Shown piece after piece: positions 1-64,000 of a stretch of DNA of 64,000 bases. The stretch comes from an uncultured bacterium. GTDB taxonomy: Bacteria; Patescibacteriota; Minisyncoccia; Moranbacterales; UBA2206. Location of the stretch: assembly GCA_903831805.1 (NCBI GenBank), contig CAIKZD010000009.1, positions 8,786 to 72,785 on the forward strand, written 5' to 3'. Within the stretch, counting starts at the first letter, position 1; every line of letters begins with the position of its first letter. The notes beneath the pieces are model-generated. The model had not been told where the DNA came from. It did no database searches and worked only from the letters and a program-made list of their open reading frames with translations. Position numbers and translations under genes: made by a program.

Positions 1-816
1 CTGAATGCTTCGTGCGCTTCCAGTGTCGGTGATGATTCAATCGGAGAGTGGGTCAAAAAAGAACTGGAAAAGAATCTGGTGGATGTGACTTTGCTGTCGA
101 TCGAGGAAGGTCGGAAAAGTGATTTTTCGGCCATCATAGTGGATGAGTCTTCCGCCGAGCGAGTTATTTTTACCAATAAGAATTCCAGCGGGAAATTGGA
201 GTTGGATAATTTGAAAACGGCGGACGCCGAGTGGTTTTTCATCAGTGATATCTATGGCAAATGGGAAGACCAGATGGAGGCTATATTTGAAGTGGCGCGG
301 GAGAAAAATGTGCGCGTGGCTTTCAACCCGCGCGAAGCCGGCATTCGAGAAGATGCGCCGGAAATCATTGAAGCTATTGGGCTTTGCGAGATTGTTTTTG
401 TGAACAAGGATGAAGCGATTGAAATTGTCACGAACATGGACAATGAGGCTAATCCGGAAAATGTGACCCAAGAAAAATTTCTCTTGGAAAAACTGAAAAG
501 CTTGGAGCCTAAGATTGTCGTCTTGACGGATGGCGTCCGCGGTGCCTGGGTCAGTGACGGGGAGCATATTTTCCATGCTGAAGCGCAAAAAGTGCCGGCG
601 GTCGATTCGACCGGGGCGGGCGACTCTTTCACCAGCGCTTTTTTGGCAGCCTACATCAAAGGACAGAGCCCGAGCGAATGTTTGCAATGGGGCATCGCCA
701 ACAGCGGCAGTGAAGTGCAAAAGTATGGTGCGATCGATGGACTGCTGAGTGAAAATGAAATGCAAGTGGCGGTTAAGGAAGTGGCGGTTAAGGAAGTGGA
801 GATAAATGAAGTTTAG
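1..816 (+). CDS. pfkB-family carbohydrate kinase (ribokinase-like), 5' partial
   Basis: Reading frame is open from the window edge into ORF 79..816. DSTGAGDSF ribokinase-type motif near the C-terminus. A 15-bp tandem duplication encodes VAVKE x2 at the 3' end. Confidence 0.7.
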   Translation: MNASCASSVGDDSIGEWVKKELEKNLVDVTLLSIEEGRKSDFSAIIVDESSAERVIFTNKNSSGKLELDNLKTADAEWFFISDIYGKWEDQMEAIFEVAREKNVRVAFNPREAGIREDAPEIIEAIGLCEIVFVNKDEAIEIVTNMDNEANPENVTQEKFLLEKLKSLEPKIVVLTDGVRGAWVSDGEHIFHAEAQKVPAVDSTGAGDSFTSAFLAAYIKGQSPSECLQWGIANSGSEVQKYGAIDGLLSENEMQVAVKEVAVKEVEINEV

Positions 817-839
817 TATATAGAATAAAAATATTTTTT

Positions 840-2930
840 ATGGATCTACAAAAACTTTTTAATCCGGCGTCGGTGGCGATTGTCGGGGCGTCGGAAGAAG
901 ATGGTAAGGTGGGCAACGCAATTGCCAAAAATTTGTTGCAACTAGGCTATGCCGGGGAAGTGTTTTTAGTCAATCCAAAACACAAAAAGATCTTCGGCCA
1001 AAAATGTTACGCTAGCCTTGCGGCCATTGAAAAAACGGTGGACCTGGCCATTTTGGCCATTCCGGCTAAATTTGTGAATGACGAAATTGCCAAAAATGCT
1101 GAGCGGATAAAAAATTATGTGGTCATTTCGGCCGGCTTTTCCGAAACGGACGCGGTGGGCAAGGAACGGGAAAAAGCATTGGCCGACCTGGCGAAAAATA
1201 ACCAGCTTAATATTTTAGGCCCAAATTGTTTGGGCTTTATCGTGCCAGCTTTGAAATTGAATGCTTCTTTTGCTGGCGGGCTACCCGAAGCCGGTAATGT
1301 TTCCTTTGTTTCGCAGTCCGGCGCGCTAGCCGTGGCACTGATGGACATCGCCGAAAAAGAAAAGATCGGATTTTCCAATATCATCTCAGTCGGGAACAAG
1401 ATGCAGCTGGATGAAGCGGAACTGCTGGAATATTTAGCGGAGGACGAAGAAACCAAAGTGATCGGGATGTATTTGGAGGGCATAAAAGACGGCCAAAAAT
1501 TCAAAGAAATTTCGCAAGCGGTTTCAGTGCGAAAACCGGTCATTATCTTGAAAGCCGGCAAAAGCGCTAAGACGCAAAAAGCCATCTCTTCCCACACGGG
1601 CGCTTTGGCAGGGGATGATGATGTCATTTCGGCCATCTTCCGAAAGAATGGCGTGATGCGGGCGCATGACTTGGAAGAATTTTTCAATCTGTTCGATTTG
1701 ATCAGAAACGCGGAGGCGCCCGAAGAAAAAGGCGTGGTCGTTATCACGAACGCCGGTGGCATTGGCGTGTTGACGGCGGACGCTTTCGCCGGGAAAAATA
1801 TCGAATTGGTCGATATGGCAGACGGCGTGAAAAAAGAACTGCGCCGCTTTTTGCCGGCTGAATCGTCCGTAGAAAATCCAATCGATCTGCTCGGGGACGC
1901 TCACGCCGATCGCTATAGCAAAACTTTAGAAGTTATGGCTAAGGTCAAAAATATCGGATCAATCATCTGTGTGCTGACGCCGCAAGACCAGACGCCGGTG
2001 GAAAAAATTGCCGAAGAAATTATCAAATTCAAAAAGAAAACGAAGAAAACCATTGTGACAGTCTTTTTGGGCGGATTGCGGGTGGACGCCGCGGTGGCGA
2101 AATTGAAAGCCAATGGTATTAGCAATTTCAGTTTTCCAGATCAAGCCGTGCAAGCGTTGGACGGATATTTTTCCTGGAATGAATTCAGGAAAAGAGGTGT
2201 TAAGGATCATACGCAAATTATTAATGTGAAGAGGCGGGGAAAAGTTGCGGCGCTGGTCGAAAAGACTGAACTAGAAGGACGAACCGCATTATATTTTTCC
2301 GAAAGTGCCAAAGTGATGGAAATGTACGGAGTGAAGACAGTTGATTATCGGGAAATTTTTCCAGCAGACAAGGCGAATAGCAAAAAGCGCGCCAAGTTTA
2401 ACCTGATGGGAATGAATTTTCCGGTGGTATTGAAAGTGGACAGTGACCAAGTGTTGCATAAAACGGATAAGCAAGGCTTGATTTTGGGGATCGAGAACGA
2501 AAAAGAATTGCAGCTGGCACTGGCCAGGATGAGTTTAAATTTCCCGAACGCACGGTTGGTCGTGCAACCGATGGCGGCGCGCGGGACTGAGTTGATCATT
2601 GGCGTGAAAAGAGATCCAAATTTCGGGCCGGTGGTGGTGTATGGTCTGGGCGGAATTTATACGGAAATCTTGCATCGCGTGGATTATCTGGTGCCGCCAC
2701 TTTCTATGTCCCAGATCGAAGATTCGCTGAAAAATGGCAAGTTGGGATTTTTGTTCGCCGGCGCGCGTGGCCAAAAAGCCTATGATCTGCCAGAATTGGC
2801 TCGCACGTTGCAAGGCATTATGCTGATGTCCCTAGAAATTCCGGAAATCCGCGAGTTTGATATAAACCCCTTGATTGTCTATAATAATGGAAAGCAGGCA
2901 GTGGCGGTGGATGTGAAGATCGTTATTTAA
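840..2930 (+). CDS. acetyl-CoA synthetase (ADP-forming), fused CoA-binding + ATP-grasp domains
   Basis: 696 aa. N-terminal CoA-binding domain (VAIVGASEEDGKVG, succinyl-CoA-synthetase-like) followed by an ATP-grasp region. Typical NDP-forming acyl-CoA synthetase architecture. Confidence 0.75.
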   Translation: MDLQKLFNPASVAIVGASEEDGKVGNAIAKNLLQLGYAGEVFLVNPKHKKIFGQKCYASLAAIEKTVDLAILAIPAKFVNDEIAKNAERIKNYVVISAGFSETDAVGKEREKALADLAKNNQLNILGPNCLGFIVPALKLNASFAGGLPEAGNVSFVSQSGALAVALMDIAEKEKIGFSNIISVGNKMQLDEAELLEYLAEDEETKVIGMYLEGIKDGQKFKEISQAVSVRKPVIILKAGKSAKTQKAISSHTGALAGDDDVISAIFRKNGVMRAHDLEEFFNLFDLIRNAEAPEEKGVVVITNAGGIGVLTADAFAGKNIELVDMADGVKKELRRFLPAESSVENPIDLLGDAHADRYSKTLEVMAKVKNIGSIICVLTPQDQTPVEKIAEEIIKFKKKTKKTIVTVFLGGLRVDAAVAKLKANGISNFSFPDQAVQALDGYFSWNEFRKRGVKDHTQIINVKRRGKVAALVEKTELEGRTALYFSESAKVMEMYGVKTVDYREIFPADKANSKKRAKFNLMGMNFPVVLKVDSDQVLHKTDKQGLILGIENEKELQLALARMSLNFPNARLVVQPMAARGTELIIGVKRDPNFGPVVVYGLGGIYTEILHRVDYLVPPLSMSQIEDSLKNGKLGFLFAGARGQKAYDLPELARTLQGIMLMSLEIPEIREFDINPLIVYNNGKQAVAVDVKIVI

Positions 2931-2952
2931 TTGTATTAACCTTTTAACAAAT

Positions 2953-3522
2953 ATGGAAGAAATTAAAAATGATAAGAAGAAAAAAGTCCTGCTCGTCGAT
3001 GATGATGCGACCATCAGAACCACTTATGCGGACATTTTCCGCTCAGAAGGTTTTGAAGTGGTGGAGGCGGGGGATGGGATGGAGGGATTGGATAAGGCTA
3101 TTGCGGAAATGCCCGATGTCATCTTTACAGGCATCATTATGCCCAAGATGGACGGCTTCGATTTGAAGGATGCACTGGCTAAAAATGTCGCTACGGTCAA
3201 CATTCCGGTTTTGATGTCATCGCATATGGGGCGGGAAGAGGATCGCCAAAAGGCCATGGCCATGGGCGTGAAAGATTTTTTTGTGGTCGGCATGATCACG
3301 CCGAGGCATGTGCTGGAAAAAGTTCGTGCCTTGTTCAGTTCCAAAAAATATCACTTAAAATTTGATGCGCTCGCCTTGGACGCGCCCAAGCTGGCTGCTG
3401 ATTTTCACTTAAATGAATTTCGGTGTGAAAAATGCAATGAGCTAAAAATAATGGTGGTGGAAATTATGGATGTGAATAAAGAAGAATTTAAGACGCAGTT
3501 TGTCTGTCCGGAGTGCAAATGA
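2953..3522 (+). CDS. response-regulator receiver domain protein with C-terminal CxxC...CxxC zinc ribbon
   Basis: KVLLVDDD...PDVIFTGIIMPKMDGFDL CheY-like receiver motifs. C-terminal CEKC...CPEC. Confidence 0.7.
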   Translation: MEEIKNDKKKKVLLVDDDATIRTTYADIFRSEGFEVVEAGDGMEGLDKAIAEMPDVIFTGIIMPKMDGFDLKDALAKNVATVNIPVLMSSHMGREEDRQKAMAMGVKDFFVVGMITPRHVLEKVRALFSSKKYHLKFDALALDAPKLAADFHLNEFRCEKCNELKIMVVEIMDVNKEEFKTQFVCPECK

Positions 3523-3559
3523 TCTTTGTGGGCGTAAGTCAAACAAAAAAAGAATTTCG

Positions 3560-3595
3560 CAGAGCAGGCGCGCGCCTGCTCTGGTAGTTTTATCT
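3560..3595 (+). terminator. rho-independent terminator (22-nt perfect palindrome agagcaggcgcgcgcctgctct, then T-rich)
   Basis: Perfect GC-rich palindrome at 3561-3582 followed by gtagttttatctt. Confidence 0.6.
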
Positions 3596-3602
3596 TGAAA
3601 AT

Positions 3603-5318
3603 ATGAATTGGAAAATCAAAACGGGGAATGGCCGCGTGAAAAATACTTTAGCGGAAAAATATCATCCGGTGGTGTTGCAACTTTTGGCCGATCGGGGTAT
3701 CAGCGAAGAAGAGGATATTGAAAAATATTTCGGTTTTGACTATGACGAATGTTTGGGAGACCCATTTTCGATATCCGGCATGGCAACGGCCGTGAGCCGG
3801 ATCGAAAAAGCACTGAAAGAGGGGGAGCAGGTGGCGATTTATGGAGATTATGATGCGGACGGCGTGACAGCCACGGCCGTTTTGAAAGAGACACTGACGG
3901 AAGTCGGATTTCCAGAGGTGTTGTGCTATTTTCCGGATCGTCAGACGGAAGGCTACGGCTTGAATGAAACTGCGTTGGAACAGTTGAAAAAACAAGGCGC
4001 CAAACTAATCATCACGGTGGATTGCGGGATAACCAATGTGGCGGAAGTGGAAAAAGCCAAAGCCTTAGGGCTGGAAATTATCATCACCGACCATCACCAT
4101 GCGCCGGCCAAACTGCCGGACGCCGTGGCCCTCATCAATCCGAACATTCCGGACAGCGGATTTGCTTTTAAAAATTTAGCTGGCGTGGGAGTGGCTTTCA
4201 AACTGGCCCAGGCCATCTATGAAAAATTAGCTCCGGAAAAAGTCGAGCAGCTCAAGTGGGCTTTGGACTTGGTGGCCATTGGCACCATTGCCGACTGCGT
4301 GCCACTTTTGGGCGAGAATCGAATCTTGGTGAAGTATGGGCTGATTGTCCTTTCGAAAACCCGCCGGGCGGGCCTCTTGGAAATGTTCCAGGTGGGACGC
4401 ATCGATATTTCAGAAAATAAGGTGCCTAATGCACATACGGTGGCTTTCCAGATCGCGCCACGAATCAATGCCGCCGGGCGCATCGACCATGCCAGTGCGT
4501 CATATAATGTTTTGGTCGGCAAAGATCCAGTGGAGGCGCGCATGCTGGCCTTGGAATTGGAAGACAAGAATCAAAAAAGGCAAAAAATCACCACAGAAAT
4601 TTTTCGCGAAGTGCAAATTCTGGCCAACAATTCTTTTAAGGATAGAAATTTTATTTTTGCTGAAAGTCCGCATTGGCCGATGGGCATTTTGGGGCTGGTG
4701 GCGGGAAAAATCACCGGAGAATTCGGCAAACCGTCTATGGTGTTGGCGCGCAAGCCCGGCATATTTTCCGGCTCGCTCCGCAGCGTGCCGGCCGTCAATC
4801 TGATGGAAATCATCACCCGCTGTTCCAGTCTGGTGGAAAGATTTGGGGGACATTCTCAAGCCGCCGGGGTGAGTGTTTTGCCTGAGAACTTGGAAAAATT
4901 TTGCGCTCAAATGACCGCGGAAGTGGACAAAGAACTCGCCGGCAAAGAAATTGTGGCGTCGCTGGAAATCGACTCTGAAATTTCAGCGGGCGATATCGGT
5001 TGGGAATTGGTGGACGCCCTGAAAAAGATGGAGCCGTTCGGGGAAGGCAATCGGCAGCCGGTTTTTTGCGCGAAAAATTTTGTGGTGGTGGATGTGAAAA
5101 TCGTGGGCAATGGACAAAAACATTTGAAACTGGCTTTGCGAGGGGAAGCTGGCAGCCCGAAGATTTTTGACGCCATTGGATTTTCCCTGGCGGAAAAATT
5201 TCCGGATCTTAAGAATGGTGATAAACTAGACATAGCTTTTAACTTGGAAGATGATGAATGGAACGGCAATCGAAAGATTCAGCTGAAGATAATCGATTTA
5301 AAGTTAGTGGCGGAGTAA
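3603..5318 (+). CDS. recJ: single-stranded-DNA-specific exonuclease RecJ
   Basis: 571 aa. DHH-family motifs (GDYDADGVTATAVL, ITDHHH) and DHHA1-like C-terminal domain. Confidence 0.85.
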   Translation: MNWKIKTGNGRVKNTLAEKYHPVVLQLLADRGISEEEDIEKYFGFDYDECLGDPFSISGMATAVSRIEKALKEGEQVAIYGDYDADGVTATAVLKETLTEVGFPEVLCYFPDRQTEGYGLNETALEQLKKQGAKLIITVDCGITNVAEVEKAKALGLEIIITDHHHAPAKLPDAVALINPNIPDSGFAFKNLAGVGVAFKLAQAIYEKLAPEKVEQLKWALDLVAIGTIADCVPLLGENRILVKYGLIVLSKTRRAGLLEMFQVGRIDISENKVPNAHTVAFQIAPRINAAGRIDHASASYNVLVGKDPVEARMLALELEDKNQKRQKITTEIFREVQILANNSFKDRNFIFAESPHWPMGILGLVAGKITGEFGKPSMVLARKPGIFSGSLRSVPAVNLMEIITRCSSLVERFGGHSQAAGVSVLPENLEKFCAQMTAEVDKELAGKEIVASLEIDSEISAGDIGWELVDALKKMEPFGEGNRQPVFCAKNFVVVDVKIVGNGQKHLKLALRGEAGSPKIFDAIGFSLAEKFPDLKNGDKLDIAFNLEDDEWNGNRKIQLKIIDLKLVAE

Positions 5319-5334
5319 TCAACAATCGTTTATA

Positions 5335-8067
5335 TTGCGCGATAAAATTATGGACAAAAAAGAATATTACTCCTTTTCCCTAGAAGACATCGTGGCTGAA
5401 TTCAAAACCTCTCAACTGAAAGGCTTATCTGGCAATGAGGCCGAAGGAAGACTGGCGGAATACGGCAAAAATCAAATCGATAAAAAACAAAACTGGCGCT
5501 GGCTCAAACTGTTCGGCGGTCAGTTCAATGACGCCTTAGTCTGGATCCTGCTGGTGGCCGCCGGGCTGGCTTTTATTTTTGCCGAATATCGGGATGTGAT
5601 CATTATTTTGATCATTGTTGGATTAAATTCCATTATTGGTTTTGTCCAGGAATTCAAAACGGAAAGAATTTTGGATAGTATAAAAAAACTGACCACTGAT
5701 CAAACGCAAGTTATTCGGGACGGCAAGAAGCAAGAGGTGGATGCCAAACTGATTGTGCCGGGCGATCTCATTTTTGTGGCAGAAGGCGACCGGGTACCAG
5801 CGGATGGCTACCTCGCGGAAAGCTATGACCTGAAAGTGAATAGCTTCATCTTCACCGGAGAATCGAAGCCGGCCAATCGATCGACGAAAGTTTTGACGGG
5901 TCGCAATATTCCACTGTCAGACATAGACAATATGCTTTTCATGGGAGAAACCGTCGCTCGGGGCGAAGGAAAATTCATCATCACCGGTACCGGGATTGAT
6001 ACGCAGCTGGGGCATATTGCTCATTTGACCGGCGAGCTGCAAGATTCTTTGACGCCGATGCAAAAGCAGATGCGTCAATTGGGCAAAGATGTCGCCGTCG
6101 TGGCCGTCATGATCGGAGTCGCCGTCATGATCGGCGGTCATTTTTTAGGCATGTCTTTGTATAGTAATTTTATCTTTGCTCTGGCTTTGGCGGTGTCCAT
6201 CGTGCCAGAAGGCTTGCCGGCGGCCATTTCCGTGGCCCTCACGCTGGGCATGAAGCGGCTCTTGAAGCACAATGTTCTGGCGAAAAAATTGAACGCGGTG
6301 GAAACTCTAGGTTCGGTTTCCATAATCTGCAGCGATAAGACCGGCACAATCACTAAGAATGAATTGACAGTTACAAAGCTGGTGATCAATAACCAGATTG
6401 TAGCGGTCAGTGGCGTCGGGTATGCGGCAGAAGGTCATTTTTTAATGGAGGACAGGGTAGTCAATCCGTTTGAGATAAAAAATTTGGAATTGCTTTTCCG
6501 GATTGGTACGCTCTGCAACGACGCCAGTATAATTTTGCGTGATTCCCGGCGGATGGTGGTGGGCGATCCCACGGAAGGGGCGATTATTGTGGTTGGCGAG
6601 AAATATAATCCTAAGGAAAATTATTATACCACCGGAGAAACGAAAATCACTGAGAATCCTTTTTCTTCCGAGCGGATGAGAATGAGTGTCGTTTATAAAA
6701 ATGCCGAAACACTGTCACTGGTCAAGGGTTCGCCGGATGTTATGATTGATTTATGCGACTCAATCAAGATGGATGGTGAAATTTTGCCTTTTACGGAAGA
6801 GGCCAGAGCTAAAACCAAACAGCTGTATAATACCATGTCAGCTGAGGCGCTACGCGTGCTGGCTTTTGCTTATCGCGATTTAGCGGGAGTACCAAGCGAG
6901 CAATATGCCGCGGAGGCAGAAAAAAATTTGACTTGGGTTGGGATGATGGCCATGATTGATCCGCCGCGGCCGGATGTGGAAGAGGCCATTGCGCAATGCA
7001 AGCAGTCCGGCATTAAGGTTGTGATGATTACGGGGGATTATGAAATAACGGCTGGGGCGATTGCCAAAAAAGTCAATTTGATCGGAGAGGCTGGGAGTTA
7101 TGAAATAATCAACGGGAAAAAACTGAATGATTTGAGCGATAAGGAGATTTATCAAAAAATCAGCAAAAAAGATATTGTTTTCGCGCGCATTGCGCCTGAG
7201 CAAAAACTGCGGATTGCGACTATCCTCAAAAAGAATGATCAAATCATTGCTATGACGGGCGACGGCGTCAATGATGCGCCAGCGTTGAAGCGCGCGGACG
7301 TGGGGGTGGCGATGGGCATAATCGGGACGGATGTTTCCAAGGAAACAGCCGATATTATTTTGCTGGATGATAATTTCGCTTCCATCGTCCGTGGCATTGC
7401 CGAAGGACGGACGATTTATAGTAATCTGAAAAAGTTTGTACATTATGTTTTTACGGCTAATGCCGGCGAGCTTTTGACGGTAATTTTCGGGGTCGTTCTG
7501 CAGATCCCCACCCCGATTATCGCGGTCCAGATCCTCGCCATTGATTTGGCCACGGACGTCTTGCCGTCTTTCTCTTTGAGTTTGGAGCCGGCGGAAAAAG
7601 GGGTGAATAAAAAAATCAAAAATTCCAGCGGCGGGATTATGAGTGGGAAAAAAATCTGGCGCATAATTTACCTGGGTTTGATCATGGCTGCCGGGGCGGT
7701 GGGCGCCTTCATCTGGTCCATGCTGCGCGGGGGGTGGCATTGGGGCGGCGCAGTTGACGAAAACAGCCTGCTCTATATCCGCTCGACCACTGCGACGTAC
7801 GCCGTTCTAGCTATGACCCAAATGGCCAATCTTCTGCAGTCGCGCAGCGAGAAATTCACGCCGTCCGAGCTGGGATTTTTCAAGAATAAATTTGCCATCG
7901 GCTCAATCATTGCTTCTTTTCTGATTTTACTTATATTGATGTACGCACCATTTTTTCAAAAATATTTGCGTTTTAGCCCGATCCGCTGGCAGGATTGGCT
8001 GATGGTCGGCGCCACTACTCTAGCTGTGTATGTTTTTGAAAGCGTGCGGAAAAAAAGATGGGCGTAA
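5335..8067 (+). CDS. P2-type cation-transporting ATPase (Ca2+-ATPase-like)
   Basis: 910 aa. ICSDKTGTIT phosphorylation site, MTGDGVNDAPAL hinge, PEGLP transmembrane motif. Confidence 0.85.
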   Translation: MRDKIMDKKEYYSFSLEDIVAEFKTSQLKGLSGNEAEGRLAEYGKNQIDKKQNWRWLKLFGGQFNDALVWILLVAAGLAFIFAEYRDVIIILIIVGLNSIIGFVQEFKTERILDSIKKLTTDQTQVIRDGKKQEVDAKLIVPGDLIFVAEGDRVPADGYLAESYDLKVNSFIFTGESKPANRSTKVLTGRNIPLSDIDNMLFMGETVARGEGKFIITGTGIDTQLGHIAHLTGELQDSLTPMQKQMRQLGKDVAVVAVMIGVAVMIGGHFLGMSLYSNFIFALALAVSIVPEGLPAAISVALTLGMKRLLKHNVLAKKLNAVETLGSVSIICSDKTGTITKNELTVTKLVINNQIVAVSGVGYAAEGHFLMEDRVVNPFEIKNLELLFRIGTLCNDASIILRDSRRMVVGDPTEGAIIVVGEKYNPKENYYTTGETKITENPFSSERMRMSVVYKNAETLSLVKGSPDVMIDLCDSIKMDGEILPFTEEARAKTKQLYNTMSAEALRVLAFAYRDLAGVPSEQYAAEAEKNLTWVGMMAMIDPPRPDVEEAIAQCKQSGIKVVMITGDYEITAGAIAKKVNLIGEAGSYEIINGKKLNDLSDKEIYQKISKKDIVFARIAPEQKLRIATILKKNDQIIAMTGDGVNDAPALKRADVGVAMGIIGTDVSKETADIILLDDNFASIVRGIAEGRTIYSNLKKFVHYVFTANAGELLTVIFGVVLQIPTPIIAVQILAIDLATDVLPSFSLSLEPAEKGVNKKIKNSSGGIMSGKKIWRIIYLGLIMAAGAVGAFIWSMLRGGWHWGGAVDENSLLYIRSTTATYAVLAMTQMANLLQSRSEKFTPSELGFFKNKFAIGSIIASFLILLILMYAPFFQKYLRFSPIRWQDWLMVGATTLAVYVFESVRKKRWA

Positions 8068-8116
8068 TTTTTTAGTTGTCCGATGGCGGGCGTTATGATA
8101 AAATTAGGTTACAATA

Positions 8117-8551
8117 ATGGAAAAGAATAAAATAAAAATATATACTGACGGCGGATCGCGGGGCAACCCAGGACCGGCCGGGATCGGGGTGTGGATTTCA
8201 ACACTCGACAAGAAATATGGCGAGTGTATCGGTGAAGCGACCAATAATGTAGCGGAATATGCCGCGCTGATTTTCGGTCTCAAAAAATTGAAACAACTTT
8301 TGGGTAAAAGTGAAACAAAAAAATACGAAATCGAATGTCTTTTGGACAGTGAGCTGGTGGTCAAGCAATTGAACCATGAATATCGGTTGAAAGAAGAATA
8401 TATCCAGCAGAATTTTATCGAGATTTGGAATTTGATGTTGGAATTTAAAAATGTCACCTTTAAACATATTCCGCGCGAGGAGAATAAAATCGCTGACGCG
8501 CTGGTGAATGAGGCGCTGGATGGCGAATGTAAACAAAGAAGCTTGTTATAA
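8117..8551 (+). CDS. rnhA: ribonuclease HI
   Basis: 144 aa. IYTDGGSRGNPGPAGIGV RNase H-fold N-terminus. Confidence 0.8.
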   Translation: MEKNKIKIYTDGGSRGNPGPAGIGVWISTLDKKYGECIGEATNNVAEYAALIFGLKKLKQLLGKSETKKYEIECLLDSELVVKQLNHEYRLKEEYIQQNFIEIWNLMLEFKNVTFKHIPREENKIADALVNEALDGECKQRSLL

Positions 8552-8562
8552 AATAAAAAATT

Positions 8563-9573
8563 ATGTTCAAACAGAAAAAAACGTACGTCATCCTGATTCT
8601 TCTCATAGCCCTTGTCGGGGGTGGTTATTATTTCAAGTCTAAAAAACCGGTAATTGTTTATACTGCGCAAAAAGTGGAGCAAGGAAATTTAGTGCGGACA
8701 GTGGCGGTGACGGGGGAAATCATTGCACCGGTGGAAGCGGACCTGTCTTTCAAATTGAGCGGCCAAGTTGAATCGCTGTTGGTGAATTTGGGCGATCGTG
8801 TCGAAGTGGGCCAAAAAATCGCGACGATTGATAAGGGGACACTGCTCGCGCAACTGGCGCAAGCGTTACAGGAAGTGAACGCGCAAAAACAGGCATTGGT
8901 CAATATGGAAAGGCGCGCTGATGTGTATAATCATTTTCAAAAAGAAGCGCAAATGGCGGAAATTGCCAAAGCCGAGGAGGCGGTCCGAGCTGTCCAAACT
9001 AACATTACTGAAACCACTTTGTATTCGCCCATTGCCGGCATGGTAATCAAGAAAAATGTGGAAGTGGGCGAGACGACCGTGGCCAACGCTGTGACATCCA
9101 ATACGGCAGTGGTGACCATTGCGTCGGATGGTGATTTGGAAACTGAGGTGAATGTGCCCGAATCGGATATCGTAAACGTAAAAATTGGTCAAAAGGCTAA
9201 AGTGTCGCTGGACGCGCTGTCGTCGGATGAAAAATTAGACGCGGCAGTTTTTGAAATCGAGCCGGCTTCCACGGTCATTCAGGATGTGGTGTATTATAAA
9301 GTGAAGCTTAAATTTGTGGCGCCGGATGCGCGCTTGAAAATCGGCATGAGCAGTAATGTGAACATTAATACGGCCGAGAAGGACGGCGTAGTGATGGTGC
9401 CGATGCGGGCGGTGAAGAATGAGAACGGCCAAGATTATGTGGAAATTCTCAATGCGGATGGCAAGACCACGAAAAGAGAAAATATTCAAACCGGGTTGAA
9501 AGGTGACGACGGCCTGATTGAAATAACTGCCGGCTTAAGCGGTGGCGAAAATGTGGTGGTCCTAGCGAGTTAA
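8563..9573 (+). CDS. HlyD/MacA-family periplasmic adaptor subunit
   Basis: N-terminal transmembrane helix, coiled-coil, beta-barrel region. Followed by MacB-type ATPase and permeases. Confidence 0.7.
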   Translation: MFKQKKTYVILILLIALVGGGYYFKSKKPVIVYTAQKVEQGNLVRTVAVTGEIIAPVEADLSFKLSGQVESLLVNLGDRVEVGQKIATIDKGTLLAQLAQALQEVNAQKQALVNMERRADVYNHFQKEAQMAEIAKAEEAVRAVQTNITETTLYSPIAGMVIKKNVEVGETTVANAVTSNTAVVTIASDGDLETEVNVPESDIVNVKIGQKAKVSLDALSSDEKLDAAVFEIEPASTVIQDVVYYKVKLKFVAPDARLKIGMSSNVNINTAEKDGVVMVPMRAVKNENGQDYVEILNADGKTTKRENIQTGLKGDDGLIEITAGLSGGENVVVLAS

Positions 9574-9574
9574 T

Positions 9575-9734
9575 CCTGTCATTCTGAGCGAAGCCTGTAC
9601 TCAGGCGTAGTCGAAGAATCTGCTTTGTATAACCAGTAGTTTTCCTATAAATCGTAAGTCTTGTGGTAACCACGGGCAGATCCTTCGACTGCGTTCGTCG
9701 CCTTGTCGGCGACTCACTCCGCTCAGGATGACAG
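9575..9734 (+). repeat. 160-bp hairpin/MITE-like repeat element, copy 1 (terminal inverted repeats CTGTCATYCTGAGCGRAG; inner inverted repeats AGTCGAAGAATCTGC/GCAGATCCTTCGACT)
   Basis: About 88% identical to 44199..44356. Starts 2 nt after the HlyD stop codon. Confidence 0.8.
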
Positions 9735-9778
9735 CTTTTACTATTTACTGAAGTAACTTTTTTAGCAGGTAAAAAACT

Positions 9779-10504
9779 ATGACGCCTCTTATCCAAGTGC
9801 AAAACATGAGCAAGACTTATGCCTCAGAGGGCGTGGAAACTAAAGCGCTATCCCGGGCTGATTTTCAAGTGGAAAAAGGGGAATTTCTGTCCATTATGGG
9901 GCCGAGTGGCAGTGGAAAATCAACCTTGATGCAAATCTTAGGTTTTTTGGATCATCCGACTGGCGGCCAATATCTATTTGAAGGACGCGATATCGCCGAT
10001 TTTTCGGCGGATGAGTTAGCGAGTACTCGCAACAAGAAAATCGGTTTTGTTTTTCAGTCGTTCAATCTGTTGCCGCGCACGAGTGTTTTTGAAAATGTGG
10101 AATTGCCGCTGCTCTATGATCAACAACCGGATGGCAAGAATTATGACAAAGTGATGGCCGCTCTCCGCTCGGTCGGCATGGAGCATCGGGAAAAATATCT
10201 TTCCAACCAGCTGTCCGGCGGCGAGAAACAGCGTGTGGCCATTGCGCGCGCCTTGGTCAATGATCCGGAACTGATTTTCGCCGATGAGCCGACGGGGAAT
10301 TTGGATTCGCACTCCGGTCTCACCGTGATGAAAATTTTGCAAGGCCTTAACAATTCCGGACACACCGTGATTTTGGTGACGCACGAAACTTACACGGCCG
10401 AACATGCCAAAAGAATAATTTATATCAAAGATGGACAAATTGTGGCGGATGACCCGGTCAAAAATCGTCGCATCGCGGAGGGCGAGACGGAACTGCTCAA
10501 ATAA
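9779..10504 (+). CDS. ABC transporter ATP-binding protein (MacB/LolD type)
   Basis: Walker [10 protein letters not shown], signature [15 protein letters not shown], Walker B. Confidence 0.85.
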
Positions 10505-10511
10505 TTTTCTT

Positions 10512-11759
10512 ATGCACATTCTTTCTCCTATAAAAATTTCCTACCGGTATCTGATGGCGGCCAAGTTCCGCTCTTTTTTAACGATTCTGGGGATCATTAT
10601 CGGAGTGGCGAGTGTCATAATCATTATGGCCATGGGACGTTCGGCGCAGGCGCTCATTTTGGATCAAGTGACGGGTATCGGGTCGAACCTACTAGGAGTT
10701 TTGCCAGGAGCTTCTGACGAAAAAAGTCCGCCACCGGCGGCGATGGGCATTGCCGTCACGACCTTGAAATACGGCGATCTGCAAGCGCTTAGGAATGGGC
10801 GCAATGTGCCGGAAGTGATTGATGCGGCCGGCTATGTCATTGGGACGGCTACCGCCGTCTATAACGGCACCAGCTTGAGCGCTTCTTTCGAAGGTACAAC
10901 GGCCAGCTATATTAATGTGGAAAATGCGGCGGTAGCCACGGGGCGTTTTTTCACTAAAGACGAAGAGATGGACATGTCGCGCGTGGCGGTGCTGGGGGAA
11001 AACGAAGCCAAGGATCTTTTTCTGGGAGCTTCGCCGCTTGGCAAAGTGATAAAGATAAAAGAAGAAAATTTCACGGTCATCGGCGTTCTGAAAAAAAGAG
11101 GTTCGAGTGGGTTTGGAGTGACCAGTCAGGATGATGCAATTTTTGTGCCACTTAGAACGGCCCAAAAAATTCTGCTTGGCATTGATCATCTGGGCTTTAT
11201 CCGTTTGAAAGTGAGCGATGCCAAATTTGTGCCGCAAGCCAAGGCGGAAGTGGCCACGACTCTGCGGGAACAACATCACATTACCGATCCGACCAATGAT
11301 GATTTTTCGGTGCGGGATATGGCTTCCGCCATCGAAATTATCACCCAAATCACCGACGTGCTCAGATATTTTCTCCTGGTGATCGGCGCGATTTCGCTTT
11401 TGGTCGGCGGCGTAGGGATTATGAATATTATGCTTTTGGCAGTCAGTCAACGGATTCGCGAAGTGGGGCTGCGGAAAGCGGTGGGAGCGCGGGACGCGGA
11501 TGTGCAAGTGCAATTTTTGATCGAGTCGGTTTTCATTTCCGGCCTCGGCGGCATCATTGGCATTCTGATTGGCATAGCCTTTTCCTTTTTAGTGGCGACG
11601 ATTATGCAGTATTTGCAATATACTTGGCCCTTCATCATTTCCTGGCAGTCTGTGGCGGCGGCCACGGCTGTGAGTGTGGGCATCGGCATTGTTTTTGGCA
11701 TTTATCCGGCTCGTAAGGCGGCCGAGATTTCTCCGATGGAAGCGCTGAGATACGAATAA
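10512..11759 (+). CDS. ABC transporter permease, MacB-like FtsX family
   Basis: N-terminal transmembrane helix, large periplasmic domain, C-terminal FtsX-like 3-helix transmembrane domain. Start moved to ATG 10512 (MHILSPIK) to avoid overlap with the ATPase. Confidence 0.75.
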   Translation: MHILSPIKISYRYLMAAKFRSFLTILGIIIGVASVIIIMAMGRSAQALILDQVTGIGSNLLGVLPGASDEKSPPPAAMGIAVTTLKYGDLQALRNGRNVPEVIDAAGYVIGTATAVYNGTSLSASFEGTTASYINVENAAVATGRFFTKDEEMDMSRVAVLGENEAKDLFLGASPLGKVIKIKEENFTVIGVLKKRGSSGFGVTSQDDAIFVPLRTAQKILLGIDHLGFIRLKVSDAKFVPQAKAEVATTLREQHHITDPTNDDFSVRDMASAIEIITQITDVLRYFLLVIGAISLLVGGVGIMNIMLLAVSQRIREVGLRKAVGARDADVQVQFLIESVFISGLGGIIGILIGIAFSFLVATIMQYLQYTWPFIISWQSVAAATAVSVGIGIVFGIYPARKAAEISPMEALRYE

Positions 11760-11763
11760 TTAT

Positions 11764-13014
11764 ATGACTTTTTTTGTTCCAATCAAACTGGCTTTTCGCA
11801 GCGTGCGTTCCAATATGGGTCGGACGATTTTGTCGCTCCTGGGGATTGTCATCGGGGTGGCGAGTGTCATTCTGGTTTTGTCTTTTGGCAGTGGCGTGAA
11901 ACAATTTTTAGTGGACCAAGTTTCTTCTTTCGGTTCGGATATAATTTCGGTGAAAATCAAAGTGCCAAAAGTGAGTAAGACTTCCACGCAGAACGCTAGT
12001 GGCATAATAGGCGGGACGCAAATCACCACCTTGAAATTGGCCGACGCAGAAAAAATTGCCAAGTTGCCCAATGTGGGGGCGTGGTATGCGTCGATTATGA
12101 GTCAGCAAGTAGTGAGTTATGCCAGCAAGAACAAACAGACACTTATCATGGGCGTGACTTCTGGGGTGACCGAAGCGGATCAGAAAACGGTCGTGGAAAC
12201 GGGGACGATGTTCAGTGATGATGATGACAAGAGTCTGCGCCAGGTGGCCGTTTTGGGGAGCGAAGTGAAGACGGATTTTTTTGGGGAGGCGGACGCCGTA
12301 GGCCAAGACATTAAGATCAAAGGGCAGAATTATCACGTGATCGGGGTTTTGAAAAAACGCGGGGCGACCGGGGTTTTCAATTTTGACAATACGATTTATG
12401 TGCCGCTAGAGACTACGCAAAAAAAATTAGCCGGCATTGATTATCTGGAATTTGCCATTTTCAAAATTCAGGATATGAAACAGCTGGACCTGACGATTTT
12501 GAATGCGACGGATGTGGTGCGCACCCAACATAAGATCACGGATCCGAATGATGATGATTTTTCTGTCAGTTCCATCGTGGAGGTGTTGAACATTTTAAAT
12601 AATGTTTTTTTCGCTATTAACATTTTGCTGTTGGCCTTGGTGTCAATCTCTCTGGTGGTCGGCGGTGTGGGAATCATGAATGTGATGTACGTGACCGTGA
12701 CCGAACGGACGTATGAGATTGGGCTCAAAAAATCAGTCGGAGCCCGGGATGGACAGATCCTGGCTCAGTTCCTCTTCGAAGCGGTTTTCATCACGCTCCT
12801 CGGCGGCCTCTTGGGATTTTTGCTCGGCTTTGGTATTTCCAAGTTCGGTGAAATTATCGCCGCCAATTTCGGCTATAGCTTGAGTTTTCCCGTCACCTGG
12901 TGGTCAGTGGCCATCGGCATCGGCTTCTCCGCCGGCACCGGCATCATCTTCGGCTATTTTCCGGCCAGGAAAGCTTCGCAACTAAGTCCGATGGAAGCCT
13001 TGCGGAAGGAATAG
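11764..13014 (+). CDS. ABC transporter permease, MacB-like FtsX family (second paralog)
   Basis: Same architecture as 10512..11759. Confidence 0.75.
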   Translation: MTFFVPIKLAFRSVRSNMGRTILSLLGIVIGVASVILVLSFGSGVKQFLVDQVSSFGSDIISVKIKVPKVSKTSTQNASGIIGGTQITTLKLADAEKIAKLPNVGAWYASIMSQQVVSYASKNKQTLIMGVTSGVTEADQKTVVETGTMFSDDDDKSLRQVAVLGSEVKTDFFGEADAVGQDIKIKGQNYHVIGVLKKRGATGVFNFDNTIYVPLETTQKKLAGIDYLEFAIFKIQDMKQLDLTILNATDVVRTQHKITDPNDDDFSVSSIVEVLNILNNVFFAINILLLALVSISLVVGGVGIMNVMYVTVTERTYEIGLKKSVGARDGQILAQFLFEAVFITLLGGLLGFLLGFGISKFGEIIAANFGYSLSFPVTWWSVAIGIGFSAGTGIIFGYFPARKASQLSPMEALRKE

Positions 13015-13068
13015 GTCCAATAGTATAAAAAAGTTATCCACAGGCAGACAATTTGTCAGAGTAGAATT

Positions 13069-15096
13069 ATGGTGGTAGAATATCATTATGATTATTTAAG
13101 CACAAAAAAAATGATACAAAAAACATTGCAAAAACTAGGTGCTGTTTTGAAAAAAGATGAACGGCTTTTGGCGGATGATGGTAAAATATTAAAAAACCAA
13201 GCTGTAGAATTAGTGAATAAGCTTGATGAGGGCTTAATTGATCTTTTAGCTAGCGACAAAGATCTTAAAAAAATATTTTTCAAGAAAATCGGCGAGATGA
13301 TGGTTTTTGACAAAGATTTGTTCATTGAATTTGTGAGCAATAAGGAATTTTTGCCGGATTCATATACGGCGTTCAAAAACAAAATCGGCTTTGAAATTGG
13401 TGGTCAATATTTGAAATCTCAAAAAGAGGTAGTTTTGGTGTGGCCGTATAAAGATTGCATCTTAGAAGGTGGTCAAACCAAAGAAGATGCCAAGCGCAAG
13501 GAAATTTTTTGGAATGAAACGCTGGCACCGGACGATGTCAATCGTTTGCTGGAGGCGAAAGTGCTCACGAATTGGAAAAGGTATGACAAAGACAATCTCA
13601 AAAACGGACATGTCGTCACGGAAATCAAAGACACCGACAATTTAATCATCAAAGGCAATAATCTTCTAGCGTTGCATTCACTCAAGAAACGTTTTGCCGG
13701 CAAAGTGAAACTGATTTACATTGATCCGCCCTACAACACCGGAAATGATAGCTTTGGCTATAATGATTCTTTCAATCATTCTACGTGGCTGACGTTTATG
13801 AAAAATCGGTTGGAAGTTGCGAGGGAGCTATTGTCAAATGATGGTAGTATATTTATTTCAATTAATCATTTAGAGCTGGGGTATCTGATGGTTTTGATGG
13901 ACGATATTTTTGGAATTGAAAATAAATTGCCAATAATAACATTGAAAGCTGGCACAACAGCAAGTTATAGGGCGATAAATGAGTGTCCTGTGAATGTCTC
14001 GGAGTATGTTTTATCGTATAGAAAATCTTCAAATTATGTTGCTAATAGAATTTATCGAGAAACTAAATATAGCGAAGATTATTCTTATTTTATAAAAAAT
14101 AAAAATGATAATTCCGAAAAATGGATTATCGAAAAAATTGACGATATTATTTATAAAAATAATAAGTGTGATAATTGGAAAGACTTTAAGGATAAATTTG
14201 GACCAACATGGAAAAATGACAGGCTTAAATTAAAAGAAAACTTTGCTTTAGAGAATTCTGATAAAGTAGTTAGTCTAAATACATTGCAAAAACCGTCGAA
14301 AGATGTGCAAATAATTATTGAGAAATCGAAAAACAATAGAAATAAAGTATTTTCTTATAAAAGAAGCGATAAGAATGATATCCATTGTTTTAATGGCAGA
14401 ACATTGGCTTTTTTATCATCTAAGTTTAAAAATATTAATGGAAAAAATGTTCTTGCGGAAATAGTAACAAATTTATGGGATGATATTTCTTTTCTTAGTC
14501 TTGGCTCAGAAGGTGGTGTTGATTTGATTAATGGTAAAAAGCCAGAAGCGTTGATTAAAAGAATTGTTGACATATCAACTTTAAAAAATGATGATATAGT
14601 ATTAGATTTTTTTGCTGGCGCAGGAACAACTGGCGCAGTGGCGCATAAAATGGGACGTAAATACATCCTGGTTGAGCAATTGGATTACATTCACGATCTT
14701 CCAGAATCTAGAATGAAAAAAGTCATCGAAGGCGAACAGGGTGGAATTTCCAAGGCAGTCAATTGGAAAGGTGGCGGGAGTTTTGTGTACACCGAGTTGA
14801 TGCCAGTCAATGAAAAGTTTGTGCGAGAAGTGGAAAATGTGAAAAACAAAAAAGAAGTTTCCGATCTTTGGAAAAGGATTGAGAGGAATGGATTTTTGAG
14901 TTATCGCGTGGACGAACAAAAATTCCACAAAAATGCCAAGGACTTTTCTGATTTGTCACTCGAAGAGCAAAAGAAATTCACTTTGGAATCACTGAACAAA
15001 AATATGCTGTACGTTCCGATTAATGAAATTGAGGACAGTAGTTATAAAGTTAGCAAAGATGATATTAAGTTGAATGAAGAGTTTTATGGGGAATAA
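13069..15096 (+). CDS. mod: Type III restriction-modification Mod subunit (N6-adenine DNA methyltransferase, beta class)
   Basis: IYIDPPYNTG (motif IV) precedes an AT-rich variable target-recognition region, then DFFAGAGTTG (motif I). Followed by Res helicase. Confidence 0.8.
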   Translation: MVVEYHYDYLSTKKMIQKTLQKLGAVLKKDERLLADDGKILKNQAVELVNKLDEGLIDLLASDKDLKKIFFKKIGEMMVFDKDLFIEFVSNKEFLPDSYTAFKNKIGFEIGGQYLKSQKEVVLVWPYKDCILEGGQTKEDAKRKEIFWNETLAPDDVNRLLEAKVLTNWKRYDKDNLKNGHVVTEIKDTDNLIIKGNNLLALHSLKKRFAGKVKLIYIDPPYNTGNDSFGYNDSFNHSTWLTFMKNRLEVARELLSNDGSIFISINHLELGYLMVLMDDIFGIENKLPIITLKAGTTASYRAINECPVNVSEYVLSYRKSSNYVANRIYRETKYSEDYSYFIKNKNDNSEKWIIEKIDDIIYKNNKCDNWKDFKDKFGPTWKNDRLKLKENFALENSDKVVSLNTLQKPSKDVQIIIEKSKNNRNKVFSYKRSDKNDIHCFNGRTLAFLSSKFKNINGKNVLAEIVTNLWDDISFLSLGSEGGVDLINGKKPEALIKRIVDISTLKNDDIVLDFFAGAGTTGAVAHKMGRKYILVEQLDYIHDLPESRMKKVIEGEQGGISKAVNWKGGGSFVYTELMPVNEKFVREVENVKNKKEVSDLWKRIERNGFLSYRVDEQKFHKNAKDFSDLSLEEQKKFTLESLNKNMLYVPINEIEDSSYKVSKDDIKLNEEFYGE

Positions 15097-15268
15097 AAAA
15101 ATTATAAATGTTTCCTCTGGAAATCAATCTGGCGGAGTTACGTCAGGAGAAATTAATAAGGAAACAAATATAAATCTTAATATTTGGAAAGAAAGATCAA
15201 AAGGTGGGTTTTTAGTTCTTGCTCTTGAGTTAATTATTTATATTATTAAAATTTATTTAAACAAATGA
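15074..15268 (+). CDS. small hypothetical protein (paralog of next ORF; shared N(V/I)xS(G/D)NQSGG(V/I)T(S/A)G motif)
   Basis: 64-aa ORF overlapping the mod 3' end. The real start may be the internal Met at 15086. Confidence 0.3.
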   Translation: MKSFMGNKKIINVSSGNQSGGVTSGEINKETNINLNIWKERSKGGFLVLALELIIYIIKIYLNK

Positions 15269-15615
15269 GTGAAGAAAAAATTTTTAATGTAACAAGCGAT
15301 AACCAAAGTGGTGGAATTACAGCAGGTATTGTAAATATTTTTCACAAATTGCGAATAGAGCTGACCGATGAAAATAAAAAACAATTAATAGAAAATTTAA
15401 ATGATAAGTCGGCTACTATTCATGTCTCATTGCAATCTGGAGGTGGAAGTGAAGTAGCTGGCCTGTCTCAGGAGATAATGAGTTTTCTGCTCGAGAGTGG
15501 ATATAAAAATATTTTAGGTGTACATACTATTATGGGATTTGCTCCATTTAAAGGTATGACTATAGAGAGAAAAACAGAGAGTGAGCTTGTTATTTTTATT
15601 GGCTCTTTAATTTAA
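15265..15615 (+). CDS. hypothetical protein
   Basis: 116-aa ORF. Its ATGA start overlaps the previous stop. AT-rich. Confidence 0.4.
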   Translation: MSEEKIFNVTSDNQSGGITAGIVNIFHKLRIELTDENKKQLIENLNDKSATIHVSLQSGGGSEVAGLSQEIMSFLLESGYKNILGVHTIMGFAPFKGMTIERKTESELVIFIGSLI

Positions 15616-15636
15616 AGAATAAAAGATTAAAAATAT

Positions 15637-16116
15637 ATGGCACAAAGATTTATTTATCCCAAAGAATTTATAAAAGACACTCTTATTGAAAAAATAGGTA
15701 AAATTATTCATGTTGATGCTTATCTATCTTTTTTATTAATATGTTCAGGAATTGAATTTTTAGGAAAGTGTATAGACTCAACTGAAAAATGGGAAGAGGG
15801 AAATAGCGGCGAACAATTTAAAACAGCAATTATAAAACTATTTCCAGATGGCTATCATAATTTAGTAAATGATTTATATAAAGACTTGCGATGTGGATTA
15901 GTTCACAGAATTATACCTGGATCAATATCATTAACTCAAAATGGAAATGATAATGATGGCGAAATACCATATAGATTGCATCCATACTTGAAAGATAATA
16001 AAAAAATTCTTGTTATCGAATATTTTTACTTTGATTTTGTGGAGGCTTGTAAAAAAGTTTTAGCTATGAATTTTAATGAAAATAAAATGACCAAGCCAAT
16101 GTTATCAGTTGGTTAA
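15637..16116 (+). CDS. hypothetical protein, possible HEPN-like (Rx4H: RCGLVHR)
   Basis: 159-aa ORF between mod and res. Confidence 0.4.
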   Translation: MAQRFIYPKEFIKDTLIEKIGKIIHVDAYLSFLLICSGIEFLGKCIDSTEKWEEGNSGEQFKTAIIKLFPDGYHNLVNDLYKDLRCGLVHRIIPGSISLTQNGNDNDGEIPYRLHPYLKDNKKILVIEYFYFDFVEACKKVLAMNFNENKMTKPMLSVG

Positions 16117-16121
16117 TATTT

Positions 16122-18788
16122 ATGCTTCACGAAGAATTTAACAGTACTAGGGATGTTGTTGAGAAGGACTATTTTGAGAAAAGAGTCCCTTCTTTTATCA
16201 TGGAAAATTTGACGGAACGGGCGGAGTTGCGTGAATATCAAAAAGAAGCCATTGGAAGATTTGCGTACTATCTCACAAAATATCCCAAAAAGAAAAAGCC
16301 GACGCATCTGCTTTTCAATATGGCCACTGGCTCCGGCAAAACTTTGATTATGGCGGCTGATATTTTGTATCTTTATGAAAAAGGCTATCGTAATTTCATT
16401 TTCTTCGTCAATAGTTCCAATATCATTGAAAAAACCAAAGAAAACTTTCTGAATCCATATTCCAATAAATATCTTTTTGCGAAAAATTTGAAATTCGGCG
16501 ACAAGGCTGTGAAGATCGCGCCGGTGGAAAATTTTGAAGCAGGGAATCTCGAAGATATAAACATTCTTTTTACCACGATTCAGGGATTGCATGTGCGACT
16601 CGGTAATCCCAAAGAAAATGCCATCACCTATGAAGATTTTGCGGAAAAGAAAATCGTGCTTTTGTCCGACGAGGCGCATCACATCAACACACTCACCAAA
16701 CTCAAAAAAAACGGACAGAAATCTCTGCTTGACGACGGAATTGGAAAGATCGAAGGTTTGAAAAAAGAAGAAGAAACGGAATTGCGTTCTTGGGAGGGAA
16801 CGGTGATGCGTATTTTGAATGCTAATAAGAATAATGTCTTGTTAGAATTTACTGCCACAATTGATTTGAAAAATCCGGGCATTGCCGAAAAATATGAGGA
16901 CAAGATAATTTTTGAATATAATTTGAAGCAATATCGCTTGGACGGATTTTCCAAAGAAATTGAAATTTTGGAAGCGGATCTATCTCGGATGAACCGCGCG
17001 CTGGTGGCGATCATTTTGTCACAGTATCGGATGAAGGTGGCGCAGAAACATAGAATTTTTTTGAAGCCCGTGGTGATGTTCAAGGCTAATCGCGTTAGTG
17101 TGCCCAAGAAAGCCAACGCAGAAGCGGTTGTCTCCAGTGAATTCAAAGAAGAATTCTTAGAGAAAGTGAAGAATTTGAAAGGCGACGACCTGAAACAATT
17201 GGGAAAGATTAAAAACGAAACTTTGCGGCGTGCTTTTGAGTTTTTCAAAGATAATGGAATCTCCTTGGGATCTTTAGCAAAAGAACTTCAAAATGATTTT
17301 ACAGAAGAAAAATGCATTTCCATTGATTCAAAAGATCAAAGCGAAAAAAATCAAATACTGGTTAATTCTTTGGAAGATCCTAGCAACGAAGTGCGCGCGG
17401 TTTTCGCGGTAGATGCTCTCAATGAAGGTTGGGATGTCTTAAATCTGTTTGATATCGTGCGGTTGTATAATTCAAGAGAACACAGACCCGGCAGTTATAC
17501 GATGGCGGAAGCGCAACTTATTGGCCGAGGCGCGCGATATTACCCATTTTCTATTAACGGGAATGGTGACAGATATTGCAGAAAATTTGATGAGGATGTG
17601 GAAAGCGAACTGCGCATTATTGAACAGCTCTATTATCACAGTGCTCAATATTCCGGTTATATTTCCGATATCACCAATGCTCTCATTCAAACAGGTATAA
17701 TGCCGGAGAAAAAAGTTGAGAGAGAAGTGAAAGTCAAAGACAGCTTCAAAAACACCGCCATGTGGAAAAATGGAATAATTTTTCTCAATGCACAAATTCC
17801 GGATGATCGTAGTGACGCAAAAAATTTGAAATCGGTAAATATCCCGCTCGAATACGAATATAATTTTGTAACAGGGCTTATCGAAGAACACGAAGTGCTT
17901 AGTGATAGACTGCAAATGAAAACGCAACCGGGGAATGTAGACATGAGAAAAATAAAACTCTTGAGTTTGAGTCGCAGTGTGGTTTGTGAAGCTATAAACC
18001 GTATTGATTTTTATAATTTCAAAAATATCAATCAATATTTTCCGCCGGCTGACTCAGCGGAGAAGTTTATTGATGAATATTTAAAGGATGTATCTGTGAA
18101 AGTTTCTGGTCCTAGAGATTTTCTAGATAATTTACAACAAGATGAAAAACTTGATATTGCGGTGAATGTTTTGGAACAAATATCTGTGAGCGCGCAAAAT
18201 ACAAAAAAGGAAAACATGGGATCTGTTGAATTTGGAGCGCACAAAATTTCAGATATTTTCAAAGACAAAATTTTGCAGATTGCCAGCGACAGCCCAAGAG
18301 CCAAGGAGATGGAGGAGATTGATTTGTCCGCGCGGAGCTGGTTCGCGCAAAATGAAATTTGGGGAACTGGAGAAGAAGAGTCTTTTTTGAAATTTTTTGA
18401 TGAGACAGCAGGAGACCTCAAGAAAAAATATGATCAAGTGGCGGTGATGCGAAATGAAAAACATTTCAAAATTTTCAACTTTGACGATGGCCAGCCATTT
18501 GAGCCGGACTTTGTTCTGCTTCTCAAGGAAAAGAAAACAAAAAAAGAATTACTCTGGCAAGTTTTCATTGAGCCAAAGGGCGATCAATTTTTGGATGAAG
18601 ATGGCGGATTTCAAAAAGGCAAGGAAGGCTGGAAAGAGAAATTTCTGTTGCAGATTGCCGATAAGTATAAATTGGATTTGGATAAATTCAAAATTGAAAA
18701 CAAAGATTTTAAATTGATTGGATTGCCTTTCTATAATGAAGGATTGAAAGAGAGATTCGAGGAAAGTTTTCATGAAATTGTTAAATAG
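16122..18788 (+). CDS. res: Type III restriction enzyme Res subunit (SF2 helicase-nuclease)
   Basis: 888 aa. Walker A ATGSGKT, DEAH box LLSDEAHH. Adjacent to Mod. Confidence 0.8.
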   Translation: MLHEEFNSTRDVVEKDYFEKRVPSFIMENLTERAELREYQKEAIGRFAYYLTKYPKKKKPTHLLFNMATGSGKTLIMAADILYLYEKGYRNFIFFVNSSNIIEKTKENFLNPYSNKYLFAKNLKFGDKAVKIAPVENFEAGNLEDINILFTTIQGLHVRLGNPKENAITYEDFAEKKIVLLSDEAHHINTLTKLKKNGQKSLLDDGIGKIEGLKKEEETELRSWEGTVMRILNANKNNVLLEFTATIDLKNPGIAEKYEDKIIFEYNLKQYRLDGFSKEIEILEADLSRMNRALVAIILSQYRMKVAQKHRIFLKPVVMFKANRVSVPKKANAEAVVSSEFKEEFLEKVKNLKGDDLKQLGKIKNETLRRAFEFFKDNGISLGSLAKELQNDFTEEKCISIDSKDQSEKNQILVNSLEDPSNEVRAVFAVDALNEGWDVLNLFDIVRLYNSREHRPGSYTMAEAQLIGRGARYYPFSINGNGDRYCRKFDEDVESELRIIEQLYYHSAQYSGYISDITNALIQTGIMPEKKVEREVKVKDSFKNTAMWKNGIIFLNAQIPDDRSDAKNLKSVNIPLEYEYNFVTGLIEEHEVLSDRLQMKTQPGNVDMRKIKLLSLSRSVVCEAINRIDFYNFKNINQYFPPADSAEKFIDEYLKDVSVKVSGPRDFLDNLQQDEKLDIAVNVLEQISVSAQNTKKENMGSVEFGAHKISDIFKDKILQIASDSPRAKEMEEIDLSARSWFAQNEIWGTGEEESFLKFFDETAGDLKKKYDQVAVMRNEKHFKIFNFDDGQPFEPDFVLLLKEKKTKKELLWQVFIEPKGDQFLDEDGGFQKGKEGWKEKFLLQIADKYKLDLDKFKIENKDFKLIGLPFYNEGLKERFEESFHEIVK

Positions 18789-18805
18789 TTTCAAAAATAA
18801 ATAAT

Positions 18806-18964
18806 ATGCCATTCGTAAAATTCCAACACAAAAGCCATGGCGTGATGACAACTACGCCGGAAAATTGGATTCAGTATGAACTTTTTGACGCGACGGATGA
18901 AAACGGCGATAGCATGCCGGTTTATAAGAGTGATTGCGAAAGTCCGAAATATATTGAGGAATAA
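18806..18964 (+). CDS. small acidic hypothetical protein (52 aa)
   Basis: ATG 18806 to TAA 18964, below the ORF-track length cutoff. Immediately followed by a 26-bp perfect palindrome. Confidence 0.25.
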   Translation: MPFVKFQHKSHGVMTTTPENWIQYELFDATDENGDSMPVYKSDCESPKYIEE

Positions 18965-18990
18965 TTTGCTACGTAGCATGCTACGTAGCA
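18965..18990. repeat. 26-bp perfect palindrome (TGCTACGTAGCA x2)
   Basis: ttgctacgtagcatgctacgtagcaa is self-complementary. Confidence 0.8.
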
Positions 18991-19039
18991 ATGTAAATGC
19001 ATCGGTTGATTTTTAACGTGTTTCTTGTTAAGCTGTTCT

Positions 19040-19170
19040 AACCAAACCAAGCAGAGACGAGAGACGTAAAGCACGGCCTTTCCGCTCGATCCAGAAACAT
19101 GACGTCCGGGAAGATAATATAGCCACCCGCGATCCAGTGCCTCTCTTGGTTTGGTTTTTATTTTTTTGAG
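19040..19170 (+). ncRNA. candidate structured RNA or MITE: 12-18-bp terminal stem (AACCAAACCAAG...CTTGGTTTGGTT) enclosing about 95 nt, followed by T-run
   Basis: Inverted repeat at 19040-19060 and 19136-19158, then ttttatttttttg. No convincing ORF. Confidence 0.25.
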
Positions 19171-19273
19171 CTGCACATTGACTTTTTATTGAAATACTAT
19201 ATAATAAAAGGCTTGGTTCATGTGAATTAAGTGGATAGTTCTTTCCCATAAATCTCAAAAAAAGGATATTGCA

Positions 19274-20623
19274 ATGACAAGAAAAGACGCTGCTGCTGCA
19301 AAATTGGATGCCAAGGCTTTTGTTTTGAGTGCTATTCACAGGCTTTCCAGAAATGGCAAACCGGAACATGGATTACGCCTTGATGACTCGGGCCTTTTGG
19401 GTGCTTTGCATCTCTATTATGAGTGTAAAAAACCCATGGAGCTGATTTGGAGTTTGGTGAAAGGCAGTGATGTATTGCTCCGATCGGTCAAAGGGGATTT
19501 CATCATATACGATCCTAGGCGCATCGCAGAATTTGACTGTGCGTTATGCTTGTGCGAAGCAAAAGTAAGCATGAACAAATCTCCGCTGGATATGACAATC
19601 GCGCTGGACGCGGCGAAAATGCTGAAAGCGGTTTTTGATTGGACAGAAGTCGCCCATCTCTACGCCGGAGAGGAAATTTTTTTCCGGCAGGTTAGGAAAA
19701 TTAAGGGGTCGTCTTCAAGGAAAGGCGTATCTATGACAAGAGGGGTGTTTAATAATGATGTTAAGTTCATAGTCCAATCTGGAGATAACGATACGTGCTT
19801 TGAGTATCTCATGTCTCTTCCTAAAAGTCCTAAGAGCGGGGGACGGAGTGCAGCTATTCTGAAAGCCGTCATGGAAGTGCTTGAAAAAAAGAATGTTGTC
19901 AATGTAAATTTCACTTTCGCTGATGACAAAATCCTACTTGCCGCGCAAGAAGCTTTGGCAGTCATCGTCCCAGTGAGTACCCAAAAAGAGGATGTGTTGC
20001 CAGCAGCAAAACCGGTGGATGAAGGCAGTGTTTCTGACGCACCAAAATTCTCAGATTATATTGAGCTGGGGGATACCGCTATTGGTATGATTCTTTTGGG
20101 ACTGCATAACCTGGAAGGTTTTGATCCAAATAAAGCAATCCCCAAAACTGTCTTTACCCGAGTTTTGCGAGAAGAACTGGTGATTGAAAGTCCATCCGCC
20201 CAACAACTGGCTGGCCTTGTGCAAAGATTAGCTAACAGCGCGCACAATATCATCGATTATGTGCACGGGTCTAGGACGCCAAATTCCAGCTATCTTTTGA
20301 CGGATAAGGCTAAGAAAATTTTAGCTGAACTCAATGGCGGCGATCAGAAAAAGTCAAAGACTGCTCCAGTAGAAGATTCTTCTAAAAAAGAACCTTCGCC
20401 TTTGACCACGGAAATAGTTATTTCCTCGGTTCTCACTGAATTTTTAGAAACAAAAAAAATTCTCGTAGGAACAGAGCAAGAAGAAGCGGCACTTCTTGAA
20501 GAAAAAGCCAGAATCGAAGTCGCTCTAAAAGAACTGGAAAGCAAAAAGCTTATCCTGCGAGGAAAGATCAATGCAATGAAAAACCTCCCAGAGATAGCAG
20601 AATTGAGGGCCTTATTGGGATAA
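19274..20623 (+). CDS. hypothetical protein with C-terminal coiled coil
   Basis: 449-aa ORF, no recognisable motif. Confidence 0.55.
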   Translation: MTRKDAAAAKLDAKAFVLSAIHRLSRNGKPEHGLRLDDSGLLGALHLYYECKKPMELIWSLVKGSDVLLRSVKGDFIIYDPRRIAEFDCALCLCEAKVSMNKSPLDMTIALDAAKMLKAVFDWTEVAHLYAGEEIFFRQVRKIKGSSSRKGVSMTRGVFNNDVKFIVQSGDNDTCFEYLMSLPKSPKSGGRSAAILKAVMEVLEKKNVVNVNFTFADDKILLAAQEALAVIVPVSTQKEDVLPAAKPVDEGSVSDAPKFSDYIELGDTAIGMILLGLHNLEGFDPNKAIPKTVFTRVLREELVIESPSAQQLAGLVQRLANSAHNIIDYVHGSRTPNSSYLLTDKAKKILAELNGGDQKKSKTAPVEDSSKKEPSPLTTEIVISSVLTEFLETKKILVGTEQEEAALLEEKARIEVALKELESKKLILRGKINAMKNLPEIAELRALLG

Positions 20624-20640
20624 GGTCGGAAGCAAGTCGG

Positions 20641-20680
20641 ACGACGGTTTCTCGAAAATTGAGAGACCGTCGTTTTAATT
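20641..20680 (+). terminator. rho-independent terminator
   Basis: acgacggtttctc/gagagaccgtcgt stem (13 bp, 1 mismatch) followed by a T-run. Confidence 0.7.
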
Positions 20681-20916
20681 TTATGGGAAACTATGTAATA
20701 ACGCTTAGATGAAATAACAAACGGACTTATTCACCACACTGTTTAGTATAGAGCCCCTTTTATTTGCTATTTCCCGCGGTTTTGGTATAGAATAATAAAC
20801 CTACGAATTGTAGGCCCAAGAACCTTAACAACGCATTTAATGTATTAAAATATAGAAGTGAAAAATAGGAATAGTGGAAGAAAAACTAAATTTCATGCTT
20901 ATTGGAGGAGGAAACT

Positions 20917-21300
20917 ATGACAACAATACCGGTAAATCGAGAAAATTGCAGAGTTGATGAATTTAAGGCAGTCGAGAACTTTCCATTTCTGGTAAAAATT
21001 AATAAATCATATCTGAATCTTTCTCCGGACATAAACCACTTGGTGAGAATATTAAAAATCGTCGCTTCTCAGGTTGTCTTATGCCCTGATAACGGCAACT
21101 TCCGTTGCGTAGCCATGCTCTCCACTGGTGGCGGTCAAGCGGGAATGTTTTTCCCCATGATTCTACCAGAGGTTGAAGCTCGTCATCAAAAAATGATTAC
21201 GGTCGGTACAATAGGTGACGTGCTGTCATCGGAAATGCTAGTATTCTGTAAGGAAACGCACGTTGTTTTTCGTGAATGCTGTCTTTTCCGCAAAGCCTAA
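20917..21300 (+). CDS. hypothetical Cys-containing protein
   Basis: ATG 20917 preceded by GGAGGAGG Shine-Dalgarno. The track ORF starts at the upstream TTG. Confidence 0.5.
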   Translation: MTTIPVNRENCRVDEFKAVENFPFLVKINKSYLNLSPDINHLVRILKIVASQVVLCPDNGNFRCVAMLSTGGGQAGMFFPMILPEVEARHQKMITVGTIGDVLSSEMLVFCKETHVVFRECCLFRKA

Positions 21301-21379
21301 ACAGACGAAGCAGGAAAAGCGATTGAGCTTTATTGGTCACGACCGATAGAGCTCTTTTTTATTTCCCCAATTTATATGC

Positions 21380-21408
21380 TTGACAAACTTTTCTTCCACT
21401 GCTATACT
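21380..21408 (+). promoter_or_regulatory. sigma70-type promoter TTGACA-17-TATACT
   Basis: Consensus -35 and near-consensus -10, about 40 nt upstream of the TrpR-like gene. Confidence 0.6.
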
Positions 21409-21447
21409 TTATCCAAGTAAAGTGATTTAGTGTAATAAAGTAAGAAT

Positions 21448-21768
21448 ATGGATATGCGGAAGAATCAAAAAACTGAAGATCTGATAGGAGCTTTTTTGGC
21501 GCTGGAGACGGCGCGGGAGGCGCGACTGTTTTTGCGGGACCTTTTGACGGAGAAGGAACTTTTGGAATTGGGCAATCGCTGGCAAGCAGTACGGATGCTT
21601 AGTGGCAAAATAGCGTACACGGAAATTATCGAAAAAACCGGACTGAGCTCGACCACCATAGCCAGAATTTCCAAATGGTTGCAAGGCGGCATGGGCGGCT
21701 ACCGTTTGATGCTTGAGAAGCTTTCTAATAATCATCACGCAACTCTTTCTCATCCCAGGAAGCGTTGA
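21448..21768 (+). CDS. TrpR-like / YerC-YecD family DNA-binding protein
   Basis: 106 aa. LALETAREARLFLRDLLTEKELLELGNRWQAV...STTIARISKWL. Confidence 0.65.
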   Translation: MDMRKNQKTEDLIGAFLALETAREARLFLRDLLTEKELLELGNRWQAVRMLSGKIAYTEIIEKTGLSSTTIARISKWLQGGMGGYRLMLEKLSNNHHATLSHPRKR

Positions 21769-21860
21769 ATTTTTGTGTAACACATTTTTTTTCAAACTCT
21801 TTCTCGGCTGAGGAAGAGTTTTTTTGTTCGGTTCATTAACAATCAAAAAAATGAGCGAGG

Positions 21861-23120
21861 ATGGTTATGAAAAAGCAAGAAATTAAGTTTAGCCAGGCAT
21901 TGCATCGGGACGGTACCGATGCGCCGGAACTAATCGGCGTAATTCTGCAAAACTATGAGACCAGGGCGGTGCTGTATGGCGCGTCCATGAGTCGCGAAAC
22001 ATTGGCAGAAACGCTGGCAAGCGGTTGGGTGGTGTTGTATAGCCAGAGCCGCAAATGTCGCTGGCTGAAAGGTGAGACTAGCGGGGATAGGTTGCGGGTC
22101 AGGAAAATTTTCTTGAATTGCAATAGCGACCAACTGCTCATCCAAGTCAGTCCGATGGGAAAAGGAGTGTGTCACGAGAAAGATGAAAAAGGCGTGGCCA
22201 AGCCAACCTGTTTTCATAAATTATTATGGGAAAGAGGAACAAATCAATCATCCAACCAGGAGAAGGCTATGAAAAACATGATATTAGGCATTCCATCAGG
22301 ATCATTATTGGAAGCAACTATCACTCTTTTAAGAACAATCGGGATTGAAGTGGTGGTCAACGGCCGCAATTTTATCTGCGAGGTGCGGGGGAGTGCGATG
22401 TTTTCCCAGGCGCTCATCATGCGACCCAATGATCTGCCTCAGGCGGTGAAAGCGGGCGTGGTGGACGTGGCCATCACCGGGCTGGATATGGTTTTCGAGG
22501 CGGGATTGGAAAATGAACTTTGCAAGATAGTGGAATTGCAATTTTCCAAAAAATCGCGGATGGCCGCACGAATAGTAGTATTTGGCAGAGAGGATGAGTC
22601 GGATGAAATTGTGGACGCTGAAGATGTTGTAGTTTGCGGTGAGTATATAATTCTCGCGAGGACCATGTTCAAAAAGGCTGGGATACAATTCTCCACCGGC
22701 TCGACAGAAATCAAAGTGGCCAACAAGGCATTTGGTTTTCGCTATGGGGTGGGGGTGGTTGAGAGCGGCCAAAGTCTCAAGGACAATGGGCTTAAGATCA
22801 TAAAAACTATCCTGACTTCTCCTGTGGTGCTCATCGCTCGGGAAGAGTCGCCAGAACTGCAAATTTTCGGGCAGATGCTCCATGGGGTGCTGGAAGGTGA
22901 GCGTTATCGACTGGTGAAATTCAATGCTAATTTTGACGATCAAGCCAGGCTACTGCAGATTTTGCCTGCTATGGAATCGCCCACTATCAGCCAGCTGGCT
23001 GACGGAGCAATGGCTTTCGAAACAGCCGTTTTAACGGGCGCGCTGGCGGACACGATAATCGCCATTGGGATGGCGGGCGGGCGAAAGATCCTGATCCAGG
23101 ATATACGCATCGCGATATAA
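21861..23120 (+). CDS. hisIG: fused phosphoribosyl-AMP cyclohydrolase (HisI) and ATP phosphoribosyltransferase, long form (HisG)
   Basis: N-terminus has HisI motifs (WLKGETSGD, NCNSDQLLIQV, CHEKD..KPTCFH). From MILGIPSGSLLE onward it is HisG-like, about 290 aa. One continuous ORF. Confidence 0.7.
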   Translation: MVMKKQEIKFSQALHRDGTDAPELIGVILQNYETRAVLYGASMSRETLAETLASGWVVLYSQSRKCRWLKGETSGDRLRVRKIFLNCNSDQLLIQVSPMGKGVCHEKDEKGVAKPTCFHKLLWERGTNQSSNQEKAMKNMILGIPSGSLLEATITLLRTIGIEVVVNGRNFICEVRGSAMFSQALIMRPNDLPQAVKAGVVDVAITGLDMVFEAGLENELCKIVELQFSKKSRMAARIVVFGREDESDEIVDAEDVVVCGEYIILARTMFKKAGIQFSTGSTEIKVANKAFGFRYGVGVVESGQSLKDNGLKIIKTILTSPVVLIAREESPELQIFGQMLHGVLEGERYRLVKFNANFDDQARLLQILPAMESPTISQLADGAMAFETAVLTGALADTIIAIGMAGGRKILIQDIRIAI

Positions 23121-23126
23121 AAAGAA

Positions 23127-23165
23127 GGGCGGAATGACAGTGTTCATTCCGCCCTGTTTTATTTT
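23127..23165 (+). terminator. rho-independent terminator
   Basis: gggcggaatga/tcattccgccc stem then tgttttattttt. Confidence 0.7.
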
Positions 23166-23244
23166 TATTACGCCCCAAATCTGAAATACCGCAATATTGC
23201 GGGGTTTTTTGGGATGTGGTAGATTTATGTAAAGTAATTAGCTT

Positions 23245-23628
23245 TTGCACAACACTATGGATAACGAACAGGACGAGAAAAATGTGATTTCTGAGGCGGA
23301 AATTGTGGCGGTGGAAAAACCGTCCGAACCGACGGTGGTCAAGCTGAGAAAAAGGCGCCATGACCTGTATATCGAGCTGGCTCTGTTTTTCATTTTGGGA
23401 ATTCTGATCGGCGTGGCGGTGAAAAATGAAGCAGTGAAAAAAGTGACGATGGGCTTTGATGACTATAAGATGAAAACGTTCGCGCAGGATTATGATCTGA
23501 ACGCGTTGCAAGTGAAAGTGCTGCAAGCCGCGAAAGATGCGGCGTCGGCGGCTGAGGCTGCTAAAAGCACCGATCAAACAGCGCCCAGCGCTCCGGATGG
23601 CAGTGTGGGTGCGCCAGCCGGAAATTAG
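23245..23628 (+). CDS. small membrane-anchored hypothetical protein
   Basis: One predicted transmembrane helix (LALFFILGILIGVAV). Ala/Ser-rich C-terminal tail. Confidence 0.45.
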   Translation: MHNTMDNEQDEKNVISEAEIVAVEKPSEPTVVKLRKRRHDLYIELALFFILGILIGVAVKNEAVKKVTMGFDDYKMKTFAQDYDLNALQVKVLQAAKDAASAAEAAKSTDQTAPSAPDGSVGAPAGN

Positions 23629-23671
23629 AATAAATTAAGCGTCTAAACAACTTTAAAATAATTAAAAAACT

Positions 23672-24793
23672 ATGGACGAACAAATGGATTTTGAAAAAAA
23701 GGGGGAGGAGCAGGTGACAAGCGTCTCGGAAGAATCGACGGAACAAGAAACAGCAATTGAGACGTGTGATGTGCAAGAGAAAGATCAGCAGGATAAAAAG
23801 ATGAAAAATTTGATCTCTGTGGTGATTTTGCTCAGCGGACTTTTTGTGGGCAGTCTTTTTGTGGATGTTAGTCAGTTGGTGCGCGGGAGCGGCTATTCGC
23901 AAAAGAATTTGAATAAATCTGATATTTTTTCAGCCAATGGAAAAACATGGGTGGCTTATGACGCCCCAGCTGTGCCGGTCCGCGTTTTGAACGACGACAC
24001 TTGCGATAAATGTGATCCGAGCGAAGTTTTGGTGTGGCTGCGCCGCGTGATGCCGACCATCAGCGTGGAGAAAGTCAACCTTAATTCGGCGGCTGGCAAA
24101 GAATTGATCGCCCAGTTTGATATCAAGACTTTACCGGCTTTTGTGTTTGATCCAAACGTGGAAAAGACGGAACTTTTTGCGCAGGCGAAAGATTTATTCG
24201 CCGCCAAAAATGGTCAGGATGTTTTGAATGGCCAGCTTCTTGGCATTCCAGTGGGCAAATATATCACTCTGCCGGAGATCAGCGCGGATGATGCCATTGT
24301 GGGCGCGCAAGATGCTAAAGTGAAAGTGGTGCTCTTTTCCGATTTCCAATGTCCTTATTGCAAAACTTTCTACCCAGCTTTCCGCGCTGTTATGAACAAA
24401 TATCAAGACAAAGTGGAATTTGCCTTCAAAGAATTGCCCTTGGACAGTCATCCGCAAGCGATGGATGCGGCTTTGGCGGCGACTTGCGCCCAGGACCAAG
24501 GGAAATTTTGGGAATATTCCGATAAGCTTTATGCCGCGCAGGCCGAATGGAGCAATGCTAAGGACATGACCTATTTCAAGAATTATGCGGCACTGCTCAA
24601 ATTGAACACGGCTGATTTCAATAAGTGTTTGGACGGCAAGGTGCATCAAGATAAGATTGATGCTTCCAAGAAAGAAGCGGCCAATTTTGCGATTTCCGGT
24701 ACGCCGACCGTCTTCGTGAATGACCAATTTGAAGCGGGTGCCATCACCCCTGATCAATTGAGCAAAGATATCGAGGCGCAATTGGCGAAATAA
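23672..24793 (+). CDS. DsbA/BdbD-like thiol:disulfide oxidoreductase, membrane-anchored
   Basis: N-terminal transmembrane helix. DFQCPYCKTF CxxC thioredoxin-fold active site. Confidence 0.75.
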   Translation: MDEQMDFEKKGEEQVTSVSEESTEQETAIETCDVQEKDQQDKKMKNLISVVILLSGLFVGSLFVDVSQLVRGSGYSQKNLNKSDIFSANGKTWVAYDAPAVPVRVLNDDTCDKCDPSEVLVWLRRVMPTISVEKVNLNSAAGKELIAQFDIKTLPAFVFDPNVEKTELFAQAKDLFAAKNGQDVLNGQLLGIPVGKYITLPEISADDAIVGAQDAKVKVVLFSDFQCPYCKTFYPAFRAVMNKYQDKVEFAFKELPLDSHPQAMDAALAATCAQDQGKFWEYSDKLYAAQAEWSNAKDMTYFKNYAALLKLNTADFNKCLDGKVHQDKIDASKKEAANFAISGTPTVFVNDQFEAGAITPDQLSKDIEAQLAK

Positions 24794-24869
24794 CGAAAAA
24801 AGCTACATCAAGAAGGGGGAGTTCATGGATTTGGACTCCTTTTTTCTTTGTGGTATAATATCTTTACTA

Positions 24870-24945
24870 ATTACTAATCAAGTACGAATATACTAATAAA
24901 TAATTCGTACATTCGTATATTAGTGAATAAATTAGTAATTCGTAA
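24870..24945. promoter_or_regulatory. candidate operator: four TTCGTA/TACGAA half-sites in inverted arrangement upstream of por operon
   Basis: gtacgaata...attcgtacattcgtata...aattcgta. Confidence 0.3.
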
Positions 24946-24954
24946 AGAAACATC

Positions 24955-25539
24955 ATGAAGTATCATAAAGATATTTTTGAAATAATTTTTTTCGCGCGTG
25001 GCGGGCAAGGCGCCAAAGCGGCGGCGGAAATTTTGGCGCAGGCTGCCACTCATGAAGGGAAATTTGTGCAAGCTTTTCCCAGTTTCGGCCCGGAGCGGAG
25101 CGGCGCCCCGACTAAGACCTATTTGCGTCTGAGCGACAATGAGATCCGCACTCACGAACCGATCGTCGATCCGGACGTAGTAGTAGTCTTGGATGACACC
25201 CTGCTCAGTTCGCAAGATGTCTCCAATAATCTAGATAAGAGAGAGTCTTTAATTATCAACACGCAGATGGCGGAACATGCCGTGCGCAGTCAAATTGCTG
25301 AACTAGGCAAGAAGTTTGAAGGCAAAATTTACCCTATCGATGCCAGCGGCATTTCGCTCAGCATTGTCGGTCAACCACGACCCAATACTGTTATTTTGGG
25401 CAAGTTCGTGCAAGTGACAGAAGCGGTCAAACTGGAAAGTGTTATCGAAGAATTTCGACATATCTTTGAAGATAAAGTTGGCAAGGAAATCACTGACAAA
25501 AATGTGGCGGCGATTGAAAAGGCGTACGACACAATATAA
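24955..25539 (+). CDS. porG: pyruvate:ferredoxin (2-oxoacid) oxidoreductase gamma subunit
   Basis: GGQGAKAAAEILAQAA motif. Gene order gamma-delta-alpha-beta. Confidence 0.8.
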   Translation: MKYHKDIFEIIFFARGGQGAKAAAEILAQAATHEGKFVQAFPSFGPERSGAPTKTYLRLSDNEIRTHEPIVDPDVVVVLDDTLLSSQDVSNNLDKRESLIINTQMAEHAVRSQIAELGKKFEGKIYPIDASGISLSIVGQPRPNTVILGKFVQVTEAVKLESVIEEFRHIFEDKVGKEITDKNVAAIEKAYDTI

Positions 25540-25563
25540 ATTATAAATTTAAGATTAATTTTT

Positions 25564-25809
25564 ATGGAACACGGAGCTGTGATAAAACATGATGAGACTA
25601 AGGGACCCAAGACTGGAGCCTGGCGGTATATGCATCCGGAAGTGGACAAAGAAAAGTGCATTGGCTGCGCGACGTGTGTGCCTTTTTGTCCGGAAGCTTC
25701 AATCGAGATGAAAGAAAACAAAGCGGACATCGACTACGACTATTGCAAAGGTTGCGGCGTGTGCGCGGAAGTCTGCCCGGTGAAAGCCATTATGATGAAG
25801 AAGAAATAG
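25564..25809 (+). CDS. porD: POR delta subunit (2x[4Fe-4S] ferredoxin)
   Basis: CIGCATCVPFCP and CKGCGVCAEVCP. Confidence 0.8.
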   Translation: MEHGAVIKHDETKGPKTGAWRYMHPEVDKEKCIGCATCVPFCPEASIEMKENKADIDYDYCKGCGVCAEVCPVKAIMMKKK

Positions 25810-25878
25810 GTCAGAACCACTAATTCTCACTGATTTGCACATGATTACACGTGAAGGATAAAAACAAATTTAATTTTT

Positions 25879-27027
25879 ATGAATAAAAACAATTCTACAA
25901 AAAAACTAGCGCTCACCGGTGGAGCGGCGGCGGCGGAAGCTTTGAAACAAATTGAACCGGAGGTGATGCCGATTTATCCAATTACGCCGCAAACACCCAT
26001 CATTGAAACGTACGCCAAATTTCAGGCGGACGGTGAAGTGGATACGGAAATGATCAAGGTGGAATCGGAGCACAGTGCCATGAGTGCGGCCATCGGGGCC
26101 AGTTCGGCCGGGGCGCGTGTGGTGACCGCCACTAGTTCACAAGGTTTAGCTCTTATGCATGAGGTGCTGTATATCGCCAGCGGTACGCGCCTGCCAATTC
26201 TAATGATTATTTCCGCCCGTGCGCTTGGCGCGCCCATCAACATCCACGGTGATCACTCCGATGTCATGGGTTGTCGCGATTCCGGCTGGCTGCAAATTTT
26301 TTGTGAAAACGCCCAGGAAGTTTATGACAAAACTATCATCGGTATGAAGTTGGCGGAAAAAGTGAATCTACCGGTCATGGTCATTATGGATGGCTTCAAC
26401 ACTTCACACTCAGTAGAGAATTTGGAAGTTTTAGAAACAGCCATGGTCAAAGATTTCGTGGGTGAGCGCACGGCCATTACGCCGCTTTTGGACACAAAAA
26501 ATCCGGTCAGTTATGGTCCGGTGGCATTGCAGAATTCCTATTTTGAATTCAAAATTGACCAAGAGCAGGCGACGAATGACGCGGCCGCGGAATATCAAAA
26601 AATTGCTCAGGCTTATCAAGAAATTTCCGGCCGACGCTATGGTTTTTTCGAAACCTATCACACCAAAGACGCTGAGCGCATCATGGTTTTGACCGGATCG
26701 GCCACGGGCACGGCCAAGGTGGTGGTGGATAAGTTACGCGCGAAAGGTGAGAAGGTCGGTTTGGTCAAGATTGAACTTTTCCGACCGTTTTTGCATCAAG
26801 AATTATCCGCTATTTTGAAAAACGCGCAAGAAATAATCGTTCTGGATCGGGCGCAATCCATTGGCACGACCCCGCCATTCTACACGGAAATTGTAAATAG
26901 CTTGTATCAAATTGGGGAAATAAAAAAGATCAAATCTTTCGTGTATGGTCTGGGTGGCCGGGATATTTTTCAGGCGCAGATTGAAGATGTGTTTATGGGG
27001 AAATTTAAAGATAAATATATCAAATAA
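25879..27027 (+). CDS. porA: POR alpha subunit
   Basis: 382 aa. Pyruvate flavodoxin/ferredoxin oxidoreductase N-terminal domain-like. Confidence 0.8.
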   Translation: MNKNNSTKKLALTGGAAAAEALKQIEPEVMPIYPITPQTPIIETYAKFQADGEVDTEMIKVESEHSAMSAAIGASSAGARVVTATSSQGLALMHEVLYIASGTRLPILMIISARALGAPINIHGDHSDVMGCRDSGWLQIFCENAQEVYDKTIIGMKLAEKVNLPVMVIMDGFNTSHSVENLEVLETAMVKDFVGERTAITPLLDTKNPVSYGPVALQNSYFEFKIDQEQATNDAAAEYQKIAQAYQEISGRRYGFFETYHTKDAERIMVLTGSATGTAKVVVDKLRAKGEKVGLVKIELFRPFLHQELSAILKNAQEIIVLDRAQSIGTTPPFYTEIVNSLYQIGEIKKIKSFVYGLGGRDIFQAQIEDVFMGKFKDKYIK

Positions 27028-27039
27028 AAAACATTATTT

Positions 27040-27954
27040 ATGAATAAAGAACTGGCAAAACATTTTTTTTCAGGACACAGTGCTTGCGCCGGGTGTGCTT
27101 TTCCGGCTATCGTGCGGGCGGTGCTGGGCGAAGCGTCATGTGAGGTGGTGGTGGCCAATGCGACCGGCTGCTTGGAAGTGACTTCTTCGCTCTATCCTTA
27201 CACCGCTTGGAAAACACCCTGGATCCATAATGCTTTTGAAAATGCGGCGGCGACTATTTCCGGGGTGGAAAGAGCTTATGAAATCATGAAACGTAAAAAG
27301 AGACTGCCGGGTGGCGACAAAAAAATCAAATTCGTCGCTTTTGGCGGTGACGGCGGCACGTATGACATTGGCTTGCAATCATTGTCCGGCGCGCTGGAAC
27401 GCGGGCATAATTTTTTGTATGTTTTGTATGACAATGAAGGTTATATGAACACCGGCAACCAACGATCGTCCGCTACGCCCTATGGCGCCGCCACCGAAAC
27501 GACTCCTTCCGGTCGAGCGTCGTTTGGCAAAACGGAATTGCGCAAGAATTTGATGGACATTGTGGCAGCGCATCACATTCCATATTTGGCCCAAGCCAAT
27601 GTGGCCTATTTGGCCGATCTCAAAAAGAAAGCGCAGAAAGCCTTGGCGGTGGAAGGGCCATCGTTTCTGACGGTTTTTTCGCCGTGCACCAATAATTGGA
27701 AATTTCCCACTTCACAATATGTGGCCATTGCCAAATTGGCGACGGAAACCAATTTTTGGCCACTGTATGAAATTGAAAATGGAAAATATAAAATCACGTC
27801 CGAGCCGAAGAATGTGAAACCACTCACGGATTTTTTGAAAACCCAAGGGAGATTCAAACATCTTTTTAGCGAAAAAAACAAACCGGTTTTGGAGCGGATG
27901 CAACAAATTACCAATGAAGAATTTGCGCGGCTGGTCAGTTTGACGGAAAAATGA
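27040..27954 (+). CDS. porB: POR beta subunit (TPP-binding)
   Basis: GDGG..YDIG TPP-binding motif, Cys cluster ligands. Confidence 0.8.
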   Translation: MNKELAKHFFSGHSACAGCAFPAIVRAVLGEASCEVVVANATGCLEVTSSLYPYTAWKTPWIHNAFENAAATISGVERAYEIMKRKKRLPGGDKKIKFVAFGGDGGTYDIGLQSLSGALERGHNFLYVLYDNEGYMNTGNQRSSATPYGAATETTPSGRASFGKTELRKNLMDIVAAHHIPYLAQANVAYLADLKKKAQKALAVEGPSFLTVFSPCTNNWKFPTSQYVAIAKLATETNFWPLYEIENGKYKITSEPKNVKPLTDFLKTQGRFKHLFSEKNKPVLERMQQITNEEFARLVSLTEK

Positions 27955-28055
27955 ATTTGAGCTAGTATCGCCTCATCGGCGATCGAGGTCGTTTAAGCGG
28001 CAATTAGCGTATAAAATGGCCGAAGAGGCAATGAATTCGCCGAAGAGGCGAAAGC

Positions 28056-28128
28056 GCCACCTTAGCTCAGTTGGCAGAGCGACGCACTCGTAACGCGTAG
28101 GTCGTCGGTTCGATTCCGACAGGTGGCT
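28056..28128 (+). tRNA. tRNA-Thr (anticodon CGT)
   Basis: Cloverleaf by eye: acceptor gccacct/aggtggc, D arm gctc-agttggc-gagc, anticodon loop cuCGUaa, T arm gtcgg-ttcgatt-ccgac. CCA not encoded. Confidence 0.7.
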
Positions 28129-28161
28129 CATTTTTAAAAAATAAAAATTAACTTAAGCTCT

Positions 28162-28374
28162 ATGAAAACGATTGTTTTGCATGATTGTCACATTAACTTC
28201 GAAGACGACGTAAAAGACGTCGAGACATATCTCGGGAATCATTTGAACCTGAATGAATTCCAGACGATTTTCAACTACGCACATCTGCACCAGCAAGCCT
28301 ATTTTCAAGATAGGAATGGTCACCACTATCTCGCGGACTACAAAAACGGGGAATATTTTATCGAAAAAATTTAA
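28162..28374 (+). CDS. small hypothetical protein
   Basis: 70-aa ORF directly downstream of the tRNA. Confidence 0.4.
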   Translation: MKTIVLHDCHINFEDDVKDVETYLGNHLNLNEFQTIFNYAHLHQQAYFQDRNGHHYLADYKNGEYFIEKI

Positions 28375-28385
28375 AAAACAAAAAT

Positions 28386-28820
28386 ATGCACTACGTTACC
28401 ACTTTTAAAATTTTCAAGCATAATTTCTGGACCAATGAATGGTCGCGGTTTCTGTATGAAGGAAAATATTATCGCTTCATGGCCAGGGATATTTCAGCGG
28501 TTGAGATTTTGCCAGCTAAATACCAGCGAGTTATTTTTACGATTCCAAGAGTTTGGCTTAAGGAATATGAGAAAGGTGTGTTTATGGCTTGGAAGGAATT
28601 TCCCAAAGCCCTGCAAGCTAAGATGGAAAAATATAATTTAGTGGTGGATGATAAAGAAAAAAAGAAAATATTTACTGCGTTGCAGAAAGAACTCAAAGCC
28701 TATTTTGTGAAAAAAATCACCATTACCAATCGTCAGGCCAAGGTTTTATTGAATCTGCAAACGATGGATATCTCAGCTAGGGAAGCGCATAAAATCCATA
28801 AGAAAATCGGTCTGGAATAA
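28386..28820 (+). CDS. hypothetical protein (paralog A of 31607..32041)
   Basis: About 85% amino-acid identity to the second copy. Confidence 0.6.
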   Translation: MHYVTTFKIFKHNFWTNEWSRFLYEGKYYRFMARDISAVEILPAKYQRVIFTIPRVWLKEYEKGVFMAWKEFPKALQAKMEKYNLVVDDKEKKKIFTALQKELKAYFVKKITITNRQAKVLLNLQTMDISAREAHKIHKKIGLE

Positions 28821-28846
28821 ACTAATTCGTTAAACACACAATCATT

Positions 28847-29014
28847 ATGAAAACATACATCTGTGAAATATGCGGAGATGTGGGAATGGAATTTTTTATA
28901 TCATTTTGTTGTAGTATATTTAGTGGCGCAGTGCTTGACGGATTTTACGAATGTGCTACAATAAATTCAGCTAAAACCACCCGTCCTGACCCGCAAGGGC
29001 ACGGCGGTTTTTAG
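28847..29014 (+). CDS. small ORF (55 aa) starting MKTYICEICGD like rubrerythrin, ending TTRPDPQGHGGF
   Basis: First 38 nt are near-identical to the rubrerythrin start. 3' half overlaps the conserved promoter-terminator tail. Confidence 0.3.
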   Translation: MKTYICEICGDVGMEFFISFCCSIFSGAVLDGFYECATINSAKTTRPDPQGHGGF

Positions 29015-29023
29015 ATTTTTAGT

Positions 29024-29068
29024 ATGGAAAAATTCGATAAAGAACAAAATGTGGCTTTTAAAAAATAA
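29024..29068 (+). pseudogene. remnant of NYN-gene 5' end (MEKFDKEQNVAFKK)
   Basis: Matches the start of the 29270 gene (MEKIEKKQKRVAIY). Part of a tandemly duplicated unit of about 240 bp. Confidence 0.5.
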
Positions 29069-29087
29069 TTAATCAATAACAATCATT

Positions 29088-29252
29088 ATGAAAACATACA
29101 TCTGTGAAATTTGCGGGGATGCGGAAGTGAAATTTTTTATATCATTTCGTGGTAGTATGTTCAGTAGCGCAATTGACGAATTTTCTAGATGTGCTACAAT
29201 AAATTCAGCTAAAACCACCCGTCCTGACCCGCAAGGGCACGGCGGGTTTTAG
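29088..29252 (+). CDS. small ORF (54 aa), second copy of MKTYICEICGD...TTRPDPQGHGGF
   Basis: Frame is kept despite a 3-nt indel relative to copy 1. The last 52 nt are identical to copy 1. Confidence 0.3.
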   Translation: MKTYICEICGDAEVKFFISFRGSMFSSAIDEFSRCATINSAKTTRPDPQGHGGF

Positions 29253-29269
29253 ATTTCAAGTGTTTGAAT

Positions 29270-29845
29270 ATGGAAAAAATCGAGAAAAAACAAAAAAGAG
29301 TCGCGATATATATTGATGGAAGCAATTTTTACTATAAATTGAGGGACTTGGAAGTCCCAAATACAACCTATTTCAATTACGGCGGACTTTCAGAATGGTT
29401 GGCAAGGGATCGTGTTATTATATCGAAGAGATACTATATAGGAGTTGTAAGGGCAAAGGAAAACGATGAAAAAGGACAGATGTTAAGAAAAAATCAACAA
29501 CGGTTGTTTAATCATCTCGGTTCGTCTGTACAGGGATTTATTGTGAAACAAGGATATCTTATGAAAAATGATGGCGTGTATCACGAAAAGGGTGTGGACG
29601 TTAAAATAGCAGTTGATTTATTGGTTGGTGCTTATGAAAATATGTATGATACTGCGATTCTTATTTCTTCTGATACTGACTTGATTCCGGCTATTCAAAA
29701 AATTAAACATTTGGGCAAGGGGGTTGAGTATATAGGTTTTTCACATAAGCCAAGTTTGGCATTGCAAAAGTACGCTTCACTGACTAGGTTGATGATGAAA
29801 GAAGAGTTGGAAGATTTTGTTTCAAAAACGATTTATAAAAAGTAG
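29270..29845 (+). CDS. NYN-domain (LabA-like, PIN-like) predicted ribonuclease
   Basis: AIYIDGSNFYY...KGVDVKIAVDLL...ILISSDTDLIPAIQ. Confidence 0.7.
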   Translation: MEKIEKKQKRVAIYIDGSNFYYKLRDLEVPNTTYFNYGGLSEWLARDRVIISKRYYIGVVRAKENDEKGQMLRKNQQRLFNHLGSSVQGFIVKQGYLMKNDGVYHEKGVDVKIAVDLLVGAYENMYDTAILISSDTDLIPAIQKIKHLGKGVEYIGFSHKPSLALQKYASLTRLMMKEELEDFVSKTIYKK

Positions 29846-29865
29846 CAGTATTATTTATTAGCATT

Positions 29866-30009
29866 ATGGACAAATACCAATCCGCTTGGGAAAAATTTCA
29901 GAAAAAAATGGAAGTTTTGCGTAAAAAGCAGAAAGAAATTTTGGCGCGGATTTTTAATAAACTGGATGAGCAGAAACTCGAAGCTATCCGTAAAAAATTG
30001 CAAAAATAG
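29866..30009 (+). CDS. small coiled-coil ORF (47 aa)
   Basis: ATG 29866 to TAG 30009. The stop abuts the ATG of the next gene (possible translational coupling). Below the track cutoff. Confidence 0.3.
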   Translation: MDKYQSAWEKFQKKMEVLRKKQKEILARIFNKLDEQKLEAIRKKLQK

Positions 30010-31587
30010 ATGAGCAAAGAACAGATACAAAGTAAAAGTGAATCAGCCGTAGAGAAAATAGGGACAAAAATTTCCCCGGAAAAAACTGATGCAGAAAAAG
30101 CAGCAGAAATGAAGGTCGAGTCTGAAAAAGAAGTGGCTGGTTTTGAAAGTATAGAAAAAACTGAAATGGCGCGGGCTGAACAGCTTGTAGCTGGAGATGA
30201 ATCGCATAGTATGCATATTGATGCTAATGATATAGCGGAAATGGAGGAATCTAATCAAGAGGTGGAAGCGGCACAGGTAGAATTGGCGAATGAAATTGGC
30301 AGTAATGAAATTAGCGATGATCAAAAGGAAAAATTCGGCAACTTCATTAAGGATAAAAAAGAGTTTTATAGGGAAAATAATATGGATGTATTGAAAGAAG
30401 CGAAATATGGCAGGGATGGTGCATTAAAGGATGCAGAGTATAATAAAAAACATTTTGAGGAATATACTATAAAAGTGGAGGAGCTTAGATCGGAAATAGA
30501 ACATAAAAAATCGAGCATCATAACTAGAGTATTGGAGTTTAGGAAAATAAAAGAGCTTGAAAAAAAACTTGGTGCCCAAAAAGAACTTCAAGGAACTTAT
30601 GAAAGATGGACAGCTCAGAAAAAAGAACTGGCAGACGCTTATGACTATCTGATAGCAGAAGAAACAAAACTTTCAGCTATAATGGAGGAGGCTCACAAGG
30701 AAAATGCTGAGTGGGATGAAAATAAGAGGCTGGAGTTTATTAAAGAAGAAGACAGGAGAGATGTTTCCAAATTAGCAAAAGAACACGGAGTGTTTTTTGT
30801 CCATAATATTGTCGTGGCTGATTGGAAGCCAAGGGTCAATAATAGGGCTATTGACACAAAAAGCCTAAATTTCAACGATCAACTAGATATTATTAGGGGC
30901 TTAGATCCTACGCTTGCAGTATCTACCTTGTCACCTGATTCAAAGAATAAAACTTTCGGCAGGGCCTCTCGGGGTATATTATTTTCAGGTGGACGGATTA
31001 TTGGCGGGGATGAGAGTGATGCTGGCACCGTGGCCAATGGATTAAAAGATAGGAATATAGCGGAGCATCATAAATCAACTGAGGCAATCAGCGAGGCCAT
31101 TGAGCGTCCATCAAAAGGAAAAAAAGACAGCGAGTCTTACAACGAATTGGTTATGGAGAATCCTGAAATCGCGGGCGTATATTTCAAATGGAATGACAAC
31201 TATCCATCATTAAAGGATGGAGAGGACACATTTTTACGTAATAATGAGGTTGCTGGCTATGGAGAATGGGATGGGTGGTGGAAAGATACCGAAGAAATGA
31301 TGCAGTCTGGAGCTCCTGTTTTTGTGGTTGAAAGTGATAATAATATTCGTTTGGTGTACGATATAAATTTAAAAGAAAGGTCTTTTAAAGTAACACCGCA
31401 ATACAAGCCGGAAACCATGACGGATATGCCGGGAATATATCAACAGCACTTAGGCAAGGAGGAAAAAAGAAAGGCTGCGATGAGAGTTTTTGATAAAGCC
31501 ATAGGACTAATTCCCGAAGATGAGCAAAATAAATATATGCCAGACGGAACAGAGAAGGATGCGCAAAATTTACATAATATACATTAG
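30010..31587 (+). CDS. large acidic hypothetical protein with N-terminal coiled coil
   Basis: 525-aa ORF, no recognisable motif. Confidence 0.55.
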   Translation: MSKEQIQSKSESAVEKIGTKISPEKTDAEKAAEMKVESEKEVAGFESIEKTEMARAEQLVAGDESHSMHIDANDIAEMEESNQEVEAAQVELANEIGSNEISDDQKEKFGNFIKDKKEFYRENNMDVLKEAKYGRDGALKDAEYNKKHFEEYTIKVEELRSEIEHKKSSIITRVLEFRKIKELEKKLGAQKELQGTYERWTAQKKELADAYDYLIAEETKLSAIMEEAHKENAEWDENKRLEFIKEEDRRDVSKLAKEHGVFFVHNIVVADWKPRVNNRAIDTKSLNFNDQLDIIRGLDPTLAVSTLSPDSKNKTFGRASRGILFSGGRIIGGDESDAGTVANGLKDRNIAEHHKSTEAISEAIERPSKGKKDSESYNELVMENPEIAGVYFKWNDNYPSLKDGEDTFLRNNEVAGYGEWDGWWKDTEEMMQSGAPVFVVESDNNIRLVYDINLKERSFKVTPQYKPETMTDMPGIYQQHLGKEEKRKAAMRVFDKAIGLIPEDEQNKYMPDGTEKDAQNLHNIH

Positions 31588-31606
31588 TAATCAAAAAAAC
31601 AAAAGC

Positions 31607-32041
31607 ATGCACTACATTACCACTTTCAAAATTTTCAAGCATAATTTCTGGACCAATGAATGGTCAAGATTTCTTTATGAAGGAAAATACTATCGCTTCA
31701 CGGTCAAGGATATTTCAGCGGTTGAGATTTCGCCAGCTAAATATAAACGAGTTATTTTCACGATCCCAAGAGTTTGGCTCAAGGAATATGAAAAAGGTGT
31801 TTTTCTGGCGTGGAAAGAATTTCCCAAGACTCTTCAAGTCAAGATGAAAAAATATGATCTGGTGGTGGATGATAAAGAAAAAAAGAAAATGTTTTCCATC
31901 CTGCAAAAAGAACTTAAAGCCTATTTTGTTAAAAAAAACACCATCACCAACAGCCAAGCTAGGGCTTTATTGAAACTGCAGACGATGGATATCTCAGCTA
32001 AAGAAGCGCATAAAATCCATAAGAAAATCGGTCTGGAATAA
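31607..32041 (+). CDS. hypothetical protein (paralog B of 28386..28820)
   Basis: Start at MHYITTFK (the track ORF starts upstream). Confidence 0.6.
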   Translation: MHYITTFKIFKHNFWTNEWSRFLYEGKYYRFTVKDISAVEISPAKYKRVIFTIPRVWLKEYEKGVFLAWKEFPKTLQVKMKKYDLVVDDKEKKKMFSILQKELKAYFVKKNTITNSQARALLKLQTMDISAKEAHKIHKKIGLE

Positions 32042-32067
32042 ACTAATTTGTTAAACATATAACCATT

Positions 32068-32586
32068 ATGAAAACATATATCTGTGAAATTTGTGGGGAT
32101 GCCTATTTGGGCGAAGAGCGGCCGAGCGAGTGTCCGTTTTGCGGGTCGAGGCAGGCTTTTATCAAAGACGGTAAGGTCGCTAGTCCGATCACGCTTGCGC
32201 CGGAAGAATTGTCGGAAATTTCCAAGAAAAATTTGGAAAAAACTTTGGAACTGGAAATCCACGCCAACGCGGTCTATTTGTGCATGGCGGAAAAAACTAA
32301 GACGTATGAAATCAAAGCGATGTATAAGCGCTTGGCCAAGGTGGAATTGGAACACGCTAATATCGCGTGCAAATTGATGCAGAGTTATTTGCCGCAAGTG
32401 GGTGAAGGCTTTTGCGCTGAGGAAGATGCGTCCAATTTTGCTGAAACTATCAAACTGGAGGAGAATGCCACGGCTCTATATGTCCAATTTGCCAGAGAAG
32501 CGACAGAAAAGAACGTGAAAATTTTCTTCACCGCGCTTTCGCAAGTGGAAGCGGATCATATTAAGTTGATTAAGAATTATTTATAA
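32068..32586 (+). CDS. rubrerythrin-family protein with N-terminal rubredoxin-like CxxC...CxxC
   Basis: CEICGD...CPFCGS followed by a ferritin-like E...ExxH diiron domain. Confidence 0.75.
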   Translation: MKTYICEICGDAYLGEERPSECPFCGSRQAFIKDGKVASPITLAPEELSEISKKNLEKTLELEIHANAVYLCMAEKTKTYEIKAMYKRLAKVELEHANIACKLMQSYLPQVGEGFCAEEDASNFAETIKLEENATALYVQFAREATEKNVKIFFTALSQVEADHIKLIKNYL

Positions 32587-32596
32587 ATAATTTCAT

Positions 32597-32631
32597 GGGA
32601 GTTCGACTCCCATTAGGGGAGTCGAACTCCC
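32597..32631 (+). terminator. 15-bp perfect-stem hairpin gggagttcgactccc-attag-gggagtcgaactccc
   Basis: Perfect inverted repeat directly after the rubrerythrin stop. Weak T-tract. Confidence 0.55.
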
Positions 32632-32659
32632 TTCTGTTGGGCGGGAATTACAAAAAAAC

Positions 32660-33764
32660 ATGATCAAAGAATTCAAACTCGAAATTGAAAAACTGAAAGC
32701 TAAACTCGCTCTTTTGAGCGACTATCTTTGACTTGCCGAAAAAGAAAATCAGGATTGAAGAATTGGAAAAAGAATCGGCCGAGCCGGATTTTTGGAATGA
32801 CAATCAAGCCGCGGCCATCTTGATGCAGGAGTTGGAGGGTTTGCGCAGTGAGCTCTCGTTGCTCAGTAATTTGGAAACAGAGATTGATGAAATCGCTGAT
32901 TTTTTAGAAGTTTTTTCCGAGACGGAAAGTTCCAGTGAAGCGGAAGGAAAAGAAATTGAAAGCCGGATTGGCGAGATTGCAGAAAAATTAGACGCTTTGG
33001 AATTCAAGACGCTTTTTGCCGGTGAATATGACAACAGTAGCGCTATCCTTACCATCATGAGCGGGGCGGGCGGAGTGGATGCGCAGGATTGGAGTGAAAT
33101 GCTTCTCCGAATGTATTTACGCTTCGCGGAAAAAAATGGTTTTCGGGCCAGTTTGATTGATGAGGCGCGCGGAGCGGAAGCCGGGATAAAATCCGCTACG
33201 TTGGAAATTTCCGGCGCTTATGCGTATGGAAATTTGAAAAGCGAAGCGGGTGTGCATCGCTTGGTGCGTTTGTCGCCTTTCAATTCCGATAACCTGCGCC
33301 AAACTTCCTTTGCCTCAGTGGAAGTCTTGCCGGTCATTGCGGAAATCGCCGAGGTGCAGATTGATCCGAGCGATTTGCGCGTGGATGTCTATCGCTCGAG
33401 CGGCGCCGGTGGGCAAAGCGTCAACACGACGGATAGCGCGGTGCGCCTGACGCACTTGCCCACCGGTATCGTAGTCACTTGCCAAAACGAAAGATCGCAA
33501 TTACAAAACAAAGAGCAAGCTATGAAAATTTTGAAAGCCAAATTGCATAAACTGTATTTGGAAAAACAGGAAGCGGAAAAAAGAAAGTTGCGCGGCGTGA
33601 CCAAGGCGGCGGAATGGGGCAGCCAGATCCGTTCCTATGTCTTGCATCCGTATAAGATGGTCAAAGATCATCGCACCAAACATGAAACGGCGCAGGCAGA
33701 AGAAGTTTTGGCGGGGGACTTAACCGGTTTCATGGAAAGCTACTTGAAGCATATTCAAAAGTAA
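32660..33764 (+). CDS. prfB: peptide chain release factor 2, programmed +1 frameshift (join 32660..32728, 32730..33764)
   Basis: Frame-0 ORF MIKEFKLEIEKLKAKLALLSDYL ends at in-frame TGA within the canonical CTT TGA C site (32726-32732). The +1 frame continues DLPKKKIRIEEL... with SPF and GGQ motifs. Confidence 0.85.
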
Positions 33765-33803
33765 GTTATAATATAAGAAGAAATTATTACGGTAAAAAAT
33801 AAA

Positions 33804-34562
33804 ATGAAAAAAGTTGAAGAAATAGAAAATGAAAACGAAGTTGTGGAAGAGGCGGCGGGCGAGGAAGAAAAATTTCCGATGTTTAAATTTGATCATGTGA
33901 CCAAGGCCTTTAAGGGTGATGCGGCTGCGCTTTCGGATATCGATTTTGAAATCCAAGAAGGAGAATTTGTCACTTTGATCGGGCACAGCGGTGCCGGGAA
34001 ATCTACGCTGCTAAAACTTATCTATGCCGAAGAAACAGCCACCGAAGGTGAGGTCTATTTCAATGGGGCACCGCTCAGTAAAATTAAAAAAAGAAAATTG
34101 CCGTTCCATCGTCGCAAGATTGGGATGGTTTTCCAGGATTTCAAGCTGCTGCCGAAAAAGACTGCCTATGAGAATGTGGCTTATGCTCTGGAAGCTTGCG
34201 GCGCGCGCGCGGATGAGATCAGGGAAGACGTGCCGCAAATTTTGGATATTGTCGGGCTAGGGGATAAGATGGGAAAGTTTCCGCATCAGTTGTCCGGTGG
34301 TGAACAGCAAAAGGTGGTGTTGGCGCGCGCGCTTATCCACAAACCCCAAGTGATTGTAGCGGATGAGCCGACCGGCAATTTGGATCCGGGCAATTCGGCG
34401 GAAATAATCGATCTGCTTTTAAAGATAAACAAGTTGGGCACCACGGTGATTCTAGCCAGTCATGACCGAGACATTGTGGATCGCGCTTCCAAACGCGTAA
34501 TCGTTTTGGAAAAAGGAAAAATAATTTGCGATGATGCTAAAAGTAAATATCGAGTATGTTAA
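33804..34562 (+). CDS. ftsE: cell division ATP-binding protein FtsE
   Basis: GHSGAGKSTLLKLI, LSGGEQQKVVLARAL. Followed by FtsX. Confidence 0.8.
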   Translation: MKKVEEIENENEVVEEAAGEEEKFPMFKFDHVTKAFKGDAAALSDIDFEIQEGEFVTLIGHSGAGKSTLLKLIYAEETATEGEVYFNGAPLSKIKKRKLPFHRRKIGMVFQDFKLLPKKTAYENVAYALEACGARADEIREDVPQILDIVGLGDKMGKFPHQLSGGEQQKVVLARALIHKPQVIVADEPTGNLDPGNSAEIIDLLLKINKLGTTVILASHDRDIVDRASKRVIVLEKGKIICDDAKSKYRVC

Positions 34563-35476
34563 AAAATATGTTTTTGGTCATTGGTCGGACAATGAAAGAA
34601 AGTTTTATCAATTTTTGGCGGAACGGCTGGTTGTCGATCGCTTCGGTCAGCGTGCTCACCTTGGCGCTCTATGTCGCCGGCGCGCTCATGGTCCTCATGA
34701 TGGTTTCCGGGACGGTGCTGGCGAATGTGGAAAACCGCATCAATGTCAGTGTCTATTTCAAGCCGGACGTCAGTGAGGAACAAATCATAAAAATCAAGTC
34801 CGATTTGGAAAGTTATGGCGAAGTTAAATCGACGCAGTACATCTCCAAAGAACAGGCCTTGGCTGATTTCAAGAAGAACAACGCCAATGAGCCGGTCATT
34901 TTGCAATCCTTGGATGAAATCGGAGGCAATCCGCTTTTGGCCTCGCTCGTGGTGCGGGCCAATGACCCCAATCAATATCAAAACATCACCGAATATATCG
35001 CCAACGCTTCTTTCAAGGATGATGTTAGTCGGGTGAATTATGTCAAAAATAAGGAAATCATCGATCGCTTGAACAGTATCATTGGCCAAGCTCGCAAAGT
35101 CGGTCTGGCTTTAGCACTCATCTCAGCGGCCGTGGCGGTGCTCATCATTTTCAACACTATTAGAATCACAATCTACATTCACAAACCGGAAATCGAAGTG
35201 ATGCGCTTGGTGGGGGCTTCCAATATGTTCATCCGCTTGCCTTTCCTTTTTGAGGGGATAATCTATGGTGTGCTGTCTTCTCTTTTTGCCACCATTCTTC
35301 TCCTTATCACCATGAAATTCATCAATCCTTACATTTCCAACACCGTCCTTTCGCGCAGCCTGATGGCGTTCTATTTCAGTCAGATGTTTTTCATCTTGGG
35401 CATCCAATTGCTCGTCGGCATCTTCCTCGGCATCTTCAGCAGCTGGATCGCCATGCGGAAATATCTAAAGATTTGA
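34556..35476 (+). CDS. ftsX: cell division permease FtsX
   Basis: 306 aa. N-terminal transmembrane helix, periplasmic domain, C-terminal FtsX 3-transmembrane domain. 7-nt overlap with ftsE. Confidence 0.8.
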   Translation: MLKNMFLVIGRTMKESFINFWRNGWLSIASVSVLTLALYVAGALMVLMMVSGTVLANVENRINVSVYFKPDVSEEQIIKIKSDLESYGEVKSTQYISKEQALADFKKNNANEPVILQSLDEIGGNPLLASLVVRANDPNQYQNITEYIANASFKDDVSRVNYVKNKEIIDRLNSIIGQARKVGLALALISAAVAVLIIFNTIRITIYIHKPEIEVMRLVGASNMFIRLPFLFEGIIYGVLSSLFATILLLITMKFINPYISNTVLSRSLMAFYFSQMFFILGIQLLVGIFLGIFSSWIAMRKYLKI

Positions 35477-35553
35477 TTTTTTGACAAAGTTGCTATATAT
35501 TGAAACAAGACTGAAAAGTCTTGTTTTGTTGCCTCATCGGCAACTAAAGACGG

Positions 35554-35625
35554 TGGAGCGTAGCCAAGTGGTAAGGCAACGGGTTCTGATCCCGTCATGC
35601 GTAGGTCCGAATCCTACCGCTCCAA
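35554..35625 (+). tRNA. tRNA-Gln (anticodon CTG)
   Basis: U1:A72 acceptor (tggagcg/cgctcca), D arm gcc-aagtggtaa-ggc, anticodon stem acggg/cccgt with loop uuCUGau, T arm gtagg-tccgaat-cctac. Confidence 0.7.
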
Positions 35626-35633
35626 CAACGACC

Positions 35634-35662
35634 AAAAACAGCTCAAATGAGCTGTTTTTTTG
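35634..35662 (+). terminator. rho-independent terminator after tRNA-Gln
   Basis: aaaacagctc/gagctgtttt stem plus T7. Confidence 0.7.
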
Positions 35663-35670
35663 TTTCGCAG

Positions 35671-35699
35671 TTGACAAGAATGGTTTTTAGGTGTATAAT
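35671..35699 (+). promoter_or_regulatory. sigma70-type promoter TTGACA-17-TATAAT
   Basis: Consensus hexamers upstream of 35779. Confidence 0.6.
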
Positions 35700-35778
35700 C
35701 TACAGTTACGATTGGATAGAGCGGGTTTTCACAAAAAACCTAAAAACTGATAAGAATGTTGTTTAAAAGGAGAATGCC

Positions 35779-36441
35779 ATGAAATATACTTTCAAAGATT
35801 ACCGTAATGCAGGAATGGTTTTGTTTTGTTTAATTCTGCTCGCTTTTGTGGCTGGCGAAATAGACAAGTCTTATCAGAATGTTTTTGGAAGAGAAAAGGT
35901 AAGCGGATTAATCCAAGACGTAAAGAGGTTCCGCAATGTGCCTGGTTACGACCCAATCACTCTTGATTACATTGTCAATAAACTTGAAGGCGCAGTCAAT
36001 TCCAGGGTGATTACCTGGAAAAGATTGGGCACAGACCATGCCGAACTCAAAAGCTTGGCAAGGCAAAACAGAGTGAAAGATCTTAAAGTAACCCTGCAGA
36101 GGTTCCGAAGTATACCAGGCTACGGCCAAAGCACTAGTAACTACATCATTGATGGATTTGAAAATGCAGTCAAGTCTGATGTGACCACCTGGAAAGAATT
36201 GGAGACAAGTCAGGCTGAGCTCGAAAAATTAGCAAGACAAAATAGAGTGAAGGATCTCAAAATAACCCTAGGGATGTTCCGCAGCATACCCGGTTACGAC
36301 TCAGAGAGTATTCGTTTCGTCATCAATGAACTTAGAGATGCGGTCGACTCCAATGTGACCACCTGGGAAGAATTAGGAACTGACCAAGCTGAGCTCGAGA
36401 GCCTGGCAAAACAAAATAAAGCGAAAGAAGGAGAAATGTAA
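35779..36441 (+). CDS. secreted or membrane-anchored protein with three tandem ~48-aa repeats
   Basis: N-terminal hydrophobic helix. Repeats of FRSIPGY..x..TW(K/E)EL(G/E)T(D/S)QAELExLA(R/K)QN(R/K)VKDLK. Confidence 0.6.
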   Translation: MKYTFKDYRNAGMVLFCLILLAFVAGEIDKSYQNVFGREKVSGLIQDVKRFRNVPGYDPITLDYIVNKLEGAVNSRVITWKRLGTDHAELKSLARQNRVKDLKVTLQRFRSIPGYGQSTSNYIIDGFENAVKSDVTTWKELETSQAELEKLARQNRVKDLKITLGMFRSIPGYDSESIRFVINELRDAVDSNVTTWEELGTDQAELESLAKQNKAKEGEM

Positions 36442-36637
36442 TTTACATTCTCTATTAGAATGCTATCGAGCAATCTCGCTCACCCGCCCCGATCAATTAA
36501 CTTTGGTTGGGGTGTGTTTTTTTATACAAAAATTTTACAAATATTTGAGCTATTGACAAAAGTCATTCGCTACGATAAATTTCTAGCAGTACCTAACCCC
36601 ATAATGCTGTTAACCTTATCACAGGAGGAACTATCTA

Positions 36638-36934
36638 ATGAGTGAGTCTGAAAAGTTTTACCCAGAGTTTTTAGATGTTGGTTCGAAAGGCCCCGCAGTT
36701 GCCCATCTGCAATCAGCTCTGTTGCAGGCAGGATATAATCCCGCTATTGAAGTGGATGGCGATTATGGAGGGCAAACGACGTTAGGCGTGCGTGAATTGC
36801 AGGAAGAGTTGGGTGTTGAAGTTGATGGACACTTCGGTCCGGCCACGAGAGATGCTTGGACTAAGGCTGGCGGACCGGACGTGAACGCTATACCCAAGAG
36901 TGCATTCACATGTGCAGAGGCTTATATCGGATAA
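36638..36934 (+). CDS. peptidoglycan-binding (PG_binding_1-like) domain protein
   Basis: LQSALLQAGYNPAIEVDGDYGGQTTLGVRELQEELGVEVDGHFGPATRDAW. GGAGG Shine-Dalgarno. Confidence 0.65.
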   Translation: MSESEKFYPEFLDVGSKGPAVAHLQSALLQAGYNPAIEVDGDYGGQTTLGVRELQEELGVEVDGHFGPATRDAWTKAGGPDVNAIPKSAFTCAEAYIG

Positions 36935-37276
36935 CTCCGAACAGCAAAAAGCATTGATCTCCTCAGCCGTTTTATTATTAGGCTGGGGAGGTTTTTTATA
37001 TAAAAAAACGATTGAAATCATTGCGATGCCACTCGCGGGAGTAAATTTAGAGTATTATTTTTTAAAGTGGCTTAGTATAGCCATTTTTTGTTTGCGCGGT
37101 TGACAGAAGCGCGATTGTATGCTAAGATTGTTAATCAGGGTTAGAACCTTAAAAATTCAGCGAAAACTCCATCATCCTGTTTTTATCCTTAGTTAGTCAT
37201 CTAATTTGGGATAAAAATAGGGTGTTGGAGAGGATGATATTGCTATTGAAATACTTAAACGAAAAAGGAGAGGGTC

Positions 37277-37888
37277 ATGAAAAAAATCACAATCAAGAAG
37301 GGTGGATTTGTTTGTAGGGTGGCTTATGGAAATGAATCATCGCCACCTGTAAATACGAATCTTTGCAAGATTTTCTGGCGTTTTCTGTTTATGTTTTTCA
37401 TCTACTGGCCCTATAACGGCCTGAAAAAAATCGCCCAGTTTTTGTTAGTATTGTGTGGAACTATAATCGCCTGTGTCGTGATAGCTATTCTTTTTATCTT
37501 TTCTTTTTTGTTTGCCAAGAGACCTACTTGTCTTAAGAAAGATGAAACTGGAAATAAGGGAGCATTTATAGCTTATGAGCATTGGCCAAGGATTAGAGGC
37601 AGAAGAGTTTATCCTATATGGATTGTAACCGGTATTCTTATAGTGGTGTATCATAAATGGATCATTTTTTTTGCCGCCGCATTGCCTAGCGCTCTCTGGT
37701 CCGCTGATCCAATGTATTCAAAGGAGCTTTGGATTGTGCTTGCGATTTCCGTATCGGCTTTGGCTGTGCTGATTGGCATTTACCATGCACTAAAGAAGAT
37801 AAAGAATTCGGAAGTCTGGATGCTTCTCAAAGAGAGTATCAAGGCCAAAAAACAAGGGCTATGTCTACCTGTCGAAATCGTTGAATAA
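37277..37888 (+). CDS. hypothetical multi-pass membrane protein
   Basis: Several hydrophobic segments. GGAGAGGG Shine-Dalgarno. Confidence 0.5.
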   Translation: MKKITIKKGGFVCRVAYGNESSPPVNTNLCKIFWRFLFMFFIYWPYNGLKKIAQFLLVLCGTIIACVVIAILFIFSFLFAKRPTCLKKDETGNKGAFIAYEHWPRIRGRRVYPIWIVTGILIVVYHKWIIFFAAALPSALWSADPMYSKELWIVLAISVSALAVLIGIYHALKKIKNSEVWMLLKESIKAKKQGLCLPVEIVE

Positions 37889-37972
37889 CGATGAGGGGGG
37901 ATGTATAATTATCCAAAGAGCCAATCGCGGGAATAATCGTGATTGGCTCTTTTTTATTCCCTCAAAAAACTA

Positions 37973-38032
37973 TTGACAACTTTTTTAAATTGGTTAAAAT
38001 ATGAATTAGCACTCACACTTGACGAGTGCCAG
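37973..38032 (+). promoter_or_regulatory. promoter (TTGACA-16-TAAAAT) followed by CIRCE-like operator TTAGCACTC-N9-GAGTGCCAG
   Basis: CIRCE consensus is TTAGCACTC-N9-GAGTGCTAA. Sits directly upstream of hrcA. Confidence 0.65.
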
Positions 38033-38053
38033 CGGAGGATATATAATGGTTTT

Positions 38054-38791
38054 ATGAATGAGAGACATAAAAAAATATTAGCGGCCATTATTGAAGAATA
38101 TACCACTTCGGCTGTTCCGGTCGGCTCAAAAATCTTGTCGGACAAATATGATTTCAAAGTCAGTCCGGCCACTATTCGCAGCGACATGGCGGAATTGGAA
38201 GAGGGCGGTTTTCTCTATCAGACCCACATCAGTTCCGGCCGGATTCCGACAGACAAAGGTTATCGGCTGTTTGTGGAGGAAATCATGGGGGACAAAAAAT
38301 TGAGCCTGACTGAACAACGGAAGTTGCAATCGGAAATGTTGAAACTGAAAGCTCAGAACAAGCAGTTGTCGCGCGTGACCGCCAAGCTCTTGTCGTCGCT
38401 CAGTGGCAACTTGGTGATTAGCGGCCTGGAGAATGAATCGTATGATTTCGGGATGCGGGAACTTTTGGCCAAGCCGGAATTCCAGCATGTGGACGAATTT
38501 TGTCGTATTGCGGAAGCGCTGGACTATATCGATGAGAACGTGGAAGCCATTTTGGCCAAAGTGAAAGATGGGGAAACGAAAATTTTCATCGGCAGCGAAA
38601 ATCCGATCAAGGGGATTGATAATTGTTCCATGGTGGTGACGCCGTACACCACCAAGACCGGCGAAAAGGGTGTGCTGGCGATTGTGGGACCCAAAAGGAT
38701 GAAATATGCCAAGAATAAGTCACTGTTGGATTATGTGAAGAAAATGATCGGAGGAGTGGTAGTGATTGTTTTATTTATAAATATTATTTAG
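38054..38791 (+). CDS. hrcA: heat-inducible transcription repressor HrcA
   Basis: N-terminal winged helix ILAAIIEEYTTSAVPVGSKILSDKY...SPATIRSDMAELEEGGFL. Start at the internal ATG downstream of CIRCE. Confidence 0.75.
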   Translation: MNERHKKILAAIIEEYTTSAVPVGSKILSDKYDFKVSPATIRSDMAELEEGGFLYQTHISSGRIPTDKGYRLFVEEIMGDKKLSLTEQRKLQSEMLKLKAQNKQLSRVTAKLLSSLSGNLVISGLENESYDFGMRELLAKPEFQHVDEFCRIAEALDYIDENVEAILAKVKDGETKIFIGSENPIKGIDNCSMVVTPYTTKTGEKGVLAIVGPKRMKYAKNKSLLDYVKKMIGGVVVIVLFINII

Positions 38792-38842
38792 TTTTTTGAG
38801 AATGACAAATATAAAAAAATTTAAGCAGCTTAAAAAAAGCGT

Positions 38843-39727
38843 ATGGAGAATAAAAAAAATGAAGTTCAGCCCAAGTCGCGGGTGATGACGTTGACGATTA
38901 AGGCGGTGGTCTTGAACAGGGCCAATGAGGTGCTGGTTCTGCGGCGTTCGCAGGCTAATAAATATGGCATCGGGAAATATGATCTGCCGGGTGGGCATAT
39001 CGAAGAGAATGAGGGCTTACGCAGTTCTATCCTGCGGGAAATCAAAGAAGAAACCGGATTGGATGCGACCATGGGAGAAATCATTGATGTGGTGGAATTT
39101 CCGGAAGACTCTGCGCAGTTCAAGGAAGAAAAAAGAGGGCTGCGGTGTATCTGCTACGTCGATTCTGACGAGGTGGAACTGAGTCCGGAACATGATGAAT
39201 TCAAATGGGTACCTTTGGACATGGCGGCTGATATGTTCTCCGCAGAGGATGGTTTTGAGAAAGAAAAAAGAGAAACGGTTTTGAAAGCGCAAAAATATCT
39301 GGAGATGCAAGAAGCGACTGACAGATGGAAACGGGCGGCAGCGGACTTTGAAAATTATAAAAAAAGGCAACTGGAAGAACGGAAAGACATGATTGCGTTT
39401 TCTAATCTGAATTTGATGGCCGAAATCATCCCTGTCTTGGACAATTTCCACGCTTCGACGGATCACATCCCAAAAGAGCAAAAAGAAAATGCCTGGGTCA
39501 TCGGTATTATGCATATCCAGTCACAACTGGAAAAGGTGCTGGAAGATAATGGAGTGACGGAAATCAAAGTGGCGGTAGGAGAGGATTTTAACCCGGAAAT
39601 TATGGAAGCGCTGGGCAACGGAGGCGAGGAAAAAGGCGAATGTAAAAATATTGTCAGTAAGATTGTGCAGAAAGGATATAAAATGGGTGGCAGGATTGTG
39701 AGGGCGGCGAGAGTGATTGTGGAATAG
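38843..39727 (+). CDS. grpE: Nudix hydrolase domain fused to nucleotide-exchange factor GrpE
   Basis: Perfect Nudix box GGHIEENEGLRSSILREIKEETGL at the N-terminus. C-terminal half is GrpE-like (DFENYKKRQLEERKD..., GYKMGGRIVRAARVIV). Located between hrcA and dnaK. Confidence 0.7.
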   Translation: MENKKNEVQPKSRVMTLTIKAVVLNRANEVLVLRRSQANKYGIGKYDLPGGHIEENEGLRSSILREIKEETGLDATMGEIIDVVEFPEDSAQFKEEKRGLRCICYVDSDEVELSPEHDEFKWVPLDMAADMFSAEDGFEKEKRETVLKAQKYLEMQEATDRWKRAAADFENYKKRQLEERKDMIAFSNLNLMAEIIPVLDNFHASTDHIPKEQKENAWVIGIMHIQSQLEKVLEDNGVTEIKVAVGEDFNPEIMEALGNGGEEKGECKNIVSKIVQKGYKMGGRIVRAARVIVE

Positions 39728-39807
39728 AGATAATTCGTAGTAATAAAAATAATTTAATAAGACTATCAGACATTAAGAATTTAATGGAGGATGGTTAATA
39801 AAAAAGT

Positions 39808-41733
39808 ATGGCAAAAATATTAGGTATCGATTTGGGAACAACTAACTCAGCCATGGCTGTGGTGGAAGGCGGCAGTCCGACTATTTTGGAAAATAAGGAA
39901 GGAGTGCGCACGACGCCTTCGATTGTAGCGATTTCAAAATCCGGCGAACGTTTGGTGGGGCTTTTGGCCAAGCGCCAAGCGGTCACCAATCCGAGTAACA
40001 CTTTGTATTCCATTAAGCGTTTGATCGGCCGCGCGTTTTCGGACGAAGAAGTGCAGCGCGATATGAAACTGATGCCGTATAAGATCGAGCAAGCTGGCGG
40101 CAGTGTGAAGATCAAGATGGGGGATAAGGATTATACTCCGCAAGAAATTTCGGCCATGATTTTGGGCAAGCTCAAGGCGGACGCGGAAGAGAAATTGGGT
40201 GAAAAAATCACTGAAGCGGTCATCACCGTGCCGGCCTATTTTGATGATGCACAAAGAAAAGCCACTAAGGAAGCGGGCGAAATTGCGGGCCTCAATGTGC
40301 GCCGCATCATCAATGAACCGACCGCGGCGGCCTTGGCTTATGGTTTCAATAAGAAAAAAGACGAAAAAATTGCGGTCTACGACTTGGGCGGCGGTACTTT
40401 CGACATTTCCATTTTGGAAGTGGGCGACGACACCGTGGAAGTGAAATCGACCAACGGCGACACGCATTTGGGCGGCGACGATTTTGATCAAGTCATCATC
40501 AGTTGGATAATTTCAGAATTCAAAAAACAAGAAGGCATCGATTTGGGCAATGATCCATTGGCTCTGCAACGCATCAAAGAAGCGGCGGAGAAAGGCAAGA
40601 TTGAACTGTCGACGGCCGCCGAAACGGAAATCAATCAGCCGTTCATCACAACTGATGCTAATGGTCCGAAACACTTGGTGATGAAAATGACGCGCGCCAA
40701 ATTGGAAGAATTGGTGGGGGAACTGGTTGCGAAAACTTTGGAGCCGACCAAGAAAGCTTTGGCGGATGCAAAATTGTCCGTAACTGATATCAACGAAGTG
40801 GTGATGGTGGGCGGTATGACCCGCATGCCACTGGTCGTGAAAACGGTGGAAGAATTCTTCGGCAAGAAAGTTAACCTGACGGTGAACCCGGATGAAGTGG
40901 TGGCGCTCGGGGCGGCAATTCAAGGGGGCGTGCTACAAGGTGATGTGAAAGATGTTTTGCTGCTTGATGTTACTCCACTGACACTCGGCATTGAAACGAT
41001 GGGCGGCGTGCGCACTCCGCTCATTGAAAGGAATACGACCGTTCCAACTTCCAAATCGCAAGTCTTTTCCACGGCGGCCGACAATCAGCCTTCGGTGGAG
41101 ATTCATGTTTTGCAAGGCGAGCGCGAAATGGCGGCGGATAACAAAACTTTAGGCCGCTTTATCCTGGACGGCATCCCGCCATCTCCGCGCGGCATTCCGC
41201 AAGTGGAAGTCAGTTTTGACATTGACGCGAACGGTATTCTTAGTGTGAAGGCCAAAGACAAAGCTACGAACAAAGAACAATCCATCCGTATTGAAGCTTC
41301 CAGTGGACTGTCTAAAGAAGAAGTGGAAAAAATGAAAAAAGATGCGGAAGTGCACGCTGAAGAAGATAAGAAGAAAAAAGAAAAAGTGGAAATAAAAAAT
41401 ATGGCGGACACTTTGGTGTTCACCACCGAAAAAGCCTTGCGTGACGCGGGAGACAAAATCACCGCTGAAGAAAAGAAACCAGTGGAAGAAGCGATTGAGA
41501 ACTTGAAGAAAGTTAAGGAGGGCGAGGACGCGGAAGCTACTAAGAAAGCTACCGAAGAACTTTCCCTGGCGGCGCAAAAGATCGGGGAGAAATTATATAA
41601 AGCGGCAACTGATGCACAAGCGGCACAAACTCCGCCGACCGGCGACCCCGCCTCCGCTGAAGCTACGGCAGGCGAAGCAAAAACTGAACCGGAAGTGAAG
41701 GACGCAGAGACGAAAGAGGGAGAGGCGAAATAA
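39808..41733 (+). CDS. dnaK: molecular chaperone DnaK (Hsp70)
   Basis: [18 protein letters not shown], 641 aa. Confidence 0.95.
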
Positions 41734-41740
41734 AAAAAGC

Positions 41741-42510
41741 AAAAAATAGAGCGGACTAGCGGACTGTTCGTCGTAACCGACGGACCGTTCGCTTGGCTTA
41801 TCGTAACCGCGAACGGTCCGCTTATCGGAGTACCTCAAGCGAACAGTCCGCGGAAGTTAGTGAATATGAGTGTTGCAAAATATAAAATAAAAGATTCTTA
41901 TCCAGGTATGGTTTGCCATGTTTATAATAGGGGAGTGAATAAGGAAAAAATATTTAGAGATGAAAATGATTATGTTTTTTATTTGAAAAAAGTCAGGGAA
42001 TATAAGGAAAAATATGAGATAGATGTAATTTGCTATAGCTTTTTGGATAATCATTACCATTACATCCTAGAACAACTAGGAGAGGAGCCAATAACAAATT
42101 TTATGCGCTCGGTTCATACGAGCTATGGACAATATTTCAATAAAAAATATAATAGAGTAGGTCCGCTTTTTCAAGGGAGATTCAAACAGGCAGTACTGAA
42201 TGACAATAATTTTATTTATCTATCCGCTTATGTGAACGCCAATGCTCAAATTCATGGAATTATTGATAAGGCTGAAGAGCATAGGTGGTGCAGTTACCCT
42301 GATTATCTGGGATTGAGAAATGGGACCTTGTGCAATAAAGCAAGAATACTAGATCAGTTTAAGGATATATTGGAGTATAGAGGATTTGTTGAAGAAAATG
42401 TGAAGGAGTTTAAAATTAAAAAAGAAGCAGATAAATTCATACTAGAGGATTGAGTGAATATAACTTAGCGAACGGTCCGCTGATTACAGCGAACAGTCCG
42501 CTAAATTTAG
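41741..42510 (+). mobile_element. IS200/REPtron-like unit: HUH Y1 transposase flanked by inverted REP-like palindrome clusters (GCGAACNGTCCGC / GCGGACNGTTCGC)
   Basis: Left cluster 41746-41853 (4 units, nested inverted) and right cluster 42465-42504 (2 units) in opposite orientation. About 770 bp. Confidence 0.65.
41866..42453 (+). CDS. tnpA: IS200/IS605-family TnpA / REP-associated tyrosine transposase (RAYT)-like
   Basis: HUH motif DNHYHYIL, about 195 aa, flanked by REP-like palindromes. Confidence 0.7.
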   Translation: MSVAKYKIKDSYPGMVCHVYNRGVNKEKIFRDENDYVFYLKKVREYKEKYEIDVICYSFLDNHYHYILEQLGEEPITNFMRSVHTSYGQYFNKKYNRVGPLFQGRFKQAVLNDNNFIYLSAYVNANAQIHGIIDKAEEHRWCSYPDYLGLRNGTLCNKARILDQFKDILEYRGFVEENVKEFKIKKEADKFILED

Positions 42511-42520
42511 TAGAACAATT

Positions 42521-43648
42521 ATGGCGGAAAATTATTACGATTTATTAGGCGTTTCAAAAGGCGCGTCGGACGATGAGATTAAGAAAGCATATCGCCGAGC
42601 GGCGCATCAGCATCATCCGGACAAATCCGGTGGAGATGAGGCCAAGTTCAAAAAAATCAACGAAGCTTATCAAGTTTTGTCTGACAAATCGAAACGCGCG
42701 CAATATGACCAATTCGGGCAAACCTTTAACGGCGGGCAGGGTAGTTTTGGCGGTGGCTCAACCGGCGGTCAAGGCTTTGGCGGATTCGATTTTTCCGGTT
42801 TTGATTTCGGTCAAGCCGGTGGGAGTGGCAATTTTGACGGGGTGGATTTTGAAGATATTTTTTCCAATATTTTTGGCGGCGGCGGAGGCGGAAGTTCACG
42901 CACACGCGGACGTCAATCAGGTCGCGGCCAAGACATTCAAGTGGACATCGAAATCACTTTTGCCGAAATGGTGAATGGCGCACGGAAAAAAGTGCGGCTG
43001 TATAAAAACGCCAAGTGTGATCATTGCCAAGGCAGTGGCGGCGAACCGGGATCGAGCATTAAGACTTGTCCAACCTGTAAAGGCTCAGGCCAAGTGCATA
43101 AAATTACCCGAAGTTTTCTGGGCTCTTTTTCGCAAGTGAGCGTTTGTCCGGAATGCGAAGGGCAGGGCCAGATGTATGAAAAAAAATGCTCAGTCTGCCG
43201 TGGCGATGGGCGAGTGAAGAAAGAAGAAGAGATTGAAATCAATGTGCCCGCCGGCATAGAAAGTGGCCAGACGATTTCGCTCCGTGGGGCAGGCGAAGCG
43301 GGGAAGAATGGTGCGGCTGCCGGGGACTTGTATATTCTTGTGCGAGTGGCCACACATCGCAAGTTTACACGCAGTGGTCTGGATATTCTGAGCCAAGAAG
43401 AAATCAGTTTTTCCATGGCGGCGCTCGGTGGCGAGATTGGGATTGAAACTATTGAAGGTAATTTGATCTTGAAAATTCCGACTGGCACACAATCGGGTGA
43501 AACGTTCCGGATTAAGAACCAGGGCGTGCCGGATCTGCACGGTCGCGGTCGCGGACATCATTTGGTGAAAATTGTGGTGCGGATTCCGAAGCACATCAGT
43601 CGCGAACAAAAAAGGCTGATTGATGAACTCAAAAATTTGGGGGAATAA
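42521..43648 (+). CDS. dnaJ: molecular chaperone DnaJ
   Basis: J domain YYDLLGV...HPD. Gly-rich linker. Four CxxCxGxG repeats. Confidence 0.9.
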   Translation: MAENYYDLLGVSKGASDDEIKKAYRRAAHQHHPDKSGGDEAKFKKINEAYQVLSDKSKRAQYDQFGQTFNGGQGSFGGGSTGGQGFGGFDFSGFDFGQAGGSGNFDGVDFEDIFSNIFGGGGGGSSRTRGRQSGRGQDIQVDIEITFAEMVNGARKKVRLYKNAKCDHCQGSGGEPGSSIKTCPTCKGSGQVHKITRSFLGSFSQVSVCPECEGQGQMYEKKCSVCRGDGRVKKEEEIEINVPAGIESGQTISLRGAGEAGKNGAAAGDLYILVRVATHRKFTRSGLDILSQEEISFSMAALGGEIGIETIEGNLILKIPTGTQSGETFRIKNQGVPDLHGRGRGHHLVKIVVRIPKHISREQKRLIDELKNLGE

Positions 43649-43696
43649 TTTTTGGGAAAGTTGTGGTATAATATAAAAACAAAATAAAAAAAAATT

Positions 43697-44197
43697 ATGA
43701 ATCTGAATTCTATTCTTGCTCAATTAGGAATCTCAGCCAGCATGACCCAAGATGTTACGTTACTCTTGGCGCTTCTTCTGGTCAGTTTCATCTTCGGAAT
43801 GTTTGTCGGCCGCACTAGGCTCATTACGGTGGTGATCAACACTTATGTGGCGTTTGCCATTCTGGCCGTCATTCCCAAGACTTATCTGACGGATTATAAT
43901 ACGGCGCTTCTGACTTTCTTCGCTCTCTTGGTAGTGCTGACTATTTTTGGCAAAAAGATTTTTGAAATTTCCATTTCCGGCTCCGGCCCGGACTTTCTCT
44001 GGCGGGTGTTCGGGGTGAGTTTTTTGGAAGTGCTTTTGCTGGTCAGTATCGCCATCTCTCTGATGCCCAAAAAAGTCGCCTTGGTCTATGTCTCCAAAAC
44101 GGCTTATGACTATCTGGCCGCACCCAACTTCCAACTGTTGTGGATGGTTTTGCCGCTCATCGGTGTGCTGCTTATCCATAAGAAGCTGAACCGTTAG
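43697..44197 (+). CDS. hypothetical membrane protein
   Basis: 166 aa, 4-5 hydrophobic helices. Confidence 0.5.
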   Translation: MNLNSILAQLGISASMTQDVTLLLALLLVSFIFGMFVGRTRLITVVINTYVAFAILAVIPKTYLTDYNTALLTFFALLVVLTIFGKKIFEISISGSGPDFLWRVFGVSFLEVLLLVSIAISLMPKKVALVYVSKTAYDYLAAPNFQLLWMVLPLIGVLLIHKKLNR

Positions 44198-44198
44198 T

Positions 44199-44356
44199 TG
44201 TCATTCTGAGCGAAGCCTGTACTCGGGCGCAGTCGAAGAATCTGCTTTGTGTAACCACACTAGTTTTCCTATAAATCACAAGACTTGAGGTAATCACGGG
44301 TAGATCCTTCGACTGCGTTCCTCCGCTAGCGCGTCGTCACTCCGCTCAGGATGACA
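44199..44356 (+). repeat. 160-bp hairpin/MITE-like repeat element, copy 2
   Basis: About 88% identical to 9575..9734. Starts 2 nt after the upstream stop codon. Confidence 0.8.
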
Positions 44357-44367
44357 ATATCCTTGTA

Positions 44368-44395
44368 TTGACTAAAATTGCGAGAGTGATATAAT
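44368..44395 (+). promoter_or_regulatory. sigma70-type promoter TTGACT-16-TATAAT driving tRNA genes
   Basis: Near-consensus hexamers 28 nt upstream of the tRNA-like fragment. Confidence 0.6.
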
Positions 44396-44423
44396 GGCAA
44401 AGTTGTTCCATTCATTTAAATAT

Positions 44424-44473
44424 GCGCCTATAGCTCAGTTGGTAGATCCGCCAGCTGGCGGACTTATAGGCGG
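44424..44473 (+). pseudogene. 50-nt tRNA-Lys-derived pseudo-tRNA or mini-tRNA-like element
   Basis: First 24 nt identical to tRNA-Lys (acceptor + D arm). Then a ccgcc-agct-ggcgg hairpin. The 3' end tataggcg pairs with the 5' cgcctata. No anticodon or T arm. Confidence 0.5.
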
Positions 44474-44506
44474 GGATATCATATTTAAGAAATAAAAATT
44501 TACAAT

Positions 44507-44579
44507 GCGCCTATAGCTCAGTTGGTAGAGCAGTTGCCTTTTAAGCAAACGGTCCCTGGTTCGAGTCCAGGTGGGCGCA
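44507..44579 (+). tRNA. tRNA-Lys (anticodon TTT)
   Basis: Cloverleaf: acceptor gcgccta/tgggcgc, D arm gctc-agttggta-gagc, anticodon loop cuUUUaa, T arm cctgg-ttcgagt-ccagg. Confidence 0.75.
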
Positions 44580-44663
44580 CAAATAAAATTTTGAATTTTT
44601 AAAACAGTCTGGAGGCTGTTTTTTGTTTCAATTTGGCTTTTGTTTTACAATCAATTTAACTAG

Positions 44664-44770
44664 CTTCCGCGGACTGTTCGCTTGAGGTACTCCGACAAGT
44701 GGACCGTTCGCGTTTACTTAAAGCTAAGCGAACGGTCCGTCGATTACGACGAACAGTCCGCTCTATTTTT
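44664..44770 (-). repeat. REP/BIME-like palindrome cluster, inverted copy of 41741-41860 (about 90% identity as reverse complement)
   Basis: Reverse complement of cluster 1 aligns along about 115 bp, including linker sequences. Confidence 0.75.
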
Positions 44771-44860
44771 TTAAAAAGTCAACCAATTTGGCTTTTATTT
44801 CTGGTATGGTATAATTAGACGGTGGAAGAAGCATATAATAAAAATGAAAAATTTAAGCAG

Positions 44861-45934
44861 ATGAAGAGTATTAAAGCTGTAGTAGGAATAATTTTTTTGA
44901 CGTTAATCCTTTCGGGCTGTGCTGTGGCGCCGCCAAAAAGTGCCACCGGGCCGGTGACCTTCACTTTTTCGCAAAGTCTATGGAAATCGCTGGATGGCGG
45001 GGGAACGTGGAAAGTGCAGAATAAAGGCGAAGGCAAGGCCAATACGACCGGGGTGGCAGTCTTGAATATGACGGTCAATCCATACGATGGCAACAATGCC
45101 TATTTCGGACTGAAAAGCGGCGGCATTATGGAAACAGTGAATGGCGGTGAGACTTGGAAATTCATGAGCAATTTCATCTCGGAAAAGGTGTATGGCTTGG
45201 CACTTGATCCGACGACTGGCAAAACTCTTTATGCCAGCGCGGTTTGGCAAGGCACCGGGAAAATTTTCAAAACAGATGATGACGGAACCACTTGGAAGGA
45301 AATCTATACCAGTCCGGCCGGTGGGCCATTGGTTATTTCGCTCATGATTAGCCAAAAAAATCCTAATGTGATTTATGCTACCACCAGCGACAACGCCGTG
45401 ATTAAAAGTGTGGATGCCGGGGCCAGCTGGAGAAGCATCTATACAGCGAGCGCGCCCATCTTGAAAATCGCTGAAGATGCGAGCAATGGAAATGTGCTGT
45501 ATGCTATCACCAACACCGGTTTGCTTTTCCGCAGCCAGGATGGCGGAGAGAAATTCGAAGATATCACGGCCAATGTGGGCAAGGCGACCAAAAATTATGG
45601 CGGCAGCGGTGGGGCGGTGTTGGAAGCGGATCCGAGTGTGGCTGGGCGCGTCTATTTGGCCGGCACTTCCGGATTGGTAGTGAGCGATGACACGGGAGAC
45701 AACTGGCGCGCTATTTCTACCCTGAACAATCCGCAAACTTTTCCGATCAAAGCCTTGGCCATCAATCCGAAGAATCCCAGAGAAATCATTTGTGGCGCGG
45801 TGCAAGCCACATATAAGTCAGTCGATGGTGGAGAGAATTGGATCACGGCTCAATTTGACAACAAAATGGCCATTCGGACACTAAAATACAATCCGTCCAA
45901 TCCAAGCGAAATTTATGTAGGATTTACTAATTAA
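44861..45934 (+). CDS. BNR/Asp-box repeat beta-propeller lipoprotein (Ycf48/sialidase-like fold)
   Basis: Lipobox LILSGC. Seven or more S/T-x-D-G-G-x-T/S-W repeats. Preceded by an extended -10 TGGTATAAT. Start could alternatively be the upstream GTG at 44822. Confidence 0.65.
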   Translation: MKSIKAVVGIIFLTLILSGCAVAPPKSATGPVTFTFSQSLWKSLDGGGTWKVQNKGEGKANTTGVAVLNMTVNPYDGNNAYFGLKSGGIMETVNGGETWKFMSNFISEKVYGLALDPTTGKTLYASAVWQGTGKIFKTDDDGTTWKEIYTSPAGGPLVISLMISQKNPNVIYATTSDNAVIKSVDAGASWRSIYTASAPILKIAEDASNGNVLYAITNTGLLFRSQDGGEKFEDITANVGKATKNYGGSGGAVLEADPSVAGRVYLAGTSGLVVSDDTGDNWRAISTLNNPQTFPIKALAINPKNPREIICGAVQATYKSVDGGENWITAQFDNKMAIRTLKYNPSNPSEIYVGFTN

Positions 45935-45945
45935 CATTCAAATAT

Positions 45946-46503
45946 ATGATTGACGAAATAATCACAAAGAGTGAGCCTCAGTTCGAGAAAGCGATGGAAT
46001 TCATGAAAGAAGAGTTGGGAAAATTGCGCACTGGGCGGGCCTCAGTCTCGTTGGTGGAAAATTTACAAGTGGACTATTACGGCGCGAAGTCAGTGTTGAA
46101 ACAAATGGCCAGTATTACCATACCGGAAGCGCGCACCATCGCCATCACGCCGTGGGACCGCGACAGCTTGGTGAATATTGAAAAAGCTATTCGGGATTCG
46201 CAACTCAATCTCAATCCGGTCAATGACGGACAACTTATCCGCATCAACATCCCGGCTTTAAACGAAGAACGACGCAAAGAATTGGTAAAAGTCTTAAATC
46301 AAAACACGGAGAGCGCGCGTATCGCCGTGCGTAAAATCCGCGAGAGTCTTTGGGAAGAAATCCAAGAAGCGGAAAAAGCCGGAAAAATTTCCGAAGATGA
46401 CAAATTTTCCGGTAAAGAAAAATTGCAAAAAGTGGTGGATAAATATAACCAAAGGATAGAAGAGATTCGTGAGAAAAAAGAAACGGAGATAATGACAGTG
46501 TAA
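45946..46503 (+). CDS. frr: ribosome recycling factor
   Basis: 185 aa, RRF family. Confidence 0.85.
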   Translation: MIDEIITKSEPQFEKAMEFMKEELGKLRTGRASVSLVENLQVDYYGAKSVLKQMASITIPEARTIAITPWDRDSLVNIEKAIRDSQLNLNPVNDGQLIRINIPALNEERRKELVKVLNQNTESARIAVRKIRESLWEEIQEAEKAGKISEDDKFSGKEKLQKVVDKYNQRIEEIREKKETEIMTV

Positions 46504-46521
46504 TAAAAAATTTACAAAACT

Positions 46522-47721
46522 ATGTTTGCAGTTATAATCTTCATCATCATCCTGGGCGTGCTTATCTTTGTCCATGAGTTGGGCCATTTTGTGACGGCGC
46601 GCAGAAACGGCATCCGGGCCAGTGAATTCGGTTTCGGTTTTCCGCCGCGTATTGTCGGTTTTCAATCGTTGAATAAGGCAGGTCAAAAAAGGAAATGGCG
46701 CATCGTCTGGGGCACCCAAGATGGCGATGATGAAAATGAGAAAAAAGATTTGGCTGAGGCGCACGAAAAGAATTTGGCGGGTGGCACGATCTATTCTTTG
46801 AATTGGATTCCGCTCGGCGGATTTGTGAAGATCAAAGGCGAAGACGGCGGCAATGCCGGAGATCGAGACAGTTTTGCTTCTAAGTCTGGCTGGGTCAGGA
46901 CAAAAGTTTTGGCAGCCGGCGTGGCGATGAATTTTGTTTTGGCCTGGTTTTTGCTGTCTCTGGTTTTTATGATTGGTGCGCCGCAAGCCGTTGACTCGAG
47001 TGTACCGGGGCAGAGTAATCAAAACTTGAAAATTCAAATTGCCGATGTGGTTCCCGGCGCGCCAGCCGAAAAAGCTGGAATCAAGATTGGGGATCAGATT
47101 CTCGGGTTTAAGGTTGGCGCCGGCGAAAACACCAAACCGCAAGATGTGAAAGGCGTACAGGATTTTGTGAATGCGCATAAAGGAGAAAATGTCGCTTTTT
47201 CAATCAAGCGGGGAGACCAACTGCTTAATTTGAATGTAGTTCCGCGCGTGGACGCGCCCAAAGATCAAGGCGCTTTAGGGGTCAGCCTCGCAGAAACGGT
47301 CATCGTGCGCTATTCTTGGTACCAAGCTATTTGGGAAGGGGCCAAAACTACCCTGAACCTGATTGAAATGATTTTCTTGGCGCTACTGGGAATTTTGCAT
47401 AGTCTCTTTATGGGCAAAGGCGCCGGGGCGGATGTGAGCGGCCCGATCGGCATCGCAGTCATCACTAAAGAAGTGGCCGGTCTTGGGTTGGTCTATGTCC
47501 TGCAATTTGCGGCGCTCCTCAGCGTGAACCTTGGTATTATTAATATCCTGCCGATTCCGGCCCTCGACGGCGGCCGCATTCTGTTCATTTTGATCGAAAA
47601 AATCAAAGGTTCGCCGGTCAGCGCCAAAGTGGAACAAACGTTCCATTCTATCGGTTTCATCCTGCTCATTGGACTTCTGGTTTTGGTAACCTTTCGGGAT
47701 GTGTTACATTATGTGAAATAG
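46522..47721 (+). CDS. rseP: RIP zinc metalloprotease RseP (site-2 protease)
   Basis: HELGHF, PDZ domain (IADVVPGAPAEKAGIKIGDQIL), C-terminal LDGG motif. Confidence 0.8.
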   Translation: MFAVIIFIIILGVLIFVHELGHFVTARRNGIRASEFGFGFPPRIVGFQSLNKAGQKRKWRIVWGTQDGDDENEKKDLAEAHEKNLAGGTIYSLNWIPLGGFVKIKGEDGGNAGDRDSFASKSGWVRTKVLAAGVAMNFVLAWFLLSLVFMIGAPQAVDSSVPGQSNQNLKIQIADVVPGAPAEKAGIKIGDQILGFKVGAGENTKPQDVKGVQDFVNAHKGENVAFSIKRGDQLLNLNVVPRVDAPKDQGALGVSLAETVIVRYSWYQAIWEGAKTTLNLIEMIFLALLGILHSLFMGKGAGADVSGPIGIAVITKEVAGLGLVYVLQFAALLSVNLGIINILPIPALDGGRILFILIEKIKGSPVSAKVEQTFHSIGFILLIGLLVLVTFRDVLHYVK

Positions 47722-47927
47722 AAAAATTTTGCCAATTAAAAAAGGACTTAATGTGTTGCGCGTTAAGCCCTTATTTTCTGAAAATAAACACTTTCGTTCG
47801 ACTTTGACAGCGAGCCGGTTTTCCTGTAAACTTACAAAGATAAAATAAACATACAGCACTTAATTGGAAACAAAAATATTCTTGCCAAGAAGAGGTGGTT
47901 TTTTGTTTCTGAAATATTTGAAAATAA

Positions 47928-49010
47928 ATGGGGAGAATTAAAAAAAATCTGCAAGATTGGCTGGGGAAATTTTTTGGCAGCTTTTCCAATGACATCGGGA
48001 TAGATCTCGGCACGGCCAATACTTTGGTTTATGTGAAGGGGCAAGGCATTGTCATCAACGAGCCGTCAGTGGTGGCGGTGAACAATAAGACCGGACAAGT
48101 GTTGGCCATTGGACGCGAAGCCAAGCGCATGGTGGGCAAAACCCCGGGGCACATTGTGGCGACGCGACCATTAGTGGACGGCGTAGTGAGTGATTTTGAA
48201 ATTACGGAAAAGATGCTCAAATATTTCATCGACAAGGTGAACACCGGCAAATTCGGATTTCTTTCGCGGCCACGCGTGGTCATTGGGATTCCGTCGGACG
48301 TGACGGAAGTGGAAAAGCGCGCAGTGATTGACGCGACAATGAGTGCCGGCGCGCGCGAAGCCTATCTCATCGATGAGCCGATGGCTGCGGCTATCGGGGC
48401 GCGCTTGCCCGTGCAAGACGCGGCGGGGAATATGATTGTGGACATCGGCGGTGGGACGACGGACATTGCGGTCATCTCCTTGGGTGGTATTGTGGTATCA
48501 CGGAACTTGCGCATCGCCGGAGACGAAATGAATGAGGACATCACGCGCTATTGTCGCGATGAGTTTAATTTGCTAGTCGGTGAAAAAACAGCCGAAGACG
48601 TGAAAATTGCTATCGGGAGCGCTTGCCCGCAGGAAAAGAAAATGCAGCTGACCGTGCGCGGCCGCGACTTGGTAACGGGGTTGCCGAAAGAAGTAGTGAT
48701 TACCGGCGATCAAGCCAGAGAAGCGCTGTCGCGCTCGATCCGCATCATCATCAATAATATTAAAACGGCGGTGGAAGAAACGCCGCCGGAACTTTTGAGT
48801 GATATTATGCAACGCGGCATCATCTTGGCCGGCGGCGGCAGTCTTATCCGCGGCCTGGACCGCTTGGTGGCCGATCAGACTGAAATGCCGGTGCGCATGA
48901 TGGAAGATCCACTGACAGCCGTGGTACGCGGCACCGGCATCGTACTGGAAGACATCGAAACTCTGCGAGAAGTGCTGATTGAAAGTCAAAATGAAAGATC
49001 ACTGAGGTAA
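47928..49010 (+). CDS. mreB: rod shape-determining protein MreB
   Basis: IGIDLGTANTLVYV actin-fold motifs. Confidence 0.9.
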   Translation: MGRIKKNLQDWLGKFFGSFSNDIGIDLGTANTLVYVKGQGIVINEPSVVAVNNKTGQVLAIGREAKRMVGKTPGHIVATRPLVDGVVSDFEITEKMLKYFIDKVNTGKFGFLSRPRVVIGIPSDVTEVEKRAVIDATMSAGAREAYLIDEPMAAAIGARLPVQDAAGNMIVDIGGGTTDIAVISLGGIVVSRNLRIAGDEMNEDITRYCRDEFNLLVGEKTAEDVKIAIGSACPQEKKMQLTVRGRDLVTGLPKEVVITGDQAREALSRSIRIIINNIKTAVEETPPELLSDIMQRGIILAGGGSLIRGLDRLVADQTEMPVRMMEDPLTAVVRGTGIVLEDIETLREVLIESQNERSLR

Positions 49011-49033
49011 TAATCTTAACACATTAACCTCCT

Positions 49034-49846
49034 GTGCCACACAAATTTTTTTCTCCCAACTTCATAAAATTATTAGCGGCGCTGGTTGTTTGCTTGGCGC
49101 TGGTTTTTTTGAATCCCCGAGGATTTTTTGAACCGGTTCGCGGAATTCTATTAGGCGCGGCAAGCCCTTTCCAAAAAACTTTCTATTTTGTCAGTGAGCG
49201 GACAGGTAACATTTTTTCGCTGCTTTTTTCCATCTCCAATTTGAAAGAAGAAAATGAAAGACTGATCCAAGAAAATGGCAGCCTTTCTTCGCAGTTGGCG
49301 GAATTGAGTAGCGAGAAAAAAGAAAACGAAGATTTAAGAAAGCAACTGCAACTGCTGCCACAAAAAAATTTCCAGTTGGAAGCGGCCACAGTCATCGCGG
49401 AAGACGCACGCGGGATGGGCAGTTGGATCATGATTGACAAGGGACACGCCAGCGGGGTGGAAGTCAATATGCCAGTCATCGTGTATGATGGCATCCTGGT
49501 GGGTCGGATAAGTGAGGTCTACGCCAACAGTGCCAAGATTACGCTGCTCACCGATTCTTCCAGTTCGATCAATGTCACTGATCTGGCCACCGGTGCCAAA
49601 GGCATTTTGATAGGGGAATATAGTTTGGGCATCACGCTGGACATGGTGGAGCAAACGGAAGTTTTGAATGAAGGCGATGATATTGTCACTTCCGGTCTGG
49701 GCGGCACTACCCCGAAAGGCTTTTTGATCGGAAAAGTGGCGCAAGTCAAAAGCAGTTCGGACAAACTTTTTCAACAAGCCTCGGTTATCCCGAAAGTGAA
49801 ATATGTCGACCTAAACACAGTCTTTGTGGTAAAAGGATCTTTATAG
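49034..49846 (+). CDS. mreC: rod shape-determining protein MreC
   Basis: N-terminal transmembrane helix, coiled coil, beta domain. Position in the mreBCD cluster. Confidence 0.7.
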   Translation: MPHKFFSPNFIKLLAALVVCLALVFLNPRGFFEPVRGILLGAASPFQKTFYFVSERTGNIFSLLFSISNLKEENERLIQENGSLSSQLAELSSEKKENEDLRKQLQLLPQKNFQLEAATVIAEDARGMGSWIMIDKGHASGVEVNMPVIVYDGILVGRISEVYANSAKITLLTDSSSSINVTDLATGAKGILIGEYSLGITLDMVEQTEVLNEGDDIVTSGLGGTTPKGFLIGKVAQVKSSSDKLFQQASVIPKVKYVDLNTVFVVKGSL

Positions 49847-49853
49847 TCACAAT

Positions 49854-50375
49854 ATGTATCAAAAAATCCTAACTTTTGGGCTTATCTATCTTGCGGCGGT
49901 GGCGTCCGAATCGCTTTTCCCGGCGTTATTTTTCGGCCACGTGGCACCGGACATGGTGCTTATCCTGGTGATCATTTGGTCAAGCCGGAAAAGTTTTGAA
50001 AGTTTTTGGCTGTGGGCGATTGGTGCCGGACTCATTTTGGACGCCGTAACACTTGAGCGAATCGGGATTAGCGCCATCTCGTTCTTGCTTATTTCTTTCG
50101 CGATTAATTTTTTGTCTAAACGTTTTTTTATCGGTCAACGGAGCCGAGCTTTTTTCTGGGTAGCGATGTTGGTCGCGGGAGGCACTATGCTTAATTATCT
50201 GCTCGGGATCGGCCTCAGCGCCGCAGTCGGCAATTTGACCTTGCGAGCTTTCGATGCCAGGATATTGATTTTTAAAATCATAAATAATTTGTTGGTTTTG
50301 GCCGTCATATATTGGCCAGTGGTTTCTTCTCGCCAAATTTTCCCGGCGCTCGAGCCTCGCTTAGTTGCCAGATAA
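49854..50375 (+). CDS. mreD: rod shape-determining protein MreD
   Basis: 173-aa polytopic membrane protein after mreC. Confidence 0.6.
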   Translation: MYQKILTFGLIYLAAVASESLFPALFFGHVAPDMVLILVIIWSSRKSFESFWLWAIGAGLILDAVTLERIGISAISFLLISFAINFLSKRFFIGQRSRAFFWVAMLVAGGTMLNYLLGIGLSAAVGNLTLRAFDARILIFKIINNLLVLAVIYWPVVSSRQIFPALEPRLVAR

Positions 50376-50386
50376 TTTCAAATATT

Positions 50387-52270
50387 ATGTTACAAAAATT
50401 TTTCAATAAAAAAAGAATAGCGGCCGGCGGGGAGATAGAGGATTCCATCATGACCATCACGCAAAAAGAAGAAGCCACTATTGAGGTGCCCTTCGAGAGG
50501 AAATCGCTCACTTTTTTTTGGTATTTTATCGTCATCGCTATTAGTAGTTTGTTCGCCCGCGTTTTTTATCTCGACTTTTTCCAAGGAGACTATTATACTA
50601 GGATATCTAAGGGCAATAGTACTCGTTCGATTATGATAAGCTCTCCGCGGGGCAATGTGCTGGACCGTTATGGCAAAATCCTCGCGCGCAATATTCCCAG
50701 TATCGATGCGATCGTGGTGCCGGCCGATCTGCCTCCCGACGCGGAAGCGCGGCGTCAGATGGCGGATGCGTTGGCTGATATTCTCGGAATGAATTCCGGC
50801 AACGTGGAAATCATGCTGGCCAGCCAGGATTTGAAATCCTTGAACCCGGTGCTTTTGAAAGAAAACATTTCCCAGGATCAGGCCTTGATCATTGCGGAAA
50901 AAAGGAATGACTTTTCCGGCGTGCAATTGGAAAAAACCGCTATTCGGCAATATGAGAACGGAGAAATTTTTTCGCCGGTTATCGGTTATGACGGCAAGAT
51001 TACGCAGAGTGAAATGAATGCCAACCCGGGTTATCTGATGACGGACTATATCGGAAAAGCGGGACTGGAAAAAAGTTATGAAAAAAAATTGCAGGGGACA
51101 GCTGGTGCGACGCAGGTGGAAGTGGATTCGATGGGTCATGCCAAGCGAATTGTGGGCGTGATTGATCCGGTGCCCGGATCGGATCTGATCCTAAACATTG
51201 ATTCTGATTTGCAAAAGGAAATTTATGACAGCTTGAAAGAGACTCTGGACAAGACTGGTACGACAACAGCGGCGGCCGTCGCGATTGATCCGCGTAATGG
51301 CGGCGTCCTGGCCTTGGTCAGCATCCCCAGCTATGACAATAATCTATTTGCGAAAGGCATCAGTAACGATGAATTTCAAAATATCATTAAGGACACGGAT
51401 TTGCCACTGCTCAACCGTGCCATTGCCGGAGAATATCCGCCCGGGTCGACGATTAAGCCGGCCATGGCGGCGGCGGCTCTTTCGGAAGGCACCATTACGC
51501 CTTCTACTATAATTTCCGGCCTCGGAGGCGCGTTGCACGTGGGGGCGTGGAGTTTTGGTGACTGGAGAGCGCACGATCCCTCGGACGTCAAACTGGCCAT
51601 CGCTCAAAGCAATGACATTTTTTTCTATACCATCGGTGGCGGTTATGGGAACATTGAAGGCTTGGGCATGTCGCGCATGAAAAAATATTATAACTTATTC
51701 GGAATGGGCAGTCCTACAGGCATTGATTTGCCAGGCGAAGTGTCCGGCTTCATTCCGGACGAACAGTGGAAGAAAAGCAAAATCGGGGAACAATGGTACA
51801 TCGGAGACAGTTATCACTCCGCTATCGGTCAAGGCTTTGTCACGGTCACGCCGATTCAACTGGCCGACTATATCGCGACTTTTGCCAATGGCGGCACGCT
51901 GTATTCTCCGCGCTTGGTCAATCGGATAAAAAAGAACGATGGTCAAGAAGAAATGGTAGCGCCACAGGTAGTCCGGTCCAATTTTATCGCGCCGTCGGTG
52001 ATGCAGACCGTGCGCGAAGGGATGCGGATGACGGTCACGGGCGGGACCGCTCAAGTCCTAAAAACTTTGTCGGTGCCGGCGGCCGGCAAAACCGGCACGG
52101 CGCAGTTCGGGACGGAAGGCAAGACCCATTCCTGGTTCGCGGCTTTCGCGCCTTATGACAATCCGACCATTGCCATTGTGGTTTTGGTGCCGGGGGGCGG
52201 CGAAGGGAATTCCGCGGCTCTGCCGGTAGCACAAAAAGCTTTGGAAGCCTATTTTTCTGAAAAAAAATGA
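50387..52270 (+). CDS. mrdA: penicillin-binding protein 2 (transpeptidase)
   Basis: PBP dimerisation domain plus transpeptidase motifs STIK, SND-like, KTGT. Start at ATG 50387 after the mreD stop. Confidence 0.8.
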   Translation: MLQKFFNKKRIAAGGEIEDSIMTITQKEEATIEVPFERKSLTFFWYFIVIAISSLFARVFYLDFFQGDYYTRISKGNSTRSIMISSPRGNVLDRYGKILARNIPSIDAIVVPADLPPDAEARRQMADALADILGMNSGNVEIMLASQDLKSLNPVLLKENISQDQALIIAEKRNDFSGVQLEKTAIRQYENGEIFSPVIGYDGKITQSEMNANPGYLMTDYIGKAGLEKSYEKKLQGTAGATQVEVDSMGHAKRIVGVIDPVPGSDLILNIDSDLQKEIYDSLKETLDKTGTTTAAAVAIDPRNGGVLALVSIPSYDNNLFAKGISNDEFQNIIKDTDLPLLNRAIAGEYPPGSTIKPAMAAAALSEGTITPSTIISGLGGALHVGAWSFGDWRAHDPSDVKLAIAQSNDIFFYTIGGGYGNIEGLGMSRMKKYYNLFGMGSPTGIDLPGEVSGFIPDEQWKKSKIGEQWYIGDSYHSAIGQGFVTVTPIQLADYIATFANGGTLYSPRLVNRIKKNDGQEEMVAPQVVRSNFIAPSVMQTVREGMRMTVTGGTAQVLKTLSVPAAGKTGTAQFGTEGKTHSWFAAFAPYDNPTIAIVVLVPGGGEGNSAALPVAQKALEAYFSEKK

Positions 52271-52274
52271 ACGG

Positions 52275-52302
52275 TTGACAAGAAAAATATTTCTGCTACA
52301 AT
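52275..52302 (+). promoter_or_regulatory. sigma70-type promoter TTGACA-16-TACAAT
   Basis: Upstream of greA. Confidence 0.55.
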
Positions 52303-52346
52303 TTGCCTTAATGTTTTGTAACTAGTTTTATTCTAAAATAAAAGTC

Positions 52347-52802
52347 ATGGGAAAATTCATCACGGAAGAAGGTTTGAAAAAAATTCAAGACGAACTGACT
52401 AATCGAAAAGTGGCGGTGCGTCAGGCGATTGCGGCGGCCATCAAAGAAGCCAAAGAACAAGGCGATTTGAGCGAGAACGCCGAATACTCGGAAGCTAAAA
52501 GACAGCAAGCTGAAAATGAAGCGCGCGTGGCTGAGTTGGAATTTATGTTGAAAGAATCGACCGTCGTTAAATATGACAAAAATTCCGGCACCGTTCAGAT
52601 GGGTTCGCGGGTCAAAGTGAAATTTAATGGGGACGAAATGGAGTTCCAGCTCGTCGGTTCCAATGAAGCTGATCCGGCCTCGATGAAAATTTCCAATGAA
52701 TCTCCGATGGGCAAAGCTTTCATGCAGCACGCAAAAGGTGACAAGGTGGAAGTGAACACGCCAGGCGGAATCATGAAATATGAAATTTTGGATATAAAAT
52801 AA
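52347..52802 (+). CDS. greA: transcription elongation factor GreA
   Basis: 151 aa. N-terminal coiled coil plus C-terminal FKBP-like domain. Confidence 0.85.
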   Translation: MGKFITEEGLKKIQDELTNRKVAVRQAIAAAIKEAKEQGDLSENAEYSEAKRQQAENEARVAELEFMLKESTVVKYDKNSGTVQMGSRVKVKFNGDEMEFQLVGSNEADPASMKISNESPMGKAFMQHAKGDKVEVNTPGGIMKYEILDIK

Positions 52803-52820
52803 TTTATAGTTGTTGGGTGA

Positions 52821-52853
52821 AAAGAGAAAATTTATAATTTTCTCTTTTTGATT
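52821..52853 (+). terminator. rho-independent terminator
   Basis: aaagagaaaat/attttctcttt 11-bp stem plus T-run. Confidence 0.65.
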
Positions 52854-52876
52854 TTATTTTTCTAAGGAGAGATGAG

Positions 52877-53092
52877 ATGTTAGTGATGGGCGCAACTAAA
52901 TATGAAGAAGGTTTGGTGGTTTTTGCCGGGCATGTTATTTACAGAAACCCACAAACGGGATTATGGGAGGATATTCCTTTGGCGAAAGCGAAGGAAAAAA
53001 AGTTAATTAATGAAGGTCAAACTAGCTTTTCCGGTGGCTTGGCTACAGTCAAGGATATCGTTGCTTACCTAAGGGGTCAGGACGAGAGATAG
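52877..53092 (+). CDS. small hypothetical protein
   Basis: 71 aa, AAGGAGAG Shine-Dalgarno. Confidence 0.45.
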   Translation: MLVMGATKYEEGLVVFAGHVIYRNPQTGLWEDIPLAKAKEKKLINEGQTSFSGGLATVKDIVAYLRGQDER

Positions 53093-53101
53093 GTCGATGT
53101 T

Positions 53102-53147
53102 ACAAGGAGTGTGTTCGCCGCGACGAATACCTCCTTGTTTTTTTATG
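53102..53147 (+). terminator. rho-independent terminator
   Basis: acaaggag/ctccttgt 8-bp stem, inner ttcg/cgaa, then T7. Confidence 0.65.
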
Positions 53148-53221
53148 GGTAAAATTGCCAAATTTGGTTAAATAAGCTAGTATTGAAGCATAATTACCGG
53201 TAAAAATAAAAGATTAATTTT

Positions 53222-54721
53222 ATGCGCGAAGATATCTTAGAAACTAAATTGGATAAATTGGAAAAAATTCGTTCGGGTGGAATGGAGGCTTATCCGGAAA
53301 AATGCGAACGGACACTGAATAATGCTGAGGCGTTGGAAAAATTTGATGAATTGAGTGCGAGCGAGCAGGAAATATATCTCGTCGGGCGGGTGAAATCCAA
53401 TCGGCCGATGGGCAATGCCTGTTTCACGCACATTGAAGATGGTTTTGGCAAAATGCAATTGTTTTTGAGCAAGCAAAATGTGGGGGACGAAAAATATAAA
53501 CTGTTTGTGAAAAATGTGGAGAACGGTGATTTCATCCAGGCCAAAGGCAAATTGTTTTTGACTAAACAAGATGAAAAATCTTTGCAAGTGTCTGAGTGGA
53601 AAATGCTCAGCAAAAATATCCGACCAATCCCGACGGAATACTATGGCTTGAAAGACGAAGAGGCCTTGCTACGTAAGCGCTATTTGGATCTGATGATGAA
53701 CCCGGACACGCGCGAACTGTTCGTCAAAAAAAACATCTATTGGCAGACGGTGCGGAACTTTTTGACCACTGCCGGCTTTCTGGAAGTGCAATGTCCGGTG
53801 CTGGAGCACAGCACGGGTGGCGCGGACGCTGAACCGTTTGTGACGCACTACAATGCCCTAGACCAAGACTTCTATCTGCGAATCTCCTTAGAGCTACCCC
53901 TGAAAAGGCTCTTGGTAGGGGGCCTGGAGAAGGTTTTTGAGATTGGTCGAGTTTTCCGCAATGAAGGCATGGACCGCGACCATTTGCAAGAATTTGATCA
54001 CATGGAGTTCTATGCGGCCTATTGGGATTTTGCGCGCGGCGTGGAGTTTATTGAAAAAATGTACCGCGAAATTGTTTTGAAAGTCACGGGCGGATACAAA
54101 CATAAATTTGAAGATAATGAAATTGATTGGGAAAAACCTTTTGCCGTGGTGGATTATTTTACTGAGTTCAAAAAGGAAACCGGTATCAATCTGAGTAATG
54201 AAGTGACAATCGATGAGCTAAAGAAAAAAGCAGATGAGTTGAAAATAAAATATGAACCGGGTTATGGCCTGGGCCGCATGATTGACACGCTCTACAAAAA
54301 AACCGTGCGCCAAAGATTGATCCAGCCGTGTTTTCTGGTGGGACATCCATTGGCCGTTTCGCCTTTGGCCAAAATTGATCCGACTGATCCGAAAAAAGTG
54401 TTGCGTGTGCAAGTGGTGGCCGGACGAGGAGAGCTGTGCAATGCTTTTTCTGAACTGAACGACCCAATCGACCAGAAAAACAGATTTTTGGAACAGGCGG
54501 CCGCGCGCGAAGGTGGCGACAAGGAAGCTCAAATGATGGACGAAGATTTCGTAGAAGCCTTGGAATATGGCATGCCGCCGGCTTTCGGCTTCGGTTTCTC
54601 CGAAAGATTTTTCGCGTTTATCATGAACAAATCTATTCGCGAAACTGTTATATTTCCATCTGTCAGAACTATGACTAAATCCATGGAAGGAAGGGCTAAT
54701 ATAGTTATTGATAAAAAATAA
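53222..54721 (+). CDS. lysS: lysine--tRNA ligase (class II)
   Basis: 499 aa. Class II motifs, anticodon-binding OB fold at the N-terminus. Confidence 0.9.
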   Translation: MREDILETKLDKLEKIRSGGMEAYPEKCERTLNNAEALEKFDELSASEQEIYLVGRVKSNRPMGNACFTHIEDGFGKMQLFLSKQNVGDEKYKLFVKNVENGDFIQAKGKLFLTKQDEKSLQVSEWKMLSKNIRPIPTEYYGLKDEEALLRKRYLDLMMNPDTRELFVKKNIYWQTVRNFLTTAGFLEVQCPVLEHSTGGADAEPFVTHYNALDQDFYLRISLELPLKRLLVGGLEKVFEIGRVFRNEGMDRDHLQEFDHMEFYAAYWDFARGVEFIEKMYREIVLKVTGGYKHKFEDNEIDWEKPFAVVDYFTEFKKETGINLSNEVTIDELKKKADELKIKYEPGYGLGRMIDTLYKKTVRQRLIQPCFLVGHPLAVSPLAKIDPTDPKKVLRVQVVAGRGELCNAFSELNDPIDQKNRFLEQAAAREGGDKEAQMMDEDFVEALEYGMPPAFGFGFSERFFAFIMNKSIRETVIFPSVRTMTKSMEGRANIVIDKK

Positions 54722-54723
54722 TT

Positions 54724-55311
54724 ATGGAAAACTTAGGCATTACAAAGCAACAGGCGGATGATCTTCTTGAGAAACACATCACTGATCCGGTGACGAGGTT
54801 GCATATGATTGAATCAGGGGCAATTATGCGAGCGCTGGCCAAAAGATTTGGCGAAGATGAAGAGCGGTGGGGTATCATTGGACTGCTGCATGACATCGAT
54901 TGGGAGTTGACGAAAGAAAACTCTGGAGAACATTGCATAATGGCGGAAGGAATTTTACGCGAAGCAGGCGCGACGGATTTTCTCATTGAAACCATTCAAT
55001 CACACGGTTATGGTATGGAACTCATTCCAGTTCTTAAGGATAAAGAACGTTCCGGCAGATTGCAACACAGCTTAGTGGCAGCCGAAACTTTGACTGGGCT
55101 CATCATTGCCACAGCTCTCATGCAACCGGACAAGAAACTGGCGAGCGTGAAGCTGTCTTCGCTCAAGAAAAAATTCAAGAATAAGGGTTTCGCCGCGCGG
55201 TGTAATCGAGAATTAATTTTAGAGTGTGAAAAGGCTGGTGTGCCGCTGGACGAATTTTTGGAGTTGGGGCTTGGGGCGTTGCAGGGGATAAGTGATAAGT
55301 TGGGCTTATGA
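54724..55311 (+). CDS. HD/HDIG-domain phosphohydrolase
   Basis: GLLHDIDW HD motif. Confidence 0.65.
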   Translation: MENLGITKQQADDLLEKHITDPVTRLHMIESGAIMRALAKRFGEDEERWGIIGLLHDIDWELTKENSGEHCIMAEGILREAGATDFLIETIQSHGYGMELIPVLKDKERSGRLQHSLVAAETLTGLIIATALMQPDKKLASVKLSSLKKKFKNKGFAARCNRELILECEKAGVPLDEFLELGLGALQGISDKLGL

Positions 55312-55703
55312 AAAAAGTGATGACATTCGGTACATTTGATATTTTCCATCCGGGGCATGCGAGCTATTTGGCACAGGCGAAAAAACTGGGAGAATGTCTG
55401 ATTGTGGTAGTGGCGCGGGATGAAAACGTGGCAAGATACAAGAAACAAGATACAAGAAACAAAGAAAAGGCAAGATTGAGAGTTGTAACATCTAGCGGTT
55501 TAGCGGACTCCGTGGTGCTGGGCAGTTTGCGAAATCAATATGCCGTGATTGAAAAATTCAGACCGGATGTGATTGCACTGGGGTATGATCAAAAAGTGGA
55601 TATGCGCGAACTGAAAAGCAAATTGCAAGAATTCAGTTTGGAAACTAAAATTGTCAGATTGAAAGCGTATAAGCCGGAAGTTTATAAATCGTCAAAATTA
55701 TAA
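55308..55703 (+). CDS. cytidylyltransferase-like nucleotidyltransferase
   Basis: FGTFDIFHPGH (H/TxGH) motif. Contains a 14-bp tandem direct repeat at about 55431-55458. Confidence 0.6.
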   Translation: MKKVMTFGTFDIFHPGHASYLAQAKKLGECLIVVVARDENVARYKKQDTRNKEKARLRVVTSSGLADSVVLGSLRNQYAVIEKFRPDVIALGYDQKVDMRELKSKLQEFSLETKIVRLKAYKPEVYKSSKL

Positions 55704-56245
55704 TGATTGAATCAAAAGAATTAAAAAGATATCTGGACTTCGCCTACGAGGCTTATCAGGAGAATAATATCAGTGAGCCTGATCAGACCTATCGACAAGA
55801 CGGCAAAGTGCCATACATCATGCATCCCATTTGGTGTGCGTCGATGCTGATCGCTGACACGCAAATCCCTTGGAAAGAAAGAGCGTTGGGATTCAAGGCT
55901 TTGATTTTACATGATGTTTTGGAAGACACCGCTTTGGAATTACCGGATTGGGTAGAATCTGAAGTCAAAGAGGTTGTCAAAGAGCTGACCATGGGAAGTT
56001 TTAAGGAGGCGATGGAAAAATATAATGGTAAATCGCCCTTCATAAAGCTGCTTCTGCTGTGTGATAAATTATCCAGCATGTATGAAGATCATGTTGGTGT
56101 ATATAATAATGCTGCCATGAAATGGTCCAAGCGGAAAATCTGGAAAAAATTAACGATAAAAGGCATAGCAGAAGTCGAGGAAGCGTATGGCAATATCAGG
56201 ATTGTTCAAATAGGCAAGGCTATAGTCGAGAATACTGATTGGTAG
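55703..56245 (+). CDS. HD-domain hydrolase (RelA/SpoT-type HD-like, HDVLEDT)
   Basis: MHPIWCASML...ILHDVLEDT. Confidence 0.55.
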   Translation: MIESKELKRYLDFAYEAYQENNISEPDQTYRQDGKVPYIMHPIWCASMLIADTQIPWKERALGFKALILHDVLEDTALELPDWVESEVKEVVKELTMGSFKEAMEKYNGKSPFIKLLLLCDKLSSMYEDHVGVYNNAAMKWSKRKIWKKLTIKGIAEVEEAYGNIRIVQIGKAIVENTDW

Positions 56246-56356
56246 AATGGAGCGCGGACTGTCCGCTTTGGAGAGTGGGATTAAAATAACTTATGTATGA
56301 AAAAAATAAACTGCAAAGCTGAATTTAAGAATAATATAATAAAGTAATCAAATTAT

Positions 56357-56962
56357 ATGCCAGTACTCATTAATTTCAAAATCTGTGACAATGCCAAGGA
56401 ATGCAATGGCGTGGCGGTTTGTCCGACGGGGGCTTTGACGTGGGATCAAAAGAAGAAACGTATTAAGGTTGATAATGAGAAGTGCATCAGCTGTGGGCTG
56501 TGCGAAAAGTCTTGCATGGTGGAAGCGATTTTTGTAGCCAAAGATGAGAAAGAATATAAGAAAATCGAAAAAGAAATCAAGTCAGATAGACGGAAGGTAA
56601 CCGATTTGTTCGTGGACAGATATGGCGCGCAACCGGTCGGCTTGGCTTTTTTAATTACAGAAGAAAAGTTTGAGCTGGAAGTTTTGGGTTCGGATAAACT
56701 AGTGGCAGTGGAAATGTTCGAAGACGATTCGATCATGTGTCTTTTGAAATCGATTCCTGTAAAAGAATTGCTGAAAGATTATTCGGTCAAATATCGCAAA
56801 ATGGAAACGGACAAAAAATTGGCCAAGAAATTTGGCATCAAAAAATTTCCGACCTTGGCGTTTTTCCAAAAAGGTAAAATGATTGGCAAGGTGGAAGGAT
56901 ATTATGATAAGAAGAAAAAGGAGGAGTTAGTGAAAAAGATAAAAGCTATTATTAAAAAATAA
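56357..56962 (+). CDS. 4Fe-4S ferredoxin domain fused to thioredoxin-like fold domain
   Basis: N-terminal CxxC-rich ferredoxin motifs (CPTGAL, CISCGLCEKSC). C-terminal ...KKFGIKKFPTLAFFQKGK thioredoxin-fold-like, without CxxC. Confidence 0.5.
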   Translation: MPVLINFKICDNAKECNGVAVCPTGALTWDQKKKRIKVDNEKCISCGLCEKSCMVEAIFVAKDEKEYKKIEKEIKSDRRKVTDLFVDRYGAQPVGLAFLITEEKFELEVLGSDKLVAVEMFEDDSIMCLLKSIPVKELLKDYSVKYRKMETDKKLAKKFGIKKFPTLAFFQKGKMIGKVEGYYDKKKKEELVKKIKAIIKK

Positions 56963-56967
56963 TCCTT

Positions 56968-57336
56968 ATGGGTATTAAAGTGGAATTCAATCCGGATCTG
57001 GCGCTGAGGAATATTGCGGAGCATAAGGCTGGCCGAAGGAAAATAGAGGAATGCGTGCCAGGGGAATTGGAGGCAGGGAAAGTGTATGAATTTTTGAAAA
57101 GTGGGCAGAGGCTCTACTATTTGAGTGACAGCGAGTTTTGGGGCAATGGGCAGATTCCATTGTGTGAGACCGGTGGCGATGAAAAATTGTCGCGGCCATT
57201 GGCCAGCATCAAGATTTTGGAAGCGACGCATTTTTTGGAGGGCGGCGAAGTCTGGACGCGGGGGAAATATGAAGTCATTGAAGTTTTTGATGTGAGTGAT
57301 GAGAAAATTCATTTTGAGGCGTGCAAGAGGATATAA
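56968..57336 (+). CDS. hypothetical protein
   Basis: 122-aa ORF. Confidence 0.45.
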   Translation: MGIKVEFNPDLALRNIAEHKAGRRKIEECVPGELEAGKVYEFLKSGQRLYYLSDSEFWGNGQIPLCETGGDEKLSRPLASIKILEATHFLEGGEVWTRGKYEVIEVFDVSDEKIHFEACKRI

Positions 57337-57348
57337 TAGAAAAATATT

Positions 57349-58011
57349 GTGAACAAAAAAGAAATTATTGCGAAAATTGAGAAGGAAGCGAAGAAATTTT
57401 TTGAGGGAGCGAGTGGGTGTCATGACTGGACACATGTGGAACGGGTGAAAAATTTGGCCATACATATTGGCAAAAAAGAAAAAGCCGACCTTTTTGTTTT
57501 GGAAGCGGCGGCCTTGCTTCATGATATTGGGAGAAAGGAAGAAATGAAATGTGAAGGAAAATTTTGCCACGCGGAAAAAGGCGCGGAAATGGCCAAAAAT
57601 ATTTTAGAAAAATATAAAATAGAGAAAAAACAGGTTGAAAATATCATCCATTGCATTGAAGTCCATCGTTGGAGAAAAAATAAAAAACCAGAAACGCTTG
57701 AGGCAAGAATAATTTTTGACGCCGACAAACTGGATTCGATTGGAGCGATTGGGATTGCGCGAGATTTTCTTTTTGCGGGACATTCCGGGTCGAATTGTTT
57801 GTACACCGGCAATGAGAAAAAGCTTGCTAAAGAAGAGAAAAATTATTCTTATGGAAAAGAGGATAGTGCGCTCTTGGAATATGAAATAAAATTGAAATAT
57901 ATTTATAAAAAAATTATGACTAAAAGTGGGAAAGAAGTTGCTAGGGAACGACAAAAATACATGGATGAATTTTTTAAACGTTTTGAAAAAGAAATTAAGG
58001 GTGTGATGTGA
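57349..58011 (+). CDS. HD-domain phosphohydrolase
   Basis: HDWTHVERV...LLHDIGR...HCIEVHR. Confidence 0.65.
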   Translation: MNKKEIIAKIEKEAKKFFEGASGCHDWTHVERVKNLAIHIGKKEKADLFVLEAAALLHDIGRKEEMKCEGKFCHAEKGAEMAKNILEKYKIEKKQVENIIHCIEVHRWRKNKKPETLEARIIFDADKLDSIGAIGIARDFLFAGHSGSNCLYTGNEKKLAKEEKNYSYGKEDSALLEYEIKLKYIYKKIMTKSGKEVARERQKYMDEFFKRFEKEIKGVM

Positions 58012-58111
58012 GGTTGACTTTTAGGCATAAAAAGGCTATAAGGAAGGCAGTGTTTTTGAGGTGAGTGGAGGATTGTTGTTTTAAAATTTCATAAAAACCA
58101 AGAGGTGGATT

Positions 58112-58804
58112 ATGACTGAAAGTGCAAGAGTTATTAAAATTACGCCGAAAGCATATGCATTGATTAAATTTATCCAGTTGATGGAGGACGAAATACTTTC
58201 CTCTGAGGCGATGATTGATGTGGTCAATCGCGATCTTGCCGAGAAAAATATATCCGCCAATAATATTCAAGAGATGTTACGGAGGATAATGCCTATCAGT
58301 CATCAGACTGAACTATCCAGTCTAAATCCGGGCGAAGACTCTTTTGAGGGATTGAATCTCACGCGTATAGCGATGGATCTTTCCAATGAACTCACTGAAT
58401 ATATCAAACGAAACTATTTCGGTGATTCATATTCCCAGATAGTTGCATCCTTGAATAAAGGAGATATGGCAACTCAACGGAAACTCGAAAAACTATTGGA
58501 GGCGGTCGCGCAACTCATGGATTGCGGACATTCTTTTGAAGATATTACAATATTTTTCATTCCGGCAAACATAACTTCGGAGCAAGGAGTGCGACAGTCC
58601 TTATGTGAGGGTTGGCATGACTTCATCGAAAATATTTTTGCCGGGACGTTGCAATATGAAACTTTGCTGGATGATCGTTTCCGACAAGGGGAAAACCCCA
58701 ACGATCTTCTCGAAGACCCTAAAATCGTGATGATGGGCGGAGCAGAAGTGCGATTAAATGGGATATTGGCACACACGCAGGGACTCAGGTCTTTTCCGAG
58801 ATGA
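58112..58804 (+). CDS. hypothetical protein
   Basis: 230-aa ORF. Confidence 0.5.
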   Translation: MTESARVIKITPKAYALIKFIQLMEDEILSSEAMIDVVNRDLAEKNISANNIQEMLRRIMPISHQTELSSLNPGEDSFEGLNLTRIAMDLSNELTEYIKRNYFGDSYSQIVASLNKGDMATQRKLEKLLEAVAQLMDCGHSFEDITIFFIPANITSEQGVRQSLCEGWHDFIENIFAGTLQYETLLDDRFRQGENPNDLLEDPKIVMMGGAEVRLNGILAHTQGLRSFPR

Positions 58805-58821
58805 ATGACGATTTCGTCCTT

Positions 58822-58870
58822 AGGCTGGCTCCGGGAGATTCTCCTTGAGCCGGCCTCTTTTTTTATTTTT
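58822..58870 (+). terminator. rho-independent terminator (long imperfect stem plus T-run)
   Basis: aggctggctccgggag...ctccttgagccggcct followed by ctttttttattttt. Confidence 0.65.
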
Positions 58871-58916
58871 CCCCTTATGTTATAGTAAAAATAGTAAAAA
58901 ATGAACATTTTGTATT

Positions 58917-60242
58917 ATGCTAGACATCAAATTTATCCGTGAGAACGCGGAGGAAGTTAAAAAAGCGATTAAGAATAAAAATATTGAGTTGGATCTTTCC
59001 GCGCTTTTGGCCATGGACGAAAAAAGAGTGGCGGCTTTGCAAGAGATTGAAAAATTAAAGGCAGAAAAAAATATCCTGAATGATAAAATAAAATCAGCTA
59101 AAGACGATGCTGAGAGGAAGGCACTTATCGCGCAGGGTACGGCCGTGAAAGAAAAACTGGCCAAAGTCGAGCCGGAATATGAGACGATTAAAAAACAATT
59201 TGATGAGCTGATGGTTTTGGTGCCGACTATTCCGTCGAGTGACACGCCGATTGGGAAAGATGACAGCGGCAACGTGGAAGTCTATCAAAAAGGTGACATT
59301 TCAAAATTTGCTTTCACGCCCAAGACGCATATCGAGCTGGCGGAAGCTTTGGACATCATTGATTTTGAAAAAGGTTCCAAAGTCTCGGGCTATCGCGGCT
59401 ATTATTTGAAAAATGAAGGGACGCTACTCGTCATGGCGCTCATGATGTATGCGCTCAACAAAATGGTGGAAAAAGGTTACGCGCCGATCATTCCGCCGAC
59501 GCTCATCAAGGGTTTTGCTTTGTTCGGCAGTGGCTATTTCAAAGGCACGGATTATGACAGTGCCTCGGATAACATCTATCAAATCGCCACGCGCGACAAA
59601 GAAATGGACGGCGCGGATTCGAAAGAGAAGAAATTCTTGGTGGGTACGGCTGAACCGTCGCTCTTGGCGTATTTTTCCGATGAGGTTTTGGATGAAGCCA
59701 AATTGCCGATGAAAGTTTGCGGATTTTCGCCGTGCTACCGCTCTGAGATTGGCGATTATGGTAAAGATAATAAAGGGCTCTACCGTGTGCATGAATTTTT
59801 CAAAGTGGAGCAAGTAGTAGTGTCCAAAGCGAATATTGAAGAGGCCACGGCTTTGCAGGAAGAGATGGTGGGCATTTCTGAAGAGATGCACCGGGAGTTG
59901 GGCTTGCCCTATCGTAAATTGCAAATTTGTACCGGCGATATGTCGGCTGGTAAGTTCCGTGCCTTCGATCTGGAAGCCTGGATGCCCGGCCTCAACCGTT
60001 GGGGCGAAACCGGCAGTGCTTCGAACTTTTTGGATTGGCAGGCGCGACGGCTGAACGTGAAATATAAAACGGCAGAAGGCGACAAGAAATTTGCCTATCT
60101 TTTGAACAACACTGCCTTGCCGTCTGTGCGGCCGCTCATTGCGATTTTGGAAAACTTTCAGCAAGAAGATGGCTCGATTGTCATTCCAGAAGTGCTCAGG
60201 AAATGGATGCCGGGCGGGATGGAAATAATTGAGAAGAAATAA
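58917..60242 (+). CDS. serS: serine--tRNA ligase
   Basis: 441 aa. N-terminal coiled-coil arm, class II core. Confidence 0.9.
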   Translation: MLDIKFIRENAEEVKKAIKNKNIELDLSALLAMDEKRVAALQEIEKLKAEKNILNDKIKSAKDDAERKALIAQGTAVKEKLAKVEPEYETIKKQFDELMVLVPTIPSSDTPIGKDDSGNVEVYQKGDISKFAFTPKTHIELAEALDIIDFEKGSKVSGYRGYYLKNEGTLLVMALMMYALNKMVEKGYAPIIPPTLIKGFALFGSGYFKGTDYDSASDNIYQIATRDKEMDGADSKEKKFLVGTAEPSLLAYFSDEVLDEAKLPMKVCGFSPCYRSEIGDYGKDNKGLYRVHEFFKVEQVVVSKANIEEATALQEEMVGISEEMHRELGLPYRKLQICTGDMSAGKFRAFDLEAWMPGLNRWGETGSASNFLDWQARRLNVKYKTAEGDKKFAYLLNNTALPSVRPLIAILENFQQEDGSIVIPEVLRKWMPGGMEIIEKK

Positions 60243-60261
60243 TTTTTAATAAAAAAACGAA

Positions 60262-60882
60262 ATGAATAAACTCAAAATCGTTGCGTTGGCGGCGGGCGTT
60301 CTGATGCTCGCAGGCTGTGGGAATAAGGTCGCGCAAAATGTGACCGAACAAAATACTGTGGACAATGTGAGTGCGCCTAAAGTGGAAGAAAAAAGTCCAG
60401 TGAGTGACGTGATCAATTCCATGAAAGATGCCATGCTGGCGGGGAAAACCATGAAATGTGATTACACGATCAAGGGCGCGGACGGAAAAGAACTGACCAC
60501 GAGCTCGTACGTGAACGGCAAAAAATATATGACCAGTATGGCAGTGGCGGGCAACATCCAGCACATGATTTTTGATGAAACAGCGATGTATTCTTGGACT
60601 GAAGGTCAGAAACAGGGTACAAAAATGACTATGGCTTGTACGCAAGAGTTGGCCAAAAATCTGCCACCCAAAGCTGACGCTGCTGTACCAGCCCCTGACC
60701 CGACTGGCGAAAAAACTTTTGCTAGCGCGACTAATGTCAGCTGCACGCCGGCCAACAACGTGGATTTCTCCATTCCGACCGAGGTGACTTTTTCTGATCA
60801 GTGCGAAATGATGAAAAATCTGACCAAAAATATCCCCAAGGGCATGCCGGCCAATCTGCCGACTAGCGCCCCGCAACTTTAA
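60262..60882 (+). CDS. hypothetical lipoprotein
   Basis: Lipobox LMLAGCGN. Confidence 0.5.
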   Translation: MNKLKIVALAAGVLMLAGCGNKVAQNVTEQNTVDNVSAPKVEEKSPVSDVINSMKDAMLAGKTMKCDYTIKGADGKELTTSSYVNGKKYMTSMAVAGNIQHMIFDETAMYSWTEGQKQGTKMTMACTQELAKNLPPKADAAVPAPDPTGEKTFASATNVSCTPANNVDFSIPTEVTFSDQCEMMKNLTKNIPKGMPANLPTSAPQL

Positions 60883-60929
60883 GGATCTTAACCCCTCCCT
60901 GACCCTCCCCTGATTACAGAGGAGGAGAA

Positions 60930-61448
60930 TTGAAAACTATGCAATGGATTGCGATCAGTGGAAGTTGGAGAAAATTTGACGCGCAAGTGGAGAAAGACGT
61001 GCGAGAGGTTGCGCGTGAGATTATTTCGCGCGGGAATGGAATCGTGTCCGGCGGCGCCCTGGGCGTGGACTATTTCGCGACAGACGAAGCGATGAAACTC
61101 AATCCGGCGGCGAATCAGATCAAGATTTTTTTGCCCGGGACACTGGAACTTTATGCGGCACATTGTGATGAGCGGATCGAGCGTGGCGATTTTACGCGCG
61201 AACAAATTGATGAGCTTATCGGCCAGTTGATAAAATTGAAAGAAGCAAATCCAAATGCGCTGATTGAAGACCGCGAGTCCTCAACTATTGATGGTGCGGC
61301 TTATGAAAAAAGAAGAGCAGCTATCATTGTGGCAGCGGACGCCGTGGAGGCTTTTCAAGTGAATGGGAGCGTTGGCACGCAAGATACGATCGATAAAGCA
61401 TTGGCGCGGGGGCTTGAGGTGAATAAGAGGGAATATACTATAGAGTAA
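60930..61448 (+). CDS. SLOG/DprA-like Rossmann-fold protein
   Basis: GIVSGGALGVDYFA glycine-rich motif. GAGGAGG Shine-Dalgarno. Confidence 0.45.
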   Translation: MKTMQWIAISGSWRKFDAQVEKDVREVAREIISRGNGIVSGGALGVDYFATDEAMKLNPAANQIKIFLPGTLELYAAHCDERIERGDFTREQIDELIGQLIKLKEANPNALIEDRESSTIDGAAYEKRRAAIIVAADAVEAFQVNGSVGTQDTIDKALARGLEVNKREYTIE

Positions 61449-61500
61449 ATATGGCATTTGCATCGTTAAGCTTTTACACTAGATTCCTGCCTACGCAGGA

Positions 61501-62757
61501 ATGACACATTCTATGCCAAAACAAAAACTAAAATTTCCGGACGGTTTTTTGTGGGGGGCGGCGACTTCGTCTTATCAGATTGAAGGCGATAATGTTAATT
61601 CGGATTGGTGGGAGTGGGAGCAGGCGGGGAAAACCAAAGATATTTCGGGCGAGGCGTGTGATTATTGGCACCGCTACGCAAGTGATCATGATTTACTTGA
61701 AGAGTTGGGCGTGGGACTTTTCCGCTGTTCCATCGAGTGGTCCAGAGTTGAACCAAGAGACGGTGAATTTTCGGATGAGGCTATCGGACATTATCGCCAA
61801 ATTTTTCAGGATTTGAAAAGAAGAAATATTAAAACCCAAGTGACGTTGTGGTGGTGGACCAGCCCGATTTGGTTCCAGAAAAAATATGGCTGGCACAATA
61901 AAAAATCTCCTGAAATTTTTGCGCGTTATGCTGAAAAAATGACCCAAGAGTTGGGCGATCTTATCGACATCTTCACCACATTCAACGAGCCGATGGTGCC
62001 GCTCGGACAAGGCTTTTTGGGCGGCATCTATCCACCCGGTTTCAAAAATCCGTACAAGTTCTGGCGGGCGGTAAACAATGTGGTGGCGGCTCATCGCGAA
62101 GCCTATAAGATTATCCATAAGATTAAGCCTGGCGCACCAGTCGGCATCACCTATCTTTACAATTGGTACGAATCGGAAGGGTTTGGTTTGTTATTAAATA
62201 CTATCAATCGCCTAGCGCAGTGGTACCGGATAGATTTTTTAGGTAATAAGATAAAAGGCTTTCAGGATTATGCCGGCGTGAATTATTACCGTTTGGGGAA
62301 AATAAAATTTAGTTGGAATAATTTTAAACTGGATTCTGCCAATCAAACCTATTTCGGTTTTACGATTGAAGAGGATAGGGATAATGTGATGAAATGGATC
62401 TCTTATCCAGAAGGGCTGTATAAAGTTTTAAAACAAGCCAGCGCCAAATTTCAAGTTCCGATATATATCACAGAAAACGGCGGACCGACCAGGAGCGGTT
62501 TGGAAGATAATGATCGAATAGAATATATCCGGCAACACTTAAGCTTTGTGCATCAAGCGATTTCAGAGGGAGTTCCGGTGCGCGGCTATAATTTCTGGTC
62601 GCTCATGGATAACTTGGAATGGCTATATGGCTACGAGCCGAAATTTGGCCTCATCGAAATGGACTACGAAACCCTGGAGCGCCATCCCAGGAAGAGTTTC
62701 TATGAATACGCTAAAATTTGCCAGAATAATGCAGTGGAAATTGATGTTAAAAACTAA
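61501..62757 (+). CDS. GH1-family beta-glucosidase
   Basis: FPDGFLWGAATSSYQIEG N-terminal signature, NEP acid/base, ITENG nucleophile. Confidence 0.85.
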   Translation: MTHSMPKQKLKFPDGFLWGAATSSYQIEGDNVNSDWWEWEQAGKTKDISGEACDYWHRYASDHDLLEELGVGLFRCSIEWSRVEPRDGEFSDEAIGHYRQIFQDLKRRNIKTQVTLWWWTSPIWFQKKYGWHNKKSPEIFARYAEKMTQELGDLIDIFTTFNEPMVPLGQGFLGGIYPPGFKNPYKFWRAVNNVVAAHREAYKIIHKIKPGAPVGITYLYNWYESEGFGLLLNTINRLAQWYRIDFLGNKIKGFQDYAGVNYYRLGKIKFSWNNFKLDSANQTYFGFTIEEDRDNVMKWISYPEGLYKVLKQASAKFQVPIYITENGGPTRSGLEDNDRIEYIRQHLSFVHQAISEGVPVRGYNFWSLMDNLEWLYGYEPKFGLIEMDYETLERHPRKSFYEYAKICQNNAVEIDVKN

Positions 62758-62794
62758 GATTTGACTCGATACTTGCAGATGATATAATGGATTT

Positions 62795-62980
62795 ATGAGA
62801 ATCACTAAATGCGATATTTGCAAAAAAACTTTGGTCAGAAATGGGGATGAAACCATTGTTTCGGTCGGAGTGTTTTTTAAGAGCTTTGATATTTGCCGCG
62901 ATTGTGCTGAGCCCGTACTAAAATTCCTTAAGAGCAAGAAATTGATTGAAGAAAATAAAAAACGAAAAAGCGCTAAATAA
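62795..62980 (+). CDS. small zinc-ribbon protein
   Basis: CDICKK...CRDC. Confidence 0.4.
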   Translation: MRITKCDICKKTLVRNGDETIVSVGVFFKSFDICRDCAEPVLKFLKSKKLIEENKKRKSAK

Positions 62981-63042
62981 TCACGAAAAACGCCTGATTA
63001 AGCTGGAAAAAATGTCCTTGGCAAGGGCCTGAAATTAAGCCC

Positions 63043-63070
63043 TTGACAACATTTTGTAGTTTGCTACAAT
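63043..63070 (+). promoter_or_regulatory. rRNA operon promoter TTGACA-16-TACAAT
   Basis: About 390 nt upstream of the 16S 5' end. Leader contains stems including a UUCG tetraloop hairpin. Confidence 0.55.
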
Positions 63071-63456
63071 GGGACATACGAGTTACATTTAATCTTTAAT
63101 TCCAAAAAAGGCAATTAAATAAACTCTCGAAAATCTTTTAAAACACTGAATGAAACAAAGATACATCTTTGTGTGTAATTAGTATTGCGCGCGAAGATGT
63201 GTTTTTTTGCTTGCCCCGTGCGAGTTTACGGGGTTCGTTCAAAGAGTATAAAAAGCAAGACCTTTAACAATTGCATAGTTTCTCTAAATCTCCACCTTTT
63301 GATTTAGAGAGACGAAATAATCACAATTTTTTGCGATTAGTCCTCGTCTGGTCTCGCTTCGGCGAGATTGGACAAACAAATAGAGTCTATTTCAAAATTA
63401 AGAAAATTTATTTTCTTTTCAACTAATATTTGGTGGAGTTAAATCCACTGAATCAT

Positions 63457-64000
<544 letters not shown>

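Follow-up and report, generated by a model that had tools for sequence, protein, structure and literature searches.

Nested old duplications and a conserved hairpin upstream of an NYN ribonuclease gene in a tRNA-Thr-to-rubrerythrin gene cluster of a Patescibacteria genome

Genes and direct repeats at the locus

We analyzed a stretch of 64,000 nt (the window), corresponding to positions 8,786-72,785 of contig CAIKZD010000009.1 (assembly GCA_903831805.1), forward strand. Features between tRNA-Thr(CGT) and the rubrerythrin gene are listed in Table 1; all of the elements described for this region in the first-pass annotation were found in place. Two of the resident genes remain without a family assignment: the 70-aa ORF had no match in Pfam, PADLOC or PHROGs, and the 525-aa protein, which combines an N-terminal half that is acidic and helical with a conserved C-terminal alpha/beta domain, had none in Pfam. 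The G+C content is ~36% across 28.2-32.0 kb versus ~47% in the flanks. A G+C content 10 points under that of the flanks is also typical of acquired DNA and counts against vertical inheritance.

Table 1. Features of the tRNA-Thr(CGT)-to-rubrerythrin locus (window coordinates)
Feature	Position	Strand	Basis
tRNA-Thr(CGT)	28056..28129	+	ARAGORN; Rfam tRNA, 65.9 bits
70-aa ORF, resident gene	28162..28374	+	69% identical to same-position 70-aa ORF of L012
Direct repeat copy 1: gene A, 26-nt spacer, first ~35 nt of rubrerythrin	28373..28880	+	Repeat alignment
Gene A copy 1 (A1), 144 aa, orphan	28386..28820	+	ORF; possible C-terminal helix-turn-helix
Chimeric 55-codon ORF, unit 1	28847..29014	+	ORF list and repeat alignment
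Promoter-like site, unit 1: TTGACG-16-TACAAT, TG before -10 hexamer	28935..28962	+	10/12 consensus positions
NYN-leader hairpin copy 1, degenerating	28965..29016	+	Covariance model R1, 58.4 bits, E = 7e-11
14-codon NYN remnant (MEKFDKEQNVAFKK)	29024..29068	+	Repeat alignment
Chimeric 54-codon ORF, unit 2: rubrerythrin start joined to NYN upstream region	29088..29252	+	ORF list and repeats
Promoter-like site, unit 2: TTGACG-16-TACAAT	29173..29200	+	Consensus match; conserved among motif loci
NYN-leader hairpin copy 2, intact	29203..29254	+	Covariance model R1, 62.6 bits, E = 8e-12
NYN/LabA-family (PF01936) predicted ribonuclease, 191 aa	29270..29845	+	Pfam, E = 3e-23
47-aa coiled-coil protein, resident, paired with 525-aa gene	29866..30009	+	83% identical to L012 47-aa ORF
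525-aa protein, resident gene	30010..31587	+	35 homologs; AF2 model pLDDT 80
Direct repeat copy 2: gene A, spacer, true rubrerythrin start	31594..32101	+	Repeat alignment
Gene A copy 2 (A2), 144 aa, between 525-aa gene and rubrerythrin	31607..32041	+	ORF, repeat alignment
Rubrerythrin, 172 aa, N-terminal rubredoxin-like domain	32068..32586	+	Pfam PF02915 and PF21349

The locus contains two nested direct repeats. The copies of the larger one (~510 bp) are 87.2% identical across 509 bp and extend from ~15 nt upstream of each gene A start codon, the only sequence that the left flanks of A1 and A2 have in common, to ~35 nt inside the rubrerythrin start (MKTYICEICGD). The two gene A copies, initially described as 145-aa genes with about 85% amino acid identity, are 144-aa ORFs with 86% protein identity; their product possibly ends in a helix-turn-helix. 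Judging by the substitution pattern (dS 0.57, dN/dS 0.11), both copies are old and under purifying selection.

The smaller repeat, previously noted as a tandem unit of about 240 bp, was confirmed with a period of 241-246 bp (89% identity between segments 28838-29018 and 29079-29256), and its onset could be placed within A1, ~19 nt before the end of the gene. Unit 1 ends in the 14-codon NYN remnant, while unit 2 continues as the intact NYN gene. In the remnant, ~9 codons from the start of NYN run into a copied 3' tip of gene A. The junction segment 29046-29087 matches 28803-28846 (A1 3' end and spacer) with z = 3.6, a score equaled in one of 500 shuffles, whereas the match to any NYN 3' end is weaker (z at most 1.8). 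Repeats this long and this similar greatly exceed what chance would produce.

The rubrerythrin gene, which is syntenic in every relative examined, supplied the 35-nt start fragment that was duplicated. Altogether, a ~42-nt rubrerythrin-start sequence (repeat family D4) is present in three copies in the window, two of them directly preceded by gene A. As had been observed, the MKTYICEICGD start is cut short to a 55-aa ORF after A1 and opens the full rubrerythrin after A2. Both small ORFs are made of 11-12 rubrerythrin codons followed by read-through of the putative NYN promoter and the hairpin described below. What had been noted as a conserved tail does not code for protein but corresponds to a promoter and a structured RNA leader, and the 55-codon ORF probably does not represent a functional protein.

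A covarying hairpin upstream of NYN/LabA-type genes

Homologs of the NYN protein number more than 1800. Identities of 63-90% were found for the best 120 (100% for its own sequence), whose named members are Patescibacteria. The gene is preceded by a hairpin of ~45 nt, featuring an outer stem of 6 bp (CCCRYY/RRYGGG), a C/C mismatch that is conserved, and a variable inner helix with a GNRA or UUCG cap; it ends in a U tail, and A and U tracts flank the structure. The scan of the window with covariance model R1 detected exactly two copies, both at the NYN locus. Copy 2 (CUAAAACCACCCGUCCUG-ACCC-GCAA-GGG-CACGGCGGGUUUU) has a minimum free energy of -20.2 kcal/mol (z = -3.2). In copy 1 the first base pair is broken, and the corresponding value is -15.3 kcal/mol (z = -1.7). 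We infer that unit 2 is the working copy; unit 1, which precedes the 14-codon remnant, is a decaying duplicate.

Hairpins of this kind, with strong covariation, are found upstream of NYN/LabA-type genes at about 100 loci from several Patescibacteria lineages, across which the unpaired CUAAAAC, the C/C mismatch and CUG/CAC are conserved. In GTDB species genomes the hairpin is present upstream of the gene at 18 of 18 NYN loci. A metagenome pattern scan matched 113 stretches, 80 of which were fetched. In most of these an NYN homolog starts ~0-50 nt downstream of the hairpin, and ~68 have NYN if divergent, cut or truncated genes are counted. Of the 80 loci, ~12 have a truncated NYN or a different gene downstream, so the hairpin may also function independently of NYN. 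Each of the 98 other fetched loci matching the model has a single copy, and an Rfam 15 search with the hairpin produced no matching family.

Since the retrieval pattern fixed much of the outer stem, conservation in that part is partly by construction; the pattern does not account for the covariation seen at degenerate positions and within the inner helix. Base pairs were counted in 69 parsed distinct sequences (of 71). At pair 4 of the outer stem, 31 sequences have A-U, 36 have G-C and two have another combination; at pair 6, C-G occurs in 35, U-G in 26, U-A in eight and C-A in none. The inner helices occur in 55 different versions. Aligned with the covariance model, the sequences have a covariation score of 0.384 compared with 0.215 in shuffles (reached by 0 of 500), the number of cells changed on both sides is 116 compared with 39, and slid controls score 0.03-0.17.

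The promoter-like sites in front of the two hairpins are not peculiar to the window. Of 64 distinct motif loci, 54 have a TTGACA-16/17-TAnnnT site, the distance from the end of the -10 hexamer to CUAAAA being 7-8 nt. The unit 2 site is likely the NYN promoter, and the unit 1 site is homologous to those upstream of NYN genes elsewhere. The hairpin would thus begin right at the predicted transcription start of a sigma-70-like, near-consensus promoter.

Gene order in relatives

The closest relative by PorB (88% amino acid identity), L012, has the order porB-tRNA-Thr-70-47-521-Rbr-prfB-ftsEX and lacks gene A, NYN and the repeats; we found no genome closer than L012, in which synonymous sites of several genes are already saturated. 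The homolog of the 525-aa gene also directly precedes rubrerythrin in L154 (4x (small ORF)-52x-rubrerythrin, without NYN or A), while in L155 porB lies between a 64/513-aa pair and rubrerythrin. The 47-aa ORF is in addition weakly similar to small ORFs preceding large uncharacterised genes in L017 and L009. NYN together with its leader is located upstream of rubrerythrin in two Moranbacteria: L017, which shares with L018 the order spacer-rbr5'-promoter-hairpin-NYN-...-Rbr, and L020 (promoter-hairpin-NYN-Rbr). The NYN protein of the window is 89% and 85% identical to those of the syntenic Moranbacteria genes. tRNA-Thr(CGT) is also present in L012, L017, L020 and L007.

These comparisons bear differently on what the first-pass annotation had proposed. 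The region from tRNA-Thr(CGT)/porB to prfB is indeed variable, its gene content being different in each relative (L012, L017/L018, L020, L154 and L155). However, the NYN, 47-aa and 525-aa genes do not behave as cargo: the order 70-47-52x-rubrerythrin-prfB is kept in L012, and NYN with its leader is syntenic in L017 and L020. Neither do they form a module, as NYN and the 47/525 pair each occur without the other. The 70-aa, 47-aa and 525-aa genes have, like rubrerythrin and NYN, long resided in the tRNA-Thr...prfB neighbourhood of related genomes.

The rubrerythrin-start/NYN-leader junction can be aligned between the window and L017, a genome with saturated synonymous sites relative to the window. 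Synonymous positions of PorA, NYN and the 525/521-aa gene have reached saturation (pS at least 0.75), and PorB and Rbr show heavy divergence at theirs (dS 1.3-3.3). The junction thus appears to be ancient and common to the window and a distantly related Moranbacterium. Outside the L017-type lineage, a rubrerythrin start before the NYN leader was found only in the window.

Gene A is the sole gene of the locus specific to the lineage of the window. Its family comprises 12 clusters among 1.8e9 representatives, and the gap between the 525-aa gene and rubrerythrin, occupied by A2 in the window, has no gene A in either L012 or L154. In another CPR lineage, next to tRNA-Thr(CGT)-prfB, an A homolog is part of an invertible element that also carries a large serine recombinase. 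This homolog, the drop in G+C content, the differing gene content of relatives and the three rubrerythrin-start copies might be explained if the locus were a tRNA-adjacent genomic island, with A, NYN and the 47/525 genes as acquired cargo and the repeats as successive att-like integrations in the rubrerythrin start. We consider this explanation improbable, although it deserves some weight. The likeness to tRNA-linked islands (a neighboring tRNA gene, lower G+C content, variable content) does not extend to their hallmarks. In agreement with the initial observation that an integrase is absent, Pfam/PHROGs-type scans detected no integrase, recombinase or phage family among the locus proteins scanned, the L009 serine recombinase has no match in the window, and the 3' end of tRNA-Thr(CGT) is not repeated anywhere in it. 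Most of the genes are syntenic residents, and the synonymous divergence of NYN is saturated as in its core neighbors, which argues against recent transfer. Moreover, the supposed att copies flank the resident 47/525 pair, an order that simple integration cannot yield, and no conserved flanks were found around A homologs elsewhere. A cargo site next to the tRNA is not supported. The tRNA gene itself was considered as an att-repeat integration site and rejected, being a conserved neighbor in relatives with an unrepeated 3' end.

Duplication history and possible role of the leader

The order of promoter, structured RNA with a terminator-like end and ribonuclease gene resembles that of ToxIN-like type III toxin-antitoxin loci, in which the RNA is an array of ~36-nt repeats. 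If the window coded for such a toxin-antitoxin-like or defence module, the ~245-bp repeat would be its RNA-antitoxin array. The RNA unit is duplicated, and the NYN protein matches PADLOC models HEC-09 (E = 4e-22) and NYN (E = 1e-11), but these are domain-level matches, and except for the NYN domain itself no defence families were detected among the scanned locus proteins. We find this interpretation hard to sustain, since the RNA is a single hairpin, its extra copy is degenerating, and the ~245-bp repeat carries a promoter and ORF fragments. The hairpin is also single-copy at the other loci, and the NYN/LabA protein is widespread, highly conserved and syntenic across the phylum rather than patchy.

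We are equally skeptical of a role for the small MKTYICEICGD ORFs as true leader peptides, whose translation through the hairpin would control NYN read-through. Such a role would explain why the rubrerythrin start has been retained before the NYN leader: 28-34 of the 35 fragment positions are kept across genomes, and in both window units and L017 the ORFs stay open from the rubrerythrin-derived ATG through promoter and hairpin, with stops a few nucleotides downstream. However, the window and L017 read promoter and hairpin in different frames, which leaves no conserved peptide; openness is itself unremarkable, as 37 of 60 motif loci are open from -75 through the hairpin. In addition, among the 80 fetched metagenome loci only L044 (L017 type) has a rubrerythrin start upstream of the hairpin, and a transcript from the predicted promoter would exclude the ORF start.

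That the repeats are mis-joined strain variants is scarcely credible: the source is metagenomic and chimeric assembly can create diverged repeats, but contigs from ENA ERZ18624244 and JGI 3300029798 (different samples and assemblers) reproduce the arrangement with 99.99-100% identity over the entire locus, both A ORFs are intact with low dN/dS, the junction is present in an independent species too, and assembly error would not yield copies diverged by 11-13%. Further samples, without DNA sequence, show the same arrangement. It is fixed throughout the population that was sampled, and the nested repeats represent genuine duplications of old date within an ordinary chromosomal cluster of genes in a candidate-phyla-radiation bacterium.

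Overall, we favor, with a probability of roughly 65%, a vertically inherited and locally duplicated Moranbacteria-related CPR cluster, extending from tRNA-Thr(CGT) to rubrerythrin/prfB and including a hairpin-led NYN gene, over any cargo island. In the proposed history, the first ~35 nt of rubrerythrin with the upstream spacer would have been copied anciently to the front of the NYN promoter. The presence of gene A directly upstream of two rubrerythrin-start copies would account for the ~510-bp repeat, and could stem from one insertion and recombination or from two targeted insertions. The ~245-bp duplication would have included the A1 3' tip, the rubrerythrin-start fragment, the NYN promoter, the hairpin and ~9 NYN codons. 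The most likely mechanism would be unequal recombination or replication slippage, involving the short rubrerythrin-start repeats and A/T-rich microhomologies; direct repeats with junctions at such microhomologies are what these processes produce. As in concerted evolution, codons 3-4 of the start fragments (KTY or KLY) agree with the rubrerythrin gene of the same genome, and gene conversion probably maintains this similarity. Unlike segmental or tandem duplications in general, those of the window are old and fixed, with both A copies selected and neither decaying.

Regarding the leader, autoregulatory 5'-leader hairpins are known for the E. coli genes rnc, rne and pnp (RNase III, RNase E and PNPase), and stem-loop autoregulation for Regnase-1, an NYN/PIN-like RNase. 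The NYN-leader hairpin is similar in being a structured element of a ribonuclease mRNA, directly upstream of the coding sequence and conserved with the gene, which by analogy makes it a plausible target of the encoded RNase. It differs in lacking homology to those leaders in sequence or structure, in starting at the predicted transcription start and in ending with an intrinsic-terminator-like U tract. A G+C-rich stem and a U tract between promoter and ORF also resemble an intrinsic (Rho-independent) terminator or attenuator. However, the unpaired sequence is conserved across Patescibacteria lineages, which is not the case for ordinary terminators, and with the transcript beginning at the hairpin there would be no room upstream for the alternative antiterminator fold of a classical attenuator. 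Position, conservation and analogy suggest that the hairpin is a cis-acting leader controlling NYN expression, which could work by terminator-like attenuation, as an operator bound or cleaved by the NYN RNase, or in both ways.

Anatomy and duplications of the locus

Between 25 and 36 kb of the window, the ORF list, tRNA scan and Pfam scan place every gene on the + strand. The order is porG-D-A-B, tRNA-Thr(CGT), a 70-aa ORF, A1, two tandem units of ~245 bp, NYN, a 47-aa ORF, a 525-aa ORF, A2, rubrerythrin, prfB, ftsE and ftsX. A1 and A2 are copies of a 144-aa orphan gene (gene A), and units 1 and 2 each include a rubrerythrin-start fragment, a promoter, a leader hairpin and the NYN 5′ end. The first-pass annotation had described nested duplications here, correctly so. 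The larger one is a direct repeat (87.2% identity over 509 bp), which runs from ~15 nt 5′ of the ATG of gene A to ~35 nt inside the rubrerythrin frame. The tandem units are 89% identical; their homology extends rightward into the first ~9 NYN codons, and the left edge takes in the last ~19 nt of A1 together with the spacer. The possibility that the duplicates are assembly artefacts was not borne out: contigs from other samples and assemblers are 99.99-100% identical to the window over the whole locus, and the arrangement is therefore real and fixed in the sampled population.

Features of the locus and of comparison loci (L numbers denote contigs or genomes of relatives and metagenomes)
Feature	Source	Position	Strand
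tRNA-Thr(CGT)	window	28056-28129	+
A1, 144 aa	window	28386-28820	+
NYN	window	29270-29845	+
A2	window	31607-32041	+
Rubrerythrin	window	32068-32586	+
True rubrerythrin start	window	32068-32102	
prfB	window	32650-33764	+
prfB frameshift site	window	32726-32732	
509-bp direct repeat	window	28373-28880 / 31594-32101	
Tandem units	window	28838-29018 / 29079-29256	
15-bp inverted repeat	window	32597-32631	
Small coiled-coil ORF	window	29866-30009	
Small coiled-coil ORF	L012	6857-7000	
Small coiled-coil ORFs	L017	8677-8865, 10293-10505	
Small coiled-coil ORF	L009	2273-2455	
Region of the A-homolog segment	L009	53-4402	
217-bp inverted repeats	L009	53-269, 2496-2712	
Shorter NYN gene	L013	3418-3927	

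Nested duplication of this kind is ordinary for repeat-mediated recombination, and no new biology has to be invoked. The rearrangements would have arisen where the short rubrerythrin-start repeats and A/T-rich microhomologies recombined unequally or allowed slippage, with unit 1 as a putatively nonfunctional, decaying duplicate. We also considered unit 1 as a full copy of rubrerythrin start, leader and NYN from which most of NYN had been deleted. This was rejected, as the 42 nt at the junction correspond to the A1 3′ end and spacer (z = 3.6) and to no NYN 3′ end (z <= 1.8).

The A copies differ at 55 of 432 nt (dS 0.57, dN 0.064, dN/dS 0.11); both have been maintained as protein-coding and the duplication is old. 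Gene A lies directly 5′ of two of the three rubrerythrin-start copies in the window, which may reflect either one insertion followed by repeat-mediated recombination or two targeted insertions. In other genomes, homologs of gene A stand alone, inserted between housekeeping genes and frequently on the opposite strand (L005, L156), and in L003 the homolog follows a gene for a coiled-coil protein. Conserved flanks or terminal repeats, a sign of mobility, were looked for around A homologs and none were found.

In another CPR lineage (L009; also L006, L007, L008, L010 and L011), an A homolog (49% identity), a 60-aa coiled-coil ORF and a 493-aa ORF share a 2.2-kb segment bounded by perfect 217-bp inverted repeats. 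The segment adjoins the gene of a 512-aa large serine recombinase, itself between 93-bp inverted repeats, and its orientation is opposite between contigs of different samples (L006 versus L007 and L009). These features suggest an invertible element, located next to tRNA-Thr(CGT)-prfB-ftsEX.

The rubrerythrin (172 aa) carries PF02915 (E = 1e-10) and PF21349 (residues 4-29), that is, both the diiron and the rubredoxin-like features; the two upstream start fragments retain the first CxxC only. Codons 3-4 of the 35-nt fragments agree with the rubrerythrin gene of their own genome (KTY for the three copies of the window, KLY for the two of L017, a Moranbacterium), a pattern from which we infer probable gene conversion between the repeats, the fragment as a whole also being well conserved between genomes (28-34/35). 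True rubrerythrin starts of the window, L012, L017 and L020 are identical at 30-34 of 35 nt, compared with ~62-64% over whole genes. This suggests nucleotide-level constraint on the 5′ end of the gene, for example a translation-initiation or regulatory site. Right after rubrerythrin there is a perfect 15-bp inverted repeat (GGGAGTTCGACTCCC ... GGGAGTCGAACTCCC), which looks terminator-like, though its U tract is poor. The following prfB has a programmed +1 frameshift site of the classical type (CTT TGA C); the first of its ORFs begins at 32650, and only what lies downstream of the site appears in the ORF list.

Probably resident genes rather than an imported island

The locus had initially been read as a recombination-prone cargo site with a possible novel NYN module. 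Part of this reading stands. None of the nine ORFs of 28.1-32.6 kb that we scanned against Pfam is an integrase, as claimed, and G+C is 0.33-0.40 over 28.2-32.0 kb versus 0.44-0.52 in the flanks, the deviant composition expected of islands. However, the resident genes are syntenic in relatives, and NYN and the pair of 47-aa and 525-aa ORFs are independent of each other. Apart from the NYN domain, the scanned proteins gave no integrase, phage or defence family; besides NYN-domain models, PADLOC and PHROGs returned only a weak sub-threshold hit apiece for the 47-aa and the 525-aa ORF. The large serine recombinase of L009, used as a tblastn query, has no match anywhere in the 64-kb window, and the repeats of the window are direct rather than inverted, unlike those of invertible or shufflon-type elements. 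Even with up to three mismatches allowed, the window has a single occurrence of the 27-nt tRNA-Thr 3′ end, leaving no attL/attR-like repeat.

The closest relative found, L012 (PorB 88% aa identity), has the order porB, tRNA-Thr(CGT), 70-aa ORF, 47-aa ORF, 521-aa ORF, rubrerythrin, prfB, ftsE, ftsX, with spacers of 5-20 nt, and its locus lacks gene A, NYN and the repeats. In L154, a small ORF and a 52x-aa homolog are directly 5′ of rubrerythrin; in L155, the pair lies upstream and porB separates it from rubrerythrin. NYN occupies the same neighbourhood in two Moranbacteria (L020 and L017/L018; PorB 78% aa identity). L020 has the promoter, hairpin and NYN, and then rubrerythrin 22 nt downstream, and L017/L018 has a 126-aa gene, a spacer, a rubrerythrin start (MKLYICEICGE), promoter and hairpin, NYN, four unknown genes and rubrerythrin. 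Thus, the cassette of NYN and the 47/525 pair is not present or absent as a unit. Relatives keep subsets of the genes in place, no site empty of the whole block was found among L012, L017, L020, L154 and L155, and NYN occurs without the pair and vice versa. These gene orders indicate a set of shuffled residents, made up of the 70-aa ORF, the 47/525 pair, NYN and rubrerythrin. Among the genes of the locus, only gene A is specific to the lineage of the window.

The junction between rubrerythrin start and NYN upstream region in L017 aligns with both window units, and synonymous sites among these genomes are saturated in several genes, including NYN. It follows that the junction is ancient and that NYN was not imported recently. 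Recent horizontal transfer of the leader-NYN block from an L017-like Moranbacterium was rejected, since NYN synonymous sites are saturated as in PorA. Overall, the locus serves mainly as a worked example: a variable site next to a tRNA in a CPR genome can consist of reshuffled residents instead of an island.

Small coiled-coil ORFs (47-70 aa), weakly alike, repeatedly occur just 5′ of large unknown proteins (430-525 aa) that are not detectably homologous to each other. The large proteins encoded beside A homologs or other coiled-coil ORFs (L009, 493 aa; L017, 447 and 431 aa; L020, 453 aa; L003, 289 aa) showed no homology to the 525-aa protein in either BLASTP or hhalign.

The promoter and hairpin preceding NYN genes

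The 191-aa NYN/LabA protein is a predicted PIN-like ribonuclease (PF01936, residues 12-171, 83.3 bits against a cut-off of 24.2, E = 3e-23). It has more than 1800 homologs, and PF01936 is present in 120 of 120 listed. Each unit has a promoter-like site, TTGACG-16-TGcTACAAT, then CUAAAACCACCCGUCCUGACCCGCAAGGGCACGGCGGGUUUU. The promoter-hairpin element also precedes NYN in L017 and L020, and the hairpin was present at all 18 NYN loci from GTDB species genomes (labelled Moranbacteria, Magasanikbacteria, Gribaldobacteria, Parcubacteria group and others). Among metagenome contigs, 113 stretches match a degenerate pattern, a mode of retrieval that biases this set; in 58 of the 80 fetched, tblastn places the start of an NYN homolog ~0-50 nt downstream, and in about ten more NYN is divergent, contig-cut or truncated.

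The sequences vary in a way that preserves pairing. One outer-stem pair is A-U in 31, G-C in 36 and other in 2 of the 69 sequences parsed from 71 distinct ones, and another is C-G in 35, U-G in 26, U-A in 8 and C-A in none. The same 69 sequences contain 55 different inner helices, capped mostly by GNRA or UUCG. In a covariance-model alignment of 75 distinct sequences, 91.6% of cells pair, and at 8 of the 12 pairs both sides have changed. Covariation scores 0.384, versus 0.215 for shuffled alignments (0 of 500 shuffles reach 0.384), and the score collapses in slid-partner controls. Compensatory changes at a fixed genomic position are what is generically expected of a conserved structured cis-regulatory RNA, and on such sequence patterns the hairpin would qualify as one. 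A TTGACA-16/17-TAnnnT promoter was found at 54 of 64 distinct motif loci; from the end of its -10 hexamer to CUAAAA is a distance of 7-8 nt, which would put the transcription start at the motif.

Rfam 15 contains no match to the hairpin at E <= 5 within 27500-33000 of the window, where it detects the tRNA-Thr locus and one weak match (E 4.9, 32442-32634), neither on the hairpin. At E <= 1, it matches none of 12 other motif-bearing loci. A full-text search found no description of the motif in the literature covered. This phylum-wide NYN-leader RNA motif is the most interesting by-product of the duplication analysis.

The window holds exactly two copies, and all other matching loci have a single hairpin each. 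Copy 2, 5′ of the intact NYN, folds at -20.2 kcal/mol (z = -3.2); copy 1, 5′ of the 14-codon remnant, has lost the first base pair (-15.3 kcal/mol, z = -1.7).

The small ORFs of the units are 11-12 rubrerythrin-start codons that read on through promoter and hairpin. Their openness was rejected as a sign of coding, since the frame is open across the hairpin at 37 of 60 motif loci. In addition, the reading frame of the hairpin differs between the window and L017, and a rubrerythrin fragment precedes the motif at only one of the 80 fetched metagenome loci (L044, of the L017 type), being confined to the window beyond that lineage. Conservation of the small ORFs is thus that of promoter and RNA, not of a peptide.

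At some loci, an intact hairpin persists with NYN truncated after ~26 codons or with a ~100-120-aa ORF of unknown function downstream (L048, L056, L067, L101; L063, L071, L097, L099, L106, L108, L111, L116), and the hairpin may accordingly persist beyond the loss of NYN or function in its absence. Another Parcubacteria genome (L013) has, between rpsO and pnp, a distinct and shorter NYN gene (169 aa) that is without the leader hairpin, so that the motif marks one NYN subfamily only.

Possible roles of the leader hairpin

The data establish directly how the locus is built, how old the repeats are, its synteny, and that the hairpin is conserved and covaries. In the mechanism that we propose, the unit-2 promoter would transcribe NYN, and the hairpin would form nearly the entire 5′ UTR, ending a few nucleotides before the start codon, where it may limit or tune NYN expression as a terminator-like attenuator, a target of the encoded RNase, or both. 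We consider it somewhat less than an even chance (probability of about 0.45) that the ~45-nt hairpin is a so far undescribed functional RNA, either an operator by which NYN synthesis would be controlled by the RNase itself or by some other factor, or a small RNA partner of the enzyme, with the window as a rare natural duplicate, one copy intact and one decaying. Leader hairpins are known for the rnc, rne and pnp genes, and Regnase-1 acts on its own mRNA; the proposed control would by analogy resemble these.

Two known systems bear comparison. With its stability (-20.2 kcal/mol) and U4-5 tract, the hairpin may be an intrinsic terminator or attenuator; regulation would call for an alternative antiterminator fold, and as the motif begins at the predicted transcription start, the leader has no upstream RNA for one. 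Type III toxin-antitoxin (ToxIN-like) loci are a poor fit: they are patchy and mobile and carry an array of ~36-nt RNA repeats, whereas NYN is broadly conserved and syntenic with a single hairpin per locus, the window repeat is ~245 bp with a promoter inside, and neither a short-repeat array nor a patchy distribution was found for NYN.

Linked as it is to a ribonuclease gene that ranks among the most conserved uncharacterised ones of Patescibacteria, the strongly conserved promoter-plus-hairpin may matter more than the duplication itself. If confirmed, the leader motif would be a first experimental handle (a binding or cleavage substrate, or a reporter) on the NYN enzyme in organisms not yet culturable alone, and a phylum-wide addition to RNA motif catalogues.

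Follow-up and report, generated by a model that had tools for sequence, protein, structure and literature searches.

Two near-identical modules, each a promoter followed by a hairpin and a U-run, lie 238 nt apart in the stretch of DNA that we analyzed (64,000 nt, hereafter the window), and each runs through the tail of a small open reading frame. A first-pass annotation had read them as small-RNA units on which selection acts at the level of nucleotides and not of the overlapping ORF C terminus. What is this module, and what does it serve? We are highly confident that it is a conserved RNA element with a link to NYN genes, and comparison across lineages suggests that one subfamily of NYN-domain ribonuclease genes in Patescibacteria most likely has it as its ancestral 5' leader.

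The modules are embedded in a tandem duplication that runs into the start of an NYN gene. The features of the locus are as follows:

28820-29295, + strand: the whole tandem duplication, made of unit 1 (28820-29049) and unit 2 (29063-29295), from repeat and alignment analysis
28847-29014, + strand: small ORF 1, 55 aa, a chimeric pseudo-ORF of 11 rubrerythrin-like codons followed by NYN upstream region, promoter, and hairpin
28935-28962, + strand: promoter copy 1 (-35 TTGACG at 28935-28940; 16-nt spacer with TG at 28954-28955; -10 TACAAT at 28957-28962)
28970-29014, + strand: candidate leader hairpin RNA, copy 1, predicted 5' end near 28970 (covariance model 57.4 bits, E 3.8e-10; fold -15.3 kcal/mol)
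29024-29068, + strand: truncated 5' NYN remnant (MEKFDKEQNVAFKK*) behind copy 1, from repeat families D3, D5, and D7 and the two-unit alignment
29088-29252, + strand: small ORF 2, 54 aa, the same kind of chimera as ORF 1
29173-29200, + strand: promoter copy 2 (TTGACG-16-TGcTACAAT)
29208-29252, + strand: candidate leader hairpin RNA, copy 2 (covariance model 61.6 bits, E 4.5e-11; fold -20.2 kcal/mol, z -3.2, 0/200 shuffles as stable)
29270-29845, + strand: NYN-domain (LabA-like, PIN-like nuclease) gene, 191 aa (Pfam PF01936, E 3e-23)
32068-32586, + strand: rubrerythrin-like gene, starting MKTYICEICGD (PF02915, 1.4e-10)

The duplicated units, each of ~240 nt, are 82% identical over the 238 columns of a pairwise alignment (42 differences) and share one order of parts: a short intergenic piece with an ATG, an open frame of ~120 nt, the promoter TTGACG-16-TGcTACAAT, eight bases, and CTAAAACCACCCGTCCTGACCCGCAAGGGCACGGCGG(G/T)TTTT. 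The first ten codons of the NYN gene begin ~15 nt after the U-run. Only unit 2 reaches a complete NYN gene; unit 1 stops in a 14-codon remnant (29024-29068) that, on the two-unit alignment, is a product of the tandem duplication. Both TTGACG-16-TACAAT promoters picked out in the first pass are present, each with an extended -10 TG in addition, and the window contains two mismatch-free copies of the shared string quoted there (typed as 51 nt) and no more, where 100 shuffles predict 0. The identity of the two segments is thus confirmed, but its length needs correcting from 52 nt, as the clean run extends over 57 nt (28951-29007 = 29189-29245) and spans the extended -10 box, the predicted start site, and the hairpin that precedes the U-run. 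With the 42 differences scattered at random, a run of this length has a probability of about 1e-4. The window comes from a CPR bacterium, and the doubling is specific to its lineage, whose locus is present in at least 17 metagenome contigs.

Both small ORFs are open and have identical last 20 residues, but they are non-coding. Copies of the upstream intergenic sequence and the first 11 codons of the rubrerythrin-like gene precede both modules, and because this homology ends right after codon 11, each ORF is a chimera in which the start of one gene is joined to the region upstream of NYN. Among 5.8 billion proteins, only three related peptides were found (the two window peptides and one relative). 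In other lineages, ORFs over the module occupy all three frames or are absent altogether, and in locus L008 a 1-nt indel shifts the frame, turning the tail TTRPDPQGHGGF into KTPALTRKGTAGFSL, while the nucleotides of the module are kept. Differences within codons 1-30 are spread evenly over the codon positions (e.g., 7, 3, 6 and 10, 9, 11; dN/dS 0.5-1.35), unlike those in real genes nearby, which show a third-position excess (porA, 107, 65, 222; NYN, 18, 7, 88). The small-protein reading was therefore rejected for want of relatives, of a conserved frame, and of a synonymous excess. Annotators should be aware that the 54-55 aa "proteins" reported by gene callers here are chimeric leftovers lying over a promoter and a structured RNA.

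Constraint on the nucleotides themselves is evident from a comparison with L007, a closer relative in which a single module copy lies directly after tRNA-Thr. The porA and porB genes of the two loci are saturated for synonymous change (dS 1.5-3.6; 52-58% of third positions differ), whereas only about 3 of the 68 nt from the -10 box to the U-run differ. The proposal of selection for the nucleotides rather than for the ORF C terminus is therefore upheld by variable or absent frames, by the L008 indel that spares the module, and by the saturation of neutral sites. In the window, the flanks of the two copies have diverged by 18% while the modules differ at 1 of 68 nt. Were selection confined to the copy in front of the intact gene, copy 1 should have gathered about 6 differences (Poisson P(<=1) about 0.02), so copy 1 is either constrained itself or maintained by gene conversion, which could operate between the two window copies.

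The distribution of the module was analyzed from the gene and from the motif. The gene-first sample comprised NYN orthologues from 18 GTDB species (46-89% identical), the window, and L007, and covered Moran-, Magasanik-, and Gribaldobacteria, the Parcubacteria group, and unclassified Patescibacteria. A promoter and hairpin were found 10-40 nt before the NYN start codon in 18/18 GTDB loci and, with the window and L007, in 20/20; a window-type NYN gene without the module was seen in 0/20. The GTDB loci share the arrangement TTGACA, a spacer of ~17 nt, -10 box, 7-8 nt, CUAAAAC-CR-CCCRYY-CUG, a variable tip, RGYGGG(G)UUUU, and the NYN start. Related genomes had been named in the first pass as a place to look for conservation, and there the module is present in all 20 loci and across several candidate phyla. 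Very recent duplication or gene conversion, which it had put forward as what could explain the identity away, does not account for conservation of this depth.

The motif-first pattern, CTAAAMMCNCCCRYYCYR-N10-22-RGYGGGKTTT, returned 111 loci in a metagenome scan, or 100 distinct contexts after removal of duplicates. A full NYN gene follows directly in 74 of these, runs off the contig end in 9, and is truncated in 7; 8 contexts have no NYN or another gene and 2 are too short to tell, so that NYN sequence lies 10-60 nt downstream in about 90/100. One match on a G+C-rich contig (L035) was considered a chance terminator and left out of the counts. The pattern was unmatched in viral contigs, and the exact hairpin 24-mer was unmatched in GTDB genomes, the string containing a base that varies in relatives. 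A covariance model built from 20 sequences returned the two copies and nothing else in the 64-kb window (61.6 and 57.4 bits; next best, 13.8 bits) and, in ~770 kb of related contigs, one match per locus except in L134, which has two. With matches restricted to these loci, the module is neither a generic terminator nor a dispersed repeat.

An intact module is found beside truncated NYN or other genes in about 15 contexts. Several independent lineages (the L033 group, L060, L121, L122, and L125) have it next to NYN genes cut to 14-45 codons; it stands ahead of a four-helix-bundle (23S_rRNA_IVP) gene in one organism and of a Translin-family gene in another, and in three cases it precedes NYN proteins of other subfamilies, which BLASTP aligns to the window protein barely or not at all. 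In L134, ~20 nt separate the second module from a downstream PemK/MazF-like toxin gene (PF02452, E 8.8e-12), which is unaccompanied by a protein antitoxin gene. Four other PemK-like homologues are without the module, and we rejected the idea that it is a general partner of MazF-like toxins. CPR NYN genes do not have it universally either: in a second NYN subfamily, a very large one, it is lacking from five sampled members and present in one lineage (L034/L108). The neighborhoods of the NYN cassette differ between lineages, and in both the window and L134 the cassette is flanked by long direct repeats of the host gene that it interrupts.

With MAFFT and RNAalifold on 20 sequences, the variable tip was misaligned and just 8 pairs emerged; we therefore turned to a structure alignment of 78 distinct modules in which the conserved 5' and 3' strands serve as anchors and single-sequence folding positions the tip. 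The tip helix is 100% paired partly by construction, owing to this placement, and the basal helix, which was aligned by sequence only, provides the fair test. The comparatively supported fold has an outer CUAAAAC / GUUUUAG helix, a basal stem of CCCGUC / GGCGGG, UG/CA, and a tip of CCC-GCAA-GGG, located in the two window copies as follows:

Copy 1, + strand: CUAAAAC at 28971-28977; CCCGUC at 28980-28985 with GGCGGU at 29003-29008; CCC-GCAA-GGG at 28990-28999; U-run at 29008-29012
Copy 2, + strand: CUAAAAC at 29209-29215; CCCGUC at 29218-29223 with GGCGGG at 29241-29246; CCC-GCAA-GGG at 29228-29237; UUUU at 29247-29250; AG at 29251-29252

The single change in copy 1, GGCGGG to GGCGGT, removes the outermost basal G-C pair and lengthens the U-run. 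The stem drawn in the first pass, acccgc/gcgggt, is incompatible with the supported fold and finds no comparative support, and we have abandoned it.

Covariation in the 78-sequence alignment is clear. Standard pairs make up 98.5% of 1289 pair cells, compared with 42-63% when partners are slid by 1-3 columns; both sides have changed in 126 pair cells, and the observed values were matched by 0/500 column shuffles. The basal pair at columns 14-53 is G-C in 44 modules, A-U in 33, and G-U in 1 with no mismatches, although the search pattern would have let A-C through. At columns 16-51, C-G (43), U-G (27), and U-A (8) are found, and the pair that closes the internal loop is G-C in 72 modules and A-U in 4. 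The tip stem varies between 2 and 6 bp, with unrelated sequences and a cap that is mostly GNRA but also UUCG or a U-rich loop. There are 71 wobble cells, every one of which would be an A-C mismatch if read on the opposite strand. Since U-G wobbles pair on the + strand only, the structure is one at the RNA level, in the sense transcript; single-sequence folding in the window does not discriminate between strands (-20.2 versus -20.0 kcal/mol).

Fourteen columns are invariant among the 78 sequences; the A-tract and the C and U that border it, the bulged C, and one partner of the C-C mismatch are among them. Such invariance exceeds what structure explains and points to a specific protein partner. 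A conserved single-stranded seed is absent from the hairpin RNA. The anatomy is that of an intrinsic terminator, with a G+C-rich stem-loop directly before the U-run and folds of -15 to -29 kcal/mol. The first three positions of the U-run (columns 58-60) are each U in at least 76/78 rows, the departures being L011 (UAC, then UUUU) and L024 (UGUUU). A simple terminator scanner missed the window hairpin owing to its internal loop.

The promoters are equally regular. Both in the window have hexamers near TTGACA / TATAAT with a spacer in the 16-18 nt range of sigma-70-type promoters, match the consensus at 10/12 positions, and are the top two promoter-like sites in the 3 kb scanned. A fixed position is occupied by a sigma-70 consensus promoter scoring at least 9/12 in 84 of 98 distinct contexts; the score is 11/12 or more in 53 of these, and 70 have an exact TTGACA. 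The distance from the end of the -10 box to CUAAAAC is 7-8 nt in 81 of these 84, and an extended -10 TG is present in 67 of them. Such fixed spacing puts the predicted 5' end at the foot of the hairpin, that is, near 28970 and 29208 for the two window copies, both positions being derived from the 7-8 nt distance. In the remaining 14/98 contexts an equally good promoter lies ~45 nt farther upstream, so the hairpin is not invariably at the extreme 5' end. Mini-ORFs are seen in this extra stretch of ~45 nt in the sub-lineage that has it. The promoter is part of the conserved unit, whose left edge is marked by the onset of homology between L008 and L009, a few bases ahead of the -35 box.

The NYN protein itself scores 83.4 bits against PF01936 (gathering threshold, 24.2), and its translation has the acidic active-site motifs IYIDGSNF, VDVKIAVD, and SSDTDL. 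PADLOC matched it with two models, HEC-09 (3.9e-22), a candidate defense model, and NYN (9.5e-12), and with no others. The start codon is too near the U-run for a second promoter to fit, so the gene can be expressed only by read-through or from promoters upstream.

We lean toward the view, with somewhat better than even confidence in it as a whole, that the module is a terminator-type 5' leader controlling the NYN ribonuclease in cis. A sigma-70-type promoter would start the transcript at CUAAAAC or one base before, and the first 45 nt would fold into one long hairpin in which the 5' CUAAAAC pairs with the 3' GUUUUAG. The rest of this hairpin comprises a C(A/G) bulge and a C-C mismatch, both conserved, along with the G+C-rich basal stem and a variable tip in which GNRA loops predominate. 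At the U-run that follows, most transcripts would terminate as a hairpin RNA of ~45 nt, and those that read through would have the hairpin in front of the NYN coding sequence. The invariant bulge and mismatch may mark the hairpin as a protein recognition site that sets NYN expression, for which the most economical candidate binder is the NYN ribonuclease itself, in a possible autoregulation as in other RNase-gene leaders. The second window copy would have come from the ~240-nt tandem duplication. The analysis establishes the promoter consensus and position, the RNA-level structure, the NYN linkage, and the lack of coding function in the overlapping ORFs; we infer the start site, the termination, the read-through, and the hairpin-binding protein.

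With a predicted transcript that starts at the foot of the hairpin in 84/98 contexts, and no sequence upstream of it, the leader has no space for an alternative fold, so for most lineages it does not qualify as a classical riboswitch or a leader-peptide attenuator; with no room for an antiterminator fold, any regulation must come from a factor. Two observations bear on the scope of a cis role. The intact module beside truncated NYN or other genes in about 15 contexts and the near-identity of copy 1 despite its diverged flanks are difficult to reconcile with a module that serves only to translate an intact NYN gene immediately behind it. The small-RNA label given in the first pass is probably half right. 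Its succession of promoter, hairpin, and U-run holds, but the module has no conserved seed and lies too close to the NYN start for a second promoter; it is probably first of all an NYN leader, and at most a candidate free-standing sRNA gene.

The alternatives to a cis leader differ in what they take to be the functional entity. The terminated 45-nt hairpin could be the product in its own right, an abundant protein-binding RNA that neutralizes or partners the NYN protein in the manner of type III toxin-antitoxin systems; we regard this as unlikely, but it is the rival with most in its favor. In ToxIN, CptIN, and TenpIN, the antitoxin RNA consists of tandem direct repeats that the toxin cuts into units (PMC5086642, PMC3401426). 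The module resembles these systems, in anatomy only, by its succession of promoter, non-coding RNA, terminator, and endoribonuclease gene, with the terminator between RNA and toxin gene under one promoter, and the RNA part can outlive the protein gene in both. It has, however, one hairpin per gene in nearly all loci, whereas known type III antitoxins are defined by a tandem-repeat array; the two window units, 238 nt apart, are part of a larger gene-fragment duplication; and the NYN domain (PF01936), for all that the protein matches the candidate defense model HEC-09, is not ToxN/AbiQ, CptN, or TenpN. The near-consensus promoters go beyond the apparent need of a low-abundance enzyme. There is also an asymmetry in that window-type NYN is never without the module (20/20) while the module outlives NYN truncation, as orphan antitoxins do, yet truncations that spare the 5' end of the gene retain the leader by default. 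Likewise, copy 1 has been retained with no intact NYN behind it, but its identity could stem from gene conversion. The module before the PemK/MazF-like gene of L134, which lacks a protein antitoxin, fits the reading but is unique, given the four other PemK-like homologues without one. Against the reading, too, are the five second-subfamily NYN members without a module and the lack of a conserved single-stranded stretch for base-pairing. Slightly less probable again is the fuller version, in which an abundant 45-nt RNA would bind and restrain a potentially toxic NYN protein. The two would form a previously unknown pair of RNA antidote and RNase, with the logic of type III systems but made of one hairpin and an NYN toxin, widespread in CPR, carried on cassettes that insert into host genes and sometimes recruited to other nucleases. 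The recruitments named in this version are the MazF-like toxin (L134), other NYN subfamilies, and the Translin-family gene.

That the hairpin is a mere 5'-terminal stabilizer against 5'-end-dependent decay of NYN mRNA, with no specific partner, seems improbable to us. Protective 5' stem-loops such as those of the ompA, ermC, and aprE leaders need the hairpin at the 5' end, and it is within 0-1 nt of the predicted 5' end in 84/98 contexts, but ~45 nt from the predicted start in the other 14. Stabilization, moreover, needs structure and not sequence, whereas 14 columns, bulge and C-C mismatch included, are invariant, and the U-run is always there. More doubtful still is a site at the DNA level, be it an operator palindrome or a hairpin at which a mobile cassette recombines or ends. 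Variable cassette neighborhoods, the host-gene direct repeats in the window and L134, and the onset of L008/L009 homology just before the -35 box would suit it, but U-G wobbles at several positions pair on one strand only, the strict spacing from a consensus promoter indicates a transcript, no recombinase is found among the neighboring genes, and the ends do not fit the attC core consensus. We give almost no credence to a lack of function, with the identity due to very recent duplication or gene conversion or to selection on the small-ORF C terminus. The tandem copies could gene-convert and both ORFs are open with the same 20 terminal residues, but this leaves conservation across phyla with compensatory changes unexplained, and the ORFs differ in frame among lineages, have differences even by codon position, and have just three related peptides among 5.8 billion proteins.

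Rfam 15, run on the whole window at gathering thresholds, returned tRNAs and 16S only and no family for the module, and three other module variants matched nothing in Rfam. Permissive thresholds gave no family either: the best Rfam match to copy 1, EGFOA RNA (RF02955), was treated as a chance hit (18.2 bits against a gathering threshold of 37.7; E 0.83); the two share CCGUCCU, a small GNRA-type hairpin, and GGC, but the matched bases are unpaired in the EGFOA model. A full-text literature search of incomplete coverage turned up neither an RNA element ahead of NYN genes nor regulatory RNAs of Patescibacteria. The idea of a tRNA fragment or attachment site was rejected, the module being unlike the 3' end of the adjacent tRNA-Thr. 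Integron attC sites are imperfect hairpins at the 3' end of promoterless cassettes with an integrase nearby. The module is instead 5' of a gene and behind its own promoter, with no integrase among its neighbors, and CTAAAAC / GTTTTAG fits only the AAC / GTT parts of RYYYAAC ... GTTRRRY, so attC was rejected as well.

Closer parallels lie in how the module may work. Ribonuclease genes are often controlled through structured leaders that their own enzyme recognizes, as for E. coli rnc, rne, and pnp. By analogy, the NYN module is a structured 5' UTR element directly ahead of a ribonuclease gene, conserved with it, and plausibly recognized by the enzyme. The enzymes differ (RNase III, RNase E, and PNPase there, NYN/PIN-like here), there is no sequence or structural homology, the NYN module has a U-run and the look of a terminator, and its autoregulation is putative. 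Regnase-1 (MCPIP1), a eukaryotic NYN ribonuclease, also targets a stem-loop in its own mRNA, and the analogy would be that of an NYN-domain RNase linked to a specific stem-loop in its own transcript; there, however, the stem-loop lies in a eukaryotic 3' UTR, and we do not claim homology of the RNAs. Its targets are mRNA stem-loops more generally (PMC4958271). At the phage late promoter PR' with its terminator tR', the Shiga-toxin transcript is terminated early to give the sRNA StxS (PMC7547250). The module appears to share with PR'/tR' an active promoter followed almost at once by an intrinsic terminator, with a short RNA as the predicted default and downstream genes reached by read-through, but the phage uses the Q antiterminator and makes a longer RNA, whereas the module RNA is predicted at ~45 nt and is chromosomal in CPR with no known antiterminator. 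From these comparisons, the module is best described as a previously undescribed RNA family of a familiar kind, a candidate promoter-proximal, terminator-type leader of a ribonuclease gene.

To our knowledge, almost no regulatory RNAs have been experimentally characterized in CPR/Patescibacteria. The module is compact (~45 nt), has more than 75 distinct variants with clear covariation and near-invariant unpaired features, and offers a ready seed alignment for an RNA family. Its one-to-one link with one NYN subfamily of unknown function provides a testable handle on the enzyme, for which the hairpin is the obvious first candidate as substrate, regulator, or partner. If the RNA acts in trans on the nuclease, RNA-antitoxin logic would be extended to PIN-like nucleases.

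When the window was compared with related loci (L-numbers), the module, a sigma-70-type promoter followed by a conserved leader hairpin with a U-run, was also found ahead of genes other than that for the NYN-domain protein. In L068 and L104, promoter and module are intact, but no NYN gene comes next; instead, a Translin-family gene lies 117 nt later. In the L049 group (L049, L057, L081, L083, L090, L092, L095, L100, L112, and L126), the intact promoter and module are followed by a gene for a 23S_rRNA_IVP four-helix-bundle protein in place of NYN.

The leader itself varies. In one sub-lineage (L044, L048, L052, L075, and L132), the promoter lies ~45 nt further upstream of the module, and the extra leader contains a mini-ORF of 5–11 codons that ends at the UAA within CUAAAAC, the 5′ strand at the hairpin foot. 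A ribosome halted at this UAA would mask the 5′ arm of the hairpin, and the mini-ORF could provide for translation-dependent read-through; the position of its stop could also be a coincidence (one frame in three). Magasanikbacteria-type loci (promoter regions of L018–L022, L025, L034, and L037) have ACAATTTATCCACTTGACA upstream in common, and TGGGTGGT in their promoter spacer is an inverted repeat of ACCACCCA in the leader. A DNA palindrome therefore flanks the −10 box and the predicted start site in these loci and could be an operator.

In PADLOC, the NYN protein of the window (29270–29845) is matched by HEC-09, a candidate defence model (E = 3.9e-22), more strongly than by the generic NYN model. 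A different NYN paralogue, in L143, is preceded by a hairpin unrelated to the module (2380–2506; AAAAGUUGGGACGAGG...CCUCGUCCUAACUUUUU). This hairpin shares the style of the module (A-tract, G+C stem, U-tract) and may simply terminate transcription of the CYTH gene that lies before it.

In L134 (reverse strand, positions 1–2141), an ABC-transporter ATPase gene is present three times in its 5′ portion, as far as the Walker A motif: copy 1 leads into a module and NYN, copy 2 into a module and a PemK/MazF-like toxin gene, while copy 3 continues as the intact gene. In L033, L043, L049, L119, and L128, the module is likewise adjoined by fragments of this kind of ABC ATPase gene, an arrangement that suggests repeated insertion of cassettes at one site. 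The PemK/MazF-like toxin genes of the CPR contigs L137, L138, L140, and L141 have no module copy and are solitary, without an adjacent called antitoxin gene.

In the window, the module copies and the NYN gene lie among the following repeats and RNA genes:

28056–28129: tRNA-Thr(CGU)
28386–28820 and 31607–32041: 144-aa ORF, duplicated (copies 86% identical in amino acid sequence)
28820–28880 and 32041–32100: shared intergenic sequence and codons 1–11 of the rubrerythrin-like gene, after each 144-aa ORF copy
35554–35626: tRNA-Gln
44507–44580: tRNA-Lys
63456–64000: bacterial 16S rRNA gene, 5′ part, continuing past the window end

Since each copy of the 144-aa ORF is trailed by the same rubrerythrin-like gene start, long direct repeats enclose the stretch between them, which holds both modules, the NYN gene, one small ORF, and one 525-aa ORF. 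It looks as if this stretch had been inserted at codon 11 of the rubrerythrin-like gene, carrying a substitute 5′ end with it. No recombinase was recognisable, and ORF70, ORF144, and ORF525 had no significant match in Pfam, NCBIfam, or PADLOC. In the relative L007, the chimeric ORF (in the window, the rubrerythrin-like gene start fused to the NYN upstream region, promoter, and hairpin), module, and NYN come immediately after the counterpart tRNA-Thr(CGU) (2195–2268), whereas two additional ORFs (28162–28374 and 28386–28820) separate these elements from tRNA-Thr in the window. The 3′ side of tRNA-Thr looks like an insertion hot spot.

Follow-up and report, generated by a model that had tools for sequence, protein, structure and literature searches.

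The 64-kb stretch of DNA analysed here (the window) carries a chaperone operon in which the gene between hrcA and dnaK, downstream of a CIRCE operator, encodes a Nudix hydrolase domain fused to the nucleotide exchange factor GrpE (Table 1). An earlier, sequence-only reading of the locus had placed the gene in an hrcA-grpE-dnaK-dnaJ context, and this context holds, with hrcA recognised by Pfam and with dnaK and dnaJ among the genes flanking the fusion. Searching for the CIRCE pattern (TTAGCACTC-N9-GAGTGCTAA) gave one match with two mismatches and none in 100 shuffles, and this match overlaps two promoter-like sites (TTGACA-16-TAAAAT and TTGACG-17-TATAAT, each agreeing at 11 of 12 positions). 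Together with the hrcA gene itself, this is the arrangement of an HrcA/CIRCE regulon, and the position of the operator implies that the operon, nudix-grpE included, would be under heat-shock control and presumably heat inducible. The mechanical ORF call for hrcA opens at a TTG at position 37943 and would overlap the terminator, the promoters and CIRCE; the true start is likely the ATG at 38054 (MNERHKK...). No second grpE and no second Nudix gene was found within the window, and TRF found no DNA-level repeats in the repeat-protein gene at 35779-36441.

Table 1. Features of the chaperone operon and of the nudix-grpE gene, in window coordinates (aa, amino acids of the fusion protein).
Feature	Position	Strand	Basis or remark
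Intrinsic-terminator-like hairpin, 16-bp stem and T run	37915..37952	+	Closes the upstream gene; 5' limit of the chaperone operon
Two sigma-70-like promoter matches overlapping CIRCE	37973..38047	+	Consensus matches only
CIRCE operator TTAGCACTC-N9-GAGTGCCAG, putative HrcA binding site	38006..38032	+	Pattern match
hrcA	38054..38791	+	Pfam HrcA, 4.9e-22
nudix-grpE fusion gene	38843..39727	+	ORF call, Pfam, identical copies elsewhere
Short basic N-terminal tail, aa 1-15, MENKKNEVQPKSRVM	38843..38887	+	Predicted disordered; sequence reading
Nudix alpha/beta/alpha fold, aa 16-131	38888..39235	+	Pfam, AF2, Foldseek, profile against PDB
Nudix box GHIEENEGLRSSILREIKEETGL, aa 51-73	38993..39061	+	Exact pattern fit; family alignment
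Continuous predicted helix, aa 137-206	39251..39460	+	AF2, family alignment
GrpE body, aa 153-294: stalk helix, four-helix bundle, C-terminal beta domain	39299..39724	+	Pfam, PDB search, AF2, E. coli alignment
dnaK, 641 aa, partner Hsp70	39808..41733	+	Pfam HSP70
REP/IS200-like insertion separating dnaK and dnaJ	41757-42511
dnaJ, 375 aa	42521..43648	+	ORF call

The nudix-grpE gene is a single uninterrupted ORF of 294 amino acids plus stop, with no internal stop codons, in which Pfam recognises a NUDIX domain (aa 19-131; E = 3e-18; 66.6 bits against a cutoff of 21.1) followed by a GrpE domain (aa 141-293; E = 3.7e-36; 124.7 bits against a cutoff of 25.8), bearing out the fusion architecture proposed in the sequence-only reading. 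The C-terminal half of the protein covers positions 15-163 of the 165 in the Pfam GrpE profile, and the NCBIfam GrpE equivalogs match the fusion with E values down to 1.4e-24, yet under their clade-specific cutoffs. An apparent fusion could also have been made by a frameshift, a mis-assembly or read-through across two genes, and the earlier reading had asked for a frameshift or sequencing error to be checked. None was found: at least 16 contigs, obtained from independent samples (ENA, JGI, Logan and NCBI) and with independent assemblers, carry the exact 294-aa protein, and 57 species-level genomes have the fusion, which rules out such an error. Values of dN/dS of ~0.08-0.2 in the two halves, approximate because dS is saturated, show purifying selection on both, and the AF2 helix runs unbroken over the junction, so that the probability of an artefact is negligible. 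The Nudix-GrpE fusion is thus confirmed as a real and conserved architecture.

The AF2 model of the whole fusion has a pLDDT of 87.8, with values of ~90 over the Nudix fold (aa 16-131) and below 50 over aa 1-12; the N-terminal tail (aa 1-15) contains no free hydrophobic IIM-like motif as read from its sequence. Beyond the Nudix fold, the model predicts helices at aa 137-206 and 211-235 and beta strands over aa 238-293, a canonical GrpE body, and Foldseek matches this half to the GrpE and GrpEL1 chains 9a81_A and 9bls_C with probability 1.0. The long helix is made up of the C-terminal or linker helix of the Nudix domain (DGFEKEK..KAQKYLE), the stalk helix (WKR..ADFENYKKR) and the first helix of the bundle. 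Its linker segment is as conserved as the Nudix domain itself (mean pairwise identity 0.49 vs 0.48), with F138, K142 and A149 invariant or nearly so. In an alignment with E. coli GrpE, E. coli residues 33-192 align to query residues 133-293 and G122 lies opposite G221. Because the E. coli protein aligns from residue 33 on, the Nudix domain has replaced only the disordered tail of roughly 33 aa, in line with the earlier suggestion that the usual disordered N-terminus of GrpE had been exchanged. Across 39 sequences, G221, R164, K174, P197, D200, G278, Y279 and R287 are invariant, and the motifs ADFENYKKR, LPVLDNF and KGY..R..V are invariant or nearly so in the family. The identity of this half as GrpE is therefore indicated by its score above the Pfam threshold, its architecture, its signature and DnaK-contact residues, among them the basic stalk patch, and its position between hrcA and dnaK.

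Turning to the N-terminal half, the Nudix box that had been called perfect does fit the pattern GX5EX7REUXEEXGU exactly, and the doubt as to whether this half adopts a Nudix fold is answered by structure prediction, many Nudix structures being matched by Foldseek at probability 1.0 and with target TM-scores of 0.7-0.79. The catalytic motif is invariant: G50, G51, E57, R65, E66, E69 and E70 are the same in all 39 family members, which have 45-75% identity to the query, and the REUxEE core is retained in nearly all fused loci, divergent subtypes included. The domain is apparently catalytically competent, and because the catalytic residues are invariant, hydrolysis would be favoured over pure sensing. 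Profile searches against the PDB matched NudI, MutT, NudG and BdRppH at 1e-11 to 1e-12 and, more remotely, the NUDT2 Ap4A hydrolase at 3.5e-10. Substrate assignment by NCBIfam equivalogs, by PDB sequence and profile searches and by Foldseek was tried and rejected, with every family under its cutoff and with the best match, 3grn, uncharacterised. Cutoffs were not reached for the MutT 8-oxo-dGTPase equivalogs TIGR00586 and NF008044 (36.5 bits vs 97.9 and 36.9 vs 148), for RppH or Ap4A-type RNA pyrophosphohydrolases (NF001938 and related; 29.9 vs 116), for the ADP-ribose/ADP-compound pyrophosphatase NudE (NF008736; 19 vs 169) or for NadM-Nudix (NF00379x; 41 vs 409, matching in the box region only). 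As judged from these comparisons, the nearest characterised relatives of the Nudix half are (d)NTP pyrophosphohydrolases and Ap4A hydrolases, and ADP-ribose appears to be the least supported of the substrates suggested in the earlier reading.

Among the 80 best species-level relatives, 57 carry a fused grpE and 23 a plain one, and in nearly all loci both kinds are found in one and the same slot, flanked by hrcA and dnaK; both Pfam domains are present in ~118 of 120 homologue clusters (90% identity) among those listed. The fusion holds down to ~35% identity and is conserved across Moranbacteria in the orthologous hrcA-[grpE]-dnaK slot. Its N-terminal module is variable, with three Nudix subtypes and tandem double-Nudix forms (A-A, B-A and A-C) at the same position, and the junction KAQKYLE-x6-WKR is common to Nudix types A and B. 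A separate Nudix ORF between hrcA and grpE was found in 0 of the 23 plain loci, and an origin of the fusion by read-through of an adjacent nudix gene was rejected on this count. Given these subtypes and tandem forms at one position, the common A/B junction and the lack of separate-gene intermediates, the coupling of Nudix to GrpE looks selected rather than accidental. Two further candidates were set aside: compensation, where grpE is plain, by free-standing Nudix genes near the operon, which were seen in 3 of 23 plain loci and 1 of 57 fused ones, counts too small to weigh, and free-standing tandem-Nudix proteins from the representative search as the source of the double forms, to which similarity is remote (50-90 bits). 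A rough NJ tree, midpoint-rooted and drawn without support values, suggests that the Nudix domain was repeatedly lost or decayed and, with a plain GrpE sufficing for ~23 of the 80 related species, the coupling is dispensable. Comparison of the window with locus L007 gave a dN of 0.12 in GrpE and 0.59 in Nudix, from which a mosaic history of the fusion is suggested. One lineage, L059, carries a different and unrelated, nucleotidyltransferase-like domain on the N-terminus of GrpE, with a sub-threshold match to Pfam NTP_transf_2 (E 0.02), no NCBIfam matches and no meaningful match in the PDB.

We propose, with a probability of about 0.6, that nudix-grpE encodes the operonic DnaK exchange factor with its tail swapped for a MutT-like Nudix domain that hydrolyses a stress-made or non-canonical nucleotide at DnaK. 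In the mechanism that we infer, the protein would dimerise through its stalk helices as other GrpEs do, so that a pair of Nudix domains would sit at the stalk's N-terminal tip, the end that adjoins the substrate-binding domain (SBD) of DnaK in the full-length complexes published so far, and the C-terminal beta domain would open the nucleotide cleft of DnaK at the opposite end from the Nudix pair. Nudix would be made 1:1 with GrpE, induced by heat shock and brought to DnaK, where it would most likely hydrolyse a stress-generated or non-canonical nucleotide. The favoured candidates are Ap4A and other dinucleoside polyphosphates, or damaged (d)NTP/NDP, with ADP-ribose less likely, and through this activity the nucleotides around DnaK would stay suitable for its reloading with ATP. 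Canonical GrpE has an N-terminal tail that serves the DnaK SBD as a pseudo-substrate (PMC12915176, PMC10803776), and because this tail is gone, tail-driven substrate release has probably been lost or altered in the fused lineage. In DnaK-GrpE structures the N-terminus of GrpE adjoins the SBD and not the nucleotide cleft (PMC10803776), and in the AF2 model a 70-residue helix parts the Nudix active site from the GrpE body. With this helix in between, the Nudix site would lie tens of angstroms from the nucleotide pocket of DnaK, and any link to nucleotide exchange, such as the coupled sensing or clearing of nucleotides put forward in the earlier reading, would be indirect. Direct channelling of DnaK-released ADP from the cleft to the Nudix site is unlikely on the same geometry, given that the beta domain would sit at the cleft and the N-terminus at the far end, beside the SBD and away from the ADP exit.

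The same placement, where the regulatory N-terminal tail normally acts and adjoining the half of the stalk that binds the SBD, would also suit a Nudix domain whose main task is to bind a nucleotide ligand, like that of NrtR regulators, with hydrolysis secondary or resetting the switch. Such a signal could pass through the rigid connecting helix, which is continuous and conserved in sequence, to the action of GrpE on the SBD or to unfolding of the stalk thermosensor, taking over from the lost tail. Known sensor Nudix domains (NrtR) typically lose catalytic residues, and here all catalytic and metal-binding residues of the box are invariant; tandem double-Nudix forms are likewise hard to fit to a single allosteric switch, and we consider a primarily sensory role doubtful. 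It is very improbable that the two Nudix domains serve just to stabilise or tune the GrpE coiled-coil thermosensor at its N-terminal end, with enzymology irrelevant. Many Nudix enzymes are dimeric, the AF2 model does join Nudix rigidly to the stalk, and the stalk of E. coli GrpE is described as the thermosensor, but strict conservation of the catalytic glutamates and the tandem Nudix forms would both be left unexplained.

A housekeeping Nudix gene may also have been joined to grpE opportunistically in a reduced genome, the two activities staying independent and the benefit lying in co-expression, in gene economy or in the use of GrpE as a scaffold for Nudix dimerisation. The compact genomes of candidate phyla, the plain GrpE of many related species and the mosaic history suggested above would all agree with this, as would L059, whose unrelated domain indicates that the GrpE N-terminus tolerates additions. 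Against it stand the maintenance of the fusion to such low identity, the several Nudix subtypes and tandem combinations at one position, the absence of adjacent-but-separate intermediates from the plain loci and the conserved linker, and we regard a purely opportunistic fusion as unlikely. We retain local hydrolysis at DnaK as the preferred reading.

Ap4A increases on heat shock and cross-links to DnaK, GroEL and ClpB, and Nudix enzymes degrade it (PMC10148737). One speculative version, which we hold to be rather improbable as it stands, is that the Nudix domain is a chaperone-tethered hydrolase of alarmones or damaged nucleotides, delivered to DnaK by GrpE on heat shock, that destroys dinucleoside polyphosphates of the Ap4A type or oxidised adenine nucleotides before these can occupy or inhibit DnaK. 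With such a hydrolase attached, GrpE would not only vacate the nucleotide site but also eliminate a competing inhibitor. It would be the first exchange factor of Hsp70 to possess an enzymatic activity of its own, and would offer a mechanistic basis for the decades-old observations that Ap4A reportedly binds DnaK and that Ap4A-hydrolase mutants are reportedly heat-sensitive.

GrpE helps to reload DnaK, the heat-shock chaperone, with ATP; its role as an exchange factor is seen as purely structural, with a variable N-terminal tail that adjusts the release of substrate. Across an entire lineage with tiny genomes, the Moranbacteria, this tail has been exchanged for a conserved and apparently active pyrophosphohydrolase, a hint that the chaperone cycle and nucleotide clean-up may be connected. 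Should the two functions be coupled, sanitation of the nucleotide pool or turnover of alarmones would be tied directly to the Hsp70 cycle, and the 294-aa protein, which can be expressed recombinantly, would give experiments a practical way into the old puzzle of the link between Ap4A and DnaK. Close relatives whose otherwise near-identical GrpE bodies bear a plain, a Nudix or a double-Nudix N-terminus or, in a single case, a nucleotidyltransferase-like one moreover form a natural test of the role played by the N-terminus of GrpE. The Nudix-GrpE architecture appears to be undescribed: in the searchable literature we found papers that name both terms separately and none that describes the fusion, the literature searched yielded no pairing of Nudix with an Hsp70 exchange factor, and a 2025 review of GrpE does not mention it. 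The earlier statement that no example had been described therefore stands for the searchable literature, but the fusion is not rare, occurring in at least ~118 clusters. No name or accession is on record for the exact 294-aa protein, and the fusion proteins in databases are annotated as GrpE only, with hundreds of entries titled just 'nucleotide exchange factor GrpE', so that the enzymatic domain is hidden.

Canonical GrpE proteins (E. coli 1DKG, G. kaustophilus 4ANI, T. thermophilus 3A6M and M. tuberculosis 8GB3) share with the fusion the stalk helix, bundle and beta domain, the signature motifs, the G122 equivalent and the slot between hrcA and dnaK under CIRCE, whereas their acidic, disordered tail of ~30-45 residues is replaced in the fusion by a folded Nudix domain of ~120 aa and a conserved linker helix. 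The best match to the Nudix half is PDB 3GRN, a 'MutT related protein' of Methanosarcina mazei (profile E 5e-23, Foldseek E 5e-12, ~30% identity), which differs in being a free-standing, single-domain archaeal protein of 153 aa; it is a structural genomics entry of uncharacterised function and, having no known substrate, is no help in assigning one. MutT, NudI, NudG, BdRppH and the asymmetric Ap4A hydrolases (NUDT2, C. elegans 1KT9) share the fold and the Nudix box (profile 1e-12 to 1e-8), but with identities of just 16-25%, and they are not fused to a chaperone cofactor. The sequence and structure matches also include precedents for joining Nudix to a protein that acts on a related nucleotide, namely NadM-Nudix (NMN adenylyltransferase/ADP-ribose pyrophosphatase), M. 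smegmatis MutT1 (Nudix and histidine-phosphatase) and NrtR (Nudix and wHTH); these bifunctional proteins pair Nudix with a metabolic enzyme or a DNA-binding domain, whereas in the fusion described here the partner is an Hsp70 exchange factor.

The product of the nudix-grpE gene is encoded in one 294-aa open reading frame (ORF) free of internal stops, in which Pfam recognises NUDIX over aa 19-131 (E 3e-18; 66.6 bits, cutoff 21.1) and GrpE over aa 141-293 (E 3.7e-36; 124.7 bits, cutoff 25.8; profile positions 15-163 of 165), the C-terminal half being matched by NCBIfam GrpE models as well. The sequence GHIEENEGLRSSILREIKEETGL at aa 51-73 is an exact GX5EX7REUXEEXGU Nudix box. Residues 133-293 align with residues 33-192 of E. 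coli GrpE, so the structured GrpE is entirely present and the disordered tail of ~33 residues is the only part replaced; the residual tail (aa 1-15) is basic and carries no free hydrophobic motif. The sequence-only reading had claimed a perfect Nudix box, a Nudix half joined to a GrpE half, replacement of the disordered GrpE N-terminus and a place in the hrcA-grpE-dnaK-dnaJ operon, all of which was borne out, with the gene between hrcA and dnaK and dnaJ further downstream.

An AlphaFold2 model built with the family alignment as input (mean pLDDT 87.8) starts with a basic, disordered stretch (aa 1-12), continues with an alpha/beta/alpha Nudix fold (aa 16-131) and a single unbroken helix (aa 137-206), and ends in the GrpE bundle helices and C-terminal beta domain, the relative domain orientation being uncertain because pTM was only 0.61. 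Foldseek against the PDB matched many Nudix enzymes at probability 1.0, so that the earlier objection, a lack of the Nudix fold in the predicted N-terminal half, does not hold, and GrpE and GrpEL1 chains were matched too. The best Nudix match was 3grn, then MutT2, BdRppH, a NudG-like CTPase, MutT1, NUDT15 and Ap4A/Ap6A hydrolases. Searching PDB sequences with a Nudix-half profile likewise placed 3grn, an uncharacterised M. mazei protein, on top (5e-23), ahead of NudI, MutT, BdRppH and NudG/CTPase (1e-12 to 1e-10), NUDT2 Ap4A hydrolase (3.5e-10) and, more weakly, ADP-ribose pyrophosphatases. The C-terminal two-thirds is a GrpE by every testable membership criterion, and the N-terminal third belongs to the Nudix superfamily and scores below the cutoff of every curated functional subfamily. 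No NCBIfam Nudix equivalog came near its cutoff (MutT, 36.5 against 97.9; RppH, 29.9 against 116; NudE, 19 against 169; NadM-Nudix, 41 against 409). Judged by sequence, the domain is best described as a putative MutT-like pyrophosphohydrolase for (d)NTP/NDP or dinucleoside polyphosphates, its specificity unassigned.

The mechanically called hrcA ORF begins at TTG 37943, and its extension (37943-38053) contains the terminator of the upstream gene, both promoter-like sites and the CIRCE operator, for which reason the true start is most likely ATG 38054. From the hrcA-dnaK setting, the promoters and CIRCE, we infer that nudix-grpE is co-transcribed with hrcA and dnaK and heat-shock regulated via HrcA/CIRCE. 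Neither a second grpE nor another Nudix gene occurs within the 64-kb window, where the fusion is the sole GrpE; beyond the window, synteny points to the same. In layout, the Y1 ORF and its flanking repeats resemble a REP-associated tyrosine transposase (RAYT) accompanied by its REPs, in this case within a candidate-phyla genome. Two or more further metagenome contigs bearing an identical grpE stop within or just past dnaK, which fits a repeated or variable element at that site. Across the window (1-64000; 44% GC), the longer ORFs free of overlap by a still longer ORF lie nearly all on the + strand.

Features of the window in and around the operon
Feature	Position	Strand	Remarks
tRNA-Thr (CGT)	28056		one of three tRNA genes in the window
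tRNA-Gln (CTG)	35554
220-aa protein	35779-36441	+	three ~58-aa protein-level repeats (…RFR.(V/I)PGY…TW(K/E)(R/E)LGT..AEL(K/E).LA(R/K)QN…); no significant Pfam family; no DNA-level tandem repeat (TRF)
Small peptidoglycan-binding protein	36638-36934		PG_binding_1, E 6e-13; upstream of operon
Strong terminator-like hairpin	37915-37952		closes upstream gene
Two sigma-70-like promoter matches	37973-38047		overlap CIRCE
CIRCE operator	38006-38032		TTAGCACTC-N9-GAGTGCCAG; 2 mismatches; 0 in 100 shuffles
hrcA	likely from ATG 38054	+	Pfam HrcA; directly upstream of nudix-grpE
nudix-grpE	38843-39727	+	294 aa
dnaK	39808-41733		downstream of nudix-grpE
Palindromic repeat GCGAACNGTCCGC	41757-42511; 44669-44761		clusters flanking the Y1 ORF, and a third cluster; 12 matches against 0.18 expected
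IS200-like Y1 transposase ORF	41860-42453	+	Pfam Y1_Tnp, E 1e-7; between dnaK and dnaJ
dnaJ	42521-43648		separated from dnaK by the inserted IS200-like ORF
tRNA-Lys (TTT)	44507

At least 16 contigs, drawn from independent samples in ENA, JGI, Logan and NCBI, encode the identical 294-aa protein, in every case with hrcA on one side and dnaK on the other. Both PF00293 and PF01025 are present in ~118 of the 120 best homologue clusters (33-100% identity). Where sources name the protein, they call it just "nucleotide exchange factor GrpE", and the named entries come from Moranbacteria or Parcubacteria MAGs. Among the 80 best loci in a collection with one genome per species, Nudix and GrpE share a single reading frame in 57, and the remaining 23 have a grpE without a Nudix domain ("plain"), which in all but one (L059) bears an acidic, low-complexity N-terminus. 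An uninterrupted ORF, the same protein on independent contigs and 57 fused loci exclude the frameshift or sequencing error that the sequence-only reading had itself raised, and a mis-assembly too; the probability of an artefact is virtually nil. Because fused and plain forms share one slot, hrcA-[grpE]-dnaK, and a Nudix ORF of its own stands between hrcA and grpE in none of the 23 plain loci, the fusion is the orthologous operonic GrpE of its carriers, Candidatus Moraniibacteriota of the Parcubacteria/Patescibacteria group. Numerous MAGs whose records bear the title "uncultured Bdellovibrionales" or "Pseudobdellovibrionaceae" (L006, L010, L014-L019, L022, L034, L036, L048, L053-L055, L057, L061, L070, L077, L078 and L080), and one titled "Candidatus Fimivivens" (L042), bear Moranbacteria-type hrcA-(nudix)grpE-dnaK loci; these titles are probably wrong, and taxon labels in the 80-locus set are therefore not all reliable.

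At least three subtypes can be told apart among the Nudix domains linked to GrpE: type A, that of the window; type B (loci L041, L047, L037 and others); and type C (L038, L043, L048 and L072, with L045 as an outlier). Double-Nudix GrpEs of ~450 aa combine them as A-A-GrpE (protein P0118), B-A-GrpE (P0123; L030, 1-1335; L031, 5476-6840) and A-C-GrpE (P0141), the first copy in L030 and L031 having a box with a one-residue spacing variant, GX6EX7RE. Since types A and B have an identical junction sequence, KAQKYLE-x6-WKR, the favoured history is a single initial fusion, with duplication, divergence or domain exchange coming later. The GrpE half of L007 (5986-6897) is close to that of the window gene (dN 0.12) and its Nudix half far more diverged (dN 0.59), grouping with a different Nudix subclade, which suggests a mosaic history with within-gene recombination between lineages. 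In a neighbour-joining GrpE-domain tree, midpoint-rooted and without support values, all deep branches are fused and plain forms are nested, adjoining fusions with divergent Nudix domains, tentatively suggesting that plain forms arose by secondary Nudix loss. The GrpE of L059 (5626-6567; Moranbacteria CG06_land_8_20_14_3_00_40_12) instead carries an unrelated ~160-aa N-terminal domain with a GSVG...DVDF motif. This domain matches NTP_transf_2 below threshold (E 0.02) and nothing in NCBIfam or the PDB. Of its homologues (~47 clusters), nearly all are stand-alone proteins 160-170 aa long; fusion to GrpE is confined to the L059 lineage, and one stand-alone gene adjoins purB, dCMP deaminase and HD-hydrolase genes.

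Across 39 fusion proteins of 45-75% identity to the query, G50, G51, E57, R65, E66, E69 and E70 of the Nudix domain are invariant, as are K20, R35, D47, R101 and W122, among others, outside the box, with E116, H117 and F86 near-invariant. The GrpE signature residues R164, A167, N171, K174, P197, D200, N201, F202, G221 (the counterpart of E. coli G122), G278, Y279 and R287 are also invariant. Nearly all 57 fused loci keep the REUxEE core, apart from one-residue spacing variants, L045 with an E-to-S change and, in double-Nudix forms, the additional N-terminal copy. Nudix, linker and GrpE have mean pairwise identities of 0.48, 0.49 and 0.59, respectively, and pairwise dN/dS is ~0.08-0.2 in both halves alike, rough values given saturated dS. 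Invariant catalytic positions and low dN/dS indicate a Nudix half that, on sequence grounds, is maintained as an enzyme rather than decaying.

We favour, with a probability of about 0.6, a bifunctional co-chaperone in which the GrpE half would bring to the DnaK machine a Nudix hydrolase, heat-inducible and in stoichiometric amount, that would there clear a stress-generated or non-canonical nucleotide. Ap4A-type dinucleotides would be the most attractive candidate substrates, though with a rather low probability of being the actual one: their levels go up on heat shock, they can be cross-linked to DnaK, GroEL and ClpB, Nudix enzymes break them down, and they cause heat sensitivity when they accumulate (PMC10148737). 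The two Nudix domains would sit at the stalk tip beside the DnaK substrate-binding domain (SBD), with a helix of ~70 residues between them and the nucleotide cleft. Given this placement and the basic, motif-less tail, the Nudix domains are unlikely to capture ADP directly as it leaves DnaK, and the tail, which in E. coli GrpE docks in the SBD substrate groove via an IIM motif (PMC12915176), has probably had its pseudo-substrate function lost or altered. That the Nudix domain is a ligand-sensing regulatory module is unlikely, as its catalytic residues are invariant. An opportunistic fusion with uncoupled activities is quite unlikely, since varied Nudix modules occur repeatedly at one position and the linker is conserved, and a purely structural clamp is very improbable.

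That Nudix-GrpE is a real, selected architecture is well supported, and its mechanism is what we infer. In open-access full text we found no description of an enzyme domain joined to GrpE or to any other Hsp70 exchange factor, and neither Nudix nor fusions are mentioned in a review on GrpE-like nucleotide exchange factors (NEFs) from 2025, in agreement with the sequence-only reading, which knew of no described example. The combination of PF00293 and PF01025 is certainly visible to domain databases. Fused Nudix proteins such as NadM-Nudix, MutT1 and NrtR are known, as is variation among GrpE N-termini; the joining of Nudix to GrpE is a surprise for Hsp70 specialists, and one that is open to direct testing in vitro.
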